From NCBI GenBank assembly GCA_036786835.1, contig DAIQQK010000006.1, positions 1,131-65,130 of the forward strand: 64,000 bases of DNA, given 5' to 3'. The stretch comes from Acidimicrobiales bacterium. GTDB taxonomy: Bacteria > Actinomycetota > Acidimicrobiia > Acidimicrobiales > UBA8190. Each line of letters begins with the position of its first letter. Position 1 is the first letter of the stretch. Below the pieces are notes generated by a model. The model did not search any database, had not been told where the DNA came from, and was given only the letters and a program-made list of their open reading frames with translations. Shown here piece after piece: positions 1 through 64,000 of the stretch. Position numbers and translations under genes: made by a program.

Positions 1-1185
1 CGCGCCGAGATCCGCGGCTGGCTCGAGGCGCACCTGCCCTGGGAGTACGGGACCGGCCTTCCCCCGCGCTTCGAGGACCTCGCCGAAGAGGTCGCCTTCG
101 GACGCGACTGGCAAGGCAAGCTCGCAGGCGCAGGCTGGGTGGGCGTCACGTGGCCCGAGGCATACGGAGGGCGCGGGCTCGGCCCCGTCGACAATTTCGT
201 CGTGCAGGAGGAGCTGGCGCGTGCTCGTGCTCCTGAGCTCGTGGGCAGGATCGGGGTGAACCTGGCCGGGCCCACCCTCCTCGTGCACGGGTCGAAGGAA
301 CAGAAGGCTCGCTGGCTGCCTGCGATCCTGCCCGCATCGCAGCTGTGGTGCCAGCTCTTCAGCGAGCCGGACGCCGGGAGCGATCTCGCCTCGCTTCGCA
401 CCTCTGCGCGCAGGTGCGAAGGCGGATGGGTCCTCGAGGGACAGAAGGTCTGGACCTCCTACGCACAGTTCGCCGACTGGGCGATCTGCCTGGCGCGCAG
501 CGACCCCGATGCACCGAAGCACAAAGGGATCTCCTTCTTCGTAGTCGACATGCACGCGGACGGAGTCGTCGTCCGGCCCCTCGTGCAGCTCACAGGGGAG
601 GCCGAGTTCAACGCAGTAGAGCTGAACCGGGTCTTCGTGGCGGATGACCAGTTGATCGGGGAGGAGGGAGAGGGCTGGCGCGTGGCGGGATCCACGTTGT
701 CCCACGAACGTGGCGTGAACCCCCGACAGCTCGTGATCCACATCCAGCATTTCGAAGAGCTGCTTCGCATCGCGGCGGCCAACGGGTCCTTCGACGACAC
801 TCGCCTGCGACGAAGGCTCGCACAGGCGTACGTCGAGATCCGGCTCTTCGAGCTGCAGAACTGGCGCTCGCTCTCGAAGCTCGAGCACCAGCGCGAGCCG
901 GGGCCCGAGGCAAGCGCCTCCAAGCTCTACTGGAGCGAGATGAGCCAACGACTCCACTCGCTCGCCATGGACGTCCTCGGTCCGGCGGCTCCTCTCTGGC
1001 GGGGGGCGTCCGACAATCCGGGGGACGGGTCCTGGCAGCGGTCCTGGCTCTACTACCGGGCGGCCTCGATCTTCGCTGGCACGAACGAGATCCAACGAAA
1101 CGTGATCGCAGAACGGGTGCTCGGCCTGCCCCGAGAACCGGCGGCTGCGGGTGTCGCGAGGGGAGGGTCCGGCCATGCCCGGTGA
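1..1185 (+). CDS. Acyl-CoA dehydrogenase, 5' end cut by window edge
   Basis: Frame 1 is open from nt 1 (RAEIRGWLEAHLPWEYG...) into listed ORF 139..1185. ACAD-like motifs GVTWPEAYGGRG, CQLFSEPDAGSDLASL, IFAGTNEIQRNVIAERVLGLP. Confidence 0.9.
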   Translation, partial: RAEIRGWLEAHLPWEYGTGLPPRFEDLAEEVAFGRDWQGKLAGAGWVGVTWPEAYGGRGLGPVDNFVVQEELARARAPELVGRIGVNLAGPTLLVHGSKEQKARWLPAILPASQLWCQLFSEPDAGSDLASLRTSARRCEGGWVLEGQKVWTSYAQFADWAICLARSDPDAPKHKGISFFVVDMHADGVVVRPLVQLTGEAEFNAVELNRVFVADDQLIGEEGEGWRVAGSTLSHERGVNPRQLVIHIQHFEELLRIAAANGSFDDTRLRRRLAQAYVEIRLFELQNWRSLSKLEHQREPGPEASASKLYWSEMSQRLHSLAMDVLGPAAPLWRGASDNPGDGSWQRSWLYYRAASIFAGTNEIQRNVIAERVLGLPREPAAAGVARGGSGHAR

Positions 1186-2038
1186 CGAGCCGGTGGTGCT
1201 CTACGAGGTCGACGGAGCGGTTGCGACCATCACGATGAACCGCCCCGACGCGGCCAACGCGCAGAACAGCGCTCTCATCGACGCGATAGACGCTGCTTTC
1301 GATCAGGCGGACGAGGACGACGACGTCCGAGTGGTGGTGCTCGCGGGAGCAGGCAAGCATTTCAGCTCCGGACACGACCTGAAGGAGCTCGCGGCGCCGC
1401 CCGGCTCCGATGAGGCGACCCAGTGGCGGCAGATGCGCGAGACACCCGAGGGCAAGCTCCGCCACGAGCAGGTGATGTACGTCGATCGCTGCCGCAAGAT
1501 CCATGACTTCCGCAAGCCCACGATCGCAGCCGTCCAGGGCAAGTGCGTCGCTGCCGGGCTCATGCTCGCGTGCATGTGCGACATCATCGTGGCGTCCGAC
1601 GACGCCACCTTCTCCAATCCCGTTCTGCGCATGACCGGGGCTGCCGTCGAGCTCCTCGTGGAGCCGTGGGAGATGGGGGTGCGAAAGGCGAAGGAGTTCC
1701 TCCTCGCAGCGGAGGAGCTCGACGCGCAGGAGGCTCTTCGGCTCGGATTGGTCAACCGGGTCGTCCTGCGAGCCGAGCTCGCGCAGAGGACGAAGGAGCT
1801 GGCCGAGCGGATCGCCCTGGTACCCCCTGTCACCGCGCAGGTGGTGAAGGGCTCCCTCAACCACGTCTACGAGCTGATGGGCCAGGACGCGTCTTGGCGA
1901 TACCACTTCATGGCCCACCACTGGATGCACAACACGGCGACCGCGCGTTCAGCCCTCGCCGAGCGCGAGCAGATGGGATCGATGAAAGAGGTCTTCGCAG
2001 CACGTGACAAGGGCGACGCCCCAAGTCGCTCAGACTGA
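1175..2038 (+). CDS. Enoyl-CoA hydratase/isomerase (crotonase family)
   Basis: ITMNRPDAANAQN, VLAGAGKHFSSGHDL. ATG 1175 follows GGGAGGG (longest ORF starts GTG 1151). Overlaps the upstream ACAD stop. Confidence 0.9.
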   Translation: MPGDEPVVLYEVDGAVATITMNRPDAANAQNSALIDAIDAAFDQADEDDDVRVVVLAGAGKHFSSGHDLKELAAPPGSDEATQWRQMRETPEGKLRHEQVMYVDRCRKIHDFRKPTIAAVQGKCVAAGLMLACMCDIIVASDDATFSNPVLRMTGAAVELLVEPWEMGVRKAKEFLLAAEELDAQEALRLGLVNRVVLRAELAQRTKELAERIALVPPVTAQVVKGSLNHVYELMGQDASWRYHFMAHHWMHNTATARSALAEREQMGSMKEVFAARDKGDAPSRSD

Positions 2039-2041
2039 CCC

Positions 2042-3304
2042 GTGGCCGGCTCGGCTCGCCCTCTCGAGGGCCTTCGGGTCATAGACCTCGGCACCCGCAT
2101 CGGGGCTCCGTTCTGCGCCGGGCTCCTCGGCGAGTGGGGAGCCGAAGTGGTGAAGATCGAGCAGCCCGGAAGCGGCGACTTCATGCGCGGCATAGGCCCA
2201 TTCGTCGACGTCGAGGGCTCGCGTGCCGGGTACTCGCTGTTCTGGGCGGTGGAAGGCCGCGGGCGAAAGAGCGCCACTTGCGACCTGCGCACTTCGACTG
2301 GACAGGACCTGTTCCGGAGGCTCGCCGCCACCGCCGACGTCGTGTGCGAGAACTTTCGGCCGGGGACGCTGGAAGGGTGGGGAATCGGACCGGGCGATCT
2401 CGACGAACGCCTCGTCTTCGTCAGGATCAGCGCGTTCGGCCAGGACGGGCCGTACTCCGGGCGCCCCGGACTCGACCGTCTCGGTGTCGCGTACGGCGGG
2501 CTCCTTCACCTGACGGGAGATCCCGACCGGCCTCCTGTGCGGCCGGGCGTGACTGTCGCCGACTACCTGACCGGAGTGTTCGCCGCGGAGGCCGCGCTCG
2601 CGGCGCTCTACCGCCGCGATGCGGTTCGGGCTGACAGGGGCGTTCGGGATACGACAGGCGTTCGCGACGAGACGGGTGCGGGCCGGGGCGCCGTGATCGA
2701 CGCTTCCCTGTACGGCTCGGTGCTCCGGATCTTGGAATGGACGATCGCCGGCTACGACCGGCTCGGGATCGTTCGCCAGCGGGAGGGAAACCGCCTCTCC
2801 ACGTCCGCCCCTCTCGACAACTACCCCACCTCCGACGACCGCTTCGTCTGCATCGTGGCAGGGTCCGACGCGAACTTCCGCCGGTTGTGCAAGGCGATGG
2901 ACCGGATGGACCTGTTCGAGGATCCGCGTTACGCGACGCTCGCGGACCGCGCGCGCAACGCCGACTCCATCAACGCGGCTGTCGCTCAGTGGACGATGTC
3001 TCAAACCGCAGAAGAGGTCACCGCGGCGTGTGTCGCTTCGGACGTCCCCGTAGCGACCGCTTACACCGCTCGCGAGATCTGCGAGGACCCTCACATGGCG
3101 TCGAGGGGCGACCTGGTCGAAGTGCAGGACCCGATCGCCGGGCGCGTCCTCCAACAAGCACCGTTCCCGAGCTTGGTGGGTGAGGACCGCCCGGTTCCCG
3201 AAGGGGCCCCTGCGTTGGGGGCGCACAACGCAGAGGTGTGGTGCGAGATGGTGGGGATCACCCCGGACGATCTCGCCCGTCTGCAGGAGGAGGGTGTGGT
3301 CTGA
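2042..3304 (+). CDS. Family III CoA-transferase (CaiB/BaiF-like)
   Basis: LEGLRVIDLGTRIGAPFCAGLLGEWGAEVVKIEQP and ENFRPG motifs. Carries an in-frame 18-bp repeat insertion (2621..2692). Confidence 0.9.
   Translation: MAGSARPLEGLRVIDLGTRIGAPFCAGLLGEWGAEVVKIEQPGSGDFMRGIGPFVDVEGSRAGYSLFWAVEGRGRKSATCDLRTSTGQDLFRRLAATADVVCENFRPGTLEGWGIGPGDLDERLVFVRISAFGQDGPYSGRPGLDRLGVAYGGLLHLTGDPDRPPVRPGVTVADYLTGVFAAEAALAALYRRDAVRADRGVRDTTGVRDETGAGRGAVIDASLYGSVLRILEWTIAGYDRLGIVRQREGNRLSTSAPLDNYPTSDDRFVCIVAGSDANFRRLCKAMDRMDLFEDPRYATLADRARNADSINAAVAQWTMSQTAEEVTAACVASDVPVATAYTAREICEDPHMASRGDLVEVQDPIAGRVLQQAPFPSLVGEDRPVPEGAPALGAHNAEVWCEMVGITPDDLARLQEEGVV
2621..2692 (+). repeat. Imperfect 18-bp in-frame tandem repeat (about 4 units) inside the CoA-transferase
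   Basis: Codon-phased units encode AVRADR/GVRDTT/GVRDET/GAGRGA. Confidence 0.7.
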
Positions 3305-3344
3305 CCTCGGGGCCGTGCGGGCCGACAGCACGTATAGAAGGATC

Positions 3345-4658
3345 ATGCGAATGAGAGCCCTCGTCTTCGGCGAACCACCTGCGGCGGACGAGGACCGGCC
3401 CGAGCCGGCCGACGACCTCGAGCGCCAGCTGCTGTCTCTGCCCTTCGGCATGCACTCGGTGGACGACGCGCGTCTGGTCGCGCCCGACTGGGTCGTGACC
3501 AGACCGATCCTCTCGGGCATCTGCGGGTCCGACGCCAAGCTGGTGCTCGGCGACTTCGGCGAGGGAGACATCGACAACCCGATGTCGGCCTTCTCCTCGC
3601 TCCCTCACGTGCCGGGCCACGAAGTGGTGGCCGAGGTGGTGGAGATGGGCCCTGAAGCCGAAGGAGTCGAGGTCGGACAGCGCGTCGTCCTGAACCCGTG
3701 GCTCACGTGCGGACCTCGCGGGATCGACCCCCCCTGTCCGGCTTGCCTGGCGGGAGATCTGAGCTTGTGCTGGAGCTTCACCACCGGAGCTCTCGGACCT
3801 GGCGTCCACGTCGGTGTCACGACGGACGCGCCGGGGGCTTGGGCCGACTTGATGGCTGCGCACGACTCGATGCTCATACCGGTGCCCGATGCAGTGCCGA
3901 ACGAGCTCGCAGTGCTCGCGGATCCTTTCGCCGTCTCCATGCACGCAGTCGTGCGTCACCCGCCACCGGCCGGCGGAGGTCGCGCTGTGGTCTACGGAGC
4001 GGGAGCCCTCGGTGCGACCACCGTTGCCGTGCTGTGCGCGCTGTATCCGAATACAGAGGTGGCCGTCGTCGCCCGCTTCGAAGCTCAGAGGGAGTTCGTC
4101 TCCCGTCTGGGCGCCGCCAAGGTCGTTGCGCACGAGCCCAGGCTGGGAGTCGTGGAGGAGCTCGCCGAGTGGTCGGGTGCCGCGCTTCACACACCCTTCG
4201 ACGGGTTGCCGATGGCACATCCGGGCCACATCGACGTCGTCTACGACACCGTCGCGCGACCAGAGACGATGGAGGTCGGCGTACGCCTCCTCGCAGAGCG
4301 CGGGACGCTCGTCCAGTCCGGCGTGCACACCCCGGGGCGTTGGGAGTGGACTCCCGTCTATTTCAAGGAGATCACGATCGCGGGCTCCAATGCCTTCGGG
4401 ATCGAGGAAGTCGAAGGGGTGCGCCAGCACGCCATAGCGCACTACCTGGATCTGACCGCTGCCGGGCGCGTCGACCTGACCGGGATGCTCACGCACCGCT
4501 TCGCGCTCGACCACTGGTGGGACGCGCTGAAGGCCCTCGCCCGCCAGGACGCGAGCGGGGCCATCAAAGTGGCGTTCGAGCCGCGAACGGAAGAGCCGGG
4601 GACGGGGGTGCCGCGAACAAGAGCTGCCGCTGCGGCAGCTGGGACAGGTAGGGCATGA
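3345..4658 (+). CDS. Zn-dependent alcohol dehydrogenase (MDR superfamily)
   Basis: GICGSDAKL, PGHEVVAEVVEMG, Rossmann VVYGAGALGATTVAVL. ATG 3345 follows AGAAGGA. Listed start 3180 overlaps the upstream gene and is unlikely. Confidence 0.85.
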   Translation: MRMRALVFGEPPAADEDRPEPADDLERQLLSLPFGMHSVDDARLVAPDWVVTRPILSGICGSDAKLVLGDFGEGDIDNPMSAFSSLPHVPGHEVVAEVVEMGPEAEGVEVGQRVVLNPWLTCGPRGIDPPCPACLAGDLSLCWSFTTGALGPGVHVGVTTDAPGAWADLMAAHDSMLIPVPDAVPNELAVLADPFAVSMHAVVRHPPPAGGGRAVVYGAGALGATTVAVLCALYPNTEVAVVARFEAQREFVSRLGAAKVVAHEPRLGVVEELAEWSGAALHTPFDGLPMAHPGHIDVVYDTVARPETMEVGVRLLAERGTLVQSGVHTPGRWEWTPVYFKEITIAGSNAFGIEEVEGVRQHAIAHYLDLTAAGRVDLTGMLTHRFALDHWWDALKALARQDASGAIKVAFEPRTEEPGTGVPRTRAAAAAAGTGRA

Positions 4659-5536
4659 CTCCGGCGGCTGCGAAGCGCGACGGCGCTGCGGCGTCGGCGG
4701 CGCGATCTGCCAAGCATCAAGGCGCTCTGCCGGCGAAGGTGCGATCTGCCACGGCGAAGAGGGCACGCACTGCGGCAGGAGGTCGCGCATCTCCTGGTGG
4801 GAAGAAGAGCACGCAGGGAAGAGGCGGATCGTCGTCGGAGACTCGACCCCGGAGCGCGAAGACCGGGGCGTCCGCGGGAGAGCCCGCGAGCCGCAGGGCT
4901 TTGCGCACCCAGGGCCGCAAGACCATGCAGAAGCTCCTCGATGCGGCGATGGTCGTGTTCAGCCGCCGCGGCTACCACGCGGCGCGGGTGGACGACATCG
5001 TGAAGGTGGCTCGCACCTCTCACGGGACCTTCTATCTCTACTTCGCCAACAAAGAGGACCTCCTTCGGGCGCTCGTGGCCGAGGCAGCCGACGTCGTCGC
5101 CTCACTCGACACCGCTCTCGACCAGGTCGGGCCCGGCGCGCAGGGCTGGCGGGAGGTGCGCGAGTGGATAGAGCGCTTCTCCGATGCATGGCAGCGCTAT
5201 GCACCGGTGCTTCGTGCTTGGACGGACCTCGTGATGAGCGATGCCCAGCTGACAGAGCAGGCCCAGACCGCCACGCGCGGAGTGGAGAGCACGCTGGCGA
5301 AGAGGATCGCGGAGGCCGGGCCGCTCGCCGGGATCGACCCGGTCACCGCGGCGGAGGCGGTTGTTGCGATGGTCGACCGCTTCCACTACCTCCGGCAGTT
5401 CTCCGGCGAGCCCGTCGACGCGTCGGCGCTCGACACCTTGGCCACGATCGTGCACCGCGCTCTCTTCGGGGGCACCGGCCCTCCGCCCGGCCGATCGCGC
5501 CAGACCCAGCGGGCGCCCGGCTCCCGCAAGCGCTGA
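4655..5536 (+). CDS. TetR-family transcriptional regulator with long basic N-terminal tail
   Basis: HTH core KLLDAAMVVFSRRGYHAARVDDIVKVARTSHGTFYLYFANKEDLL. ATGA overlap with the upstream stop. About 90 aa of A/R/K/S/G-rich sequence precede the HTH. Confidence 0.85.
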   Translation: MTPAAAKRDGAAASAARSAKHQGALPAKVRSATAKRARTAAGGRASPGGKKSTQGRGGSSSETRPRSAKTGASAGEPASRRALRTQGRKTMQKLLDAAMVVFSRRGYHAARVDDIVKVARTSHGTFYLYFANKEDLLRALVAEAADVVASLDTALDQVGPGAQGWREVREWIERFSDAWQRYAPVLRAWTDLVMSDAQLTEQAQTATRGVESTLAKRIAEAGPLAGIDPVTAAEAVVAMVDRFHYLRQFSGEPVDASALDTLATIVHRALFGGTGPPPGRSRQTQRAPGSRKR

Positions 5537-5570
5537 CCTTTCTTGCTACGCGCTTCCTTCTCCGCGCTCT

Positions 5571-6050
5571 CTAAGCGGGCTTGCGGATCCTCTTGGCGTT
5601 GAGCGCGCCACGCTCGTAGCCACGGTGAGCCCACGGAAGCGCCTCGACGACCCGGAGGAGCCCGAACGCGGGCTCTGTGAGAAGGATGCTGCCCGCGATC
5701 TCCTCCCACGTCGCGCCCACTTCCGCTGCGAGCATTGCGTGGCGGGTCACGCCGGGAGGGTTTCCGAGGATGACCGTGCACACCATCCTTATGAGCTCAT
5801 GCGTCTTGCGGTCGGGTGCGGCAAGCGAGTCGATCTGCGATAGCCAGGCGTTCTGTGCTTCACGCAGTCCCGGCGCTATGGCGTGCAGATCGGCCTCGAA
5901 CGGGAAGTCCCAGTCGTCCTCGGCGTGGTCCGCGCTCTTGTCGTTCTCGTCGCTCTCTGCGCTCTCAGCGCTCTCTGCTCTGACACCTCGGACGGGCTTC
6001 CCGCGCTGCTTGGGGCTCACGACATCACCTCCGCCCCACAAGCATTGCAC
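5571..6050 (-). CDS. AhpD/carboxymuconolactone-decarboxylase-fold protein (tentative)
   Basis: C-terminal half DRKTHELIRMVCTVILGNPPGVTRHAMLAAEVGATWEEIAGSILL resembles CMD-family proteins. Start uncertain. N-terminal AESAESAES repeat. Confidence 0.55.
   Translation of the reverse strand: MQCLWGGGDVVSPKQRGKPVRGVRAESAESAESDENDKSADHAEDDWDFPFEADLHAIAPGLREAQNAWLSQIDSLAAPDRKTHELIRMVCTVILGNPPGVTRHAMLAAEVGATWEEIAGSILLTEPAFGLLRVVEALPWAHRGYERGALNAKRIRKPA
5952..5978 (-). repeat. 9-bp x3 in-frame tandem repeat (AESAESAES)
   Basis: gctctctgc/gctctcagc/gctctctgc on the plus strand. Confidence 0.8.
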
Positions 6051-6092
6051 CCGGACGCCTGCCCGGCGCGGGCGCGCGGGCGCAGGGAGCGG

Positions 6093-7469
6093 TCAGCCAC
6101 CTGGTCCGAACGAGACGAAGCGCCGGTAGCGCTCGTCGCATGCTTCCTGCCAGCTGGGATCTGGGTCCACTCGGCTCCCTACGCGCGCCCACGAGCTCGC
6201 CCCCTCGAGACCTTGAGCCGACCCGGCCGCCATCCTCGCCATGTACGCGGCTCCGAGCGCAGCGCCCTCGTGAACCGCGACGATGTCGACGGGAAGGCCG
6301 GTCGCGTCGGCCATCGCCTGCATCCACGCCACGACCCGGGTGCCGCCACCGCTCGCCACGATCCTCTTCGCCGAGACGCCCGCCCTGTCGAGCATCTGGC
6401 GCACGACGAAACCGCTCGCCTCGTACGCCGCTCGCTCGAGGCAACCGGTGTCGTGGGTCATGTCGAGCCCGTAGAGGCCCGAGCGAAGTCCGGGGTCGTG
6501 GAACGGAGCGCGCTCGCCGCGCACGTAAGGCGTCCACACCGGCACCCTCGAGGGCTCGCTCAATCGTGCGTTGCTCGCCGGAGCTCTCGAGCTGTGGGAC
6601 GTCCGGCCGATCAACCCCCTCGCCCAGTCGACGAAGAGCGCGCCCGCATTGGACGGACCACCGATGAGCACGCGCCCTGCGGCGGTGTGCGGGACTGTCC
6701 ACAGCCCGGGGACCTCGATCCAGTCCGAGACCACCGCCCAGACCACGAGGGTGGCCCCGCAGATGACCAGGACGTCGCCCGGCTGCTCGGCTCCCGAGAC
6801 GATCTGGTCGCAAAGGGCGTCGACCGTGCCGCCGGCGAGCACTGCGTCGGTCCCCGAGACGGTCCCTGCCGGCCCGCCCATGGGGACCACCACAGGCAGC
6901 TGCTCCTCGCGCACCCCCATGCCCGCGAGCACCTCGAGGTCCCAGTGTCCGGCGTGCATCAGGGCGCCGAGGGACATCGAGACCGCGGAGTCCACGGCGG
7001 GTACGCCGCCCAACGCGTAGTTGGCCACCGCCTGCGCCGGCCAGTATCCGTAGGCGTCCGGACACTCGCGTGCGGCCCACCGCATGAACCCCTCGGCGTC
7101 CGGCATCGCCGCGCTGCCCGGCACGACACCGCCGCTCGGCAGGCCCCTGCGGTCGCCGTAGAGGAGTCCCGCAGAACACGGGATCCCGCGCCTGGTCACG
7201 GCGGCGAGCGAGGGGACCATGCCTGCGACGCAAACCCCTGCCGGCTCGGCTCCGTCGAGCGCCCCCGTCACCCGCGCGAGCGCCTGCACGGGACCTCTGC
7301 GCCAGGCTTTCGCGGCGTCGTGCTCGAGCAGGTCCGGGGCCGGTGCATTCAGCTTGTGTGCCACCCGCGAGCGTGCGAGCACGGCACCGTGGTCGTCGGC
7401 GGCCACGGCCTTGGTGGCGGTGGTGCCGATGTCGATCCCCACCGTGAACGAACCTGACACGGGCGTCAT
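6093..7469 (-). CDS. FGGY-family carbohydrate kinase
   Basis: FTVGIDIGTTATKAV phosphate-1 motif, later GGPSNAG and ASGGGTR. Length about 458 aa, typical of the family. Confidence 0.85.
   Translation of the reverse strand: MTPVSGSFTVGIDIGTTATKAVAADDHGAVLARSRVAHKLNAPAPDLLEHDAAKAWRRGPVQALARVTGALDGAEPAGVCVAGMVPSLAAVTRRGIPCSAGLLYGDRRGLPSGGVVPGSAAMPDAEGFMRWAARECPDAYGYWPAQAVANYALGGVPAVDSAVSMSLGALMHAGHWDLEVLAGMGVREEQLPVVVPMGGPAGTVSGTDAVLAGGTVDALCDQIVSGAEQPGDVLVICGATLVVWAVVSDWIEVPGLWTVPHTAAGRVLIGGPSNAGALFVDWARGLIGRTSHSSRAPASNARLSEPSRVPVWTPYVRGERAPFHDPGLRSGLYGLDMTHDTGCLERAAYEASGFVVRQMLDRAGVSAKRIVASGGGTRVVAWMQAMADATGLPVDIVAVHEGAALGAAYMARMAAGSAQGLEGASSWARVGSRVDPDPSWQEACDERYRRFVSFGPGG
7454..7469. promoter_or_regulatory. 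Candidate operator CTGACACGGGCGTCAT (CTGAC-N6-GTCAG family, 1 mismatch)
   Basis: Overlaps the ATG of the FGGY kinase in the short divergent region with the 2-hydroxyacid dehydrogenase. 15/16 identical to the 50200 site. Confidence 0.45.
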
Positions 7470-7522
7470 TGTCCGCCATTATTGAGGACTTCGCGACTTT
7501 CTGCGCCCGAGGAGGAACGAGA

Positions 7523-8536
7523 GTGGTCGACCAGATGAGCGGACGCTTGAGGGCGCTCGTCACCGCACCGCTTCGCGGGCCGGGGCTGGACCTGCTCGGC
7601 GAGCTGGCGGACCTCGTCGTCGACCCCTGGATCGACCAGAACCCGATCCGGATCTACAACTCCGAGCAGCTGGCGGAGAGGGCCAAGGTCGAGCGTGCGA
7701 CGATCCTCGTGGTCGAGGCCGACCACTGCGCGGGCCCGGTGCTCGAGCTGCCCCTCGTGGCGGTCGCCAGCTGCCGGGGCGACCCCACCAACGTCGACGT
7801 GCCGGGCGCGACGGCAGCCGGGATACCGGTGCTTCGCGCCCCGGCGCGAAACGCAGACGCCGTGGCCGAGCTCGCCGTGGCCCTGCTGCTCGCCGCGACC
7901 CGGGGGATCGCGCGCGCCGAGGAGGACGTGCGATCGGGCCAGGTCTACCGAGACGGCACCATCCCCTACCAGAGGTTCCGCGGTTGGCAGATAGCAGGAC
8001 GCACCGCTGGACTCGTCGGGCTCGGAGCGGTCGGCCGTGCCCTGCGCTGGCGCCTCGAGGGGCTCGGGATGCGCGTCGTGGCGTACGACCCCTACGCCCC
8101 CGACGCCACCTGCACCCTCGAACAGCTCCTCGAGGTCTCAGACGTCGTATCCATGCACGCGCCGGTGAACGCCGAGACGACGGGGATGATCGGCAGCGGT
8201 GAGTTCGCCCGGATGCGCGACGGCGTGGTCTTCCTGAACACCGCCCGCGCCCAGCTGCACGACGGTGAAGCTCTCGTCGGTGCGCTTCGCTCGGGCAAGG
8301 TGGGGGCCGCAGGCCTCGACCACTTCGTCGGGGAGCATCTTGCCGCCGACGACCCGCTCCTGGAATTTCCCAACGTCGTCCTCACCCCTCACATCGGGGG
8401 CGCGACGTACGACACCGAGGTGAACCACACCTCGGCGATCGCCGACGACTTGTGCCGTCTCCTGGCGGGGGCGACGCCGAGGAACATCGTGAACCCGGAG
8501 GTGCTGGCGAACCGTGGACTTCTCCTACACCGCTGA
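7523..8536 (+). CDS. D-isomer-specific 2-hydroxyacid dehydrogenase
   Basis: Rossmann GLVGLGAVGRALRWRLEGLGMRVVAYDP, TPHIGGAT. GTG 7523 lies 6 nt after GAGGAGG (longest ORF starts 7469). Confidence 0.85.
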   Translation: MVDQMSGRLRALVTAPLRGPGLDLLGELADLVVDPWIDQNPIRIYNSEQLAERAKVERATILVVEADHCAGPVLELPLVAVASCRGDPTNVDVPGATAAGIPVLRAPARNADAVAELAVALLLAATRGIARAEEDVRSGQVYRDGTIPYQRFRGWQIAGRTAGLVGLGAVGRALRWRLEGLGMRVVAYDPYAPDATCTLEQLLEVSDVVSMHAPVNAETTGMIGSGEFARMRDGVVFLNTARAQLHDGEALVGALRSGKVGAAGLDHFVGEHLAADDPLLEFPNVVLTPHIGGATYDTEVNHTSAIADDLCRLLAGATPRNIVNPEVLANRGLLLHR

Positions 8537-9710
8537 GGACGAGGCCTTCAGGGCCGAGCTCAAACAGTGGCTCGACGCGAACCTCGGGGACTTCACGGCC
8601 TCGGGTGAGATCGGCGACGAGACCAACCCCGACCGCAGGACCATGGCGCGCCGACAGGCCTGGCAGCGACGCCTTCACGAAGGTCGTTGGGCGGCCATCA
8701 ACTGGCCGAAGTCCTGGGGCGGGCGCGAGGCGACCGTGATGCAGAACGCCATCTACGCAGAAGAGATGGCGCGAGCGAAGACTCCGGGCATCTACAACGC
8801 GAACGGCATCTGGCAGATCGGCCCGATGATCCTTCGCTGGGGGACCGAGGAACAGCAGCAGATGTGGCTGCCGGGGATCTTGAACGCGGACGTCCACTGG
8901 TGCCAGGGGTTCACCGAGCCCGAGGCGGGGAGCGACCTCGCCAACCTGCGCACCGTGGCGATCTCAGACGGTGACGACTACGTCCTCAATGGCAGAAAGA
9001 TCTGGATCTCGAGCGCGCATCTCGCCAAGTGGGGGCTGTTCCTCGTGCGCACCGACCCGACCGCGATCGAGCGCGGCGCCAAGCACGAGGGGATCACGGC
9101 GCTGATCGTCGACATGGACGTCCCGGGCGCCGAGGTGAACGTGATCCGCGACATAACCGGGGGCGAGCTCTTCTGCGAGATCGTGTTCGACGGCGCGCAC
9201 GTTCCCAAGCTCTACCGGCTCGGCGAGGAGAACCAGGGCTGGAACGTCGCCATGGGGACCCTCGCCAACGAGCGGGTGGGCACGGCGGGACTGTCGGTGT
9301 CGATGCGCATCGAGCTCGACAACCTGATCGCGACCGCACGCGAGCACAACCCCGCCGCGCTCAGGGACCCGGAGATCCGCGAGCGCGTCGCGCGCCTTTG
9401 GACTCAGCTCGAGCTCACGAGGCTGCTGAACGCGCGCGCTCTCTCGAAGGTCCTGAAGGGGGAGAAGAACTGGCCAGAGGTGCCGCTGGCGAAGCTCCAG
9501 TGGAGCCACCTCTCCCAGACCATCGCGGAGCTCGGAGTCGACGTGCTGGGCCCGATCGGCGTGCTCGCACGCGGAGGGCCGGACGCGATCGACAAGGGGC
9601 ACTGGAGCCACAACTACGTGTGGCAGCGCTACACCTCGATCGGCGCTGGCACCACCGAGGTGCAGAAGAACATCATCGCCGACCGGGCCATCAGGATGCC
9701 CAAGCGCTGA
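8514..9710 (+). CDS. Acyl-CoA dehydrogenase
   Basis: MDFSYTAEDEAFRAELKQWL, CQGFTEPEAGSDLANL, IGAGTTEVQKNIIADRAI. Confidence 0.9.
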   Translation: MDFSYTAEDEAFRAELKQWLDANLGDFTASGEIGDETNPDRRTMARRQAWQRRLHEGRWAAINWPKSWGGREATVMQNAIYAEEMARAKTPGIYNANGIWQIGPMILRWGTEEQQQMWLPGILNADVHWCQGFTEPEAGSDLANLRTVAISDGDDYVLNGRKIWISSAHLAKWGLFLVRTDPTAIERGAKHEGITALIVDMDVPGAEVNVIRDITGGELFCEIVFDGAHVPKLYRLGEENQGWNVAMGTLANERVGTAGLSVSMRIELDNLIATAREHNPAALRDPEIRERVARLWTQLELTRLLNARALSKVLKGEKNWPEVPLAKLQWSHLSQTIAELGVDVLGPIGVLARGGPDAIDKGHWSHNYVWQRYTSIGAGTTEVQKNIIADRAIRMPKR

Positions 9711-9714
9711 CTCT

Positions 9715-9762
9715 CCGAAGTTCAGGGCGGCCGAAGTTCAGGGTGGCCGAGTTCAAGGGGCG
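9715..9762. repeat. 16-bp x3 tandem repeat CCGAAGTTCAGGGYGG between convergent genes
   Basis: Units at 9715-9730, 9731-9746 and 9747-9762 (third degenerate, overlapping the stop of the GGDEF-EAL gene). Confidence 0.85.
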
Positions 9763-12068
9763 CGGGGGGCGCTCTCGGGGGCGGAGTTGTGCTCGGCCAG
9801 GAACGCCTCGACCGCGTCGGACTCGAGCGGCCGGCTGAACAAGAAGCCTTGGCCCCGCTCGCAGCGCTCCTCCTGGAGGTCCTGGAGCTGCCAGTCCTCC
9901 TCGATGCCCTCTGCGAGGGTCTCGACCCCGAGAGTGCGGCCTAGCTGGACCAGGGTGTGCACCAGGGCAGCCGACTCCGCCGAGTCCTGCATGCCGGCGA
10001 TGAACGACCGGTCGATCTTCAAGGCGTCGACGGGGAACTGACGGAGGTACGCCATGGAGGAGTACCCGGTGCCGAAGTCGTCGATCGCGACGAGCACCCC
10101 TATCTCCTTCAGCCTCCGCAGGCGGTTCACGGTGGCGTCGGTGTCGCGCATGAGCGTCGACTCGGTGACCTCGATCACGAGGGCCGATGGGTCGAGCCCG
10201 CTCGCAGACAGCGCCTCGGTCAAATGTCCGACGAAGCTCTCGCTCTCGAGCTGTCTCATCGAGACGTTCACCGACATCACGAGGCGGTGCCCGAGCCGGT
10301 GCCACTCTGCGGCCTGCATGCACGCCTGGACGAGCACCCACTTGCCGACGTCGAGGATGAGGCCGCTCTCCTCGAGCATCGGGACGAACTCGTTGGGGGG
10401 CACGACGCCGCGAGTCGGGTGTCGCCAGCGCAACAGCGCCTCCACCCCGCAGACGCTCTCGTTGTCGAGGTCGAACACCGGCTGGTACATCAAGAAGAAC
10501 TGCTCTTCGCCCAAGGCGCAGCGCAGGTCCATGTCGAACGAGAGCCGGTCGAGCACGGCCGACTGCATCTCGGGTTCGAACATCGTGGTCCGGCTCTTGC
10601 CCTTCGCCTTCGCTCTGTAGAGAGCGATGTCCGCATCACGCAACAGCTCGCTGGCCGACACCCGCTCTCCCGACGCGATTCCGATGCTCGCCGTGACCGT
10701 CAGGGGGATCCCGCCCCACCCTTCGATGTAGAAGGGCTCGCGCAGCACGTCTTGGATCCGCTGCGCTACGAGCTCGGGCCCGGCAAGAAGCGAAAGGCCA
10801 TCGGCGAGCACGACGAACTCGTCCCCGCCGAGACGCCCGACGGTGTCGCTTGCGCGCAGGACCCCGGAGAATCGCTGGGCGACCGCCTGGAGGAACTTGT
10901 CGCCCGTCTGGTGACCGAGGGTGTCGTTTATGTCCTTGAAGTTGTCGAGGTCGATGAAGAGCGCCGCGACGGGGTGGTGACCGAGGTCGCGCCTCGATCG
11001 GGCGAGCATCTGCTCGGCGCGGTCGAGTATCAGCGTCCGGTTCGGCAATCCCGTGAGCGGATCGTGCAACGCGGCGTGTGCGAGGCGCTCCTCAGCGAGC
11101 TTGCGCGCTGTTACGTCGCGGAGGTTCGCCACTATCCCGTTCACGTCGGGGTCCTCACCGAGATCCGCGAACGCGGCCTCGAACCAGAGCCACTCGCCGT
11201 CGGAGCGCCGCACCCTGATCTCCTGCTGCACGCTCAACGTGCCCGAGGCACGCGCCGCCGCCATGGCCTCGCGAAGCGCGTGCACGTCGCTCGGGTACAC
11301 GAGAGCCTCGAGGTCGGCGACCTCTTCCTCGGCATAACCGAGGAGCCGCTCGAACGCCGGGCTCGCGTAGCGGAGGCCCCCGTCGGGGCCGAACACTATG
11401 ACGATGTCGGCGGAGTTGTTCACGAGAGCCGAGAAGTGCCGCTCCCGGCGCCTCAGCTCGCGTTCGGCTTCCTCCCGTGCGAATGCGAACCAACCGAGGA
11501 GCGCGATTATGAGCACGACGGCGGCAGCCTCGAGCCCCGCGATCCCCTGTGCGAGCGGCTGGTGGATGAAGGACGGGACGAATCCGAGGGCGATGCCGAG
11601 TTGCCCGGCACCGATCACGAAGAGGCTTGACGCGATCGCGGGCCTCGCGACCGCCGAGCCGGTGCGCCGCATGATGTCGGCCGCACCGATGACGAGGGCC
11701 ACGGCGAACACCGGCCCCCAGCCGATGGCATATACGACGGCGCCGATCGCACAGAGGTCCACTCCGGCGAGGGCCCAGGTGCGCCAGCCGGACCGAGCCT
11801 CGCTCCACGCGGCGAAGGCGACAACGCTCGCGACCTCTGCAACGAGGACGGTGGTGAGGATCGACCAGTAAGGGATCCCTGGGGCGACGAGGCGGTGCTG
11901 CCTCAGGAGATAGAAGCCGACCGCCACCGCCGGCACGGCGATGTTGATGGGGTGGGCGAGGCGAGCGAGGACGGCCGGAGCAAGCCGCTTCGTCCGTTCG
12001 CCGAGACCCAGGTCACGTGCCATGGAATAGGTCTTCGGCCCGACAACGACCGCACTTGACAAGGACAA
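9753..12068 (-). CDS. Membrane sensor diguanylate cyclase/phosphodiesterase (PAS-GGDEF-EAL)
   Basis: Multi-pass hydrophobic N-terminus, PAS-like segment, RASDTVGRLGGDEF (RxxD I-site spacing), EALLRWRHP and DDFGTGYSS of the EAL domain. Confidence 0.9.
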   Translation of the reverse strand: MSLSSAVVVGPKTYSMARDLGLGERTKRLAPAVLARLAHPINIAVPAVAVGFYLLRQHRLVAPGIPYWSILTTVLVAEVASVVAFAAWSEARSGWRTWALAGVDLCAIGAVVYAIGWGPVFAVALVIGAADIMRRTGSAVARPAIASSLFVIGAGQLGIALGFVPSFIHQPLAQGIAGLEAAAVVLIIALLGWFAFAREEAERELRRRERHFSALVNNSADIVIVFGPDGGLRYASPAFERLLGYAEEEVADLEALVYPSDVHALREAMAAARASGTLSVQQEIRVRRSDGEWLWFEAAFADLGEDPDVNGIVANLRDVTARKLAEERLAHAALHDPLTGLPNRTLILDRAEQMLARSRRDLGHHPVAALFIDLDNFKDINDTLGHQTGDKFLQAVAQRFSGVLRASDTVGRLGGDEFVVLADGLSLLAGPELVAQRIQDVLREPFYIEGWGGIPLTVTASIGIASGERVSASELLRDADIALYRAKAKGKSRTTMFEPEMQSAVLDRLSFDMDLRCALGEEQFFLMYQPVFDLDNESVCGVEALLRWRHPTRGVVPPNEFVPMLEESGLILDVGKWVLVQACMQAAEWHRLGHRLVMSVNVSMRQLESESFVGHLTEALSASGLDPSALVIEVTESTLMRDTDATVNRLRRLKEIGVLVAIDDFGTGYSSMAYLRQFPVDALKIDRSFIAGMQDSAESAALVHTLVQLGRTLGVETLAEGIEEDWQLQDLQEERCERGQGFLFSRPLESDAVEAFLAEHNSAPESAPRAP

Positions 12069-12136
12069 TGCTCCTTGCAGGGGCTACGCGATCGCGCCAT
12101 GCCTGGGGCCCTCCCGGCGGGGCGATGCTCAGGTCC

Positions 12137-13306
12137 TCAGGCGCTGAGCACGACCACGCTGGCGTTCGCTCCCCGGCCGACCGTGTGGGCCAGGGCCACC
12201 CGGGCACCGGGGACCTGGCGGGGACCGCACTCTGCACGAAGCTGGCGGGCGAGCTCCACGACCTGTCCGAGCGCGGAAGCGCCGAGAGGCTCCCCCTTCG
12301 AGAGCAACCCGCCGCTCGGGTTGACCGGCAGCCTGCCACCGAGCGAGGTGGCTCCCTCGGCGAGGAGCTTCGATTGTTCACCCGGACGGCACAGGCCGAG
12401 CTCCTCGTAGGACAACAGCTCTCGCGCGGCGTCGGTGTCCTGGCACTCGACGACGTCGAGGTCCTCAGGGCCGGCGGCCGCCTCCTCGTAGGCCGCCTTC
12501 GCCGCTAGGGACGAAGCCGCCGGGATCGTGTCGTCTGCGAGGCCCGCCATCGGCGTCGACTCACCGAGCACCGCGCCCGGGAGGTGCGAGCGCAGAACCG
12601 CGGCTCTGACGATCGGTTTGCCCTGCGACCCCGACGACCCCGACGACCCCGACGACCCCGACGCCGCGGCCGCGCTTCGAAGCACGACTGCTGCTGCACC
12701 TTCGTTCGGTGTGCACAGCATCCACAGGTGAAGCGGCTCGCACACCACTCTCGACCCGAGCACCGACGAGGCGTCCACCTCGGAGCGGAACATTGCGTGT
12801 GGATTCGACACGCCGTGCCGGCGGTTCTTCACCACGACCTGCGCGAGATCGTCCTTGGTGATTCCCGAGCTGGCCATGAGCCGTTGGGCGCGAAGGGCGA
12901 AGTATGCAGGGGTGGCAGCGAAGCCCGCCTCTTCCTGCCAGGAGTCGAAGAAGGAAGAGCGGATGATCCCCTTCGGCATCTTCTCGACGCCGAAGACCAG
13001 GACGGTGTCGTATTGCCCGGACCTCACAGCGGAAGCCCCGAGCATCATCGCTGCCGCTCCGCTCGCGCACCCTGCTTCCACGTCCACGATCGGTGTCCCG
13101 GTCATGCCGAGGGCGCCCAGGACCTTGTGGCCCGAAGCCACCCCGCCGTAGGCGGTGGCGCAGAACGCCGCCTGGAAGCCGCCGCGCTCGACGTCTGCTT
13201 CCGCGAGAGCCTCGCGCACGGCGACCACGCCCATGTCGGTCGTGCTCTTGCCTTCGAAGCGCCCGAAGGGGTGGATCCCCGTTCCCGCGAGGACTACCTC
13301 GGTCAC
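12137..13306 (-). CDS. Thiolase-fold protein, SCP-x / lipid-transfer type
   Basis: VLAGTGIHPFGRF, VEAGCASGAAA, GGLLSKGEPLGASALGQ. In-frame SGSSGSSGSSGS insertion. Confidence 0.85.
   Translation of the reverse strand: MTEVVLAGTGIHPFGRFEGKSTTDMGVVAVREALAEADVERGGFQAAFCATAYGGVASGHKVLGALGMTGTPIVDVEAGCASGAAAMMLGASAVRSGQYDTVLVFGVEKMPKGIIRSSFFDSWQEEAGFAATPAYFALRAQRLMASSGITKDDLAQVVVKNRRHGVSNPHAMFRSEVDASSVLGSRVVCEPLHLWMLCTPNEGAAAVVLRSAAAASGSSGSSGSSGSQGKPIVRAAVLRSHLPGAVLGESTPMAGLADDTIPAASSLAAKAAYEEAAAGPEDLDVVECQDTDAARELLSYEELGLCRPGEQSKLLAEGATSLGGRLPVNPSGGLLSKGEPLGASALGQVVELARQLRAECGPRQVPGARVALAHTVGRGANASVVVLSA
12627..12662 (-). repeat. 9-bp x4 perfect in-frame tandem repeat (GACCCCGAC on plus) encoding (SGS)n in the thiolase
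   Basis: Direct reading of the sequence. Confidence 0.9.
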
Positions 13307-13319
13307 TGGGCCTCCGGAG

Positions 13320-13739
13320 TCATTGGGCCTCCGGAGCGAAGGCGTAGGTGAGCACCTGCGTGCCTTCGTCGTCGACGTGCAGAGGGACGAGCACGAGCCT
13401 CATCTCGAGCCCTTCTCGAAGCGAGGAGGGGTCGGATCGCGTGAGGCGGCCGAGGACTCGAAGCCCCTCGGGGAGCTCGACCACGCCGAAGCCATAGGGG
13501 ACCTCCCCCTTGTACCCCGGCGGCGCGCTCGATACGGCGGTCCACGCCCAGAGCCTGCCCGTCGGGGAGAGCTCGACCTGCTTCGATCCCTCCGCCGAGC
13601 AATAGGGGCAGATTTCGGCGCGCGGGAAGTGGGACCGCTCGCAGACCTCGCACCGGCTCCCGAGGAGCCTCGGGTCGTCGCCTTCGCTGAACAACCCCTC
13701 TCGGACAGGGCGCCGCGCGGCAGAGGTGTGCTGAGTCAT
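13320..13739 (-). CDS. DUF35 Zn-ribbon/OB-fold protein (thiolase partner)
   Basis: Last 139 codons of listed ORF 13320..14531. CEVCERSHFPRAEICPYC then OB-fold GRLWAWTAV...YGFGVVELPEGLRVLG. ATG at 13739. 13-nt gap to the thiolase gene. Confidence 0.85.
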   Translation of the reverse strand: MTQHTSAARRPVREGLFSEGDDPRLLGSRCEVCERSHFPRAEICPYCSAEGSKQVELSPTGRLWAWTAVSSAPPGYKGEVPYGFGVVELPEGLRVLGRLTRSDPSSLREGLEMRLVLVPLHVDDEGTQVLTYAFAPEAQ

Positions 13740-13765
13740 TCGGAGGGCTGGGTCATCAAGCTGGG

Positions 13766-14941
13766 TCAATGAGTGGACAGGGCGGCCTGCGCGCCGGACC
13801 GGTCCGCCAAGCCATAGAACGCGCGGGCGTTGGCCCCGGCGATACGCGCCAGGGAATCTGCTGCGAGGCGGCCCTGCGCGTGCTCGATCAGCTCCGAGGT
13901 CGAGTCCGGCCAGGCGCCGTCCCAATGGGGATAGTCGCTCGCGAACATCACGCAGCGATCGCCCAAGGCCTCGATGAACGCGGGAATCGTCTTCTCGTCG
14001 GGCTCGCACGTGATGAAGACGTTGCCGGCCTGCACGTACTCCTCGGGCCGACGCTGCCAACCACCCGGGATCCAGTCGCCGCGCGACTCGTAGTGCTCGG
14101 AGAGCCGCTCGACGAACCACGGGAGCCAACCGGCCCCCGACTCCAAGAACCCGACCCGCAGCCTCGGGTGCCGGTCGAACACTCCACCACTGATCAGCGC
14201 GGTCATCGCCGTCATCTGGTCGAACGGGAAGCTGATGCAGTGGACCTGGATGTAATTGGTGAATCGGTCCACCCCGATCTTCGGCAGATGGACGCCCGGG
14301 GCTCCGTGCACGCCGAGCGGCATGTCCAGGTCGGCCGCAGCTGCGTAGAAGCGATCGAGATCGGGGTGATCGAGGTTGCGAGTCTTGAGCGCAGGGGGCA
14401 CCACGGTGCAGACGAGCCCGAGGTCCTTGGCCTCGGTCATCACGGCGACCGCCAGCTCCCCGTGTTCGATGGGCGCGACTGCCGCAGCATGCAGTCGGCC
14501 GTCGCCCTTCGCGCAGAGCCCGGCGACCCACTCGTTGTAGAGGCGGGCGACACCTGCCCCGAGCGAGGGGTCCTCCAAGCTCGGCACACAGAGGCCGAAG
14601 CTCGGGAACAGGACCATCTCGTCTATCCCGTCGGTGTCGGCGTTGGCGAGTATCCCCTCTGCCGTCGCCGGGTCGACGCCCTCGGCCTTCGTCAACCCGT
14701 GCTCGGGGGGACAGCCGGCGCCCGGGCCCTCGTAGGTCGGGTAGAGCCTGCCCTCGACCATCACCCCGAGGTTCGTGTCCCCGCGCACCGCGACTGCGTC
14801 GCCGAATTGGCGGAAGAGGTCGACGAAGAAGCTGACCTGCTCGACGGCGTGAGCGTCGGCATCGATCACGTAAGGGCGGACTGGTGCCGATTCGCTCGAG
14901 GCGGTCTGCAATGGCCCGGTCGTTTGCGATGACACAGTCAT
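13766..14941 (-). CDS. Amidohydrolase-2 (PF04909-type metal-dependent hydrolase)
   Basis: VIDADAHAVE near the N-terminus, MFASDYPHWDG near the C-terminus. Confidence 0.85.
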   Translation of the reverse strand: MTVSSQTTGPLQTASSESAPVRPYVIDADAHAVEQVSFFVDLFRQFGDAVAVRGDTNLGVMVEGRLYPTYEGPGAGCPPEHGLTKAEGVDPATAEGILANADTDGIDEMVLFPSFGLCVPSLEDPSLGAGVARLYNEWVAGLCAKGDGRLHAAAVAPIEHGELAVAVMTEAKDLGLVCTVVPPALKTRNLDHPDLDRFYAAAADLDMPLGVHGAPGVHLPKIGVDRFTNYIQVHCISFPFDQMTAMTALISGGVFDRHPRLRVGFLESGAGWLPWFVERLSEHYESRGDWIPGGWQRRPEEYVQAGNVFITCEPDEKTIPAFIEALGDRCVMFASDYPHWDGAWPDSTSELIEHAQGRLAADSLARIAGANARAFYGLADRSGAQAALSTH

Positions 14942-14951
14942 ATGAGCTCTC

Positions 14952-16058
14952 TCATTTCTGCTCCCGCGGGTCGTCGAACACGATCATGCTCCGCGCCACC
15001 TCCCCCGCCGTCATCGCCCGGAACGCATCGTTCACGTCGCCGAGGCCGATGCGGCGGCTCACCATGCCGGGCCCGTCGATCCTTCCGCTTCCCATGAGGT
15101 CGACCAGCACGGGGAAGTCGCGATCTGGGTCGGTGGACCCGTATACGCAGCCGACGATGGTCTTCGCGTCCACGAACATCTCGAACGCGTTGAACGTCAC
15201 CTCGTCCGACGGTGACCCCGCACCCACGAGCACCGTGGTGCCGCCGCGCCTCGTCGCCCGGAACGCAGTGTGGATCGTCTGTGGCCTGCCGACCACCTCG
15301 AACGCGTAGTCGGCGCCGCGCCCGCCGGTGAGCGAGCGGACAGCCTCCAGGCCGTCTTGCTCGGACACGTCCACCACGTCGGTTGCGCCGAGGGTCCTCG
15401 CCAGGGTGAGCTTCGAGCCCACGGTGTCGAGGGCGATGATCGACGACGCTCCCGCAAGACGGGCCCCTTGGACGACCGACAGTCCTACGCCCCCGCATCC
15501 GACGACTGCGACGCTCGACCCCGGCTGCACCTTGGCCGTGCGCCACACCGCTCCGGTCCCGGTGGAGAGCGCGCACCCGACGAGCGCAGCGAGCTCCAGG
15601 GGAACGGAGCTGTCGACGGGGACGACGCTCCCATCGGGCACCAGGGTCTCTGCCGCGAAGGTCGCTGTGCCGAGGCCGCGCACGAGCTTCGCGCCGCCGA
15701 CACTCGCGTAGGGACGCCCGAGGGACTCCGCCAAGCCCTGCTCGCAGAGCATCGGCTGACCCTCGAGGCACCAGAAGCAGCTGCGGCAGGGCGGCATCCA
15801 CGTGAGCACGACGTGGTCGCCGGGGGCGACCCGGGTGACCTCTCCCCCCACCTCCTCGACCACTCCCGCCCCCTCGTGCCCGAGCACGGTCGGGAACATG
15901 AAGGGGATGTTGCCCTGCTGTACCGAGAGGTCCGAGTGACAGACCCCGCTGGCTGCGATGCGCACGCGGACGTCTCGAGGGCCGACAGGGGCGAGGTCGA
16001 TGTCCTCGACCACGAGCGGAGCGCCGACTTCGTGGAGCACGGCCGCGCGGATGCTCAC
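14952..16058 (-). CDS. Zn-dependent alcohol dehydrogenase
   Basis: GVCHSDLSV, GHEGAGVVEEVG, VVGCGGVGLSVV. Confidence 0.9.
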   Translation of the reverse strand: MSIRAAVLHEVGAPLVVEDIDLAPVGPRDVRVRIAASGVCHSDLSVQQGNIPFMFPTVLGHEGAGVVEEVGGEVTRVAPGDHVVLTWMPPCRSCFWCLEGQPMLCEQGLAESLGRPYASVGGAKLVRGLGTATFAAETLVPDGSVVPVDSSVPLELAALVGCALSTGTGAVWRTAKVQPGSSVAVVGCGGVGLSVVQGARLAGASSIIALDTVGSKLTLARTLGATDVVDVSEQDGLEAVRSLTGGRGADYAFEVVGRPQTIHTAFRATRRGGTTVLVGAGSPSDEVTFNAFEMFVDAKTIVGCVYGSTDPDRDFPVLVDLMGSGRIDGPGMVSRRIGLGDVNDAFRAMTAGEVARSMIVFDDPREQK

Positions 16059-17782
16059 GGTGTGCCTGGCACTGTGACGGTCTCGGTGTCGGCTCCCGAG
16101 CGCAGGAGACGTCCCGCGTCGGTGGCCCCGGTGAACTCGCCGGACTGCACGATCTCGGTGCCGTTCACGATGACGTGCTCGATCCCCTCGGCCTGCGCGT
16201 AGAGGCGGCTAGCCCCTCCCGGCAGGTCGTCGCGGGTGCGCTCGGGGCCGTGGCCCACTCTCTCGGGGTCGAACACGACGACGTCCGCCCACCAACCCTC
16301 GCGCAGCCGGCCGCGCTCACGAATCCCGTAGAGGCGCGCGGGGACGTCGGTCAGCTGGCGCACCGCCTCCTCCCAGGAGATCAGGTTGCGCTTGCGGACG
16401 CCGTCGCCGAGCATCGAGGTGGAGTAGATCGCGCCGCACATCACGTCGAGGTGTGCCCCGGCGTCGGACCCTCCGACCACCGTTCGGTCGTCTCGCCAGA
16501 CCTCTGCGCGGAGCTTCCAGTCCTCCTCGGACTCCCCGATGGGCGGGCGAAGCCCGGTGCGAAGCTCGTCCGCGATGACGACGTCGAGCAGCGCGTCGAA
16601 CGGCTCCTGGTCACGCATCTGCGCGACGTCGCCGACGCTGCGGCCCTCGTACGCGGAGTTCGACTCTGCGAACGTCTCGTCGATGACGAGGTTCTTCCAG
16701 TTGGCCAGCGCGCCGATCAGGCCCGCTTCCTTCGACCGCGCCCCCTCGTCGAGCCGGCGGCGCTCGGCGGGGTCGGAGAGGACCTTGATCCGCTCGGGCA
16801 CCGGCAACGCGAACAGCTCGCGCCATCCCGGCAGAGCGTCGATGATTGCACCGTGCGCGAACGAGAGCCTGATCTTCATGGTGTGCGGCAGCGTGAGCGC
16901 CACGACTTTGGCGCCTCGGCCGGCGGCCGTGGTCGACGCTTCGAGCTGGTGCTCGAGCCCCTTTCGGTTCAACGCGGACACACCGAGCACGTTCCAGTTG
17001 GCGGGACGGTTCGCCAGCAACGAGAGCGAGGCCATGAGCTCCACCTCTTCGTCGCTGAAGCCGTTGATGCAGCCGGGCAGGATCAGCTCGAGCGTCGTGC
17101 CCGGATGGCGGGACACCACCGAACAGAGAGCCTCCAACTCTTCGCGCGCAGCCGAGCGCGAGGGCACGGGCTGGCCGTCACCGTCGTTGTGGGTGTGGGC
17201 CTGGGAGGTCGAGAACCCGAGCGCACCTTCCTCGAGGCAACGCCCGAGCAGCTGCTCCAGAGCGGCGGTCTGCTCGGGGGTGGCCTTCGAACCCACCGCG
17301 TCGTCGCCCATGACCGAACGCCGAAGCGCCGAATGACCGACGAGGAAGCCCGCGTTCACCCCGACACGCCCTTCGAGGCGATCGAGCCAGTCGGAGAACG
17401 ACGTCCAGGACCAGTCGAGCTGCTCGAGCGACTCGAGGGGCATCCCCTCGACCCTGGCCATCATTCGCGCCAGGTAGTCGGAGTTCTGAGGCCCCGCCGG
17501 CGCCAGCGAGAAGCCACAGTTGCCGCCGACGACCGTCGTCACCCCGTGGAGGGGCGAGGGACTCGCGGTCGGGTCCCAGAACAGCTGCGCGTCGTAGTGG
17601 GTGTGCAGGTCTACGAATCCCGGCGCCACCATCAGCCCGTCGGCATCGATGGTCCGTGCCGCCGGCTCGTCGGTGCTCCCGATGGCGACGACACGCTCGT
17701 CGCGCACCGCCACGTCGGCTCTCATGGGAGGGCCACCCGAGCCGTCGACGACCGTCCCGCCGCGAATCAACAGATCCAACAT
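16055..17782 (-). CDS. D-aminoacylase-type amidohydrolase
   Basis: DLLIRGGTVVDGSG...VAPGFVDLHTHYD. ATG 17782 lies 6 nt after GAGGAGG (longest ORF to 17815). Confidence 0.85.
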   Translation of the reverse strand: MLDLLIRGGTVVDGSGGPPMRADVAVRDERVVAIGSTDEPAARTIDADGLMVAPGFVDLHTHYDAQLFWDPTASPSPLHGVTTVVGGNCGFSLAPAGPQNSDYLARMMARVEGMPLESLEQLDWSWTSFSDWLDRLEGRVGVNAGFLVGHSALRRSVMGDDAVGSKATPEQTAALEQLLGRCLEEGALGFSTSQAHTHNDGDGQPVPSRSAAREELEALCSVVSRHPGTTLELILPGCINGFSDEEVELMASLSLLANRPANWNVLGVSALNRKGLEHQLEASTTAAGRGAKVVALTLPHTMKIRLSFAHGAIIDALPGWRELFALPVPERIKVLSDPAERRRLDEGARSKEAGLIGALANWKNLVIDETFAESNSAYEGRSVGDVAQMRDQEPFDALLDVVIADELRTGLRPPIGESEEDWKLRAEVWRDDRTVVGGSDAGAHLDVMCGAIYSTSMLGDGVRKRNLISWEEAVRQLTDVPARLYGIRERGRLREGWWADVVVFDPERVGHGPERTRDDLPGGASRLYAQAEGIEHVIVNGTEIVQSGEFTGATDAGRLLRSGADTETVTVPGTP

Positions 17783-17890
17783 GCTCGTCCTCCTCGCTGT
17801 CCGGGCCGGTACCAAGCCGCAGTCCCGAGGGACCGTGGGTTCAGGCCTGGGCGCCGCTCCGCCGGTCGATGATAGGTTCCGCGACTCGAC

Positions 17891-19123
17891 ATGCTCCTAC
17901 CCGATCCCGAACCAAGGCCGATCCGGGTACCGGTCATCTCGGTGGACGATCACCTGATCGAGCCGCCCGACCTCTTCGAGGGCCGGATGCCGCAGGCCAT
18001 GGCCGAGCGGGCACCGAGGATCGTCGAGGACCCCGACGGGACCCAGAACTGGCTCTACGAGGGACGGCGCTACCCGAACATCGGTCTGAACGCGGTCGCC
18101 GGACGCTCGCGAGACAGCTGGTCGATGGACCCGTCACGCTTCGACGAGATGCGACCGGGCTGCTACGACATCGACGCCCGCGTCGCCGACATGGACGTGA
18201 ACGGGATCTGGGGGTCTTTGTGCTTCCCGTCCTTGGTCGCGGGGTTCTGCGGCTCCGTCTTCTCGCGCTCCGAGGACCCCGAGCTCGGGCTCGCCTGCCT
18301 CAGGGCCTGGAACGACTGGCATGCCGAGGTATGGGCGGGCACCCACCCGAAGCGCATAATCCCTCTTCAGCTCCCGTGGCTCGCCGACATCGGGTTGGCC
18401 GCCGAAGAGGTCGGGCGCAACGCCGCGCGCGGCTTCAAGGCCGTGAGCTTTCCGGAGTTCCCTGCTCAGCTCGGCCTGCCGTCGATCTTCTCCGGTGAGT
18501 GGGATCCGTTCTTCGCTGCCTGCGAGGAGACCGAGACGGTGGTCTGCCTTCACACCGGCGCCTCCGCCTGGGCGCCGCTCCCCTCCCCGGGCCCGCCTTT
18601 CGAATTGCTGCCGACGCTGTTCCCGGTGAACGCGCTGATCGCAGCGGCGGAGTGGCTGTGGTCGGGGGTGCCGCTGCGGTTCCCACGCCTCGCTGTGTCG
18701 ATGTCCGAGGGCGGGATCGGCTGGGTGCCGATGCTCCTCGACCGGGTCGACTACGTGCTCGACCATTCGGCCTCGGGTACGGAGTCGACGGCCTGGCCGT
18801 CGGACATGCGCCCGAGCGAGGTGCTCAAGCAGAGCTTCTACTTCTGCACCATCGACGACCCCTCTGTGATCGAGCTGCGCGACCGGATCGGGGTGGACCA
18901 CATAATGCTCGAGAGCGACTATCCCCACGCCGACTCGACCTGGCCCGACACGCAGGCGGTGATCGAGAAGACCCTGGGGCACCTGCCCGAGGAAGAGTTG
19001 CGCATGATCGCCGCCGACAACGCCGCGACGCTCTTCCGTCACCCGCTTCCGCCGAACGACGACTGGAGGGTCCCGCCGCCGCGCGACGTTGCGGCATCGC
19101 CCTCGACAATCCCGAGCGCGTGA
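17891..19123 (+). CDS. Amidohydrolase-2 family protein
   Basis: VISVDDHLIEPPDLF ... ESDYPHADSTWPDT. Confidence 0.85.
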   Translation: MLLPDPEPRPIRVPVISVDDHLIEPPDLFEGRMPQAMAERAPRIVEDPDGTQNWLYEGRRYPNIGLNAVAGRSRDSWSMDPSRFDEMRPGCYDIDARVADMDVNGIWGSLCFPSLVAGFCGSVFSRSEDPELGLACLRAWNDWHAEVWAGTHPKRIIPLQLPWLADIGLAAEEVGRNAARGFKAVSFPEFPAQLGLPSIFSGEWDPFFAACEETETVVCLHTGASAWAPLPSPGPPFELLPTLFPVNALIAAAEWLWSGVPLRFPRLAVSMSEGGIGWVPMLLDRVDYVLDHSASGTESTAWPSDMRPSEVLKQSFYFCTIDDPSVIELRDRIGVDHIMLESDYPHADSTWPDTQAVIEKTLGHLPEEELRMIAADNAATLFRHPLPPNDDWRVPPPRDVAASPSTIPSA

Positions 19124-20238
19124 GCCGGGTCGTCGACGCCGACGGGCACGTCGTAGAGCCCCTCGCCGCGTGGAAGTCGTTGCCCGACGAGACGCGGCCG
19201 AAGATCACCGCGGACTCGAACGGTTTCGAGCACGTCACGGTCGGGGACACCGAGATCCTCGCGGTCGCGCTCGGGACGCTCGCCACACCCGGATCGCGCT
19301 TCAGTGAGCCCGGCGACATCCGGCCACTCGAGGACGCGATGCCCGGGGGATGGGACCCGGCGACGCGCCTGTCCGACATGGACTCCGAGGGCATCGACCA
19401 GGCCGTGCTCTTCCCGTCGATCGGGCTGTACTTCTGGGCGCTCGAGGACCCGGCGGCCGCCGTCGCGATCGCGCGGGCCTACAACGACTGGCTCGCCTCC
19501 TACTGCGCCGCCGATCCGATGCGGCTGTTCGCTGCGGCCATGCTCCCCGTGCAGGACCCGGCCGCCGCAGCCGCCGAGCTTCGCAGGGCGCACGACGAGC
19601 TCGGATTCGTCGCCGGCTTCGTGAGACCCAACCCCTGCATGGGCCGCTCGCTGTCGGATCGGGCTTACGAAGAGATCTGGCGCGCTGCGGTGGAGACCGA
19701 CATGGCGATCGCCGTGCACGAGGGGAGCTCGATCATCATCCCCACCCTGGGATCGGACCGACCCTTCAACCCGATGGTGCTGCACGCGGTGAGCCACAGC
19801 TTCGAGGAGATGCTCGCGTGCGCGCAGTTGATCGCCTTCGGAGTGCTCGAACGACACCCGGAGCTTCGCGTCGTGTTCCTCGAGTCATCGGGCGGGTGGG
19901 CCCCGTTCTGGCTCGAGCGTCTCGACGAGCAGGCCGAGAGCTTCGGGGGGTTCTGCCCGGAGCTGAAGCTGCGGCCGAGCGAGTACTTCTCGCGCCAGTG
20001 CTGGATCAGCTACGAGATCGACGAACAGACGCTGCCGGTTCTCGCCCCTTTGATCGGGGAGCGGCGCATCGTGTGGGGATCCGACTACCCGCACCACGAC
20101 GCCACTTTCCCCGGCGCGGTGGACGTGCTGAGAAAGACCATCTCCCCGCTCGCGCACGAGACACAGGCGCGGATCCTCGGCGACAACGCCGCCGAGCTCT
20201 ACCGGCTGCCCGCGCCGGGCTCGACCGATCCCGGCTGA
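19120..20238 (+). CDS. Amidohydrolase-2 family protein
   Basis: GTG 19120 overlaps the upstream stop (GTGA). VVDADGHVVEP ... GSDYPHHDATFPG. The part of listed ORF 18499.. upstream of this start lies inside the preceding gene. Confidence 0.85.
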   Translation: MSRVVDADGHVVEPLAAWKSLPDETRPKITADSNGFEHVTVGDTEILAVALGTLATPGSRFSEPGDIRPLEDAMPGGWDPATRLSDMDSEGIDQAVLFPSIGLYFWALEDPAAAVAIARAYNDWLASYCAADPMRLFAAAMLPVQDPAAAAAELRRAHDELGFVAGFVRPNPCMGRSLSDRAYEEIWRAAVETDMAIAVHEGSSIIIPTLGSDRPFNPMVLHAVSHSFEEMLACAQLIAFGVLERHPELRVVFLESSGGWAPFWLERLDEQAESFGGFCPELKLRPSEYFSRQCWISYEIDEQTLPVLAPLIGERRIVWGSDYPHHDATFPGAVDVLRKTISPLAHETQARILGDNAAELYRLPAPGSTDPG

Positions 20239-20256
20239 GGGGGCAGGACGCCACAG

Positions 20257-21852
20257 ATGTCGTTGGGCGACGTGGTGCGCGAAGCGGCGGCCCGTTACGG
20301 CGACGCACCTGTGTACGTCACCACGGACCATGGTGCGTTCAGCTACGCGCAGCTCGACCGCTTGTCCGAATCGGTGGCCTCGGGTCTCTCCGAGCGCGGG
20401 GTGGGGATCGGCGACGTGGTCGCGGTGCTCGTCGGATCGGGGCCCGCGTACGCGGTGGCGTATGCGGGCGCGGCCAAGCTCGGAGCTGTGGCGGCCGGTG
20501 TCAACGACCGGTTGTCGCCTCTCGAGAGGGCGCGCTGCCTGGCGTTGTCGCGGCCACGGCTCGTGATATCACCGGTCGGCATGTCGCTGCTCCCCTACGC
20601 GCAGGACGCGCACGGCGCGCACGGCGCAGGCACCCTCACCGACTCCTCCGAGATCGTCGAGGTCGACACCGAGGTCGCGCACGACGAGCTGCTGCACGAG
20701 CTTCGCGGCACGAAGACGACGCCGGAGCTCGGCGAGGATCTCGATCGACCGGTGGCGATCGTGTTCACCTCGGGAACGACCGGGATGCCGAAGGGCGCAT
20801 TGTTCTGCGGGCGCCAGCTCGACGCGATCAGCGACGCGGACGGGCAGATGCAGTGGGGCTCAGGTGGGCGCCAGCTGTCTCCGACCCCGTTCTCGCACGT
20901 CGGCTTCATGACGAAGTTCCCCCAGGCGCTTCGATCAGGCGGGACCACGTTCCTCATGAAGAGGTGGAATGCCTCCGAGGCGCTCGAGCTCGCCGAGCGC
21001 CACCGGGTGACGACGCTTGGGGGCATCCCGACGCAGATGGCGCTCATGCTCCGCCACGAGCGCTTCTCCGTCAGCGACCTGAGCAGCGTCGCGCTCGTCG
21101 CGCTCGGCGGAGGGCCTTGCACCGCGGCGCTCGTCCGCGAGTCGCGCGAGCGCCTCGGCGTGCCGGTCGTGGTGCGATACACCTCCACCGAGGCCGGGAT
21201 CGGCACGGGAACGGATCCCGACAGCCCTCCCGAGGACGCCGAGGAGACCGTCGGCCGCGCGCGACCTGGGGTCGAGGTGACCGTGCGCGACGACTCCGAC
21301 CGGGTCCTGGCGACCGGCGAGGTCGGAGAGGTGTGCCTTCGCTCCGCGGCCGTCATGAGCGGTTACTACTTGGACGAGGACTCGACAGCAGCGGTGATGA
21401 CGCCCGACGGAGCCCTGCGCACGGGGGACGTGGGGTTCCTCGACGCTCGCGGCCGCCTCCACCTCACGGGCCGTTCGAAGGAGATGTACGTGCGCGGCGG
21501 CTACAACGTCTATCCCGTGGAGGTTGAGGATGCCCTCGCCGACCACCCCCAGGTCGCCCACGTCGCGGTCGCGCCGCGCCCAGACCCTGTCATGGGCGAG
21601 ATCGGCGTCGCGGTCGTGGTGGCGCGCCGAGGCGGGGAAGCCCCGTCGCTCGAGTCTCTTCGAGAGCACGCTCGGCGCCGGTTGGCCTCTTACAAGCTTC
21701 CCGAGGACGTCCTCGTAACAGACGACCTCCCGCGCACCGCCGTGGAGAAGATCGACCGGAGGGCGTTGGCGGGGATGGTCGGCGCTGTCTCTCAGGACTC
21801 GCGATCCTCGGGTTCTTCGGGTTCTTCGGGTTCTTCCGGGCCGCCCCGGTAG
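20257..21852 (+). CDS. Acyl-CoA synthetase (AMP-forming)
   Basis: FTSGTTGMPKG, TGDVGFLDARGRLHLTGRSKEM, EKIDRRAL. C-terminal SSGSSGSSGSSG tail. Confidence 0.9.
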   Translation: MSLGDVVREAAARYGDAPVYVTTDHGAFSYAQLDRLSESVASGLSERGVGIGDVVAVLVGSGPAYAVAYAGAAKLGAVAAGVNDRLSPLERARCLALSRPRLVISPVGMSLLPYAQDAHGAHGAGTLTDSSEIVEVDTEVAHDELLHELRGTKTTPELGEDLDRPVAIVFTSGTTGMPKGALFCGRQLDAISDADGQMQWGSGGRQLSPTPFSHVGFMTKFPQALRSGGTTFLMKRWNASEALELAERHRVTTLGGIPTQMALMLRHERFSVSDLSSVALVALGGGPCTAALVRESRERLGVPVVVRYTSTEAGIGTGTDPDSPPEDAEETVGRARPGVEVTVRDDSDRVLATGEVGEVCLRSAAVMSGYYLDEDSTAAVMTPDGALRTGDVGFLDARGRLHLTGRSKEMYVRGGYNVYPVEVEDALADHPQVAHVAVAPRPDPVMGEIGVAVVVARRGGEAPSLESLREHARRRLASYKLPEDVLVTDDLPRTAVEKIDRRALAGMVGAVSQDSRSSGSSGSSGSSGPPR

Positions 21853-22439
21853 CGGACGTACACGAAGCTCGGGCCTTCGTCGCTCGGGTGGCCCGAGTCG
21901 AACATCCCGGCCCAGCGGCGCACGAATCCCGCCTTCTCGAGCGCGCGCCACGACCTGCGGTTGACCTGCTGCACCGCGACGGTGAGCACAGAGCAGTCGC
22001 GGTAGCGGGCGAAGGTCTCCTCGCAGAAGAGGTCGATCATCTCGCTCCCGATGCCCTTTCCGAGAAGGTGCTCGTCCCCGATGAGGTAGTCGATGCCGGC
22101 CGCGTCTCCAGGGGTCGCTGCAGGCTCGAGGGCGTGCCCGTAGGTCGGGTTGTCGCTCACGAGGTATCGCTGGATCAGCCCGATCGGCTCCCCGTATCGC
22201 TCGACCACGAAGACCTCCGTCGGGTCCTTGCCGTCGATCGCCGGGCCGTACTCGGACTCGATGGTCTCCAGATCCGAAGGATCGCGCCACCACGCCGCGA
22301 CGTGGGCCGACGCGAGCCACGCGGAGAGCATGACGAAGTCCTCGCGATCAAGAGGACGAAATCGAATCGTCGCGTCGCCGGCGTCTGTCACCGTGTGAGC
22401 CCTTCCCTCGAGGCATCCGAGCGTAGCGGCGCCCTGCAC
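21792..22439 (-). CDS. GNAT-family N-acetyltransferase
   Basis: LIGDEHLLGKGIGSEMI (CoA-binding loop), HVAAWW motif as in aminoglycoside/lysine N-acyltransferase-type GNATs. Possible GTG start at 22391. PEEPEEPEEPE tail. Confidence 0.75.
   Translation of the reverse strand: MQGAATLGCLEGRAHTVTDAGDATIRFRPLDREDFVMLSAWLASAHVAAWWRDPSDLETIESEYGPAIDGKDPTEVFVVERYGEPIGLIQRYLVSDNPTYGHALEPAATPGDAAGIDYLIGDEHLLGKGIGSEMIDLFCEETFARYRDCSVLTVAVQQVNRRSWRALEKAGFVRRWAGMFDSGHPSDEGPSFVYVRYRGGPEEPEEPEEPEDRES
21808..21834. repeat. 9-bp x3 tandem repeat TCGGGTTCT shared by two convergent overlapping CDS
   Basis: Read as SGSSGSSGS on plus and PEEPEEPEE on minus. Confidence 0.9.
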
Positions 22440-22454
22440 GGTCGCTCCCGAGCA

Positions 22455-22470
22455 CTGACGGCATCGTCAG
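22455..22470. promoter_or_regulatory. Candidate operator CTGACGGCATCGTCAG (perfect palindrome)
   Basis: Intergenic, about 30 nt upstream of DUF35 gene 22502. Confidence 0.5.
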
Positions 22471-22501
22471 CTTCCTGCGACGTGTCGTAGAGTCTCCCGC
22501 C

Positions 22502-22924
22502 GTGACAGCGAGCGGCCCTCCCATACGTCTACTACCCAGGCTCGACGAGACGAACTCGTTCTTCTGGACCGCGGGCGAGGAGGGTGAGCTCAAGTTCCTT
22601 CGCTGTGGCGAATGCGGCAAGCTCTTCCACCCCCCTGCGCCGCTGTGCGCGTACTGCCTCTCGCGCAGCGTCGCACCTTCGACCGTCAGCGGACGCGCCC
22701 GCATCCACTCGTTCACGGTCAACCATCAGCAGTGGGTACCCGGCTCGGATCCCTACGTCATCGCACTGGTCACGATCGCCGAGCAGGAGGACATACGGCT
22801 CACGACCAACCTGGTCGGCTGCGACGCGAGCGACGTGCACATCGGCATGGAGGTGGAGGTCACCTTCGAGGCGCACGACGACGTGTGGCTGCCACTTTTC
22901 CGTCCGTCGGCGACGTCGCTATGA
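22502..22924 (+). CDS. DUF35 Zn-ribbon/OB-fold protein
   Basis: CGECGKLFHPPAPLCAYC followed by an OB-fold (GRARIHSFTVNHQ...). Confidence 0.85.
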   Translation: MTASGPPIRLLPRLDETNSFFWTAGEEGELKFLRCGECGKLFHPPAPLCAYCLSRSVAPSTVSGRARIHSFTVNHQQWVPGSDPYVIALVTIAEQEDIRLTTNLVGCDASDVHIGMEVEVTFEAHDDVWLPLFRPSATSL

Positions 22925-24138
22925 GCCGCCCCGAGCGCCTCGAGCGGCGCGCAGTCATATCTGGGATCGGGCAGTCCCAGGTGGGGCGCCGGATCGGACG
23001 AGGCGAGCTCGACCTCACCCTCGAGGCGTGTCTGGCAGCCGTTGCGGACGCCGGGCTCACCCGGGACGACATCGACGGGCTGTCGACCTACCCCGGCGCC
23101 GGATTCGGCCCGGGCGGGTTCGCGGGGCCCCCGAGCCCCGAGGTGCAGGACGCACTGCGGCTGCGGCTCAACTGGCACGACGGGGGGATCGAGGGACCAG
23201 GCCAGTTGCGCGCGATCTTCTCGGCATGCCTCGCTGTCGCCGCGGGGCTTGCGCGCCACGTGCTCGTCTACCGGACCGTGACCGAGGCGACCGCTCAGGG
23301 TTCCGGAGGGCGCCAGGGCATCGGCGGTGGAGGAGGTGGAAGCAGGGGTGTGCCGAGGTTCTCCGGCTTCATGCAATGGACGCTGCCGTTCGGCGCTGTG
23401 TCCGCCGCGAACTGGATCGCGCAGATAGCACAGCTGCGCGTGCACCGGTTCGGGCTCACACGCGAGCAACTCGCGCAGATCGCCTTGAACGGCCGGCGCA
23501 ACGCGGCGCTCAACGAGCGCGCCATCTACAGAGAGCCGCTCACGCTGGAGGACTATCTCGGGGCCCGCATGGTCTCGACACCCTTGTGCCTCTACGACTG
23601 CGACGCCCCGTGCGACGGCTCGACCGCCGTGGTCGTCTCCCACGCCGACTACGCGAAGGACGCTCCCCGGCCCGCCTGTCACGTGAACGCGATCGGCACC
23701 GCCCTGCGCGGCCGTCCGAGCTGGGACCAGTTCGACGACATGACGACGTTCTCTGCTCGTGACGCCGCCGCGAGCATGTGGGAGCGCACCGAGTTTCGGC
23801 CGCAGGACGTCGACGTCGCCGAGCTCTACGACGGCTTCTCGATCCTCACCATGGTGTGGCTCGAGGAGCTCGGCTTCTGCGCCAAGGGCGAGAGCGGGAA
23901 GTTCGTCGAGGGCGGCAAACGGATCGCGCTGGACGGGGAGCTGCCGTTGAACACCGGTGGGGGTCAGCTCTCGGCAGGGCGGCTGCACGGCTTCGGCCTG
24001 TTGCACGAGGCGTGCCTGCAGCTGCGCGGCGAGGGCGAGGCGCGTCAGGTTCCCGGAGCGCCGCAGGTCGCAGCCGTTGCCGCCGGCGGGGGGCCCATAG
24101 CCGGCTGCATGCTGCTCACCAGGGGACCGGGCTCCTGA
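22921..24138 (+). CDS. Thiolase-fold protein, SCP-x type
   Basis: ATG 22921 (ATGA overlap with the DUF35 stop). VISGIGQSQVGRR, GGGQLSAGRLHGFG. Confidence 0.85.
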   Translation: MSRPERLERRAVISGIGQSQVGRRIGRGELDLTLEACLAAVADAGLTRDDIDGLSTYPGAGFGPGGFAGPPSPEVQDALRLRLNWHDGGIEGPGQLRAIFSACLAVAAGLARHVLVYRTVTEATAQGSGGRQGIGGGGGGSRGVPRFSGFMQWTLPFGAVSAANWIAQIAQLRVHRFGLTREQLAQIALNGRRNAALNERAIYREPLTLEDYLGARMVSTPLCLYDCDAPCDGSTAVVVSHADYAKDAPRPACHVNAIGTALRGRPSWDQFDDMTTFSARDAAASMWERTEFRPQDVDVAELYDGFSILTMVWLEELGFCAKGESGKFVEGGKRIALDGELPLNTGGGQLSAGRLHGFGLLHEACLQLRGEGEARQVPGAPQVAAVAAGGGPIAGCMLLTRGPGS

Positions 24139-24203
24139 CACTGCCCTCCTGACCCTGCTCTCCTGACCTGCTCCCCCGAGCGCCGGCCGCCGGCCACCCA
24201 AAA

Positions 24204-24219
24204 CTGACACGAGCGTCAG
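24204..24219. promoter_or_regulatory. Candidate operator CTGACACGAGCGTCAG
   Basis: Intergenic, about 20 nt upstream of ACAD 24239. Confidence 0.5.
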
Positions 24220-24238
24220 GCGGCTACGATGCCCGGCC

Positions 24239-25441
24239 GTGCGGCTGGGATACGACTCCGAGACCGAGGCCTTCCGGGAGGAGCTGAGCGCCTGGATAAA
24301 GGAGAACCTGCCGACGCCCTCCGAAAGGGCCGAGCGCGTCCGCTCGTCGGCGCACATCCCGGACTGGGCGCGCAAGTGGCAGCGCAAGCTCTTCGACAGC
24401 GGGTGGCTCGTACCGGGTTGGCCCCCGGAGCTCGGAGGCCGCAACGCCACTCCGATTCAGCAGATGGTGTACTTCGAGGAGCTCACCCGGCTCGAGGTCC
24501 CCCGCACCTGCAACCCCCAGGGTCTGTCGATCGTGACGCCCTCGATCCTCGACTACGGAAGCGAGGAGCAGAAGAGGGATTTCGCCCTTCGATCCCTTCG
24601 CGCGGAGATCACGTGGTGCCTGGGAATGAGCGAGCCGGACGCAGGCAGCGACCTCGCGGGACTACGGACCCGTGCCGAACGGCACGGAGACGTCTTCGTC
24701 GTGAACGGCCAGAAGGTGTGGACCTCCGGGGCGCACGATGCCGACTTCTGCTTTTGCTTCGTGCGCACCGACCCCGACGCACCCAAGCATGCCGGCCTGA
24801 GCGTCTTGATCGTCGACATGAAGACACCGGGGATCGAGGCCCGCCCGCTCGCGGAGCTGAACGACCGCGACCGCGCCGACTTCAACGAGGTCTTCTTCAC
24901 GGACGTCGAGGTCCCCGCCGAGAACCTCGTCGGCGAGCTCAACCACGGCTGGTCGGTGGCCCGCGGGTCGCTCGCGCACGAGCGCGCCATGTTGTGGATC
25001 GAGCAGGCCGCCGGTCTCGAGAGGATCCTCGGTCGCGTCGTGCAGACCGCCACCTCGCCCCTACCCGGAGGACGCCGGCTGGCCGACGATCCCTCGTTCA
25101 GGAGCACCGTCGGACGTGCCTACGTGAAGTCCCAGGCACTCAAGCTCCTCGGCTATCGCGGGTTCGCGAAGTTCGCCAAGGGCCAGACGTCGCCCGAGCA
25201 CTCCGTGCTCAAGCTCCTCGGCAGCGAGCTGCGCCGGGACTTGGCTCTCGACGTCGGGGAGGCACTCGGGCCGATCGGCTTGGACCTCGACCGCCTCGAC
25301 TCGCCCGCGAACGCGCGCGGAGACGACCAGGCATGGCTGCTCCACTGGCTCCAGTCGTTCTCGGGGACGATCGCCGGCGGCACCTCGGAGATACAGCGAA
25401 ACATCATCGCCGAGCGCGTGCTCGGACTTCCGCGCTCTTAG
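24239..25441 (+). CDS. Acyl-CoA dehydrogenase
   Basis: LGYDSETEAFREELSAWIKENL, CLGMSEPDAGSDLAGL, IAGGTSEIQRNIIAERVLGLP. Confidence 0.9.
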   Translation: MRLGYDSETEAFREELSAWIKENLPTPSERAERVRSSAHIPDWARKWQRKLFDSGWLVPGWPPELGGRNATPIQQMVYFEELTRLEVPRTCNPQGLSIVTPSILDYGSEEQKRDFALRSLRAEITWCLGMSEPDAGSDLAGLRTRAERHGDVFVVNGQKVWTSGAHDADFCFCFVRTDPDAPKHAGLSVLIVDMKTPGIEARPLAELNDRDRADFNEVFFTDVEVPAENLVGELNHGWSVARGSLAHERAMLWIEQAAGLERILGRVVQTATSPLPGGRRLADDPSFRSTVGRAYVKSQALKLLGYRGFAKFAKGQTSPEHSVLKLLGSELRRDLALDVGEALGPIGLDLDRLDSPANARGDDQAWLLHWLQSFSGTIAGGTSEIQRNIIAERVLGLPRS

Positions 25442-25463
25442 AGCGCTCGAAGTGGACGACGAC

Positions 25464-25497
25464 TACCGGGACGACGGGATTACCGGGACGACGGGAG
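25464..25497 (+). repeat. 17-bp x2 tandem duplication TACCGGGACGACGGGA(T/G) immediately upstream of the PaaK-like start
   Basis: Direct reading. The second copy supplies the GGGAG RBS-like element. Confidence 0.85.
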
Positions 25498-25503
25498 CAA
25501 GAC

Positions 25504-26826
25504 ATGCCTAGCTACGGTCCAGAGGTGCTGGGACCTCCGCCACGCGATCCGAAACAGAAGTTCTGGGATCCCGAGATCCAGACGATGGACCGGGAGCGTC
25601 TGCGCCAACTTCAGAACGAGAGGTTGCGGGAGCTCGTGCGAAAGGTGTTCGAGACCCCGGTCCCGTTCTTCAAGGACAAGCTCGTCGCAGCCGGCGTCGG
25701 AGCTCCCGAGGACTTGAAGACCGTGGACGACCTGAGCCGCGTGCCGCTAACGGTCAAGCAGGAACTGCGCGACTCGGAGGCCGAGAACCCGCCGTTCGGC
25801 ACATACCGCTTTACCGACCCGCGAGCCGCTGTGCGCATCGGGACGTCGACCGGCACGACAGGAGTGCCCACCATCTCGATCTGGACCCGCCACGATCTGT
25901 GGATCGAATACGAAGCCTCCGCGCGCATTTGGTGGCGCTCCGGGTACCGGCCGGGGATGGTCGTCACGCACGCTCACCCCGCTTACCTCTACGGGGGCGG
26001 ACCGATGCTGTCGGGGTCCTACGAGTACTTCGGAATGCTCAACATTTGGGTCCCGCCTCCCGACACCGACGACCTCGCGGAGCAGGCGCTCCGCTTCTGG
26101 ACGCGGGTAAAGCCCGACATCCCTTTCATGGGCTTCTCCACGGGCCGTTTCTTCGAGGTCGCCAACAAGCTGGGTATCAAGCCCTCGGACGCGGGTCTCG
26201 AGTTCAAGGCCATGCCCGGATTCGGGATGGGAAAGGGGATGCCGCTCATGACGGCCGGGGCGGAGTGCTTCGCGTACGTTGGAAGCGCGTGCGGAGAGCT
26301 CCCGGGGGCCCACATCGCCGAGGATCTCGCAGTCGTGCAGGCTGTCGACCCCGCAACGGGACAGGAGGTTCCCGACGGAGAGTGGGGCGATCTGGTGGTG
26401 ACGACCCTGGGCCGCGACAACGGACTGTTGCGCTACGACCTCGAGGAAGCTTGCGCGATCCTGCGCGAGCCGTGCCCGTGCGGCGAGACGAGCATCCGCG
26501 GACTGTGGGGCGGCAGGTTCAAGGACCTCGTCTCCTCCCAGGGCAAGCGCTTCCAGGCCGAGGAAGTCGCATCGGCGCTGCGACGAGTGAGCGACGTCTC
26601 CGAGCCTTCGCTCGAATGGCAGATGGTGCGTCCTGCACAGGATTCGTCGCCCCTCGTCGTGCGAGTCGAGCGCGGGCTCGGGGCGTCCGAAGACGACGCC
26701 GAGGTCGCAGCGCGCTGCGCTGCTGCGATCCGCGAGACGCTCGGGATCGAGTCCTCGATCGAGGTGCTAGAACGCGAGGCGATCCCGCGCTCTGGCTACA
26801 AGGCCGCGCGCCTCGTCGACGAATGA
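25504..26826 (+). CDS. Phenylacetate-CoA ligase-like (PaaK / F390-synthetase family) adenylate-forming enzyme
   Basis: ATG 25504. FWDPEIQTMDRERLRQLQNERLRELV, TSTGTTGVPT, about 440 aa. Confidence 0.85.
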   Translation: MPSYGPEVLGPPPRDPKQKFWDPEIQTMDRERLRQLQNERLRELVRKVFETPVPFFKDKLVAAGVGAPEDLKTVDDLSRVPLTVKQELRDSEAENPPFGTYRFTDPRAAVRIGTSTGTTGVPTISIWTRHDLWIEYEASARIWWRSGYRPGMVVTHAHPAYLYGGGPMLSGSYEYFGMLNIWVPPPDTDDLAEQALRFWTRVKPDIPFMGFSTGRFFEVANKLGIKPSDAGLEFKAMPGFGMGKGMPLMTAGAECFAYVGSACGELPGAHIAEDLAVVQAVDPATGQEVPDGEWGDLVVTTLGRDNGLLRYDLEEACAILREPCPCGETSIRGLWGGRFKDLVSSQGKRFQAEEVASALRRVSDVSEPSLEWQMVRPAQDSSPLVVRVERGLGASEDDAEVAARCAAAIRETLGIESSIEVLEREAIPRSGYKAARLVDE

Positions 26827-28382
26827 CCCACGACTCTCTGCACGACCTCACGCTCGCGGACGTCCTGAGGGGGCACGCCACCACCAGACCCCGCAGCACT
26901 GCTGCAGTGTGCGAGGGGCATCGCTTCGACTACGCGGCGCTCGACTCGCGCACGAGCCGGCTCGCCGCTGCCCTGGCGACGAGAGGCGTCGGCCCAGGTG
27001 ACAGGCTGCTTTGGCTGGGCCAGAACTGCCACCGGCTCCTCGAAGGGCTCCTGGCCGCGGCGAAGCTCGGTGCGGCCTTCTGCCCTGCCAACTGGCGTCA
27101 GGCACCGGCGGAATTCGCATTCGTCATCGAGGACAGCGACCCAGCCGTCGTGTTCTGGCAGGAAGCGGAGATCGGCGATGCGTTGCGCCAAGCCCGGGCA
27201 GAGTCCGCTTCGCGGGCCTTGTGGGTACAGCACGACGGCTCGGGCGAAGACGGCTACGAGGCTCTGCTGGAGAGCGCCGCCGTGGAAAGGCCCGCGACGG
27301 CTGTGGACGACCCAGCGGCGGCTGTGGACGAGCGCGACTCCGTTCTCATGATGTACACCGCCGCGTTCTCCGGCAAGCCGAACGGTGCGCTCCTGTCCCA
27401 CCGGGCGCTCGTGCTCCAGGGCTCGTTCGTCGCGCAGATCATGGGGATCGGCGCCGACTACGTGTACCTGAACTGTGGGCCGCTGTTCCACGTGGCGACT
27501 TTCATGACGACGCTCGCGACGTTCGTCTGCGGCGGCGTGAACGTGTTCACTCCCCGGGTGGACGCCGAAGAGCTGTGCCGGCTGATCAGCGAGGAGCACT
27601 GCACCGGCGCGTTCGTCATGCCGCCCACGATCGACCAGATCATCGAGCTCAACGCGTCTGGAAGCTACGACTTGAAGACCCTTCGTACCTTCCGCGGCAA
27701 GCCGGCGTGGACCGAGATGATCACCGTCGACGACAGCCCTTGGGGACGCCACCCCGCCGGTTACGGGCAGACCGAGGTGATGGGGCTCGCCACCTTCAAC
27801 GCCCTGGGACCTTGTACCGGGAGCCACGGCAGGCCTGCTCCCTTCGTGCGCATAGGGGTGCTCGACCCTGCCGGTGACCTGCTCGCACCAGGGGAGACGG
27901 GCGAGATCGCCGTTCGCGGCCCGACGGTGATGAAAGGCTACTTCGGACGCCCCGAGCTGAACAGCGAGCGCCAGGCCGGTGGTTGGCACCACACCAACGA
28001 CCTCGGCCGGATCGAGGAGGACGGATCGCTCAGCTTCATCGGGCCGAAGACCCGCCTCATCAAGTCCGCCGCCGAGAACATCTATCCGACCGAGGTGGAA
28101 GGGGCGCTGCGTTCGCATCCCTCGGTCGCGGACGCAGCCGTCATCGGTGTGCCCGACCCGACATGGGGCCAGAACGTGAAAGCCGTCGTGGTATTGCGCG
28201 AGGGCGAGTCACTCGAGGCAGACGACCTGATCGAGCACTGCCGCAAGAGCCTCGCTTCCTACAAGAAGCCCAAGTCGGTCGAGGTCGTCGACGCGCTCCC
28301 CCGGCAGGGTTTCGCCGTCGACTACGAGGCGCTCGACGAGCGATTCGGCGGGGGTGGCTACCCGGGCAGCGGACGCTTCTGA
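26823..28382 (+). CDS. Acyl-CoA synthetase (AMP-forming)
   Basis: ATG 26823 (ATGA overlap). YTAAFSGKPNGALLSH, GYGQTE, TNDLGRIEEDGSLSFIGPKTRLIKS, SYKKPKSVEVV. Confidence 0.9.
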   Translation: MTHDSLHDLTLADVLRGHATTRPRSTAAVCEGHRFDYAALDSRTSRLAAALATRGVGPGDRLLWLGQNCHRLLEGLLAAAKLGAAFCPANWRQAPAEFAFVIEDSDPAVVFWQEAEIGDALRQARAESASRALWVQHDGSGEDGYEALLESAAVERPATAVDDPAAAVDERDSVLMMYTAAFSGKPNGALLSHRALVLQGSFVAQIMGIGADYVYLNCGPLFHVATFMTTLATFVCGGVNVFTPRVDAEELCRLISEEHCTGAFVMPPTIDQIIELNASGSYDLKTLRTFRGKPAWTEMITVDDSPWGRHPAGYGQTEVMGLATFNALGPCTGSHGRPAPFVRIGVLDPAGDLLAPGETGEIAVRGPTVMKGYFGRPELNSERQAGGWHHTNDLGRIEEDGSLSFIGPKTRLIKSAAENIYPTEVEGALRSHPSVADAAVIGVPDPTWGQNVKAVVVLREGESLEADDLIEHCRKSLASYKKPKSVEVVDALPRQGFAVDYEALDERFGGGGYPGSGRF

Positions 28383-28412
28383 GGGTCCTGGCTTCGACGA
28401 GCGACCCGGCGG

Positions 28413-29414
28413 ATGATGTACCAAATGGCTTCGACGACCAGACCGCGAAGAAGCGAGGCGGCTTCTGTGGACGATGCCCGGCCCGACCCTCTGGTCCATG
28501 CGGGCGCGCTCACAAGGCTGACTCCCTTCGACGGCGTGGCCGCCGTCACCGCTCGAGGCATAGGGACGGTGGGCCGGATGTTCACGTTCGACCTGGTGCG
28601 CAGGGCTCGCGCGGCCCAACTGCGCCGGATGCAGATGGCTCCACCCGAGGTGGACCCCTCAGATCCGCCGTGGTGCGCCCCGGGATCGGCCAGTTGGGTC
28701 ATCCACGGCGACGCGTCGTTCCCGGTCGGAGGGGTGCTCGCTCTTTGGACACAAGCTCTGCACCCGCTCGCTCTCGCCGGGGTGATGGAACATTCCGACT
28801 TCGCCGAGCACCCGATCCGCCGTGCGCTTCGCACAGGCTGGTTCGTCTACACGACGACGTTCAGGCCGGGATCCGAGGCCGAGCTCGCCTGTGCACAGGT
28901 GCGCCAGATCCACACGCGGATCGTAGGAACCGCCCCCGATGGCCGGAGGTACTCGGCAGGTGATCCCGAGCTCCTCGACTGGATCCACTGTGCGCTGTTG
29001 CTGTCGATCGCGCGCGCGTGGCTGCTGTACGGGGATCGCCCGAACGTCGACCTCCTCGACGCCTACGTTGCCGAGCAGGCCCGGGTGCCACGCGAGCTGG
29101 GCGATCCCTCGCCCCCCGAGACCTGGGGGCAGCTGCTCGATCGGCTGCGTGAGCACAGGCGCTCCCTCGCGGTGAACGAGCAGACGCGCTGGATCGGCTC
29201 GTGGCTCGCGAGCCCGGGATTGCCCGCGACGATGCGGGTCGCCCTTCCCGCGTATCGCCTTCTGCACGCTCTCTCCGTCGCGGCGGCCCCCGCCTGGGTG
29301 AGAGACATGTGGGGGGCCGGCATGCCCGTTCTCCCGGTGCGGGCCGCCGGGAAGATCCTCCTCAGCGGTGTGGGCAGTCTCACAGGGCCCTACGCGTCGT
29401 ACAGCGCAGCCTGA
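28413..29414 (+). CDS. MpaB/DUF2236-family oxygenase-like protein
   Basis: WVIHGDASFPVGGVLALWTQALHPLALAGVMEHSDF, QIHTRIVG...DPELLDWIH. Confidence 0.7.
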   Translation: MMYQMASTTRPRRSEAASVDDARPDPLVHAGALTRLTPFDGVAAVTARGIGTVGRMFTFDLVRRARAAQLRRMQMAPPEVDPSDPPWCAPGSASWVIHGDASFPVGGVLALWTQALHPLALAGVMEHSDFAEHPIRRALRTGWFVYTTTFRPGSEAELACAQVRQIHTRIVGTAPDGRRYSAGDPELLDWIHCALLLSIARAWLLYGDRPNVDLLDAYVAEQARVPRELGDPSPPETWGQLLDRLREHRRSLAVNEQTRWIGSWLASPGLPATMRVALPAYRLLHALSVAAAPAWVRDMWGAGMPVLPVRAAGKILLSGVGSLTGPYASYSAA

Positions 29415-29474
29415 TCGCACAGCCGGTGATCACGGCTCGGCTGGAAGCCGCCCACCTTCGACGAAGCCGGCGCT

Positions 29475-29834
29475 TCAGGACCCGAACGCCTGACGCATCC
29501 GCACCTCGATCAGCTTCTTGACGAGCGCTTCGGGCAGCGGCCGGTCAATGGGGAATTTGAGCGCCCCCCGACCCTCCGACGTCCCGTAACCCGCGACTTC
29601 CTCAGCGAGCTCGGGAAGGACGGATCCGCTGTGCGGAAGGTAGCTCAGGTGGTTCTTGAACGCAGCGAACCCCGCGATCACCTTTCCGCGCACCTTGAAC
29701 GCAGGCAGTCCGTAAGAAAGGCCCTGTTCCACATCTGGCGCAGCGCCGAGGATCGTTCTCCGCAACTGCTCCAGGGTGCTTCGCTTGGGCTCTTCGAGCG
29801 CCGCCAGGTAGTCGTCGATCTCCTTCTCGGACAT
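29475..29834 (-). CDS. DUF1801 (YdhG-like) protein
   Basis: EIDDYLAALEEPKRSTLEQLRRTIL, GLPAFKVRGKVIAGFAAFKNHLSYLP. Confidence 0.75.
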   Translation of the reverse strand: MSEKEIDDYLAALEEPKRSTLEQLRRTILGAAPDVEQGLSYGLPAFKVRGKVIAGFAAFKNHLSYLPHSGSVLPELAEEVAGYGTSEGRGALKFPIDRPLPEALVKKLIEVRMRQAFGS

Positions 29835-29896
29835 GACTCAATGTTCTCACTTCGAACCACGGAAGACTCACCCCGAGGCGTGCGAGGCTGGAGCTC

Positions 29897-30349
29897 GTGG
29901 AACGTGAGTCCTTGTACGAGGTCGCGGGTGGTGCTCCGGCTTTCCTCGAGCTCGCCGCCGCACATCACCGGCGATGTCTCGACGATCCCGTGCTGAACCA
30001 CCCCTTCTAGCACCCAGGGAACCTGCAACACGTAGAACGGCTTGCGAGCTACTGGGCCGAGGTGTTCGGAGGACCTTCCACCTACTCGAGCTCGTGCGGA
30101 GGGCAGTCGTGGATGCTCGAGATCCACGCGCGCATGCAAGCTGAAGACGACCTCGGTGCGCGGTTCACCGATTGCTTCATGAAGGCGGCCGACGACGTCG
30201 GGCTTCCCGAGGATCCCGAATTCCGGGCAAGCTTGCGCGCCTACATGGAGTGGGCAGTGAGCGAAGTGATGGGCTACTCCCCCAAGGACTCGGTGGTGCC
30301 GCACGACCTCAAGGTCCCGAGATGGTCGTGGAACGGACTCGAAACCTGA
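29897..30349 (+). pseudogene. Bacterial (truncated-hemoglobin-like) globin gene interrupted by in-frame TAG at 30008..30010
   Basis: Frame 2 reads VERESLYEVAGGAPAFLELAAAHHRRCLDDPVLNHPF-TAG-HPGNLQHVERLASYWAEVFGGPSTY...EFRASLRAYMEWAV. Globin-like sequence continues on both sides of the stop. The listed ORF 30062..30349 is only the tail. Confidence 0.6.
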
Positions 30350-30370
30350 CCTGACTTAGTCATCGTTCGT

Positions 30371-31375
30371 TCATTGCTGAGCCGCGATCCGTGTCAGAGA
30401 CTCGAGCTGCTCGGCGGTGCCGACACTGATCAATACGTCGCCGGCTTCGATCGGTGTGTGCGCCGAGGGGTTGGTCACGAAGCTGCCGTCGGGACGGCGG
30501 ATCGCCAGGACCAGGGCGCCCGTTCTGTCGTGTACTCGCACAGCCGACAGCGTGCTCCCGCCCAGCAAGGACTCCGGGCTGACCGTGACCTCCTCGAGCC
30601 GGAACTCGAGGGTCCCGTCGTGCATCACGACGTCCATGAAATCGACTACGTGAGGCTGTGTGACCAGAGCCGCCATACGGTCGCCTCCGAGCTGTTGGGG
30701 GTTCACCACTCTGTTGGCGCCTGCCCTGATGAGCTTCGGCTCGGACGACTCGTTGCGAGCGCGGGCGATGATCTGGAGATCAGGGCGGATGCTCCTGCTG
30801 GCAAGGGTCAGGTAGAGGTTGTCGGCATCCGTTTCGAGAGCCGCTACGAGCGAGGTTGCGCGCTCGATGCCCGCTTGCACGAGGGTGCTGTCATCGGTGA
30901 CGTCGCCGTGGACATACGGATAAGGAACTTCGTTCAGGCGCTCGGCATCTCTGTCCACCACCACTACCTCGCGGCCCGACGCGGCGAGGAACCGGGCGAC
31001 CTCCCGCCCGACCCGTCCCCAGCCGCACACCACGACGTGACCCCACATCCGCGCGATGGCCTGCTCCATTCGTCGCCTCCTCATCAGCTCTCGCATGTGG
31101 CCCTCGATGAGCAACTCCAAGACCGCCGTGAACGTATAGAAGGCGGTTCCCACGCCCACTAGCACCAAGACGATGGTGAAGACCTTCCCCGCATCGTGGA
31201 GTGGGCGCACGGGCCCGAGCCCGACGGTCGATACGTTCACGATCGTCTGGTACAGCGCGTCCAGGAACCCGAACCCGATGATCCAGTAGCCGACGGTCCC
31301 GGCGACGACGACCAAAGCGAACGCCGCCAGGCCGATCCTCACCCTGCGCAAAGGGTTGTGCATCGCCAACATCAT
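30371..31375 (-). CDS. Two-TM potassium-channel-like protein with RCK (TrkA-N/TrkA-C) domains
   Basis: Two hydrophobic helices flanking the pore TIVNVSTVGLGP, Rossmann VVVCGWGRVGREVARFL, TrkA-C-like C-terminus. Confidence 0.85.
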   Translation of the reverse strand: MMLAMHNPLRRVRIGLAAFALVVVAGTVGYWIIGFGFLDALYQTIVNVSTVGLGPVRPLHDAGKVFTIVLVLVGVGTAFYTFTAVLELLIEGHMRELMRRRRMEQAIARMWGHVVVCGWGRVGREVARFLAASGREVVVVDRDAERLNEVPYPYVHGDVTDDSTLVQAGIERATSLVAALETDADNLYLTLASRSIRPDLQIIARARNESSEPKLIRAGANRVVNPQQLGGDRMAALVTQPHVVDFMDVVMHDGTLEFRLEEVTVSPESLLGGSTLSAVRVHDRTGALVLAIRRPDGSFVTNPSAHTPIEAGDVLISVGTAEQLESLTRIAAQQ

Positions 31376-31483
31376 GCCCCCCTCCGCCGTCGCGATGGCC
31401 AGGAACCGTGCCCGGCAAACGACGTCCGTGCCGGCGGCAAACTAGCTTTTCGGGCGACACCGCCGAGTCACAGGAGGACCGCA

Positions 31484-31786
31484 ATGCCCGGTTTCGTCCA
31501 GATCATGGAATTCGACACATCGCGCATCGACGAGGTGGAGGCCCTGTCCAAAAAGATGCAGGAAGAGCGGGGCGACGCCCTGCTCGCATCGAAGGCCACG
31601 ATCACCGAGGACCGGGACCGCCGGGGCCACTACTACGTCATCGTCGAGTTCGACTCCTACGAGGAGGCAATGAAGAACTCGAACGACCCGGTCACCGGCA
31701 AGTACTCGGAGCAGATGGGCGAGCTGTTGGACGGCCCTCCGGCCTTTCACAACCTCGACGTGATCACGGTCACGGAGGTGCGGTAG
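31484..31786 (+). CDS. Small conserved hypothetical protein (alpha+beta-barrel-like), function unknown
   Basis: ATG 31484 lies 5 nt after AGGAGGA. 100 aa. HYYVIVEFDSYEEAMKNS and GPPAFHNLDV resemble a small protein family common in actinobacteria. Confidence 0.6.
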   Translation: MPGFVQIMEFDTSRIDEVEALSKKMQEERGDALLASKATITEDRDRRGHYYVIVEFDSYEEAMKNSNDPVTGKYSEQMGELLDGPPAFHNLDVITVTEVR

Positions 31787-31897
31787 CCGGACGGAGCCTC
31801 CGGAACCTTCTTCTCCTTCACCCTCGTTTCCGCAGTTTGCGCAGATAGCTAATGCGGGGCTCACGCCCCGATCACATGCTCCCGGCCACAATGGAGC

Positions 31898-33007
31898 ATG
31901 CGATTCGGAAGCGTGATCGGCGGACACAGGTCCCGGCCTCTACGGCACAAGTCGACGGTCGCCCTCGTCGCCATACCGCTTGCCCTGACGACACTCGTGG
32001 CAACCGGCTGCGCGAGCACCTCGAGCTCGTCGAACATCTCGAGCTCGTCGAACACCTCGAACAGGGGCGGCTCGAGCCCCTCTGCGACGACCGGATCGCC
32101 GTACCTGCCGGGAGGTGCCGCAATCCGCCCTGCCGTCACGCCGATCGGCAGGAAGATCGATCAGAGCATCTCGGTGAACGGCACCATGCGCACCTACCAC
32201 CTCTACGTGCCCAAGTCGTTGCCCACCGGAGGGGTTCCGCTTCTCGTCGCGTTGCACGGAGGGCTCGGATCGGGAGCTCAGTTCGAGCAGAACACAGACT
32301 TCGACGGCCTGGCCGAGGCGAACGGATTCCTCGTCGTGTACCCCGACGGCACCTCGACCAACCTCGGCCCCGACCATCTCGTGTGGAATGCGGGGGGATG
32401 CTGCGGGGCGGCAGAGGCGAGCCGGGACAACGTCGACGACGTGGCGTTCATCCGGACACTCATCGTTCACCTCGAGTCCACTTACGACGTCGACCGGGCA
32501 CGCGTCTTCGTGACCGGCCACTCGAACGGGGCGCTGCTCGCGTACGTCCTCGCTTGTCAGCTCTCGCAGACGGTCGACGCCATCGCGGTTCAGGCGGGCG
32601 CTCTCCTGGAAAGCGGCTGCCACCCGACCGACCCTGTCGCCGCGATGGAGATCCATGGTACGGACGACCAGAACATCCCGATCAACGGCGGCAAGGGCTC
32701 GAGCGAACTGTCCGGAACGACCTTCCCACCCCCTGTCGACGCTCTCGAGACGATCGCGTCCGCCGACGGGTGCTCGCCTGCGAGCACGTCCCCGGATCCG
32801 TCGAACGAAGCGGTCACGATCGAGTCATGGACTCCGTGTGCAGCTTCGACCACGGTTCAGTGGGTGAAGGTGAGCGGCGCCAACCACGCCTGGATGGGCC
32901 ATCCCCCGTCTTCGCCTGCAGCGGAGAGCCTCGTGGGCGCGCCGTTCATGGGATTCGACTCGAGCGCCGCCGTTTGGTCATATCTTGCGGCCCATCCCAG
33001 AGCCTGA
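31898..33007 (+). CDS. Esterase lipoprotein, PHB-depolymerase/LpqC family
   Basis: Signal peptide with lipobox LVATGC. LVALHGG, WNAGGCCG, GHSNGA nucleophile elbow. Confidence 0.8.
   Translation: MRFGSVIGGHRSRPLRHKSTVALVAIPLALTTLVATGCASTSSSSNISSSSNTSNRGGSSPSATTGSPYLPGGAAIRPAVTPIGRKIDQSISVNGTMRTYHLYVPKSLPTGGVPLLVALHGGLGSGAQFEQNTDFDGLAEANGFLVVYPDGTSTNLGPDHLVWNAGGCCGAAEASRDNVDDVAFIRTLIVHLESTYDVDRARVFVTGHSNGALLAYVLACQLSQTVDAIAVQAGALLESGCHPTDPVAAMEIHGTDDQNIPINGGKGSSELSGTTFPPPVDALETIASADGCSPASTSPDPSNEAVTIESWTPCAASTTVQWVKVSGANHAWMGHPPSSPAAESLVGAPFMGFDSSAAVWSYLAAHPRA
32020..32063 (+). repeat. 18-bp tandem repeat (2.4 units) in the esterase lipoprotein linker (SSSSNI/SSSSNT)
   Basis: ctcgagctcgtcgaacat / ctcgagctcgtcgaacac / ctcgaaca. 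Confidence 0.85.
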
Positions 33008-33042
33008 CGTTCTTCTGGTGCTCCGAGCCAGGCTTGATCCAC

Positions 33043-33834
33043 TCACAGACCGCACACGGTGCGCGTCGTCCACGGCTCCCAGCCGTCCTGGTCGTACAGC
33101 GCCAGCGCCGCGGCATCCTGTGTCGAAGGAGGGTAGTCCTGTGCCGAGCCTGCAAGGCCGGTGACCGACTGCCAAGTCGCGTCTTCGAATTGATACGCCC
33201 CGCCACCTGAGTCCGAGTAGTTGTCGTCGCTTTCGTGCGAGCGGATGCACGCCCAGTCCGAAGTGTCGGTCGAAGTGGCATCCGATGCTGCCTGCAGGGG
33301 AGCTTCCGGTGGAGAGGGCGCGGGCGGTGGGGTTTGAGCTGCGGCGGCGGCGTGTGCATAGGCGGCAGCGGCATAGGCATAAGCCGCCTTGGCATAGGCC
33401 TCCTTGGCCTCGGCCGAAACCGAGACCTTCGCAGCGAGGAGCTTCATCGAAGTCGAGACCGCGGCGGCTGCGGCCTCCCTCGTCGAGGCCGAACCGCGCA
33501 CCGAGCCTCGCGCGTGCCGAGCAGACCCGCTTCCCATGGAAGCGAGCACGATGGCCAGCACGACCGCCAAGCTGGCGACGACCGTCGCGACCCTCTCCCA
33601 CAGCGCCACGTGGTGGGAGCGTGCGTGCTGCGGCTTGCCCCTCGGCCAACCGATCCGCTCCAACAACCTCGACCGATCGGGGACGTCCTCCCAGAAGACC
33701 CGATCGCGTACGTCGGCCCACAGGGCTTCGTCCGAACAGTCCCACGTCTCCTCGTCGGGAACCTCGCCCAACCCCTCGCATTCGGAGGTCCCCTCGAGTA
33801 CGAGCTCATTGCCCTCGGTAAGTGTCCCTTCCAT
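33043..33834 (-). CDS. Membrane-anchored transglycosylase-like (Rpf/SLT-like) protein
   Basis: ATG 33834. Acidic N-terminus, TM VATVVASLAVVLAIVLASM, Ala-rich linker, C-terminal WACIRSHES...GGGAYQFEDATW. Confidence 0.7.
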   Translation of the reverse strand: MEGTLTEGNELVLEGTSECEGLGEVPDEETWDCSDEALWADVRDRVFWEDVPDRSRLLERIGWPRGKPQHARSHHVALWERVATVVASLAVVLAIVLASMGSGSARHARGSVRGSASTREAAAAAVSTSMKLLAAKVSVSAEAKEAYAKAAYAYAAAAYAHAAAAAQTPPPAPSPPEAPLQAASDATSTDTSDWACIRSHESDDNYSDSGGGAYQFEDATWQSVTGLAGSAQDYPPSTQDAAALALYDQDGWEPWTTRTVCGL

Positions 33835-33837
33835 TTG

Positions 33838-33870
33838 CTTCTCGTTCCTCTTCTCGTTCCTCTTCTCGCT
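33838..33870 (-). repeat. 12-bp tandem repeat (2.75 units) directly upstream of the Rpf-like start codon
   Basis: cttctcgttcct x2 + cttctcgct on plus; purine-rich GAGAAGAGGAAC on the coding strand. Confidence 0.85.
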
Positions 33871-33877
33871 TTTCGGA

Positions 33878-33904
33878 GTGCGCGCGGTGCGCGCTGTGCG
33901 CGCG
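33878..33904 (-). repeat. 9-bp x3 tandem repeat GTGCGCGCN in the same leader
   Basis: gtgcgcgcg/gtgcgcgct/gtgcgcgcg. Confidence 0.85.
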
Positions 33905-33973
33905 CCATCGGACGAAGTGGGGGGTTGGCTACAGATGCGAATACCGACGGATGTCCGCCGGTGGCTCGGTCCT

Positions 33974-34753
33974 CTAGGACGAGCTCCGTGCTGCGTGCGT
34001 ACCCGGGTGCCCCGCACTCGGCTTCGCTGCGGCGTGCAAGCTGGAGGTCACCATGACCGCCTTCAGGACCAACCTGTGCGTGGCCGACCCGGGTGGCGTG
34101 CAGGTGGTCAGGGTCAGCGTGTACTCGCCCGGCGTGTTCGCCACCACCGAGGTGTCGGTCGGCAGCACCGAGAACGGGGGTGCGCTCACCACGTAGGAGC
34201 ACGTCCACGCAGGCGTGGAGAACTCGACCAGGTCACCGGGCCCCACCTTGTCGAGCGCCGCGAAGGGATGGAGGAACGTGGTGCGGTGCCCCGCCAGAGC
34301 TGCGTTGCCGATGGTGCACGGCATCGGGCTACCCGGGTAGTGGCCCGGACCCGATGCGAGGGCTGCCGCGTCGACCCCTTGCACCGCCACCATGTTGAGC
34401 CCGATGGCCGGGATCATGATGCGACCGATCGGCTTGCCGTCCGCGACCGTCCCGTTTGCCACTTGCCCTGCCAACGCCGGGTCGTCGAGCTGGCCCGCGA
34501 GCTGGTTCTGGCGGTTGCCCGCCCACCAGTTGCTGAGCATCGGGAATGCCAGCGCCGCTGCGGCCACGAGGCAGAGCAGCAGCACGAGCACCGGGAGCCC
34601 GAAGCGGGTCCACCGGCTCCGGGCCACACGTAGAGTGCGCCGGCCTCGTGGCGCGCGCCTTGCGTGTTGGGGGCGTCGCCCACGTCGATCGCCTCCGCCG
34701 GCACCGGTGGCTCGCGTAGCCGGTGCCGACGGGGGCGAGAGCAGCGTCGTCAT
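33974..34753 (-). CDS. Sortase (class E-like by architecture)
   Basis: N-terminal TM, GHRTTF (His), TLTTCTP (catalytic Cys). 7-bp gap after the LPFTG protein gene. Confidence 0.85.
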   Translation of the reverse strand: MTTLLSPPSAPATRATGAGGGDRRGRRPQHARRAPRGRRTLRVARSRWTRFGLPVLVLLLCLVAAAALAFPMLSNWWAGNRQNQLAGQLDDPALAGQVANGTVADGKPIGRIMIPAIGLNMVAVQGVDAAALASGPGHYPGSPMPCTIGNAALAGHRTTFLHPFAALDKVGPGDLVEFSTPAWTCSYVVSAPPFSVLPTDTSVVANTPGEYTLTLTTCTPPGSATHRLVLKAVMVTSSLHAAAKPSAGHPGTHAARSSS

Positions 34754-34760
34754 CGCCGGG

Positions 34761-35582
34761 TCAGGCGAAACGACGTCGGGCGATTCGCAGGCCCAGCGCC
34801 ATGAGGCCGGTCAGCCCCCCGAGACCGAGTGCGGATTCCCCGACGAGCGGGATCCAGGACGGCTCGCCTGTGAAGGGAAGCGTGGCGCCGGACGGGTCCG
34901 AGCTACCAGAGGCCTGCGCGACCGGAGTGGACGCCGACGCGTCGGTCGGGCTGGTGGATGCCGACACGCTGCCGGCAGGAGTCGAGCCGGTCGCGTCTGC
35001 GGTAGCCGGCGGAGTCGTACTGGTCGACGGGCTCGACAGACCGGGGATGCTTCCGAGGGCACCCGTGAGCGCAGAGGCCCCGGGGATGCTGCCGAGCGCG
35101 CCGGTGAGAGCAGAGGCTCCCGGGACACTGCCGAGCGCACCGGTCACGGTCGACACGACGCCCGTCGGGTCAGGAAGCCCGCCACTCGAACCACCCGAAC
35201 CTGTCGCGGCGCCGACAGCCCCCGTGACGGCTGAGGCTCCCGGGACACTGCCGAGCGCACCGGTCACGGTCGAGACGATGCCAGTCGGGTCGGGCACGCT
35301 CCCGCTCGACACCGGTACCGATCCGAGCGCACCGGTCACGGTAGAGACGATTCCAGTCGGGTCGGGAAGGCTGCTACCGGATCCTGCAACCGACCCGAGT
35401 GCACCGGTCACGGTGGAGCAATCGACCGGAAGACTGACCGGCAGTGCCGACGTCACAGTCGAGCACGGGTCCGACTGCGCCCACGCAACGCTGGCGGTAA
35501 CAGGTCCCGCGACGAGTGCGACTGTGGCGCCCGCCGACACCAGAACCCCTTTGACGGCCTTCGACGAGATCTTCATGGACAT
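34761..35582 (-). CDS. Secreted repeat protein with LPFTG cell-wall sorting signal
   Basis: ATG 35582 follows AGGGGG. Signal peptide ...VTASVAWA. 13-aa GASALTGALGSIP-type repeats. C-terminal TLPFTGE + hydrophobic stretch + RIARRRFA. Confidence 0.8.
   Translation of the reverse strand: MSMKISSKAVKGVLVSAGATVALVAGPVTASVAWAQSDPCSTVTSALPVSLPVDCSTVTGALGSVAGSGSSLPDPTGIVSTVTGALGSVPVSSGSVPDPTGIVSTVTGALGSVPGASAVTGAVGAATGSGGSSGGLPDPTGVVSTVTGALGSVPGASALTGALGSIPGASALTGALGSIPGLSSPSTSTTPPATADATGSTPAGSVSASTSPTDASASTPVAQASGSSDPSGATLPFTGEPSWIPLVGESALGLGGLTGLMALGLRIARRRFA
35041..35418 (-). repeat. Nested coding repeats of the LPFTG protein (39-bp units; 59-bp near-identical copies 120 bp apart)
   Basis: 35113-35171 and 35233-35291 differ at 3 positions. 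39-bp periodicity from 35041. Core CCGAG(C/T)GCACCGGTCACGGT recurs at least 4 times. Confidence 0.85.
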
Positions 35583-35859
35583 TTCGTGCACCCCCTGAGT
35601 TCTTGGACCTCGGCTGCCGAGATCCCCTTGAACCACAGTGGGTGTACGGATGGCCACCCCGGCTACTGGCGAAAAACCTTCGGAATTCGCGAAGAGCACC
35701 TTGGACAGCTACGACGCGAAGCTACAAAGACCCTTACTACCGCGTAACCGTTTCGTGGCGGGTGGTCGCGCGACCGCGCGCACGGCGTGCTGTGCAAAGG
35801 AACGGTGACGATGCTCCGGCCGAAGAAGAGCGCTCTACGGGTGCCGACCTACGAGCAAT

Positions 35860-37317
35860 TCAGGGAGTGATGAGGTTGCCGGCGAGCCCGCCGATCCCGG
35901 CGAGCCCGCCGGTTACCGACCCCGCGCCATCCGCCGGCGCAATGCCCGCCGAAGAGGAGGTCGCGGGCGCCTGCGGCGCAATCGGACCGAGGACTGCACC
36001 GAGACCGCTCGCGCCATCCGAGCCCGTGATGGCTCCTTGGACCGCATTGGAAACGGTGGTCGTAGCTTGGCCGACGACAGAGGAGCCGAGCCCGGCTACG
36101 GCGCCAAGCGGCAACTGGCCTATTGAGCCGAGAGCTCCGAGCGCGCCACCGACCGTCCCGGCGACGGCGCTGACGACGCCGCCCACCGAACCCACGGTGC
36201 TGGAGATCGCGTTCGTCACCGCGCTCTCGATGTCGGGCGCCGGGATCCCAGACAGCAGGGAGCTCCCGGACGCACCAGCCAAGTTCCCGTCGTTGCCCGC
36301 CGGCCCCGACGACCCGGCGTCCGACCCTGACGTGTTGCCTAGCGCCGCGGCACTCGGCGAGACGGGATCGTCATTCGTCTGCGCAGCGCTCGAGCCGGGC
36401 CTCGCGACGGGCCCCGCGCTCTGTCCGGAGAGGACCGGGGAGGACCCTGACGCGTTGCTTGCCTGCCCCGCCACGGTCGTGATCCCGTTCGGCTGAGCAA
36501 CCTGAGTCGGCGTCAGCGAAGTAGGGGCGCTGAGAGCCGACGCCACAACCACCGCTGCAGCCGCAGCTGCTGATCCCATCGCAAGTGCGCCGCCTCCCCC
36601 GTTGTGCCCGATGGCGGCGACCCGCCGAATGGCACGAACGGGCAGGCGAAGCAGTCGCCGCAATGCCGCGAGCGACAACGCGCTCCCGATCCACGCAGCC
36701 GTCCGGTCCTCTGCGCGAACGAGCATCGCGAACTCGCGCCTGAGAGCTTGGCGCGCGCGCCAAAGCAAGGTCTCGACGGCCGTCGTCGCAAGGCCTTCGT
36801 GGTCGGCAATCTCCTGGTACGACCACTCGGAGCCTTCGCGCAGCCTCAGAACTCGCTGATGACGCTCCGACAACCGCTCGAAAGCTCTTGCAACGAGTTG
36901 CGAATCCACCGCCGCGATCATCAACTCCTCGCCGCCGTCCTCGCAGCTCGCAATGTTCTTCTGGTGAAATTCCGCGACAGGAGTCGAGCGCCTACGGCGT
37001 CTCCACACGTCTGTGCAAAGGTGGGCCGCGATGACGCTCAACCACGGATAGAAGCTGCGAGCGCCGTCGAAGGTGGACAACGCTCGCCAAGCACGCGAAA
37101 ACGCTTCCTGAGTTACATCCTCGGCTTCGTGCGAGTCGTGAAGGCGACGGACGCAGAACCTGAACAGCCGCTTGTAGTAGCGCATGTAGAGATCGTCGAA
37201 GGCTGCGCGATCGCCGGCTTGGGCACGGGCCACGAGCTCTCGATCGCGTTCCGGGTCGACGTTGTCGTCCGGCCCCTGCCAGCTACGCGTCCGCTCACTC
37301 GTCGCGACCGTCGTCAC
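35860..37317 (-). CDS. ECF-type sigma-70 factor fused to a TM segment and a G/S/A-rich extracytoplasmic tail
   Basis: Sigma2/sigma4 regions (ARAQAGDRAAFDDLY, EDVTQEAFSRAWRAL, FYPWLSVIA, SYQEIADHEGLATTAVETLLWRARQAL), then ALAMGSAAAAAAVVVASALSA and about 260 aa of low complexity with no stop. GTG 37317 follows AAGGGGGG (longest ORF to 37425). Confidence 0.8.
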   Translation of the reverse strand: MTTVATSERTRSWQGPDDNVDPERDRELVARAQAGDRAAFDDLYMRYYKRLFRFCVRRLHDSHEAEDVTQEAFSRAWRALSTFDGARSFYPWLSVIAAHLCTDVWRRRRRSTPVAEFHQKNIASCEDGGEELMIAAVDSQLVARAFERLSERHQRVLRLREGSEWSYQEIADHEGLATTAVETLLWRARQALRREFAMLVRAEDRTAAWIGSALSLAALRRLLRLPVRAIRRVAAIGHNGGGGALAMGSAAAAAAVVVASALSAPTSLTPTQVAQPNGITTVAGQASNASGSSPVLSGQSAGPVARPGSSAAQTNDDPVSPSAAALGNTSGSDAGSSGPAGNDGNLAGASGSSLLSGIPAPDIESAVTNAISSTVGSVGGVVSAVAGTVGGALGALGSIGQLPLGAVAGLGSSVVGQATTTVSNAVQGAITGSDGASGLGAVLGPIAPQAPATSSSAGIAPADGAGSVTGGLAGIGGLAGNLITP

Positions 37318-37633
37318 CAAGCCCCCCTTGAATCGCCCTGACTGACACCTTGCGCGTACCGGTTCTCTTCGAGGCTCGAGTGCCAGGGTCTGGAGCGACC
37401 GCACCTCTTCCGGATTGATTTTCATGTTACGTGAGGGATCGAGTTTTTCAATGCCCTGGGTGCGCGCGACACCTTCCTCGGCCTCTTGCAGAGCGTCTCT
37501 TGACCCTTTGAAAATCCATCTTCACGACTGATTCGTGCCTGAAAAGACGTTGGGAAATGGCAACGAAAGTTTTGGGTCCGTGGGGCGTACACCTACACGC
37601 AAGTCCCGAAACGGACCGGGGGGGGTAGGTAGC

Positions 37634-39097
37634 GTGCGATGGGAAGGTGGACCAAGTTCGTCGCAGCGCGGCGAAACATCAGCAGGCACCGGGGAGGTCG
37701 ACCTCGTAAGGGATCGAACCCTCGTACTTCGTGCGCAAGCAGGGGACTCGAGCGCGTTTGCCGACCTGTACGTCCTTTACTCCCGGCGACTCCGCCGCCT
37801 TTGCGCCAATCGGCTTGGCGACCGCAACGACGCCGAGGACGTGACCCAGGAGGCCTTTGCGCGAGCCTGGAGGGCCCTTCCCGGCTTCAACGGCGCGCGC
37901 ACGTTTTACCCGTGGCTATCGGTCATCGCCAACAACCTCTGCACGGACATCCTTCGCCGCCGTGAGTTGGAGCTCACCGCCAAGATGGCTCAGAGGGACA
38001 TCGCCAGCACCGAAAACCCTGGCGAGGAGTGGGCGGTCGCGCGCTCCGAGGAGGAGATGGCGAGCGAGGCGCTCGGGCGGCTGTCCGATCACCACCGGCG
38101 GTTACTGCGCTTGCGCGAGGAGCTCGGATGGTCCTACGAACGCATCGCCACCCACGAGGGCGTGAGCATCAGCTCGATCGAAACGCTGATGTGGCGTGCC
38201 CGCAAGGCGTTGAAGCGCGAGTTCGCCAAGATGTCCGAGAGCGGGCCACTCGCGGTCTGGGTTGCAGGACTCTCGTTTTCGGCGCGGGGCCTCGGCGGCA
38301 CGTCGGTTCGACGGCTGAGCAGCACCTTCCTACGGGCGGCGAGGATGCTGACGAGGTTGCCGGCAGCGGCCGGCTCCTACTCCTCGGCACCGATCCTGGC
38401 GACGGCCGCAGGAAGCGCCATCGCGGCGGCAGCCTTTCAGGTTGCTCCTAATGCTGCGTTTGCAGCTGAGGCAGCGACGACGGCGATCCAGGCAAATGAA
38501 GCTCCTTCGCCTGCGACGCCTGCCAGCTCTGCGACGCCTGCCAGCTCTGCCACGACTTCGGACGCGCCGATGCGCCTCGCGACTCCGAACGTCGAGATGG
38601 TCTCGAGAGGGTATTCGCTTCCGGTCGTCGCGCCCTGCGCCCCGACGTCAAACACACAGGATGCCGACGTTTTCCCTTCGACCACCTCCTTGGGAGCGTT
38701 CGCGCCGGCACCTGCACCTGCACAGGGTCTTTCGAACGGCGCTCAGGCGCTCGGCGACGGGGTACGGGGCGTGACCGACGTCGTCACCTCGGTAACCGGC
38801 ATTGCGAACGTCGTCGTTGACCAGACGACGACGGCGGTGGTCTCGCTGCTCGACCAGGCCGGGTCCGCGCTACCTCAGGCGTCGCCGACCTCTGCGGTCG
38901 CAGGCGCTCTGACCTCGGTGGTCGATCCTTTGACTGCGGTCCTCGCGCCGCCGGCGGAACCAGAGGTCAGCTCCCCGGCCCCTTTGGTCGACACGGTGAC
39001 GGCGACTCTGGCTCCACAGCCTGACGCGCCCCTCGCGGCTCTCACTCCCGTCGCAGGTTCCCCAGCCGCCGCCCTGTCGCCGGCGGTGGGCAAATGA
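37634..39097 (+). CDS. ECF-type sigma-70 factor fused to a TM segment and an A/S/T/V/P-rich tail (paralogue of 35860..37317)
   Basis: LRAQAGDSSAFADLY, EDVTQEAFARAWRAL, FYPWLSVIA, SYERIATHEGVSISSIETLMWRARKAL, then APILATAAGSAIAAAAFQV and a low-complexity tail. GTG 37634 follows GGGGGGG (longest ORF from 37535). Confidence 0.8.
   Translation: MRWEGGPSSSQRGETSAGTGEVDLVRDRTLVLRAQAGDSSAFADLYVLYSRRLRRLCANRLGDRNDAEDVTQEAFARAWRALPGFNGARTFYPWLSVIANNLCTDILRRRELELTAKMAQRDIASTENPGEEWAVARSEEEMASEALGRLSDHHRRLLRLREELGWSYERIATHEGVSISSIETLMWRARKALKREFAKMSESGPLAVWVAGLSFSARGLGGTSVRRLSSTFLRAARMLTRLPAAAGSYSSAPILATAAGSAIAAAAFQVAPNAAFAAEAATTAIQANEAPSPATPASSATPASSATTSDAPMRLATPNVEMVSRGYSLPVVAPCAPTSNTQDADVFPSTTSLGAFAPAPAPAQGLSNGAQALGDGVRGVTDVVTSVTGIANVVVDQTTTAVVSLLDQAGSALPQASPTSAVAGALTSVVDPLTAVLAPPAEPEVSSPAPLVDTVTATLAPQPDAPLAALTPVAGSPAAALSPAVGK
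38513..38548 (+). repeat. 18-bp x2 perfect in-frame duplication (ATPASS) in the sigma fusion 2 tail
   Basis: gcgacgcctgccagctct twice. Confidence 0.9.
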
Positions 39098-39205
39098 CCT
39101 CCTCGAGGAAGCTTCGAAAAGGTCCGACCCAAGTGTCGAGGCGAGGCCGACGCAACCGTTCTCCTTTCATGGGAAAGAGTCGGGGGGCACTGTCTCGAGG
39201 CGCGC

Positions 39206-40162
39206 ATGGTCCCAGAGACACTTGACCGCATCTCGCCGATGGCCGCCTTTGCTCCCTCTGAAGTCCCGAACCAGTCCTTCCGGCAGGCGCTCGACTCGCT
39301 CGACAGCGGGGTGCTGATCTGCGACGCAGATGGACGCGTCTTGATCGAGAACGTGGCCGCAGCCTCGTTGCACGGACTCGAGGCGGGGCAACTGACCGGC
39401 TACGCCTATGCGTCCAGCGCCAAGCTCAGCTCGGACGAAGGGGAGGAGGTGGCTCCGGAGGACCACCCCCTCACGCGAGCCCTCGCCGGGTCGGTCGTCC
39501 ACAATCAGCGACTGTCCATCAGGCACGACCACGAGTTCTTGCGACCCGTTGCCGTCTCCGCCCGACCGTTCTCGCTCGGGGACCACGGTTCCGGCGCACT
39601 CCTCGAGATACACGACGAAACCGCACAGCGGGAACGGGAGAGGTCTCTGACTCGGCTGGCCCTCCACGACCCGTTGACGGGCCTGGCGAACCGTTCTCTC
39701 ATCTTCGACCAGCTGACGCGGATGATCGCCAGAACCCGTCGCGAGAAGGGCAACCTGTGGTTGATCTTGCTCGACCTCGACGATTTCAAGGTCCTGAACG
39801 ACAAGCACGGTCACCTGGCCGGAGACGAAGTCCTCATCGAGTTCGCTCGCCGTTTCAAGCGGGTCGCCCGGTCGAGTGATGTCGTGGGTCGCCTCGGCGG
39901 TGACGAGTTCGTCTTGTTCGGAATGGCCGACGTCTCGGCGGTCGATGCAGTGCTGGAGCTCGTAGCGAACAGAGTCAAGAGCGTCTTTGCGATCCCCTAT
40001 CGAGTCGACGGAAAGCGGGCCCGCCTCGCGGCGAGCGCCGGATCTGTCATCGCCGACCATCGCGAATCCGTGACGACTTTGCTCGAGCGTGCAGACCGCG
40101 CGATGTACGGCGAGAAGAACCGCCGGAGCTTGACCATTGGAGATCGGGAGGCTGAACGATGA
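39206..40162 (+). CDS. PAS-GGDEF diguanylate cyclase
   Basis: PAS-like N-terminus (LDSGVLICDADGRVLIEN), RSSDVVGRLGGDEF with RxxD I-site spacing. Confidence 0.9.
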   Translation: MVPETLDRISPMAAFAPSEVPNQSFRQALDSLDSGVLICDADGRVLIENVAAASLHGLEAGQLTGYAYASSAKLSSDEGEEVAPEDHPLTRALAGSVVHNQRLSIRHDHEFLRPVAVSARPFSLGDHGSGALLEIHDETAQRERERSLTRLALHDPLTGLANRSLIFDQLTRMIARTRREKGNLWLILLDLDDFKVLNDKHGHLAGDEVLIEFARRFKRVARSSDVVGRLGGDEFVLFGMADVSAVDAVLELVANRVKSVFAIPYRVDGKRARLAASAGSVIADHRESVTTLLERADRAMYGEKNRRSLTIGDREAER

Positions 40163-40629
40163 GTGTGACGATCAAGAAACACCCGAGGCTCAGGAGCCTG
40201 CTGGCCCCGTCCATCGGGGCCGCCGTCGTGGTCGTCGCGCTTTCCATTCCGGCGACCGTCCTGGCCGGTACGACGTCCGGTTGTTACCCGGCTGCGACCT
40301 GTACCACCCCGTCCACCCCTGATGGCCCGACTGTTTCGGGGAGTGACGGGACAGCCGCCAACGGCGGCGCGTCAGGCGCCAACGACGGGCCAACGAGCGC
40401 TAGCCGGCCCACGACGGCGGCCAACACGAGCTCGTTGCCGTTCACGGGAGGCGACATAGAGCAGCTGGCCGGGATCGGCGCCGGCGCAGTCCTCTTGGGC
40501 GGTCTCCTCGTCCTTCGTAACCGGCGTCGTGGACGTGGCGCCGGCACAAACAGCGCTCCCGGACTGGTGCTGGCCGGAAGGACTGTGTGGTCGCAGTGGC
40601 AATCGGATTCACGTACCAACCTGAGCTAA
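40159..40629 (+). CDS. Small secreted protein with LPFTG sorting signal
   Basis: ATGA overlap with the cyclase stop. Signal peptide ...IPATVLAG. SSLPFTGG + hydrophobic stretch + RNRRRGRG. The ORF continues about 30 aa past the basic tail, so the exact 3' end is uncertain. Confidence 0.7.
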   Translation: MSVTIKKHPRLRSLLAPSIGAAVVVVALSIPATVLAGTTSGCYPAATCTTPSTPDGPTVSGSDGTAANGGASGANDGPTSASRPTTAANTSSLPFTGGDIEQLAGIGAGAVLLGGLLVLRNRRRGRGAGTNSAPGLVLAGRTVWSQWQSDSRTNLS

Positions 40630-40691
40630 CCGCCCCGCACCCAGGACGGCGGATCTCCACTCGCCTGGTCCCTGGGTCGACTGCGCGCGCG

Positions 40692-42029
40692 ATGGCCGGT
40701 CTGGCCGGGCTCGACCTCGTCGTCCTATTGCTCGTTGCGGGGGGCTTCGCACATCGGCCGGCAACCAAATGGGTTCTCCTCTTTCCGATCGTGGCTGTCG
40801 CGCTCCTCGCCACCAACCGGCACTACGCGCCGAGGATCACCCTGGGCGTTGCGCGCGAAGCACGCTCGATCATCGGGCGGATGGCGATCTCGGCCGTGCT
40901 GCTCGATGTCGTCCACGTGGTGCGCATTGTGAGCCTTGTCGAGATCGCCTCGATCGCATCGGCCTCGGTCCTCATAATTCGCAGCCTCGCCTACAAGACG
41001 ATTGGAAGTGCCCGAGCTCGAGGGCTCCTGAGCGAGCGAACTCTGATCCTCGGGTGCGGACGCGTGGGCGTGCAACTGAGCTCCCTCATGACGGAGCATC
41101 CCGAGTGCGGCTTGAAGCCTGTCGGGTTCCTCGACGACGTCGAAGGGGTCGAGGGAAGGGAGTTGCCGCTGCCCCACTACGGCCCCGTGAGCCTCCTCTC
41201 GACGGTACTGAACGAGCAGGCGATCGACAGAGTCGTGGTCGCCTTCGGCATCACGAAGGAGCCAGAGACGCTCGCGGTGATCCGGGAATGCGAGAGCACA
41301 TCTGTCGTCATCCACGTCCTGCCGAGGTTCTTCGAGCTCGGAGTGGCCGTGGACGGGAGTGGCGTCGACGAGTTATGGGGGATCCCGCTCGTGCGGCTGC
41401 GAAGGCCTCGACCTTTCGGCTGGGCAACACGTGCGAAGAGAGCCGTAGACGTGATGCTCTCGGGTGTCGCCCTCATGCTGCTCGCGCCGTTGTACGGGGC
41501 ACTGGCACTGGCGGTGAAAGCTTCGAGTCCCGGAGGCGTCTACTTCCGCCAGAAACGAGTCGGGCAGAACGGCACGATCATCGAGATCCTGAAATTCCGC
41601 TCGATGCGAGTCGCGGACGGCCCGGACACCGAGTGGAAGGCCGACGAGGAGAGGATGACCAAGGTCGGGAGGCTCATGCGGCGAACGAGCCTCGACGAGC
41701 TGCCTCAGCTTTGGACGGTTCTGCGGGGGGACATGTCACTCGTCGGACCCCGACCCGAACGTCCCTACTTCGTCGACCGTTTCAAGTCCGAGATCCGGCA
41801 CTACGAATCGCGTCACCGCCTCCCTATGGGGCTCACCGGGCTTGCGCAGGTTCACGGGCTCCGGGGAGACACCTCCATCGAGGAGCGGGCGAGGTTCGAC
41901 AACCGCTACATCGAAACCTGGTCCCTTTGGCGCGACCTCGTGATCCTCGCTCAGACGTTCTTCGCGGTGGCGCACGAGGCTGTCGGAACGCTTGGCGAGA
42001 GCGAGTACGGGTTCGTCTCTCGGGAGTGA
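40692..42029 (+). CDS. Polyprenyl-phosphate glycosyl-1-phosphate transferase (WbaP/CpsE-type bacterial sugar transferase)
   Basis: LLAPLYGALALAVKASSPGGVYFRQKRVGQNG, FRSMR, DELPQLWTVLRGDMSLVGPRPERP. N-terminal TM helices. ATG 40692 preferred; the longest ORF (40587) overlaps the upstream gene. Confidence 0.85.
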   Translation: MAGLAGLDLVVLLLVAGGFAHRPATKWVLLFPIVAVALLATNRHYAPRITLGVAREARSIIGRMAISAVLLDVVHVVRIVSLVEIASIASASVLIIRSLAYKTIGSARARGLLSERTLILGCGRVGVQLSSLMTEHPECGLKPVGFLDDVEGVEGRELPLPHYGPVSLLSTVLNEQAIDRVVVAFGITKEPETLAVIRECESTSVVIHVLPRFFELGVAVDGSGVDELWGIPLVRLRRPRPFGWATRAKRAVDVMLSGVALMLLAPLYGALALAVKASSPGGVYFRQKRVGQNGTIIEILKFRSMRVADGPDTEWKADEERMTKVGRLMRRTSLDELPQLWTVLRGDMSLVGPRPERPYFVDRFKSEIRHYESRHRLPMGLTGLAQVHGLRGDTSIEERARFDNRYIETWSLWRDLVILAQTFFAVAHEAVGTLGESEYGFVSRE

Positions 42030-42058
42030 GCTGCGCTCCGGGGACTCGATCCCAGTCT

Positions 42059-42529
42059 TCACGTCCTGGGTTCGGCAGGCACCCGGTCGGTGAACTCCCA
42101 CCATTGCACCTCGCACATCATCGGCAGGAGGTACCGGACGTAGAGGGAGTGGATCTTCACGGGCCCTTGATCGTCGACGTGAAGGTCGATCAGCTCGACA
42201 CGGTCGTCGCGATCTCGGTAGTTCTCCGCCCGCTGCTGGATCCCCTCTAGTTCCGAGAGCGCGCCGACCGCGAATCCGAAGTGGTCCATCTTGGGGCACT
42301 TCATGGGATCTTCCTCGGAGATGAGGAAGATGAACTGATCCCAGTGCACGCAGCTCAGGATCAGCCGGCGTCCGTCGACTGTCATCGTGGGCATCTCCTC
42401 GAAACCGAGAACCTCACCGAAGAAGTCACAGATCTCGGCTCGGCGTTCCGCGCCGAGGAGCTCCGAAGGGACACTCATCGCGACGTGGTTGAAGCGAGGG
42501 TTTCCGGAGGGGTAGTAGGGATGCGCCAT
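42059..42529 (-). CDS. VOC/glyoxalase-fold protein
   Basis: ATG 42529 follows GAGGAGG. FNHVAMSV ... MDHFGFAV. The rest of listed ORF 42059..42934 is upstream read-through. Confidence 0.7.
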   Translation of the reverse strand: MAHPYYPSGNPRFNHVAMSVPSELLGAERRAEICDFFGEVLGFEEMPTMTVDGRRLILSCVHWDQFIFLISEEDPMKCPKMDHFGFAVGALSELEGIQQRAENYRDRDDRVELIDLHVDDQGPVKIHSLYVRYLLPMMCEVQWWEFTDRVPAEPRT

Positions 42530-42549
42530 CAGACCTCCTCGGAGTGGTC

Positions 42550-43614
42550 TTAAGAACTGCCGGCGGTCAGTCGGGGGGTGATCATGACCTTGCCCGCGAC
42601 GCGTCCGTCCGCAAGGTCCGCCAACGCAACTGAGATGTGGTCCAGGGGGACGTCGCCAGGCTCGATGAGAGCGTCCGCAGCTACCGCGCCCGAAGCGAGC
42701 ATGTCGAGCGCCACGTCGAAACCGTCCGCGTCGTACACGAACGAGCCACAGACCTCGAGCTCGTTCAGGATCATGCGGTTCGGGTCGAACTTGGGGGCTT
42801 CCATCCCGGCTCCGACGAGCACGAGCCGCCCGCCACGGCGCAGTTGGTGAAACGCCAGCTCCATCGCAGCCTTCTTGCCGGAGCACTCGAGGACCGCGTC
42901 GACTGCTCGGGCCGCCATCCGCTCGGGCTCCCAAGGGGGGAAGCTCTCGAGCTCGGAAGGATCGATCGCGCTCTGGGCACCCAGGCGAAGAGCAAGGGCC
43001 CGGCGAGACTCACCCGGCTCGACGACGGTCACGGGAGCGATCCCTTTCGCCAAGAGCGCGGCGACGCTCAGCGCGCCGATCGGGCCTGCACCGAAGACCA
43101 TCGCAGAGTCACCGGCTTCGAGCCGAGATCGGGTGATCCCGTGAAGGGCGACGGCCAGAGGCTCGGCGAGGGCGGCCTGTCGCAGAGTGAGTCCTTTCGG
43201 CACCCTGAACAAGGACGCCGAGTCGACCAGGACGTAGTCGGCGAACGCCCCGTTGTCCAGGTGCTGGTCGACGCTTCCCTCACGCCGTTCGCACTGCGAG
43301 GGCTTGCCTTCCCGACATCGCCGGCACTCACCGCACTTGGGAGACGGTCCGGCGACTACCGGTTCTCCCACGGACCATCCCGAGACGTCCTTACCGACGG
43401 CTGCGATCGTGCCCGTGAACTCGTGTCCTCCCACGAGGCCCGGCTGTCCCCAGCCCTCGACCATCAAATGGAGATCGGAGCCGCACACACCGCAGTGGGA
43501 AACCTCGACCAGCACCTGCCCCGCTCCCGGGGTAGGGACGGAGCGTTCTTCGACCTCCACGCTCCCCGGGGCGCGGTAGACGGCGGCGCGCATCGTGGCC
43601 GGAAGGGAGGTCAT
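42550..43614 (-). CDS. Zn-dependent alcohol/polyol dehydrogenase
   Basis: ATG 43614 (ATGA overlap with the ACAD stop). CGVCGSDLH, GHEFTGTIAAVG, CGECRRCREG, VFGAGPIGALSV. Confidence 0.9.
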   Translation of the reverse strand: MTSLPATMRAAVYRAPGSVEVEERSVPTPGAGQVLVEVSHCGVCGSDLHLMVEGWGQPGLVGGHEFTGTIAAVGKDVSGWSVGEPVVAGPSPKCGECRRCREGKPSQCERREGSVDQHLDNGAFADYVLVDSASLFRVPKGLTLRQAALAEPLAVALHGITRSRLEAGDSAMVFGAGPIGALSVAALLAKGIAPVTVVEPGESRRALALRLGAQSAIDPSELESFPPWEPERMAARAVDAVLECSGKKAAMELAFHQLRRGGRLVLVGAGMEAPKFDPNRMILNELEVCGSFVYDADGFDVALDMLASGAVAADALIEPGDVPLDHISVALADLADGRVAGKVMITPRLTAGSS

Positions 43615-44750
43615 CGCCCCGCACCCAGGCCTATCGTCCTGGCGACCCGCTCTGTGTGATCCGCCGTCGTGCCGAACAGCGCGGCCGAGGCTTTGGCTCG
43701 CTTCACGTACAGGTGCATGTCGTGCTCCCACGTATAGCCGATGCCCCCGAGCGTCTGAATGGCGTGCTGGGCGAGGAGCTTCTGGCAGTCGCCTGCGCTC
43801 GACTTCGCCATCGACACTGCAAGCGAGCGCCGCTCGTCCTCCTCGGCGATGCAGAGAGCGGCAAAATAAGCGGTTGCGCGGGCGGACTCGAGGGCCACGT
43901 ACATGTCGGCGAGCTTGTGCTTGATCGCTTGGAACGACCCGATCTTCACCCCGAACTGCTCGCGTTGGCCTACGTAGGCGTGGACGATGTCGAACATCGC
44001 CTGGCAGGTTCCCACGAGCTCGGCGCTCAGTGCGGCAGCGGCCTCCTCGAGGATTGCGCGAAGAATGCGTGCACAGTCGCCTGGCGACCCCAGAACGCGG
44101 TCTGGTCCCACCTGTGCACCGTCGAGCTCGACCGTCGCGTACTGCCTCGACGCGTCGATATTTCTAATCGGAGCGGAGCGAACCGACTCGCGTGGGACGA
44201 CGAACAGGCAGATCCCGTCGTCTCCGCTGGTTCCGGGGAGTCGCGCCGCGACCACGAGCTCGTCGGCGCGAGCACCGTCGGTCACGAAGTGCTTCGTGCC
44301 GCGCAGGACGAAGTCCGGGCCGTCCGCATCGGCCACTGCCTCGATCGCCCTTGTATCGAAGCTCCCCGACGCCTCGGCAACCGCCAGAGTCCCGACCATT
44401 CCCTCACGGACCACTGGTCCGAGGAACGTGCGCCTTTGGTCCGATGAGCCCGCGAGACGCAGCGCCGAGGCGAACTGGGCGGCCGTGGAGAAGAAGGGTC
44501 CGGGTGCGATCGCACGTCCGAGCTCCTCCGAGACGACGGCAAGCTCGACGAAACCCAGCCCCAACCCACCTTCGGACTCGGCTACGGCCAACGCAGGCCA
44601 ATCGAGCTCGACCATCTTCTCCCACAGCTCTTCCGAGCCCTTCGAGTCCTCGACTACCTGGCGAACCAGCGCCACGGAACACTCGGCTTCCAAGAAGTCG
44701 CGCACCGACTCCGCCAGTTGACGCTGGTCCTCCGAAAGCTCGAGATCCAT
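43611..44750 (-). CDS. Acyl-CoA dehydrogenase
   Basis: ATG 44750 MDLELSEDQRQLAESVRDF. GGIGYTWEHDMHLYVKRA. Confidence 0.9.
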   Translation of the reverse strand: MDLELSEDQRQLAESVRDFLEAECSVALVRQVVEDSKGSEELWEKMVELDWPALAVAESEGGLGLGFVELAVVSEELGRAIAPGPFFSTAAQFASALRLAGSSDQRRTFLGPVVREGMVGTLAVAEASGSFDTRAIEAVADADGPDFVLRGTKHFVTDGARADELVVAARLPGTSGDDGICLFVVPRESVRSAPIRNIDASRQYATVELDGAQVGPDRVLGSPGDCARILRAILEEAAAALSAELVGTCQAMFDIVHAYVGQREQFGVKIGSFQAIKHKLADMYVALESARATAYFAALCIAEEDERRSLAVSMAKSSAGDCQKLLAQHAIQTLGGIGYTWEHDMHLYVKRAKASAALFGTTADHTERVARTIGLGAGR

Positions 44751-44834
44751 CAGCGCTTCCCGGCCGTCCGCAGCAATGAGCCCACCTCGCGCACGATCGC
44801 CCCCTCCTGCTTCGGGCCCACCCACCACAGTTCT

Positions 44835-44850
44835 ATGACTCTCGTGTCAG
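44835..44850. promoter_or_regulatory. Candidate operator ATGACTCTCGTGTCAG (1 mismatch)
   Basis: Upstream of the minus-strand ACAD (start 44750). Confidence 0.35.
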
Positions 44851-44948
44851 CCTACTTGGGGGTCTCTCGAGCCGGGAAATGGACCTTCATGTTCCGGCAT
44901 CTTCCGGCATCGTGTGCCGTCGCGGCGGAGCGTCGCCGGGGTGCCGGG

Positions 44949-45782
44949 TCAGAAGCCCCTGAACTGAGGATCGCGCCGCTCGGCGAAAGCCCGAAGGCCT
45001 TCTGCCGCGTCCGCCGTCGAGACCACGATCTCCTGAGCCCATGCCTCCTCGTCGAACGCGGTGCGCCGGTCGGAGTCGAGCGAGCGGTTGAGCAGCCACT
45101 TGGCCATTGAGATGGCCTTCGTCGGCCCCGAAGCCAGCCGGCGCGCGAGCTCACCTGCAACCTGGTCCAGCTGCTCTCGTTCCACCACGCGGTTCACGAG
45201 GCCGAGCCTTTCGGCGTCCTCGGCGGCGAGGTCGTCCCCGAAGAAGATCAGCTCCTTCGCCTTCTGCAGGCCGACCAGGCGCGGCAGGAGGTACGCACCT
45301 CCCCCGTCGGGCGAGATCCCACGCCGGACGAAGACCTCTATGAAGCGCGCACTGCGCGCGGCGACGACCAAGTCACAGGCGAACGCCATGTGAGCGCCGA
45401 TGCCGGCAGCGGTGCCGTTGACCGCCGCAAGGACCGGCTTCTCGCAGTCGAGGATCGCCGAGACGAGCCGCTGTGCACCGAGGCGGATCATGCGCGACGC
45501 CTCGCCCAATACGCGCTCGGGGGCGTCAGCCGGGCGCGCCGGCGCGTCTTGGCGTGCGGCGCGCAGGTCTGCACCCGTGCAGAACCCCTCCCCGGTCGCG
45601 CCCAGCACCACCGCTCTCACCTCGAGTGAGGCGCTCGCCTCCTCGAGGAGATCGATGACCCGGTTGCGCTGGTCGGGCGTTATGGCGTTTCGCACCTCGG
45701 GCCGGTTGAGCGTGATCCATGCGACCTGGTCCTCGACCCGGTGGAGGACCTGCTCTTCGAGCGGCTTCTCCTCGTCTGTCAT
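44949..45782 (-). CDS. Enoyl-CoA hydratase/isomerase
   Basis: WITLNRPEVRNAI, GEGFCTGADL, crotonase length. Confidence 0.9.
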   Translation of the reverse strand: MTDEEKPLEEQVLHRVEDQVAWITLNRPEVRNAITPDQRNRVIDLLEEASASLEVRAVVLGATGEGFCTGADLRAARQDAPARPADAPERVLGEASRMIRLGAQRLVSAILDCEKPVLAAVNGTAAGIGAHMAFACDLVVAARSARFIEVFVRRGISPDGGGAYLLPRLVGLQKAKELIFFGDDLAAEDAERLGLVNRVVEREQLDQVAGELARRLASGPTKAISMAKWLLNRSLDSDRRTAFDEEAWAQEIVVSTADAAEGLRAFAERRDPQFRGF

Positions 45783-45950
45783 GACTTGGTTTGCTAGTGC
45801 CAGAGAGCTCCGGCGTCAACGTGGGCCCTCGTCGGGCCTCCGCCAGGCCTGGGACGCCCGGGTTTATGAACGGCTCGGGACCTCGCCAGGATGATGCCGG
45901 CTGCTCCTTGCGGCGCCTGCGTCCGATCCTGACGTGCGTGTCCGCGTCCG

Positions 45951-46376
45951 GTGGGTTTACGCTCGCCAACCGTGGCAGACGAGAAGAGACAGATCCCGGT
46001 CGTCGACTACCTCGTGCTCGGGGATGACCCCCACCTCGAGTCCAACTCCTGTAGCAGCTGCGGCGCCGTCTACTTCGACCGCCGCAATGCTTGCGCCCGT
46101 TGCAGCGGGAGGTCCTTCGAGCGGCGGGCGCTCGCTAAGACCGGCGTCCTTCGTTCGTACAGCATCGTCCACCGGGCCGCACCCGGCGTGCCGGTGCCCT
46201 ACGTCTCCACCGTCGTCGAGCTCGACGGAGGCGGTGTCGTGAAGGCGAACCTCGTCGACGGCGGGACTGACCCCGAGAAGATCGAGCTCGGGATGCCGGT
46301 TCGGCTCACGACCTTCGCCTGCGGAGTCGACGGAGCGGGGACCGAAGCGATCGCCTTCGGATTCACCCCCACCTGA
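45951..46376 (+). CDS. DUF35 Zn-ribbon/OB-fold protein
   Basis: CSSCGAVYFDRRNACARC then an OB-fold. Start is 45951 or GTG 45972. Confidence 0.8.
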   Translation: MGLRSPTVADEKRQIPVVDYLVLGDDPHLESNSCSSCGAVYFDRRNACARCSGRSFERRALAKTGVLRSYSIVHRAAPGVPVPYVSTVVELDGGGVVKANLVDGGTDPEKIELGMPVRLTTFACGVDGAGTEAIAFGFTPT

Positions 46377-46393
46377 GCTGTCTAGGAGGGCCA

Positions 46394-47599
46394 ATGACAG
46401 ACAACGTTTGGATCCTCGGCGCGTCGATGACGCGCTTCGGCCGTTACCCCGAGCACGACACCATCGACTTGGCGAGCGAAGCCGCACTCGGCGCGCTCGA
46501 TGACGCCGGCGCGACGATGGCCGAGATGGGCGTGCTCGCCGTCGGGTGCCTGTCCGAGGCCAACGCGATGGTCGGGCAGCGACTCCAGAAGCAGATCGGC
46601 CAGACCGGTGTCGGCGTCTACAACGTCGCCAACGCGTGCGCGACCGGTGCCACGGCGGTGCGCACGGCTCTTTTGGCGATAAAGGCCGGAGAGGCCGACA
46701 TGGCTCTCGCCGTCGGGGTCGAGAAGATGGGGAAGATGGGCCTGCTCGGGCCGGCGGGGCGCGAGCGCAGCGGGCCGAACACCTTCGAGCCTTCGGGGCG
46801 CTACGGATCGGTGATGCCGGTCGAGGGAGTGCTCGGGACCCAATTGATGCCGGGAGTCTTTGCACAGGCAGGAATGGAGTACGCCTCGCGCCATCATGGT
46901 GTCGGCTTCGAGCAGTTCGCCAAGGTGGCGGAGAAGAACCACGCGCACTCGACGCTCAACCCACTCGCCCAGTACCGCAAGGCCTTCTCGCTGGACGAGG
47001 TGATGGCTGCAGAGATGATCGCCTACCCCAACACTCTTCTCATGTGCTGCCCCACCGGCGACGGAGCGGCCGCGATCGTGCTGTGCTCTGAGTCCAAGCT
47101 GAAGACGCTCGATGCTACACAGCGCAGGCGGGCGGTGAAGATCTCCGCCTCGGTGCTCACCTCAGATCCGTACGTCGAGTCCGACACGGCTCAACCGGAC
47201 GTGAACACGCTGACCAAGCTCGCTGCAGACAAGGCGTACGAGCAGTCGGGAGTGTCTCCGCGCGACCTCGACCTCGTCGAGCTGCACGACTGCTTCGCGA
47301 CGGCCGAGCTCGTCCACTACGAGAACCTCTCGCTGTGCGAACCCGGAGGCGCAGGCGACTTCATCGACCGGCGTGCCCCTTGGCGCGACGGCGAGATCCC
47401 TGTGAACGTCTCGGGCGGACTCATCTCCAAGGGCCACCCCATCGGCGCCACGGGTGCAGCCAACCTCTACGAGGTGACCACGCACTTGCGCGGCGAAGCG
47501 GGTGACCGGCAGATCGAGGGAGCGAAGGTCGGGCTCACCCACGTGATCGGGCTCGGCTCGGCGTGCGCGGTGCACGTTCTCGAGCGCGCTGCCTCCTGA
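46394..47599 (+). CDS. Thiolase-fold protein, SCP-x type
   Basis: WILGASMTRFGRY, NVANACATGATAV, GGLISKGHPIGATGA. Confidence 0.9.
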   Translation: MTDNVWILGASMTRFGRYPEHDTIDLASEAALGALDDAGATMAEMGVLAVGCLSEANAMVGQRLQKQIGQTGVGVYNVANACATGATAVRTALLAIKAGEADMALAVGVEKMGKMGLLGPAGRERSGPNTFEPSGRYGSVMPVEGVLGTQLMPGVFAQAGMEYASRHHGVGFEQFAKVAEKNHAHSTLNPLAQYRKAFSLDEVMAAEMIAYPNTLLMCCPTGDGAAAIVLCSESKLKTLDATQRRRAVKISASVLTSDPYVESDTAQPDVNTLTKLAADKAYEQSGVSPRDLDLVELHDCFATAELVHYENLSLCEPGGAGDFIDRRAPWRDGEIPVNVSGGLISKGHPIGATGAANLYEVTTHLRGEAGDRQIEGAKVGLTHVIGLGSACAVHVLERAAS

Positions 47600-47634
47600 T
47601 CGCGAGCTCATAGCCAAGACTCCCAGAGGCGCAG

Positions 47635-48555
47635 GTGCGACCAGCCGGAGGACCCGATCCCGAACCGGGTCTCTCGACATTCGAGGTACCCGTCGCCGGC
47701 GGAGACATGCACGTCGCGAAGTGGGGTACGGAGCACTGCTCCGTGCTCGGGATCCACGGGATCACCGCTTCGCCGGTCTCGCTCGCACCAGTGGCGCGGC
47801 TTCTCGGGCCCGAGATCTCGACGTGCGCCCCCGACCTGCGCGGGCGCGGCAGGTCGGCGCACCTCGGAGCCCCTTACGGGATGCGCGCCCACGCGGAAGA
47901 CTGCGCCGCGGTAATCCGCTCGTGTGCGAACGGTCCGGTCGTCGTGCTCGGAGTGTCGATGGGCGCGTACGTAGCGGTGGTGCTCGCGGCGTCACGTCCC
48001 GATCTCGTCGATCGTCTCGTGCTGGCAGACGGGGGACTCCCGATTCCCTTGCCCGCGGGACTGCCTGACGACCTCACTCCCGACCAGGTCACCGAGCTCG
48101 TACTCGGACCCGCGCTTGCGAGGTTGCAGATGGTGTTCGGCTCACTGGATGAGTACTTCGACTTCTGGAGGGCGCACCCTGCTTTCTCCGAAGACTGGAA
48201 CGAAGACGTCGAGGCATACCTCGAGTACGACCTCGAGCCGGTCGAAGGGGGGTTCCGGTCAAGGGTGAAGGAGGAGGCCGTGCGCGTCGACGCCACCGAG
48301 CAACTCGTCGATCCTGAGATCATCACCGACTCGGTCGAGCGCATCGAATGCCCCATCTCGCTTCTCAGGGCGCCTCGAAACCTCCTGAACCAGCCGACCC
48401 CCTTGATACCCGACGAGGTCGCGCGCGATTGGGAGCAGCGGCTTCCCAATTTGTCGTCGGAGCTGGTGGAGGACGTCAACCACTACTCGCTCGTCCTAGG
48501 AGACCGCGGAACCAGGACAGTCGCCGATCGCGTGAGGGTTGGGGGTCGTCGCTGA
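47635..48555 (+). CDS. Alpha/beta hydrolase
   Basis: VLGIHGITASP, nucleophile elbow GVSMGA. Confidence 0.8.
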   Translation: MRPAGGPDPEPGLSTFEVPVAGGDMHVAKWGTEHCSVLGIHGITASPVSLAPVARLLGPEISTCAPDLRGRGRSAHLGAPYGMRAHAEDCAAVIRSCANGPVVVLGVSMGAYVAVVLAASRPDLVDRLVLADGGLPIPLPAGLPDDLTPDQVTELVLGPALARLQMVFGSLDEYFDFWRAHPAFSEDWNEDVEAYLEYDLEPVEGGFRSRVKEEAVRVDATEQLVDPEIITDSVERIECPISLLRAPRNLLNQPTPLIPDEVARDWEQRLPNLSSELVEDVNHYSLVLGDRGTRTVADRVRVGGRR

Positions 48556-48564
48556 CCCCTCTCC

Positions 48565-50163
48565 TCAGTGGTCTGTTCCTCTCCCCGTTACGGTCTGGCG
48601 TGGCACTTCGTGATGCGGCTGAGGGTTGTTCGCGCGCTCCTCGCGGAGCCTGTTCTTCAGGATCTTCCCGTTCGGCTCTCGTGGCAGGACGTCCACGAAC
48701 TCGACCGTCCGCGGCAGCTTGAAGTTTGCAAGCCTCACCGCCACTCTCGAGACGAGCGCCTCGGCGTCGGGGAGGGTGCCGGGTCGGAGCTCCACCACCG
48801 CGTGGACACGCTGGCCCATGCGTTCGTCGGGCAACCCGATCACAGCTGCGTCGACCACCTCGTCGTCCTCTACGAGCGCAGCCTCCACCTCCGCGGGGTA
48901 GATGTTGACCCCGCCGCTGATTATGAGGTCGGTGCGCCGGTCGGCCAGGAACAGGTACCCGTCCTCGTCGAGGTAGCCGAGGTCCCCGACGGTGAACAGT
49001 CCGCCGCTCCAGGCCTTCTGCGTCTTCTCCGGCGCGTTGTGGTATTCGAAGCGGTGTCTGCCCGCGGGGGTTACGTAGACCTCTCCGATCTCGCCGGGCT
49101 CGAGCTCCTCGCCGTCGGTGCCCCTGATATGGACAGACAAACCTGGGAACGGACGTCCCACGCTTCCCGGCTTGTCGAGCCACTCCTCCGGGGAGATCAC
49201 CGTCGCAATGCCTTCGCTCGAGCCGTAGTACTCCCACACGGTTCCCGGGGGGAACACCTCGAGGATCCGCCGCTTCACATCGACCGGACAAGGAGCCGCC
49301 GCGTGGAGGATCCTGCGCACGCTCGAGAGGTCGAAGCTCTTCCAATCCGCCTCGAGGACCCTGATGAAGTTGGCCGGGACCATCTGAGAGGTGGTCACGC
49401 GCTCGGTCTCCATCAGGAGCAGGGCATCGTTTGCATCCCAGCGCGGCATGACGACGATCGTCCCGCCCTCGGTCAAGCTCATGAGCGAGTACGCGCTTGG
49501 GGCCGTGTGGTACATCGGTCCGCACATGAGATGCACGTCCGACGGGAGGAAGCCCCAGAACGTCGCGAACGGATTTGGTGGTGCCTGCTTGGCTGGGAGA
49601 GGTGGCGGCCGCACGATCCCTTTCGGGCGACCCGTCGTCCCGGAGGTGTACTGCATCGTGGTGACCGGTGTGGCGATCCAGTCGTCGGTGGGGGGCTCGT
49701 CGGTTCCTCCTGCTTCGATCACCTCCGAGACATCCAGGGCTCGCACCCCTGCGCCCGCGGCGGAGTCGAGTGCGACGGGAGACCCGTCGTGTACGAGGGT
49801 CACCGAGCCCGAGTCGCGCAGCATGTAGACCGCTTCGGGAGCAGTGAGACGCGTGGACACGGGCACGACCAGCGCGCCCAGACGAGCCACGCCATGCCAC
49901 GCGCCGAAACCCTCGGTGGAGTTGTGCATCATGATCGCCACGCGGTCCCCGGGCGCATGGACGCTCGGTGCGATCGCGTGGGCGAAGGAGTTCGCCATGC
50001 GGTCCAGCTCCGCGAAGGTCGTGCGCCTTTCGCCGCAGACGATCGCCACGCGGTTCGGGTCGGCGCTCGCGACCGCGGCTAGGCCCCTTGGCGCCGCCGG
50101 CTCGCTCGGCTTCCTCGGCTCGCCGGTAGCCTCAGCGCCCGCAGTGCCCTCAATGCCCACCAT
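48565..50163 (-). CDS. Acyl-CoA synthetase (AMP-forming)
   Basis: QYTSGTTGRPKG, EYYGSSEG, VGDLGYLDEDGYLFLADRRTDLIISGG, PNGKILK. Confidence 0.9.
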   Translation of the reverse strand: MVGIEGTAGAEATGEPRKPSEPAAPRGLAAVASADPNRVAIVCGERRTTFAELDRMANSFAHAIAPSVHAPGDRVAIMMHNSTEGFGAWHGVARLGALVVPVSTRLTAPEAVYMLRDSGSVTLVHDGSPVALDSAAGAGVRALDVSEVIEAGGTDEPPTDDWIATPVTTMQYTSGTTGRPKGIVRPPPLPAKQAPPNPFATFWGFLPSDVHLMCGPMYHTAPSAYSLMSLTEGGTIVVMPRWDANDALLLMETERVTTSQMVPANFIRVLEADWKSFDLSSVRRILHAAAPCPVDVKRRILEVFPPGTVWEYYGSSEGIATVISPEEWLDKPGSVGRPFPGLSVHIRGTDGEELEPGEIGEVYVTPAGRHRFEYHNAPEKTQKAWSGGLFTVGDLGYLDEDGYLFLADRRTDLIISGGVNIYPAEVEAALVEDDEVVDAAVIGLPDERMGQRVHAVVELRPGTLPDAEALVSRVAVRLANFKLPRTVEFVDVLPREPNGKILKNRLREERANNPQPHHEVPRQTVTGRGTDH

Positions 50164-50199
50164 TCGGGCGGCATCCTAGGCCCGACCGACCGAAGGTGC

Positions 50200-50215
50200 C
50201 TGACACGGGCGTCAG
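50200..50215. promoter_or_regulatory. Candidate operator CTGACACGGGCGTCAG
   Basis: Centre of the divergent region between acyl-CoA synthetase (50163, minus) and amidohydrolase (50345, plus). Confidence 0.5.
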
Positions 50216-50344
50216 GTATAGGATCGGCCGGCGGCCCAAGCGTTTCAGGATCGTTTTCCGGCTTTGGCTATTCGGCTTCGGCCGCTTCGAGCGGGTCGGG
50301 CCGCCGGGAGCGGAAGGACCAGCGGCAACCAGGGAGGACGCGCC

Positions 50345-51625
50345 TTGCAAACAGAGGACCTCATCCTCGTGAGCGTCGACGACCACGTCGTCGAGCCACC
50401 CGACATGTTCGACGGGCGGGTGGCGTCGAAGTGGGTGGACCGAGCTCCTCGCGTGGTGCACAAGGACGACGGCACGGACGTGTGGTCCTACGAGGGCAAC
50501 GAGATCCCAAATGTCGGCCTGAACGCGGTCGTCGGCACCCCTCCCGAGGAGTACGGGATAGAGCCCACCTCTTTCGCGGAAATGCGCCCGGGCTGTTACG
50601 ACATCCGCGAGAGGGTGCGCGACATGAACGTGAACGGCGTGCTGGGCTCGATGTGCTTTCCCTCGTTCGTGCAGTTCTGCGGTCAACTTTTCGCGCGAAC
50701 CGAGGACAAGGAGCTCGCGCTCGCCATGGTCCACGCGTACAACGACTGGCACGTCGAGTCGTGGTGCGGCGCCGCTCCGGGGCGCTTCATCCCACTCTCG
50801 ATCCCTCCGATCTGGGACCCGGAGCTCATGGCCGACGAAGTGCGGCGGCTCGCAGCCAAGGGCTGTCACGCCGTCACCTTCTCCGAGAACCCCTCGAAGC
50901 TCGGGTGGCCGAGCTTCCACGACTCGCACTGGGATCCTTTCTTCTCGGCCTGCGCCGACGAAGGCACGGTCATCTGCCTGCACATCGGCTCGTCCTCGAC
51001 TCTCGCGATCACCGCCCCGGACGCGCCTTTCGACGTGCTGATCGCATTGCAGCCGGTGAACATCATCCAGTGCGCCGCGGACCTTCTCTTCTCACCCGTT
51101 CTGCGCAAGTACCCCGACCTGCGCATAGCTCTCAGTGAAGGTGGGATCGGCTGGATCCCGTACTTCTTGGAGCGGGTCGACTACGTCTACCAGCACCATC
51201 ACTTGTGGACCGGGCAGGACTTCGGGGACAGGCTTCCGAGCCAGGTCTTCAAAGAGCGGATCATCACCTGCTTCATCGACGACGCCTTCGGCGTTGAGAA
51301 CCGCAGGCACCTCGAGCTCGACAACGTGTGCTGGGAGTGCGACTACCCCCATTCGGATTCGACCTGGCCGAACGCCCCCGAGATCGCGATGAAGTACCTC
51401 AGCGACGTGCCGGACGACGAGGTGAACAAGATCACTCACGCCAACGCCATGCGCCTCTTCCACTACGACCCCTTCTCGGTACGACCGAGAGAGAAATGCA
51501 CGGTCGGAGCACTTCGGGCAGAGGCGACCGATGTCGACGTGTCCCTGCGGCCCAGGCGGGCTTCGGGACAGAAGCACAAGACCCTGGCCGCCGACCTGGG
51601 TGCGATCGCCGAGCGCCGGTCGTGA
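50345..51625 (+). CDS. Amidohydrolase-2 family protein
   Basis: TTG 50345 lies 6 nt after GGGAGGA (longest ORF from 50264). LVSVDDHVVEPPDMF ... ECDYPHSDSTWPN. Confidence 0.85.
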   Translation: MQTEDLILVSVDDHVVEPPDMFDGRVASKWVDRAPRVVHKDDGTDVWSYEGNEIPNVGLNAVVGTPPEEYGIEPTSFAEMRPGCYDIRERVRDMNVNGVLGSMCFPSFVQFCGQLFARTEDKELALAMVHAYNDWHVESWCGAAPGRFIPLSIPPIWDPELMADEVRRLAAKGCHAVTFSENPSKLGWPSFHDSHWDPFFSACADEGTVICLHIGSSSTLAITAPDAPFDVLIALQPVNIIQCAADLLFSPVLRKYPDLRIALSEGGIGWIPYFLERVDYVYQHHHLWTGQDFGDRLPSQVFKERIITCFIDDAFGVENRRHLELDNVCWECDYPHSDSTWPNAPEIAMKYLSDVPDDEVNKITHANAMRLFHYDPFSVRPREKCTVGALRAEATDVDVSLRPRRASGQKHKTLAADLGAIAERRS

Positions 51626-51729
51626 CCCGGCTCGGTTAGCCGGCACGTACGGATTACCAGCGACCGACCTGTGCTCCTCGACGAGAAGCGTTGTGAGCTG
51701 CCCGGCGCGTCCAGGCTCCGGGGTACCAG

Positions 51730-53334
51730 ATGACTGACTGGGCGCGGGTCCCGGTAGTCGTCGGCGCGGGGCAGCTGACCAATCGCGAAGAGGACCCGCT
51801 CTCGGCTCCTGATCCGTTCGACTTGATGCACGAAGCTGCGGGCCTCGCGGCGACCTCGGCAGGACAGGCCGGGATACCGAACACTCTGACGCACCTTTGG
51901 ATGGTGCACTCTCTCTCGCTGCGACACGGTGACCCGGCCCGAGCGCTGGCAGATCGAATCGGGGCGGCCGGTGCGCAGGCGCGCTGCTCGGGCATGGGCG
52001 GCTCCGTCCCGCAGTGGCTCGTCGACCGCGCCGCGGAGCTGGTCTGCGAAGGCGGCCGGCCGCAATTGTTGATCGTGGGCGCCGAGGCCCTGGCGACCCG
52101 CAGACGCGCCAAGCGGGCGGGTCTGCGCCTGGACTGGCCGGCCACGCCCGGCTTCCCCGACACGTGGCCTCCCATCGAGCCTGACCTGGGGGTCCACGAG
52201 GTCGAACGCTCCCACGGCCTCGAGCAGGCGACGGCCATGTACGCGCTCGTGGAGAGCGCCTTGTCCAATGCGGGAGGTGAGGGCAGAGCCGCGCACACAC
52301 GTGCGATGGGTGAGCTCATGGCGAGCTTCAACGAGGTCGCAGCCCGCAACCCCTTCTCGTGGTTCGCAACGGCCCGTGGTGCCGACGAGCTGACGACGGT
52401 GACACCCGAGAACCGGATGATCTATTACCCGTATCCGAAATACTTGAACGCCGTCATGGACGTGGACATGTCTGCGGCGGTGATCGTCACCGACGCAGCC
52501 ACGGCGCGCGACTGGGGGCTCGCCCCTGACGAGGTCGCCTACGTGGCGGGGTGGGCCGACGCCCACGACATCTGGTACCTGTCGGAGCGGCCGCGGGTGG
52601 AGCGCTCGGAGGCGCTGGCGGTCTGCGCACGAGCGGCGATCGGGGCAGCCGCGATCGACGTCGGGGACGTCTCGGCGTTCGACCTGTACTCGTGCTTCCC
52701 GAGCTCCATAGAGGTCGCGCGCGACTGCATCGGTATCGCGCCTCAGGATCATCGTCCTCTCACGCTGACTGGTGGCCTGCCGTACCACGGCGGTCCCGGG
52801 AGCAATTACGTCACCCACGCGATCGCCAACACGCTCGAGTGGCTCAGGTCCGGGTCCGGAGACTCGGTGCTCGTGCACGGGAACGGCTACTACCTGACCA
52901 AGCACTCGGTCGGCGTCTATACGAGAAGGCCTCCGCTGGACCAGCCTCAACCGGTCGACGGGATCCAAGAGCTTGCCGACGAGCAGGGCCAGGCCGTTCG
53001 CGTCGACGCGTCGGCACAAGGACCGGGGACAGTCGTCGCGTACACGGCGCCGTTCACACGAGAAGGTGCTCCCGAACCCGCCGTAGTGCTCGTCGACGTC
53101 GACGGAAGACGCACCGTGGCCCGCGCAGACGAGCCTCTCACCGCACTCCTCGTCGGAGGCGTCGGCGACGTCGGAGGCGTCGGCGACGTCGGAGGCGTCG
53201 GCGACGTCGGAGGCGTCGGCGACGTCGGAGACGTCGGCGGCGCCCAAAGCGATGAAAGCAATGGCAATGGGGTGGGCTCGAAGGTCGTCGTGTACGCCGG
53301 CGCGGAGGGAAACATCGTCAGCGGAGGTGCATAG
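51730..53334 (+). CDS. Thiolase-like protein fused to a C-terminal OB-fold (DUF35-like) segment
   Basis: VPVVVGAGQLTNRE, thiolase-like core (LTGGLPYHGGPGSNY), C-terminal GTVVAYTAPF...AVVLVDVDGRRTVARA OB-like segment interrupted by a (GVGDVG)n repeat. Confidence 0.75.
   Translation: MTDWARVPVVVGAGQLTNREEDPLSAPDPFDLMHEAAGLAATSAGQAGIPNTLTHLWMVHSLSLRHGDPARALADRIGAAGAQARCSGMGGSVPQWLVDRAAELVCEGGRPQLLIVGAEALATRRRAKRAGLRLDWPATPGFPDTWPPIEPDLGVHEVERSHGLEQATAMYALVESALSNAGGEGRAAHTRAMGELMASFNEVAARNPFSWFATARGADELTTVTPENRMIYYPYPKYLNAVMDVDMSAAVIVTDAATARDWGLAPDEVAYVAGWADAHDIWYLSERPRVERSEALAVCARAAIGAAAIDVGDVSAFDLYSCFPSSIEVARDCIGIAPQDHRPLTLTGGLPYHGGPGSNYVTHAIANTLEWLRSGSGDSVLVHGNGYYLTKHSVGVYTRRPPLDQPQPVDGIQELADEQGQAVRVDASAQGPGTVVAYTAPFTREGAPEPAVVLVDVDGRRTVARADEPLTALLVGGVGDVGGVGDVGGVGDVGGVGDVGDVGGAQSDESNGNGVGSKVVVYAGAEGNIVSGGA
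53152..53241 (+). repeat. 18-bp x5 in-frame tandem repeat GTCGGAGGCGTCGGCGAC encoding (VGGVGD)n
   Basis: Four perfect units plus one variant unit inside the thiolase-like CDS. Confidence 0.9.
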
Positions 53335-53403
53335 CGAGGTCCCTGGTTCGACGGTAGGCGGAGCCGTCGCGCTTACTGGGGCCCTGGCATGTGCAGCGTC
53401 GAA

Positions 53404-53421
53404 CTCCCGTCTTTTCGGGAG
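53404..53421 (+). terminator. Hairpin CTCCCG-TCTTTT-CGGGAG downstream of the thiolase-like gene
   Basis: Perfect 6-bp stem with a 6-nt loop, 70 nt after stop 53334. No trailing T-tract, so only a weak terminator candidate. Confidence 0.3.
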
Positions 53422-53529
53422 ACGTGTGCGCGGCTGGCTGGGCTCGGGTGCGAGATGCCGGGGCTGAACGATCTCGGCTCCCAGGTCTGACACGGGCGGG
53501 CCTAGGTCAGTCCGTCGTCGGGGTGAGCC

Positions 53530-53721
53530 TCAGCCGTCGATGACCAGAGCTTGCTCGGGACAATTCTCGACGGCGTCTCTCGCCATGCTCTCGCTTCCGC
53601 CGGGCACATCCTCTGCCAGAAGGACGCAATGCCCGTAGTCGTCGGAATCGAATATCGCGGGCGCGAGTGCGTAACAGCGACCGTGACCCTGGCAGAGCTC
53701 GGGATCGAGCCTGATCCGCAT
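53530..53721 (-). CDS. Small single-cluster ferredoxin (P450 partner type)
   Basis: 63 aa MRIRLDPELCQGHGRCYALAP...CP. 7-nt gap after the P450 stop. Only the last 63 codons of listed ORF 53530..54060. Confidence 0.8.
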   Translation of the reverse strand: MRIRLDPELCQGHGRCYALAPAIFDSDDYGHCVLLAEDVPGGSESMARDAVENCPEQALVIDG

Positions 53722-53728
53722 CGAGCGA

Positions 53729-54916
53729 TCAGCTGGTGGGAGTGAACTCGAGAGGGAGGGTGTGCAGGGAGCGCAACCCGGGCGTGTACTCGAGAACAGT
53801 TCCCGGTGCCAGCCAGTAGTCGGGGATGCGTTTGTGGAATTCGCGAAGCGCCACGCGCAGCTCCAAGCGGGCGAGGTGCGAACCGAGGCAACGGTGAACT
53901 CCGCCGCCGAACGCCAGATGGGGGTTCGGGTTTCGCCGCAGGTCGACGGTGTCGAGGCCAGGGTGGGCGGAGTCGTCGGTGTTGGCCGACCCGAGCAGCA
54001 GCATGACCTGCTCACCCTTCTTGACGGGGCAACCTCCGAAGTCCACATCCTCGGTCGCAACCCGCGGGACCGCGGGCACGGGGCTCTCCCAGCGAAGCAG
54101 CTCCTCCACCGCAGAGGGGATCGCCGACGGGTCGTCGACCAGAAGCTTGCGCTGGTCGGGCTCCTGGGCCAGATAGGCGAAGAAGCAGTCGAGCGAGTCG
54201 GTGACGGTGTCGAGACCGGCGATGATGAAGAGGAAGCAGATGTCCATGACCTCTTCGTCCGTCAGCCGCTCGGAGTCCACCTCGCTGGAGATGATCTGCC
54301 CCAGCAGGTCGTCGGTCGGATTGTGGCGGCGTTTCTCGAGGATCTCTTGGAAGTAGATGTACACGGCGTCGCCGGCTTTCTTCCTGTGCGGCGCCTGCTC
54401 GTCGAGGGTGATCCCGGGCGGGCGGATTATCGCGTCCTTGAACTCGAGGAACATGTCGAGGTCCTCGTAGGGCAGACCCATGAGCCGCAAGAACACGGTG
54501 CAGGGCAGAGGCACCGCGAACTCCTCGTGGAGGTCGCAAGAGCCACGTGATGCAAACCCCCCCATGAGCTTGGTCACGAGCGAGACGACCTCGTCCTCCA
54601 AGAGCGCCATCTTCTTCGGAGCGAACAGCGGGTCGAGGATCCGGCGGTACTTGACGTGCTGGGGTGGGTCGATCTGAAGCGGTATCAGCGGCCGCACGTT
54701 GCCGAGATCCATCGGCACTTCGCTCCAGCAGAAATTCGCCGTGCGACGCAGCGCTTCCTCCACGTGCTCACGGCGCGTCACGAGCGTGAACATGTCACCG
54801 ATCCGGTGAACAGGCTCCTCGCGTAACTGGCGCGCGATCGCGCGCGGGTCGTCGGACGAGGCGAGGTCGGCAACTGTCGCAGCCGACGGCCCTTTCGAGT
54901 CGTCACTGGGGTTCAT
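53729..54916 (-). CDS. Cytochrome P450
   Basis: Heme-thiolate signature FGGGVHRCLGSHLA, EELLRW (ExxR), I-helix AGLDTV. Confidence 0.95.
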   Translation of the reverse strand: MNPSDDSKGPSAATVADLASSDDPRAIARQLREEPVHRIGDMFTLVTRREHVEEALRRTANFCWSEVPMDLGNVRPLIPLQIDPPQHVKYRRILDPLFAPKKMALLEDEVVSLVTKLMGGFASRGSCDLHEEFAVPLPCTVFLRLMGLPYEDLDMFLEFKDAIIRPPGITLDEQAPHRKKAGDAVYIYFQEILEKRRHNPTDDLLGQIISSEVDSERLTDEEVMDICFLFIIAGLDTVTDSLDCFFAYLAQEPDQRKLLVDDPSAIPSAVEELLRWESPVPAVPRVATEDVDFGGCPVKKGEQVMLLLGSANTDDSAHPGLDTVDLRRNPNPHLAFGGGVHRCLGSHLARLELRVALREFHKRIPDYWLAPGTVLEYTPGLRSLHTLPLEFTPTS

Positions 54917-55044
54917 CGATCGGCCTTACCTTTCGCTCTCGGGCTCTGCGGTTCGCTTCCCCGGCGCCGCAAGTCCGTTGCCGGATCGCACTCCACGAGA
55001 GGTCGCCCGAAATCCGCCCCCGAGGAGAAAAAGGCTAGCGTTTT

Positions 55045-55078
55045 CTGACGCCGATGTCAGGTCTGACACGGGCGTCAC
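55045..55078. promoter_or_regulatory. Two adjacent candidate operators CTGACGCCGATGTCAG and CTGACACGGGCGTCAC
   Basis: Upstream of P450 (start 54916, minus). A third, degenerate copy and a 15-nt palindrome follow at 55079..55104. Confidence 0.5.
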
Positions 55079-55129
55079 CTGACACGAGACGCCGTCGGCG
55101 TCAGGTGCCTACCAGGAGTCAGCTGCGGG

Positions 55130-55972
55130 TCAGACCCCCTGTCCCGACATGCAGATCCGGCACGGCTCCATCTCGACCACTGCGCCCGCCCCGAGCACCC
55201 GCAGGCCCTCCGTGTGGTGGGCGATGATCGGGCAGCTCGGGAGGTGATAGACGGTCCCCGCCGAGGTGACGACGTACGTGGCGCTCACCGGCCCGGCCGA
55301 GGAGGAGGCGTCGTGCGCTGCACCTGCTTCGGGGCGTCCCGGGGCCGGTGGGTACCCCTGGGGCTGGGGCTGCGGTTGTGCCTGGCCCTGGAACGGGCCG
55401 CCCTCGGGGCCGGCGACATGGGGTGAGACCCAACCGTTCCCGCCGGGAAGGCGGTCGGCGATGGCCCTGAGAGTCATCTGCATGGCCTGGAGCTGCTCCT
55501 CGTGGTGGTGGTCCGCCTGGTCGTAGAGGCGGTAGAGCCAGTGCGCCCAATAGAAGAGGCCACCGAGAACGATGCAGCCCAGCCCGGCGAACGACCCGCT
55601 CACGAGATAGGGGATCTGCTGCTGCACGTATGCGGTGTGCGCAGCTCCGTACCATGCGATCAGAATCAGCACCACGCCGAGCGGGACGAGGATCGATCCG
55701 GCGACCACCTGCCACGTGTTGCGCAGATCGACTCCGCTCCCCTCGCCTCCCGGCCGGCGTGGGAGCAGGCGTCTCCAGAAGCGTCCACCTCCCGAGGAGT
55801 CCGATGACTTCTCACCCGGCGGCGCGCCCGCTTCGTCTGGCGACGAAGCCGCTCTCGATGCCTCGAAACCCCACGAGCTCGAGCCGATCCCGCCGCCCGG
55901 GGCGGACGTCTCGGGCCAGGTCTCGACCGGCTGTCCTTCGGTTTCAGGGAGCACCCTCACCATCTTCTTCAT
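55130..55972 (-). CDS. Two-TM membrane protein with C-terminal Cys/His cluster, function unknown
   Basis: ATG 55972 (ATGA overlap with the upstream stop). Hydrophobic VVAGSILVPLGVVLILIAWYGA and GSFAGLGCIVLGGLFYWAHWL. PQ-rich linker. C-terminal YHLPSCP...PCRIC. Confidence 0.6.
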   Translation of the reverse strand: MKKMVRVLPETEGQPVETWPETSAPGGGIGSSSWGFEASRAASSPDEAGAPPGEKSSDSSGGGRFWRRLLPRRPGGEGSGVDLRNTWQVVAGSILVPLGVVLILIAWYGAAHTAYVQQQIPYLVSGSFAGLGCIVLGGLFYWAHWLYRLYDQADHHHEEQLQAMQMTLRAIADRLPGGNGWVSPHVAGPEGGPFQGQAQPQPQPQGYPPAPGRPEAGAAHDASSSAGPVSATYVVTSAGTVYHLPSCPIIAHHTEGLRVLGAGAVVEMEPCRICMSGQGV

Positions 55973-57489
55973 CTCCCCCCAGAGAGGAACTGCCAGCGAG
56001 CTGCCAGCAGCATCGGATAGGCCATGACCACACAAAGCAAGAGCAAGACGATCAACCAGCCGAGGGGCGCCGGGATGCCGAAGGGCAGTCGGTTGGACGC
56101 CCTCGCGCCGAGCGAGCTGGGCGAGCCCGACGCGCTCGTAGCGGGACCGGAAGTGCCGGGGACCGAACCGAAGGAGCCCGAAGGGATTCCGAGGTCGCTA
56201 CCGAGACCGCCGAGCTCGAGGCCGAGTCCCGAGTCGCCGCCGAGTCCGATCGACACGCCCGACCCCGAACCCGATCCCGAGAAGGCCGGGGCCAACGCGG
56301 CTTGGACGTCGCTCGTGGCCGCGCCCAGGGTTACCGACGTGGTCATTTCGTAGGTCCCGGCGGGAAGCCCGACGTTGCCGAGCGCCGGTAATGGAATCGT
56401 CGGCTCCCCGGGTATGTACGGGACGGCGAACTTGTGGCTCAGGCTGACCACCAGACCGCCGGCATCGGCGTCGCCCTCGGCCCCGTTCGAAGTCGTCGCC
56501 GGATCGAGCAGCCGGACATTGATCCCGTCCTGGGCAAACGTCGCGTCGAGAGTGTTCTGCGCTTGCGCGGGCGTGATGCCGATCGACGAGGTACTGCTTC
56601 CCGAAACGTGGACTCCCTGGCTGTCGATGTACGCCGGCAGACCCTCGACAGTGACACCGAGCATGTGCAGCGAAGCGGTAGGGGTTCCGGCGTTGCCGTC
56701 GGACTGCGACGAGGCATTGGAGGTGATCTGGCTTATGTTCAGCACCCCCGCTATGTCGATCGCCTTCAGGATCGTCGTCGCCGTCCCCGTGACCGCCGAG
56801 TCTGCAATCGCCACCTGGTTGGTCGATTGAACCTGTCCGATGTCGATGGCCGGTCCGGCGACGGCGCCCAGAGCACCGAGCACCGAGGGGCTCGAGGGGC
56901 CGAGGTGCACCACCCCCGCCGAGGGGGCCGAGGGGGGTGCGAACTGCAGGTCCGTCAGCGTCGCGGTGACATTCGCCCCCGAGGCATCTGCGTGCGCGGT
57001 CGCGCTGAACACGTTCGGGGCGAACGGGACTCCGGCGGGCGGAGTCCCGCCGAAGCTGGAGCTCTGGCCATGGCTCGGAGAAGGAGGGTATTGCGCCTCG
57101 GCTTGAAGCGGGTCGTTCGGAATAGGAGGTGCAGAAGGCTCGAACAGCGAGATGAGGCTGCCGAAGTTGCCGAGGATGTCGCCGGGCCAGAACGGGGTGC
57201 CTTGCGCGGTGATAACGGGGCCGTTGCTGACGCTCGTGCGCGCAAAGGGAACGTCGGCTTCGAGGATGTTGTCTCCTGGGAGCGGGAGGACACCCGGAAC
57301 GTTGAAGGCGAACTGCACCGCGAGCCCTTCGACGTTGGCGGTGTAGCCCGTGATGGTGCTGCTCGACGAACCGTCGCCTGAATCGGCGTGGGCCGCAGGC
57401 GCGAAAGCGACACCCGTGCCCGCGATCGCGCCGGTGCACAAGGCCGCCGAGGCTGCAAGCCTTCGAAGTGTCGAGCTCGTGGGTCCCAT
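55969..57489 (-). CDS. Secreted, C-terminally membrane-anchored G/S/A-rich protein, function unknown
   Basis: ATG 57489 lies 6 nt after AAGGAGG. Signal peptide ...VAFAPAAHA/DSG. C-terminal LGWLIVLLLLCVVMAYPMLLAA. 14 nt downstream of the ABC ATPase gene. Confidence 0.65.
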   Translation of the reverse strand: MGPTSSTLRRLAASAALCTGAIAGTGVAFAPAAHADSGDGSSSSTITGYTANVEGLAVQFAFNVPGVLPLPGDNILEADVPFARTSVSNGPVITAQGTPFWPGDILGNFGSLISLFEPSAPPIPNDPLQAEAQYPPSPSHGQSSSFGGTPPAGVPFAPNVFSATAHADASGANVTATLTDLQFAPPSAPSAGVVHLGPSSPSVLGALGAVAGPAIDIGQVQSTNQVAIADSAVTGTATTILKAIDIAGVLNISQITSNASSQSDGNAGTPTASLHMLGVTVEGLPAYIDSQGVHVSGSSTSSIGITPAQAQNTLDATFAQDGINVRLLDPATTSNGAEGDADAGGLVVSLSHKFAVPYIPGEPTIPLPALGNVGLPAGTYEMTTSVTLGAATSDVQAALAPAFSGSGSGSGVSIGLGGDSGLGLELGGLGSDLGIPSGSFGSVPGTSGPATSASGSPSSLGARASNRLPFGIPAPLGWLIVLLLLCVVMAYPMLLAARWQFLSGGR

Positions 57490-57503
57490 CGTTCGGCCTC
57501 CTT

Positions 57504-58253
57504 TCAACTTCCCAGGTAGGCGGAGACGAGCGCGCCCTCGCGCACGTCCTCCGGCTCGCCCACGTCGACAACGCGGCCCTTGTCCATCACGTAGACGTAG
57601 TCAGCCAGCTGTAGCGCCGCGTCGACGTACTGCTCCACGAGGAGGATGCTCGTCCCTGACTCCGCGCGTTCGCGAAGAGCGTCGAAGAGCTGACCGACGA
57701 CGATCGGGGCGAGCCCCATCGATATCTCGTCGACCATCAAGAGGCGTGGATCCGACAGCAGCGCGCGGGCTAGTGAGAGCATCTGCTGCTCTCCGCCCGA
57801 GAGAGTTCCCGCCAGCTGCTTGAGCCTCGTGCCGAGCGGCGGGAAGATCCTCGCGGCCTCGGCCACCGGATCGATCTCCTCACCCAGCGCGTAGCGCACC
57901 ATCTCCAAGTTCTCGAGCACAGTGAGGCTGGGGAAGATGCCCCTCCCTTCCGGCACGTGGACCACACCGAGGCGCGCGATCGCGTGCGTGGGCCGCCGCT
58001 CGACGCGGATGCCCGATACCAGCACGCGCCCAGCCTCCGGACGTACGAGGCCCGAGATCGCACGGAGGGTCGTGCTCTTCCCTGCCCCGTTAGGGCCGAG
58101 AAGCGCCACCACCGAGCCTTCGGGAACGACGAGCGAGATCCCCGATAGAGCGCGCATCGAGCCGTACGAGACCCAGACGTCGTCCAGCTCGAGCACCGGC
58201 GGTGCCAGGGTCGCAGCCGATCCCTGCATGGTGATGTCGTGGAGATCGCTCAT
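57504..58253 (-). CDS. Branched-chain amino acid-type ABC transporter ATPase (LivF-like)
   Basis: GPNGAGKSTT, LSGGEQQML, LLMVDEISMGLAP. Confidence 0.9.
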   Translation of the reverse strand: MSDLHDITMQGSAATLAPPVLELDDVWVSYGSMRALSGISLVVPEGSVVALLGPNGAGKSTTLRAISGLVRPEAGRVLVSGIRVERRPTHAIARLGVVHVPEGRGIFPSLTVLENLEMVRYALGEEIDPVAEAARIFPPLGTRLKQLAGTLSGGEQQMLSLARALLSDPRLLMVDEISMGLAPIVVGQLFDALRERAESGTSILLVEQYVDAALQLADYVYVMDKGRVVDVGEPEDVREGALVSAYLGS

Positions 58254-58254
58254 C

Positions 58255-59037
58255 TCAGGCGACCTCCGTCTCTCCGAGGTACGCCGAACGCACGGCAGAG
58301 TCCGAGCGGATCTGGGCCGGGGACCCGCACGCGATCCGCCGACCGAAGTCCAGGACCGTTATGCACTCACAGACGTCCATGACGAGGGCCATGTCGTGCT
58401 CCACGAGCAGGACCGCAGGCTCACCGGAGGAGCTGCGACCGACGACGGCGCGAAGCACCTCGCAGAAACGTGCGGTCTCCGATGCGTCTAGCCCCGAGCT
58501 CGGCTCGTCGAGGAGGAGCACCCGCGGGTCGGTGCACAGGGCGCGCCCGAGCTCGATCATGCGCCCCTGGCCGGTGGGCAGAGCGCCCGCCGGGACGTCC
58601 GCGATCCGCCACAGGTCGAGCAGGTCCATCACTTCCGCGACCCGGCGTCGCCGCTCGGATCGCCCGCGTCCGAGCACTGCTCCGGGGTGGCAGGCCTCCC
58701 ACGCGGCTACGAGGTTGTCCTCGACGCTCATGCGCACGAACAGCTCGAGCCGCTGGAATGTGCGCGCGATGCCCGCGCGGCCGCGGCGGTGCGGTGGCCA
58801 GCCGTTGATGTCGCGGCCGTCCAAGGAGACATGACCGGCGCGTGGCGTGATCAGACCCGTGAGCACGTTGAACAGGGTGGTCTTGCCCGCGCCGTTCGGA
58901 CCGATCAACCCGGTGATCTGACCCGCGGGGACCTCGAGGTCAACGACGTCGAGAGCCTGCAGGCCTCCGAAGCGCACCGAGATCCCTGCGGCGTTGAGAA
59001 GCGGTGGGTTGGCGACACCGACGCCGTCAGCGTCCAC
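58255..59037 (-). CDS. Branched-chain amino acid-type ABC transporter ATPase (LivG-like)
   Basis: GPNGAGKTTLFN, LLLDEPSSGLD. 1-nt gap to the LivF-like gene. Confidence 0.9.
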   Translation of the reverse strand: MDADGVGVANPPLLNAAGISVRFGGLQALDVVDLEVPAGQITGLIGPNGAGKTTLFNVLTGLITPRAGHVSLDGRDINGWPPHRRGRAGIARTFQRLELFVRMSVEDNLVAAWEACHPGAVLGRGRSERRRRVAEVMDLLDLWRIADVPAGALPTGQGRMIELGRALCTDPRVLLLDEPSSGLDASETARFCEVLRAVVGRSSSGEPAVLLVEHDMALVMDVCECITVLDFGRRIACGSPAQIRSDSAVRSAYLGETEVA

Positions 59038-61030
59038 TGCCCACCTCCATTCTCTCGGGCGTCGCGAACAACGTCTCGAGGACCAGCTGCCTGCGCGGAC
59101 GCGGGCGCAGCACGGACATGCAGCGGCGCGCTTCCGCCACCGAAATGGCCACCGTGCCTTCGGGTTGGCGGGCGAGCCCGATCACCCCGATGGCGACGGT
59201 GAGCGCTATGTAGTTCACGATGTTCGGGTCGGTCGACGCCACCAGGTGCTGGATGCCGACCACCGCCCCTGCGAGGACGGCGCCGGTGATCATCGTCCTG
59301 GCGCCGAGCACGACGAGCAGCAGCAGCTCGAGCGACCAGTTCCAGGAAAAGCCCTGCGGGTTGATCGCCTGCAGGTAGCTGCCGTAGAGCGAGCCGCCGA
59401 GCGAGGCGACCGCTGCGCATATCGCGAAGGTGACGAGCTTGGTCACCGTGAGGTTCACGCCCAGCGTGGAGGCCGCCAGAGGGGAGTCGCGAAGGATGTT
59501 GAGCCGCCTGCCCACCGGGCCGCGGTTGACCACGTACGCGGCGAGCGCCAGCACCCCGAACACCACGAGGACGAGCTCGTAGAAGCCGACTCGGCCGGTG
59601 AAGGAGAGGCCGAAGATGTTCGGGCGCGCGTCTGTGATCCCTGTGAGGCCACCGCTCACGTCGGGTCTGTTGAAGACCAGAGTGTCCATGATCAAGGCGA
59701 ACGCCAACGTCGCGAGCATGAAGTAGAGCCCCGAGAGACGGAGCGACGGCAGGCCGAGCAGCAGACCCAGGGGCACCGAGATGGCCATCCCGATGAGAGT
59801 CGCCAGGAGGAAATGATGGCCGTGCGCGCCCGCGAAGTGGCCGACGCAGAATGCGCCCACACCCACGAAGCTGAACTGGGCCAGTGATATCTGTCCCGCC
59901 CACCCCATGAGGACGACGAGGGTGAGGGCGATCATCGCCCAGGTCACGGCGACGGTGAAGTCGTCGAGCTTCGGCCCGCTCAGCACGACCGGAACCAGCA
60001 GCGCCAAGACGAACAAGGTCGTGCCGATGGTGAGTGGCCGCTGACTGCGGCGGCGCACGGCCCTCTGAGGCCCCGAGAACGCAGAGGACACTGCGGAAGG
60101 CGAGGCGCGCGAGGACGAGGGGTCCGAGGCCGCTGCCGCCATCGGCCTGACCGCCACTCCGGCCTCTTTGAGGCGGTTGCCGAGGACGACGAGGAGTACG
60201 AAGAGAGCCAGGTACGGAATGCAGGCCTCGAGGTCGGCGACGGTCCCCGAGCTCGACCACCTCGAGAGCACGCTCTGGAGGATCCCGAGGCCGAGTGCCC
60301 CTGCGAACGCCCAGGGCATGCCGAAGACGAAGCCGAGCACGGCAGGAGCAAAGGCGTAGAGAACCACGAGGACGAGCTGGTTCACGTCCAGCCCTTGAGT
60401 GGGGCTCAGGAGGATGCCCACGAGGACGCCGAACATCGAGGACACGATCCACGCGCCGCGCCTGATGCTGCCGGCATTCACGCCGATGATCCCGGCGAGG
60501 TCGCCGTTGTCGACGACGGCTCTCGTCGCGGTACCGAACCGGGTGTGTCGGAGCAGGAACCACAAGGCTCCGCCCATTGCGAGCGAGACGAGCAGCGTCG
60601 CGAGCTGGTCCCAGCCCACGTGCAAGTTCCCGCCCAAAAGGAAGGTGGATCGGGGGAAGATGCTCTGGAGCTGGCGTGCCTGTCCGCCCCAGATGAGAAC
60701 CGCCGTCACCTGCAGCACGGAGAGCACGGCCAGGGTGGCGACCATCGGGATCTCCGCCGAAGCACCGGAGAAGAAGCGGAACAGCCCCTCGAACGCGATC
60801 CCGAAGAGCGGAGCAACCACGAGCAGCAGGACCGGCAGGGCCACCCATGCCGTGACGTGCCAGGAATCGTGAAGCTGCCAGTAGGTGAACGCGCTGAACA
60901 TCGCCACCGCGCCGTAGGCGAAGTTGAAGATGCCGGTGGTCTTGTAAGTGAGCACCACACCCATGGCGGCCAGGCCGTAGATGCTTCCGGTGAAGACCCC
61001 GATGACGATGAACGGCCACAGCGTGCTCAC
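59027..61030 (-). CDS. Fused LivH/LivM-type ABC permease
   Basis: 667 aa with two multi-pass hydrophobic halves joined by an S/A/R-rich linker. N-terminal half LivH-like (FIVIGVFTGSIYGLAAMGVVLTY), C-terminal half LivM-like. Confidence 0.9.
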   Translation of the reverse strand: MSTLWPFIVIGVFTGSIYGLAAMGVVLTYKTTGIFNFAYGAVAMFSAFTYWQLHDSWHVTAWVALPVLLLVVAPLFGIAFEGLFRFFSGASAEIPMVATLAVLSVLQVTAVLIWGGQARQLQSIFPRSTFLLGGNLHVGWDQLATLLVSLAMGGALWFLLRHTRFGTATRAVVDNGDLAGIIGVNAGSIRRGAWIVSSMFGVLVGILLSPTQGLDVNQLVLVVLYAFAPAVLGFVFGMPWAFAGALGLGILQSVLSRWSSSGTVADLEACIPYLALFVLLVVLGNRLKEAGVAVRPMAAAASDPSSSRASPSAVSSAFSGPQRAVRRRSQRPLTIGTTLFVLALLVPVVLSGPKLDDFTVAVTWAMIALTLVVLMGWAGQISLAQFSFVGVGAFCVGHFAGAHGHHFLLATLIGMAISVPLGLLLGLPSLRLSGLYFMLATLAFALIMDTLVFNRPDVSGGLTGITDARPNIFGLSFTGRVGFYELVLVVFGVLALAAYVVNRGPVGRRLNILRDSPLAASTLGVNLTVTKLVTFAICAAVASLGGSLYGSYLQAINPQGFSWNWSLELLLLVVLGARTMITGAVLAGAVVGIQHLVASTDPNIVNYIALTVAIGVIGLARQPEGTVAISVAEARRCMSVLRPRPRRQLVLETLFATPERMEVGSGR

Positions 61031-61075
61031 CGCCGGTCAACCCCCCCGGGTCTCATCGCCGGTGCCCCACATCTC

Positions 61076-62632
61076 CTACGACGACGCCTGCACGAGCTGC
61101 CCGCCACAGAACAGACCCGAAGACGGGGACTTGCGCACGAAGCCGTTGCCCTTCACGACCGTGTCCACCTGACAGGTGATGTCGTTGTGATTCGCCGGCG
61201 TTATGGCACCGAGCGCGCCACCGCCCGTCCAGTTCTGGATGGCGCCCACCACCTTCGTGAGCGATGCCCGCGTGGGATTGTGCCCACTCGCTATGAGTGA
61301 GTAGATGAGCAGCTGACCCGCCTCCCAGGCGAGGAAGCCGAACCCGCTCGGCTGCTGGCCCGGCTCGTAGGTGCTGAGCTCCTGCTGGTAGAGCTGCACC
61401 GTGGGGTTGGGCTCGTTCAGGGGAATGAACGGAAGCCCCACTATGAGCCCCTGGGCGGCACTCTCACCTGCAGTGGATATCTGGTCGGGCGTGTAACCGT
61501 CGAAGGTCGTGTCGGTGTAGGGCATCGTGAACGACTGCTGCTGCATGGCCTGCAGGAGCTTGGCGTTGCCGGTTACGTCCAATGTCGTGATGACGCCGTT
61601 ACAACCGGCATTGCGCATCTGGGCCACATCGCTCTCCAACGAGGCCGTCGCCGGCGATATCGAGAAGTCCGTGTAGCACACGCTCCCGCCGCCGAAGTGC
61701 TGGTACACGTATTCGAACTGCTGCGCCGCCTGAGCGCTTATGGAGATCGAGTAGGACAGGAATGCCATCTTCGTCGGGAAGTATCCCTGTGCCTTGGCAA
61801 GCGCGAACGCCGTGTCGCCGATGAAGTACGGGCCGTTCGGCCCCTGGGGCTGGTCGCAGCTACCGCCTGCGGCCGACCAGTAAGTGGCCGACTCGCTTCG
61901 GTTGCAGTTGATGGCAAAGCCGAAGTCGGGCGTGCCTGCCTGCACCATCTCGGGCACTCCTCCGTTGTCCGAGTCGGATGTCGAGCCCGCGAAACCGAGC
62001 ACCTTGGGGATGAGGTCGGCGACGTCGGAGGCGTTCGTCGAGGAGTCTTGTTGGTCGTCCTCGACGTCGAGGTTCAGCTTGCGCCCGCATATGCCGCCAG
62101 CTGCGTTCACCGCACCGAAGAGAGCTTCGACCCCCTGGGGACCCTGGGGGAAGCTGCCAGACAGCGGGCCTGTGAGTCCGCTCACGTTCCCGAACGTGAT
62201 CGAGGTCGGCGTGACCCCGGGCGCCGATGCGGTGTTGCCCGCCGAGTTCGGGCATGCGCTCGCCTCGGACTTCGGGTCGAAGTTGAACTGGGACGGAGGT
62301 GGCACCGCGACTCCGGAGCTCCCCGCCGTGGCCGCACCCGCAGAGCCCGACGCTGATCCCGTCCCGCCGGCGGCGCCAGGGCCGCCCGAGCCGGTCGACC
62401 CGAGTCCTCCGGTGGCCGAGCTCGTTCCGGCACCGGCCCCGCCCCCGGCTGCGCCAGCGCCGGTCGCAGATCCACTCTGGCCGACACCCGTGTCGGTGCC
62501 CAGGTACGGTCCGACGCGCGCGCCGCAGCTTGCCATCAACGCCACCACCGGCACGAGCACGAGAGTCGTCCGCCACCGCGAGCCGCGCAGGACAATTCCG
62601 TTCCCTGAAATCCGGTCCTTCCCCCTCCGCAC
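61076..62632 (-). CDS. Liv-type (type I periplasmic binding fold) substrate-binding lipoprotein
   Basis: Lipobox ALMASCG, G/S/A linker, then a leucine-binding-protein-like body. GTG 62632 follows GAGGAGGG (longest ORF to 62680); start uncertain. Confidence 0.85.
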   Translation of the reverse strand: MRRGKDRISGNGIVLRGSRWRTTLVLVPVVALMASCGARVGPYLGTDTGVGQSGSATGAGAAGGGAGAGTSSATGGLGSTGSGGPGAAGGTGSASGSAGAATAGSSGVAVPPPSQFNFDPKSEASACPNSAGNTASAPGVTPTSITFGNVSGLTGPLSGSFPQGPQGVEALFGAVNAAGGICGRKLNLDVEDDQQDSSTNASDVADLIPKVLGFAGSTSDSDNGGVPEMVQAGTPDFGFAINCNRSESATYWSAAGGSCDQPQGPNGPYFIGDTAFALAKAQGYFPTKMAFLSYSISISAQAAQQFEYVYQHFGGGSVCYTDFSISPATASLESDVAQMRNAGCNGVITTLDVTGNAKLLQAMQQQSFTMPYTDTTFDGYTPDQISTAGESAAQGLIVGLPFIPLNEPNPTVQLYQQELSTYEPGQQPSGFGFLAWEAGQLLIYSLIASGHNPTRASLTKVVGAIQNWTGGGALGAITPANHNDITCQVDTVVKGNGFVRKSPSSGLFCGGQLVQASS

Positions 62633-62843
62633 TGACCCTCCTCGGCAAAGCGGCGCCTTGAAGAAATTGCCCTCGGCCACCGTCCCACCCTCCCCGGGGT
62701 GCCCCCTTCGCCTCCCGGATGCCGACCCTGCCGATATACCCGCAGGCTCTTGAGGAACGCCTGATGAGATGGAAACTTTCGGCTCCTCGCCAGGACTTCT
62801 CGATGCCGCGACCTGGACTGACGATCCAGGTACTCAGGTCGAC

Positions 62844-62859
62844 CTGACGGCGGCGTCAT
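62844..62859. promoter_or_regulatory. Candidate operator CTGACGGCGGCGTCAT (1 mismatch)
   Basis: In the divergent region between the Liv-type SBP gene and the rodZ-like gene. Confidence 0.35.
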
Positions 62860-62980
62860 AGAAGGCCGGCGCACACTCCCGCGGGCAATTCGACGCGTTG
62901 GCTTGTGGAGCTTTTGTCGTTCTCGGGTTGGGCGGTTGTCGGGCGCTGTAGCATTTCGTTGCAGGGAGCAGGAGGATCGC

Positions 62981-64000
62981 GTGGCGACTGTAGGCACCGG
63001 CAAGCTGGCACGTCGCGGCGCCGACCGACGGAGTTCGGCGGGCACACCGTCGGACGTCGGCGCTGCTCTTCGTGACGCGCGCGAGCGGCTCGGCGTCAGC
63101 CTGGGCGAGGTCCGCGACCGCACCGGCATCCCGTGGCAGCACCTCGAGGCGCTCGAAGCCATGGACCTTGCCCGTCTGCCCGATCAGCGCACGGTCGTGA
63201 CCGCGGCAAGGCGCTATTCCGAGGTCGTGGGTCTCGATCCGTCCGAGGTTTGCGGAACCGCACTGCGGGTCTGGCAGGACGTCCACTGGACCCAGGCCCG
63301 CCAGATCGGCCCGACTCCTTCGGCCACCGGCACCTCCCCGCCTCCCGACCAGACCGCGGTCACACCGGTGACCCCCTCCCGAACCCCTCCGGCGTCTAGC
63401 CGCTCGAGGCGACGCCAGAGCTCCGGCTCGGGCAATGGAACCGGCAAATCCAAGCGCTCCGGAAGCACCAAGGTCGCGTCCGGTGCGGCAACTGCAAACA
63501 CCGACGCCGGCGGCGCTGCTGACGCTTTCCTAGGAACCTCCGAATCGGGCACGCGGTCGAGCCAGAAGTCGTTCACGCAGACAGCGGAAGTGCCGGGGAT
63601 CGCGAGGGGCGCAGGTCTGTCGCTCCACTTCGCGGACACCGGAGAGGTCCCCGTCACGAGACGCTTCGGCGGCGGTGCACGACCGGTACCGCGCTGGCTC
63701 CTCATCAGCGATGCCGTCGTTGCAGTTCTGCTCGTGATCGCGGGCGCCGGGATGGTCGTTCACCACTACAAGCCCCAGTGGCTGAAGGACATCCACGTGA
63801 CGCGCGAGAGCGTCGGCGTTCCGACGGCTGCAGCGCCCTCCACCCATGGAAGCGCTTCACCTGGCACGGGCTCGTCTTCTCGAGCGGGAGGCTCCTCACG
63901 CCCCCTCGTGGTCACCCAGCCTTCCGACTCGACGGACTCGGCCTCGGTGACGGTCCGGGCGAGGAGCTACCAGGTCGTCGTGCTCGCCCAGGACTCCTGC
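62981..64000 (+). CDS. RodZ-like HTH/TM/DUF4115 protein, 3' end beyond window
   Basis: Not in the ORF track (no stop in window). GTG 62981 follows GGAGCAGGAGGA. 340 codons are open to nt 64000. HTH DVGAALRDARERLGVSLGEVRDRTGIPWQHLEALEAMDLARLP...ARRYSEVVGLDP, TM WLLISDAVVAVLLVIAGAGMVV. Confidence 0.75.
   Translation, partial: MATVGTGKLARRGADRRSSAGTPSDVGAALRDARERLGVSLGEVRDRTGIPWQHLEALEAMDLARLPDQRTVVTAARRYSEVVGLDPSEVCGTALRVWQDVHWTQARQIGPTPSATGTSPPPDQTAVTPVTPSRTPPASSRSRRRQSSGSGNGTGKSKRSGSTKVASGAATANTDAGGAADAFLGTSESGTRSSQKSFTQTAEVPGIARGAGLSLHFADTGEVPVTRRFGGGARPVPRWLLISDAVVAVLLVIAGAGMVVHHYKPQWLKDIHVTRESVGVPTAAAPSTHGSASPGTGSSSRAGGSSRPLVVTQPSDSTDSASVTVRARSYQVVVLAQDSC

Follow-up and report, generated by a model that had tools for sequence, protein, structure and literature searches.

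Two paralogous ECF sigma genes that diverge from a short spacer, each heading an arm of envelope genes with one LPFTG protein, raise the question of whether such a locus is a single symmetrical machine or an assembly of separable parts. The locus lies in a 64,000-nucleotide stretch of DNA from an Acidimicrobiales bacterium (hereafter the window), and an earlier note had described it as a self-contained, mirror-image unit for the assembly and control of a surface layer or biofilm matrix. Here we report a computational analysis of its genes, their relatives and their neighbourhoods, in which each arm behaves as a module of its own, with a recurring core, and the whole does not look like one machine. 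In the reading that we prefer, and hold at roughly even confidence, the island comprises two adjacent, separable envelope modules, each adjoining one membrane-tethered ECF sigma of an Acidimicrobiales-specific family.

Gene content of the island

Open reading frame and domain searches placed all eight genes of the 9-kb island at or near the positions first proposed, with domains that match the labels given there and with minor corrections such as the start of the polyprenyl-phosphate glycosyl-1-phosphate transferase (PGT). All eight are envelope- or signalling-related (Pfam, NCBIfam), and metabolic genes lie on both flanks.

33043-34017, minus strand: Rpf-like membrane protein (Pfam Transglycosylas domain, one TM segment)
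33974-34753, minus strand: sortase (Pfam Sortase)
34761-35582, minus strand: LPFTG_A, repeat protein of 273 aa (sequence, hydropathy, tandem repeats)
35677-35695, minus strand: weakly supported terminator-like hairpin, after the sigA stop and before the LPFTG_A start
35860-37317, minus strand: sigA, ECF sigma fusion (Pfam, NCBIfam, hydropathy, AlphaFold, family alignment, tree)
37318-37633, no strand: divergent intergenic spacer, 316 bp (low GC)
37634-39097, plus strand: sigB, paralogous ECF sigma fusion (Pfam, NCBIfam, hydropathy)
39134-39186, plus strand: conserved non-coding leader or promoter block upstream of the cyclase (alignment to L084:1646-1697)
39206-40162, plus strand: PAS-GGDEF diguanylate cyclase (Pfam GGDEF, PAS_4)
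40159-40629, plus strand: LPFTG_B, small secreted protein (hydropathy; homologue at L084:1793-2227)
40692-42029, plus strand: PGT (TIGR03025, Pfam Bac_transf; ORF open from 40587)

In arm A, LPFTG_A is a secreted, Gly/Ser/Thr/Val-rich protein of PDPTGIVSTVTGALGSVPGAS repeat units, with tandem repeats of 13 and 24 residues and a C-terminal sorting signal, ATLPFTGEPSWIPLVG...RIARRRFA; its length, repeats and signal, and the gap of 7 bp to the sortase ATG, are as first described. The sortase (Pfam Sortase, 90.5 bits) has a cytoplasmic N-terminus rich in Arg, then a TM helix, and carries its catalytic residues within the motifs AGHR, TLTTC and HRLV. Against the NCBIfam models it scores 106.5 for class_E, under the cutoff of 160, and 55.9 for TIGR01076, over the cutoff of 39.35; its top solved-structure matches are 5GO5 and 5CUW (SrtE1), and it is closest to class E. 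The annotated proteins of an NCBI Acidimicrobiales MAG include one, P0236, with exactly this sequence. To judge from sequence, LPFTG_A is the cognate substrate of this adjacent sortase. The Rpf-like protein, whose start is uncertain (ATG 33834 is equally possible), consists of a cytoplasmic FWxD..LLE..GWPR segment, one TM helix (residues 136-168), an Ala-rich linker and a C-terminal transglycosylase-like domain that bears out its original label by scoring 29.7-30.2 bits against Pfam PF06737 (Transglycosylas; cutoff 27). Its N-terminal part is homologous to a 95-aa protein at L085:7179-7466, minus strand (E 3e-9).

In arm B, the GGDEF motif of the cyclase (Pfam GGDEF 131.7 bits, PAS_4 28.4 bits) is intact and its I-site reads RSSD; its best match in a metagenome scan was 34% identical, with no close relative found anywhere searched. 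The LPFTG_B start overlaps the cyclase stop (ATGA), a coupling that had been read correctly. LPFTG_B comprises, in order, a pair of Cys residues, a stalk rich in Ser, Thr and Gly, then SLPFTGGDIEQLA, a TM helix and RNRRRGRG, followed by the cytoplasmic tail APGLVLAGRTVWSQWQS. This extra tail of ~30 residues beyond the charged stop-transfer segment is conserved, and a family search found its pattern, PGFVL..RTVWSQW(Q/R)S, behind otherwise differing passenger domains. LPFTG_B is 41% identical to the product of L084:1793-2227 (E 3e-21). The large PGT is made up of a TM region, a CoA_binding_3 domain and a Bac_transf domain (Pfam, 203.7 bits), and model scores place it in the general EPS-priming family (TIGR03025 EPS_sugtrans, 353.8, above the cutoff of 295.55); the WbaP-type label was too specific, the WbaP model giving 218.8, below its cutoff of 403. 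With the PGT at L084:2290-3309 it shares 52% identity; the alignment runs from Met1 and begins, in the window, at ATG 40692, the most likely start.

Sigma fusions and regulatory signals

The ECF domains of both fusions score above the Pfam and NCBIfam model cutoffs. The GTG start of sigA gives VTTVAT, in agreement with the family N-terminus (M/V/L)TTLLTGG, and is followed by a sigma2 + sigma4 ECF core, a helical linker, a predicted TM helix and an extracytoplasmic tail of ~220 aa that is disordered and Ser/Gly/Ala/Thr-rich. SigB has the same architecture with a low-complexity tail unrelated to that of sigA, and the identity between the two (52% across 220 residues) is restricted to the sigma domain and linker. 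The claimed mirror image holds for the sigma genes, which are paralogous and divergent, and fails for the LPFTG proteins, which are unrelated apart from their motif.

Membrane tethering, also part of the original description, stands as a prediction: in sigA a hydrophobic segment with an AlphaFold helix at residues 247-261 precedes the disordered tail (core pLDDT 83-96; residues 262-485 about 30-39), and the candidate TM segments are Ala-rich and of modest hydropathy (maximum KD 2.0 in sigA, 1.5 in sigB). The core-linker-TM-tail layout is kept in 16 aligned family members. The stretch from sigma4 to the TM helix, roughly 45 residues and helical, leaves no room for a canonical anti-sigma domain; the zinc anti-sigma motif (HxxxCxxC) is absent from it in the family proteins, and the outer tail matched no Pfam domain, carbohydrate-binding, FecR-like or otherwise. 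As seen so far, the family is limited to Acidimicrobiia-type MAGs (Actinomycetota) and Aciditerrimonas, with at least two copies each in at least three MAGs (L004/L021, L020/L027, L033/L083). Among 5.8 billion proteins sigB has no close orthologue, the best match being P0121 (62% identity over the sigma domain).

The spacer is, as had been noticed, less GC-rich than its surroundings (0.570 vs 0.677 for the window), within the lowest 0.2% among 316-nt windows. For both sigma genes it carries G-run ribosome-binding sites and, in a promoter scan, a sigma70-like match for sigA (37451-37424, minus strand; 1 found vs 0.4 expected); it has no motif in common with the L084 upstream region. The leader that precedes the first gene after sigB reads TGTCGAG-N14-ACCGTTCT...ATGxGAxAGA..GGGGG and is identical to its L084 counterpart, which sits upstream of the small LPxTG gene, at 38 of 53 positions (alignment score 19 vs a maximum of 16 across 1000 shuffles; z = 7.4). 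No promoter motif common to sigma and module genes was found, and a bipartite-motif search of 52 family upstream regions yielded nothing beyond shuffles except a clade-specific sigma70-like element. The heptamer ACCGTTC occurs upstream of both the cyclase and LPFTG_A, with weak enrichment (4 of the 10 window copies are inside the locus). Terminator-like hairpins in the region do not exceed chance in number; the one at 35677-35695 lies just upstream of a block weakly conserved before LPFTG_A orthologues.

Under our preferred reading, each sigma would be held at the membrane through its own TM helix and activated by regulated proteolysis or by a tail-dependent signal reporting on the condition of the wall or surface, after the proposals for IutY and the ECF48/52/53 fusions; once activated, it would drive the neighbouring module, a control that we infer from gene position. 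Module A (sigA, the LPFTGEPSW substrate with its dedicated class-E-like sortase, and the FW..GWPR membrane protein fused to an Rpf-type muralytic domain) would display and anchor the repeat protein and remodel the wall locally. Module B (sigB, the conserved leader, the PAS-GGDEF cyclase, seen in this genome only, the small LPFTG protein and the PGT) would initiate glycan synthesis on a carrier lipid, raise c-di-GMP and display a small Ser/Thr-rich anchored protein, which may be the glycan acceptor.

Recurrence of the arms and alternative readings

The full locus is not conserved: the complete two-arm arrangement has no second example among the loci searched, and none of the 51 genomic loci of the sigma family carries a PGT, an Rpf domain or a homologue of LPFTG_A or LPFTG_B within about 10 kb. 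What does recur is the core of each arm, with one other supporting contig per module, both short and cut at an end. L084, which holds the closest relative of sigB (62% identical), has the order sigma, LPFTG_B homologue, PGT behind the conserved leader, with no GGDEF gene between the sigma and LPxTG genes. L085, with the closest relative of sigA, has, within 3.3 kb, a window-type sortase fragment and the protein homologous to the N-terminal part of the Rpf-like protein; the gene order differs from that of arm A, and the homologue contains no Rpf domain. Both the cyclase and the Rpf domain give the impression of having been added locally.

A sortase gene is found close to 16 of the 51 sigma-family loci and to 0 of 29 generic ECF control loci (p = 3e-4). 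Sigma and sortase genes stand close together in at least four different arrangements, represented by the L083 type, the L170 type, L085 and the window. Two sigma clades of a neighbour-joining tree drawn without support values, a sister clade and one further clade, are arranged divergently with a different sortase/substrate/TM-protein module, tightly so in the sister clade; in L170-L172, LPFTGEPSW-type pairs diverge from an ECF sigma of another kind, which is accompanied by its ZAS anti-sigma. The recurring cores and this sortase enrichment make a link between the sigma family and surface-protein anchoring plausible.

They also count against a chance neighbourhood, in which the sigmas control unrelated regulons and the envelope genes and cyclase merely adjoin them, as does the sigma-LPxTG-PGT order with its leader, kept in L084 despite only 41-62% protein identity. 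We regard such a juxtaposition as rather unlikely; it would suit the wealth of ECF sigma, GGDEF and envelope genes in Acidimicrobiales genomes, the scattered, variable positions of GGDEF genes in family and control loci alike, and the lack of a shared promoter motif. It would also suit L086-L089, where the nearest orthologues of the LPFTG_A/sortase pair keep the same repeats, the same signal and LPFTG_A directly upstream and have no adjoining sigma gene, and the close sigA relatives L081 and L082, which have no sortase within about 7.5-10 kb, as well as L173 and L174, which have none either.

That all eight genes cooperate in one integrated surface-layer or biofilm-matrix unit, as originally proposed, we consider improbable. 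Their compact grouping between metabolic flanks favours it, and the 64 kb encode a single sortase and no more than two sorting-signal proteins, so that LPFTG_B probably depends on the arm-A sortase. Against this stand the absence of the combined arrangement from every other locus examined, the distance of about 1.1 Mb between a sigA-like gene (L083) and a sigB-like gene (L033) on a single 2.7-Mb contig of a related MAG, the lack of cyclase and Rpf domain in the sole further copies of their modules, the cyclase's want of close relatives, and the mutual unrelatedness of both LPFTG proteins and sigma tails. On the preferred reading, the back-to-back layout is most simply explained by two paralogous sigma genes and their modules having been brought together in this lineage.

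A long shot is that the tethered sigmas monitor sortase processing within the membrane, coupling anchoring efficiency to transcription by sensing the peptide left after LPFT/G cleavage (TM helix plus tail) or unprocessed precursor, through the sigma TM/linker region or the FW..GWPR protein: the conserved cytoplasmic tail of the LPFTG_B family is unexpected for a merely discarded peptide and family sigmas repeatedly stand beside sortase/substrate pairs, but LPFTG_A and the VHTGE substrates have short tails only and the LPFTG_B tail might just as well act for the PGT or keep the protein in the membrane.

Comparison with known systems

Like the muralytic Rpf proteins of Actinomycetota, the Rpf-like protein has a C-terminal domain that passes the Pfam threshold; unlike them, it has this domain tethered, by way of a TM helix, to a cytoplasmic segment that is conserved. 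Its Glu-containing ...HES... motif presumably occupies the position of CES in Rpf.

The LPFTG_A/sortase pair resembles dedicated pairs, in which one sortase adjoins its single cognate substrate: LPFTG_A sits 7 bp upstream of its sortase, and the two, with the extended signal LPFTGEPSW(I/V)P, are kept together in L086-L089 and L170-L172. As a difference, the sortase does not reach the NCBIfam threshold for class E, and no family model matches the substrates. The concept of a regulatory remnant is shared with Streptococcus gordonii, in which a two-component histidine kinase, and not a tethered sigma, is reported to sense an LPXTG remnant peptide (cited in PMC11326707); for the present locus such sensing is a proposal.

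In Streptomyces the ECF sigma BldN drives chaplin genes, and the long chaplins are SrtE substrates (PMC6101532, PMC5148588); c-di-GMP feeds into the same developmental programme (bioRxiv 10.1101/2020.04.24.060822). The window likewise combines ECF sigma, surface proteins, class-E-like sortase and c-di-GMP synthesis, its regulation being read from the neighbourhood, where Streptomyces has BldN, chaplins, SrtE1 and SrtE2. BldN is a soluble protein and its anti-sigma, RsbN, is separate, in contrast to the predicted membrane tethering of sigA and sigB; the Streptomyces genes are dispersed, whereas those of the window are clustered; the sorting signal is LAXTG there and LPFTG here; and the window's substrates are unrelated to chaplins.

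Sigma/anti-sigma fusions, for which proteolytic release has been demonstrated in IutY and proposed in the others (PMC8999054), include IutY of Pseudomonas putida (ECF243) and the actinobacterial ECF48, ECF52 (SCO4117) and ECF53. Unlike these, sigA and sigB have a linker of ~45 residues without a zinc finger and a disordered, low-complexity outer tail; like them, they adjoin no separate anti-sigma gene and fuse an ECF core, at its C-terminus, to a predicted membrane span and a long extracytoplasmic extension.

Gene content and boundaries of the locus

The island at positions 33043-42029 contains eight ORFs whose order and strands were borne out as read in an earlier note made from the sequence alone, and whose labels agree with Pfam and NCBIfam.

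Genes of the locus (coordinates, strand, product, supporting evidence)
33043-34017, minus: Rpf-like ORF with a C-terminal transglycosylase-like domain (Pfam)
33974-34753, minus: sortase (Pfam, NCBIfam)
34761-35582, minus: LPFTG_A, secretion signal and C-terminal sorting signal, no Pfam domain
35860-37317, minus: sigA, ECF sigma core (Pfam, NCBIfam)
37634-39097, plus: sigB, ECF sigma core (Pfam, NCBIfam)
39206-40162, plus: PAS-GGDEF protein (Pfam)
40159-40629, plus: LPFTG_B, secretion signal and C-terminal sorting signal, no Pfam domain
40587-42029 (likely start ATG 40692), plus: large polyprenyl-phosphate glycosyl-1-phosphate transferase, PGT (Pfam, NCBIfam)

The 7-bp gap between LPFTG_A and the sortase gene and the ATGA overlap between the cyclase and LPFTG_B genes are as described there, and the 316-bp spacer separating sigA from sigB is indeed poor in GC (0.570 against 0.677 for the window, within the lowest 0.2% of equal-size windows). 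LPFTG_A and LPFTG_B are the only ORFs with sorting signals in the 64 kb, which encode a single sortase. The island is sharply bounded, since its flanking genes encode a TrkA-type channel, a PHB-esterase-like hydrolase, an alcohol dehydrogenase, an acyl-CoA dehydrogenase and an enoyl-CoA hydratase. The PGT gene lies outside any larger polysaccharide cluster, and no known RNA elements were found within the locus.

A family of putatively self-tethered ECF sigma factors

Both sigma proteins score well above the TIGR02937 cutoff for ECF factors (sigA 98.6 and sigB 85.2, against 42.9) and exceed the Pfam gathering scores for Sigma70_r2 and Sigma70_r4_2; having sigma2 and sigma4 domains only, they are assigned by sequence to the ECF (group 4) sigma-70 factors. 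Homologues of sigA form at least 266 clusters at E <= 1e-10, and the named ones come from Acidimicrobiales/Actinomycetota MAGs, from Aciditerrimonas ferrireducens and from one MAG labelled Acidobacteriota. Across an alignment of 16 family members the sigma core is nearly invariant (FYPWLSVIA.(H/N)LCTD and ETL(L/M)WRAR(Q/K)AL(K/R)REF) and is followed by a basic linker, an Ala-rich hydrophobic segment and about 200 non-conserved residues rich in Gly, Ser, Thr, Ala and Pro. Hydropathy analysis places the hydrophobic windows at residues 240-269 of sigA and 250-272 of sigB. AlphaFold, run on the same alignment, modelled sigma2 and sigma4 with pLDDT values of 83-96 and a helix extending from sigma4; the sigA model has a further helix at residues 247-261, and pLDDT is about 30-39 over residues 262-485. 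These sigma factors are accordingly predicted by the models to possess one TM helix and then a disordered outer extension of about 220 residues. The zinc-finger motif HxxxCxxC is absent between the sigma core and the TM helix in all 16 aligned members. After sigma4, sigA has no Cys and sigB has a single one, located in the outer tail, and the spacing between sigma4 and the membrane segment is only about 45 residues.

The earlier note had described the two sigma genes as paralogues heading mirror-image arms. Paralogy stands for the sigma domains, which are 52% identical over 220 residues, but the symmetry does not extend further: the tails do not align, so that ancient homology between them was rejected, as it was for LPFTG_A and LPFTG_B, which are unrelated proteins. 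Pfam searches at E values of up to 5 found no domain in the sigma tails, in LPFTG_A or in the N-terminal part of the Rpf-like protein. At the protein level, the sigA tail (35860-36520) and the LPFTG_A repeats (34880-35490) both contain strings resembling TV(G/T)GALG(S/A)(L/V/I), and their local alignment beats 300 of 300 shuffles (z = 4.5). As both are of low complexity, this likeness was not treated as homology and may reflect composition.

In nearly every family member a run of 5-8 G (AAGGGGGG) lies a few bases before the GTG, TTG or ATG start. Such sites occur in the window at 37318-37340 and 37610-37633, and upstream of the sigma genes of the fetched genomic loci L001-L020, L081, L083 and L085. 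Small receiver-only (Response_reg-like) genes adjoin sigA-type sigma genes at L081/L082 (L081:6467-6814, minus) and L085 (6609-7058 and 7607-7987, both minus); the window contains no gene of this kind.

Recurrence of the modules in other genomes

Gene neighbourhoods were scanned in one genome per GTDB species, which gave 51 family loci (L001-L051), with 29 generic ECF loci as controls. A PGT, an Rpf domain or a homologue of LPFTG_A or LPFTG_B within about 10 kb was found at none of the 51 family loci. Sortase genes were present in the flanks of 16 of the 51, against 0 of the 29 controls (Fisher p = 3e-4, for loci that are not phylogenetically independent). Among 5.8 billion proteins there was no close sigB orthologue, the best match being 62% identical in the sigma domain only. 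The cyclase was dropped as a search anchor for arm B after a metagenome scan returned generic GGDEF proteins only, at most 34% identical. On the 2.7-Mb contig CAVTQZ010000001.1, a sigA-like locus (L083, 595700-617160) and a sigB-like locus (L033, 1732688-1753320) lie about 1.1 Mb apart. Because the partners were missing from all 51 loci, close relatives of the cyclase and sigB were not found and L083 and L033 are so distant, we conclude that the whole two-arm arrangement is not conserved. The idea of a single self-contained unit therefore survives only in part, in that portions of each module recur beside the closest relatives of sigA (L085) and sigB (L084).

For arm A, the relevant tree was built by neighbour-joining and carries no support values; in it sigA clusters with L085 and with L081/L082, the latter two having no sortase gene near the sigma gene within the flanks examined. 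The 8.3-kb contig L085 breaks off inside a sortase gene of the window type, located 1.6 kb downstream from its sigma gene (61% identity over the last 41 residues, TLTTC included). A 95-residue membrane protein, encoded downstream of the sortase between two receiver-only genes, shares homology with the Rpf-like protein over the cytoplasmic and TM portion of the latter (E 3e-9; FWxD.P..LLE..GWPR..PQH). A second organism therefore combines a sigA-type sigma factor with this type of sortase and with the membrane protein, arranged in another order. Judged from this comparison, the Rpf domain itself appears to be an addition in the window, where it passes PF06737 marginally (29.7-30.2 bits against a cutoff of 27, residues 251-318). 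The start of the Rpf-like gene is uncertain, GTG 34017 or ATG 33834. Just upstream of the latter, in a strongly AT-skewed stretch, a perfect 12-nt tandem repeat (CTTCTCGTTCCT x 2.6, 33838-33868) would encode EKRNEKRNEK if translation starts at 34017.

The sortase matches PF04203 (90.5 bits) and TIGR01076 (55.9, above 39.35) and retains the His/Cys/Arg triad in the motifs AGHR, TLTTC and HRLV. It is closest to class E, whose model, NF033747, is the top-scoring class model at 106.5 bits, yet below its cutoff of 160. A Tyr conserved among class E sortases lies in their beta3/beta4 loop (Tyr229 in SrtE1; PMC5148588). Y139, in a GPGHY string aligned to GLGHY of the solved sortase 5GO5, may by its position be equated with that residue. 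In this class the substrates bear LAXTG, with Ala at P3, and SrtE1 is reported to process Pro at this position in vitro as well (PMC5148588). In the adjacent substrate and in its orthologues without exception the motif is LPFTG, with Pro and not Ala at P3, which departs from the LAXTG pattern. LPFTG_A has a signal peptide, the LPXTG motif, a hydrophobic stretch and a short basic C-terminal tail, its C-terminus reading ATLPFTGEPSWIPLVG...RIARRRFA, and is predicted to depend on a sortase.

Orthologues of the sortase, 63-78% identical, were found at four loci, L086-L089, of which L086 and L087 are almost the same contig recovered from two samples. Each is immediately preceded by an LPFTG_A orthologue that keeps both the repeats PDPTG(I/V)VSTVTGALGS and the sorting signal in its extended form, ATLPFTGEPSWIP...R(L/I)A(A)RR. 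No sigma, Rpf or PGT gene lies near the pair in L086-L089, and the substrate and sortase therefore form an independent conserved unit. More distant sortases (56-68% identity) at L170-L172 adjoin a different Cys-repeat passenger with the signal SLPFTGEP(S/T)W; at these loci the genes for a stand-alone ECF sigma factor and a ZAS-type anti-sigma run divergently from the pair. This substrate of the LPFTGEPSW type has three Cys-containing repeats (L170:6504-10720, L171:6665-10714, L172:6602-10720); the sigma factor is about 165 aa long, and the anti-sigma about 490 aa, with a periplasmic-binding-protein-like outer domain. Assembly GCA_054639155.1 carries both kinds of pair, sigma-linked (L172) and sigma-less (L088). 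Synteny of the window flanks with L170-type loci was rejected, the matches being distant paralogues only.

Two other clades of the family adjoin a different sortase module. In the neighbour-joining tree, the clade sister to sigA (L001-L014, L083) is divergently linked to another module of three genes, and a second clade (L016, L017, L019, L025, L026, L030) is divergently linked to the same one. These genes encode a secreted protein of about 530 residues ending in SPT(A/S)VHTGE(W/P)W.GS.PL...GWPR(L/I)RR, a divergent sortase of 360 residues that falls below even the general TIGR01076 cutoff, and a low-complexity TM protein of about 275 residues; neither the substrate nor the third protein has an NCBIfam match. 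The module, seen at L083:5995-11461 and also at L001-L006, L010, L011, L013, L014, L016, L017, L025, L026 and L030, appears to be a sortase system not described before, whose signal is not LPXTG. At L019 (9073-9786, minus) the L083-type sortase beside the sigma gene is broken up, two short ORFs taking its place, which points to a module in decay. In L173:1-10316 and L083:1-12509 the gene of the tethered sigma factor has an Mce/MlaE-MlaD operon on one side and an ABC ATPase gene on the other; the sortase module sits between the Mce operon and the sigma gene in L083 and is absent there in L173, consistent with its gain or loss at a fixed site.

For arm B, the 3.3-kb contig L084 has, in order, a sigma gene (62% identical), an LPFTG_B homologue (144-168 residues, 41% identity, E 3e-21) and a PGT gene (52% identity over 314 residues). 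As the L084 PGT aligns from its own Met1, the start of the window PGT is most likely ATG 40692. The earlier label of this transferase as WbaP-type was not upheld, its TIGR03022 score (218.8 bits) lying below the cutoff of 403. It is of the EPS type, with an N-terminal TM region, CoA_binding_3 (31.8) and Bac_transf (203.7) Pfam domains and a TIGR03025 (EPS_sugtrans) score of 353.8, above the cutoff of 295.55.

No GGDEF gene is present on L084. The non-coding stretch behind sigB (39134-39186) aligns with that behind the L084 sigma gene at 38 of 53 positions, scoring above 1000 of 1000 shuffles (z = 7.4), and no such similarity was seen between window and L084 in the sigma-upstream and PGT-upstream regions. 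The alignment terminates at a G-run and ATG, which is the cyclase start in the window and the start of the small-protein ORF in L084. The simplest reading of these sequences would be that the cyclase gene was inserted, or was lost in L084, immediately after a leader common to both loci, with LPFTG_B then in translational coupling. The cyclase (PF00990, 131.7 bits) has an intact GG(D/E)EF, and its sequence RSSDVVGRLGGDEF comprises the I-site and A-site, so cyclase activity is predicted. A second c-di-GMP gene in the window is a PAS-GGDEF-EAL ORF of 771 aa (9753-12068, minus). Other GGDEF-EAL genes lie near the sigma gene of L081/L082 and, in L086/L087, some 6 kb away from the sortase; their positions are inconsistent.

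LPFTG_B ends in SLPFTGGDIEQLAGIGAGAVLLGGLLVLRNRRRGRG and 31 more residues. It has a signal peptide, LPXTG, a hydrophobic stretch, a basic stretch and about 30 extra conserved residues, and is a predicted sortase substrate, with a Pfam Gram_pos_anchor score of only 14.3, below 20. It shares with its L084 homologue a Cys pair, LP(F/L)TG(G/A)DIEQLA, the TM helix, the basic stretch and the tail APG.VL..RTVWSQWQS. Among 1.84 billion representative proteins, 116 relatives were found at E <= 1e-3; most have 100-125 residues and stop directly after the RRRR stretch, and a minority retain the cytoplasmic tail on differing or unrelated passengers (proteins P0357, P0358, P0361, P0368, P0416 and P0432). 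The tail consensus after the basic stop-transfer segment is (P/A)GF(V/L)L..R(T/P)VWSQW(Q/R)S (window 40540-40629; L084:2140-2227).

Regulatory signals, a possible circuit and known systems

A bipartite k-mer search of 52 upstream regions detected no family-wide ECF promoter. Its sole result, TGGACTT-N-GAGTACTCTTAGTGGTG, is sigma70-like and specific to the sortase-linked clade, where each locus has one copy some 100-180 nt ahead of the sigma gene; the window lacks it. ACCGTTC(T/C) precedes the cyclase and LPFTG_A genes, with a near-match upstream of sigB; it was judged too weak as a shared motif, 4 of its 10 window copies being in the locus, and CCGTTC/GGAAC-like elements near other family sigma genes were incoherent. 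No promoter motif tying the sigma factors to their neighbours was found, and the putative regulatory link is drawn from gene neighbourhood. A terminator-like hairpin between sigA and LPFTG_A, together with a weakly conserved block upstream of the sigma-less LPFTG_A orthologues, suggests that the substrate/sortase pair has its own promoter.

In the arrangement that we propose, each sigma factor would sit tethered to the membrane until its release, or a signal that depends on the tail, activates it. sigA would control the repeat protein, the sortase and the membrane/Rpf protein, and sigB would drive the cyclase/LPFTG_B/PGT operon from the conserved leader. LPFTG_B would use the arm-A sortase, and the PGT would start a glycan, possibly one ending on the Ser/Thr-rich stalk of LPFTG_B. 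A bolder idea, to which we give little credence, is that in Acidimicrobiales a dedicated class of self-tethered ECF sigma factors, lacking an anti-sigma domain and bearing a disordered outer tail, monitors sortase-mediated surface display through unprocessed substrates or through sorting-signal remnants left in the membrane after cleavage. The membrane and tail region of the sigma factor would then act as sensor, and the remnants would include the subfamily whose conserved cytoplasmic tail is PGFVL..RTVWSQWQS. In response, the sigma factor would adjust how strongly the substrate, the sortase, the hydrolase of the wall, the enzyme that primes the glycan and a c-di-GMP cyclase are expressed, and the window would contain a neighbouring pair of these feedback circuits.

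Acidimicrobiia are plentiful in soil and water and have hardly been studied, the construction and control of their cell surface included. The locus and its relatives supply testable parts: a family of ECF sigma factors, specific to this lineage and predicted to tether themselves, without the usual anti-sigma module, recurring genomic links of these factors to at least two sortase systems (LPFTGEPSW and the divergent VHTGE(W/P)W type), and the pairing of a glycan-priming enzyme with a small anchored protein whose cytoplasmic tail is conserved. Should the sigma factors control these modules, the known modes of ECF sigma regulation would be extended and a handle gained on surface display in an uncultured lineage; should they not, the locus would be an ordinary envelope gene cluster.

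Fusions of sigma and anti-sigma are known in IutY and in the actinobacterial groups ECF48, ECF52 and ECF53 (PMC8999054). As in these proteins, whose actinobacterial groups have one or two TM helices, the ECF core of sigA and sigB is followed by a predicted TM segment and a long extension predicted to be extracytoplasmic; unlike ECF48, ECF52 and ECF53, the two lack the zinc-finger anti-sigma module. An ECF sigma factor, sortase-anchored surface proteins and c-di-GMP also act together in the formation of aerial hyphae by Streptomyces, where, unlike in the window, the genes are dispersed and the sigma factor is soluble (PMC6101532, PMC5148588).
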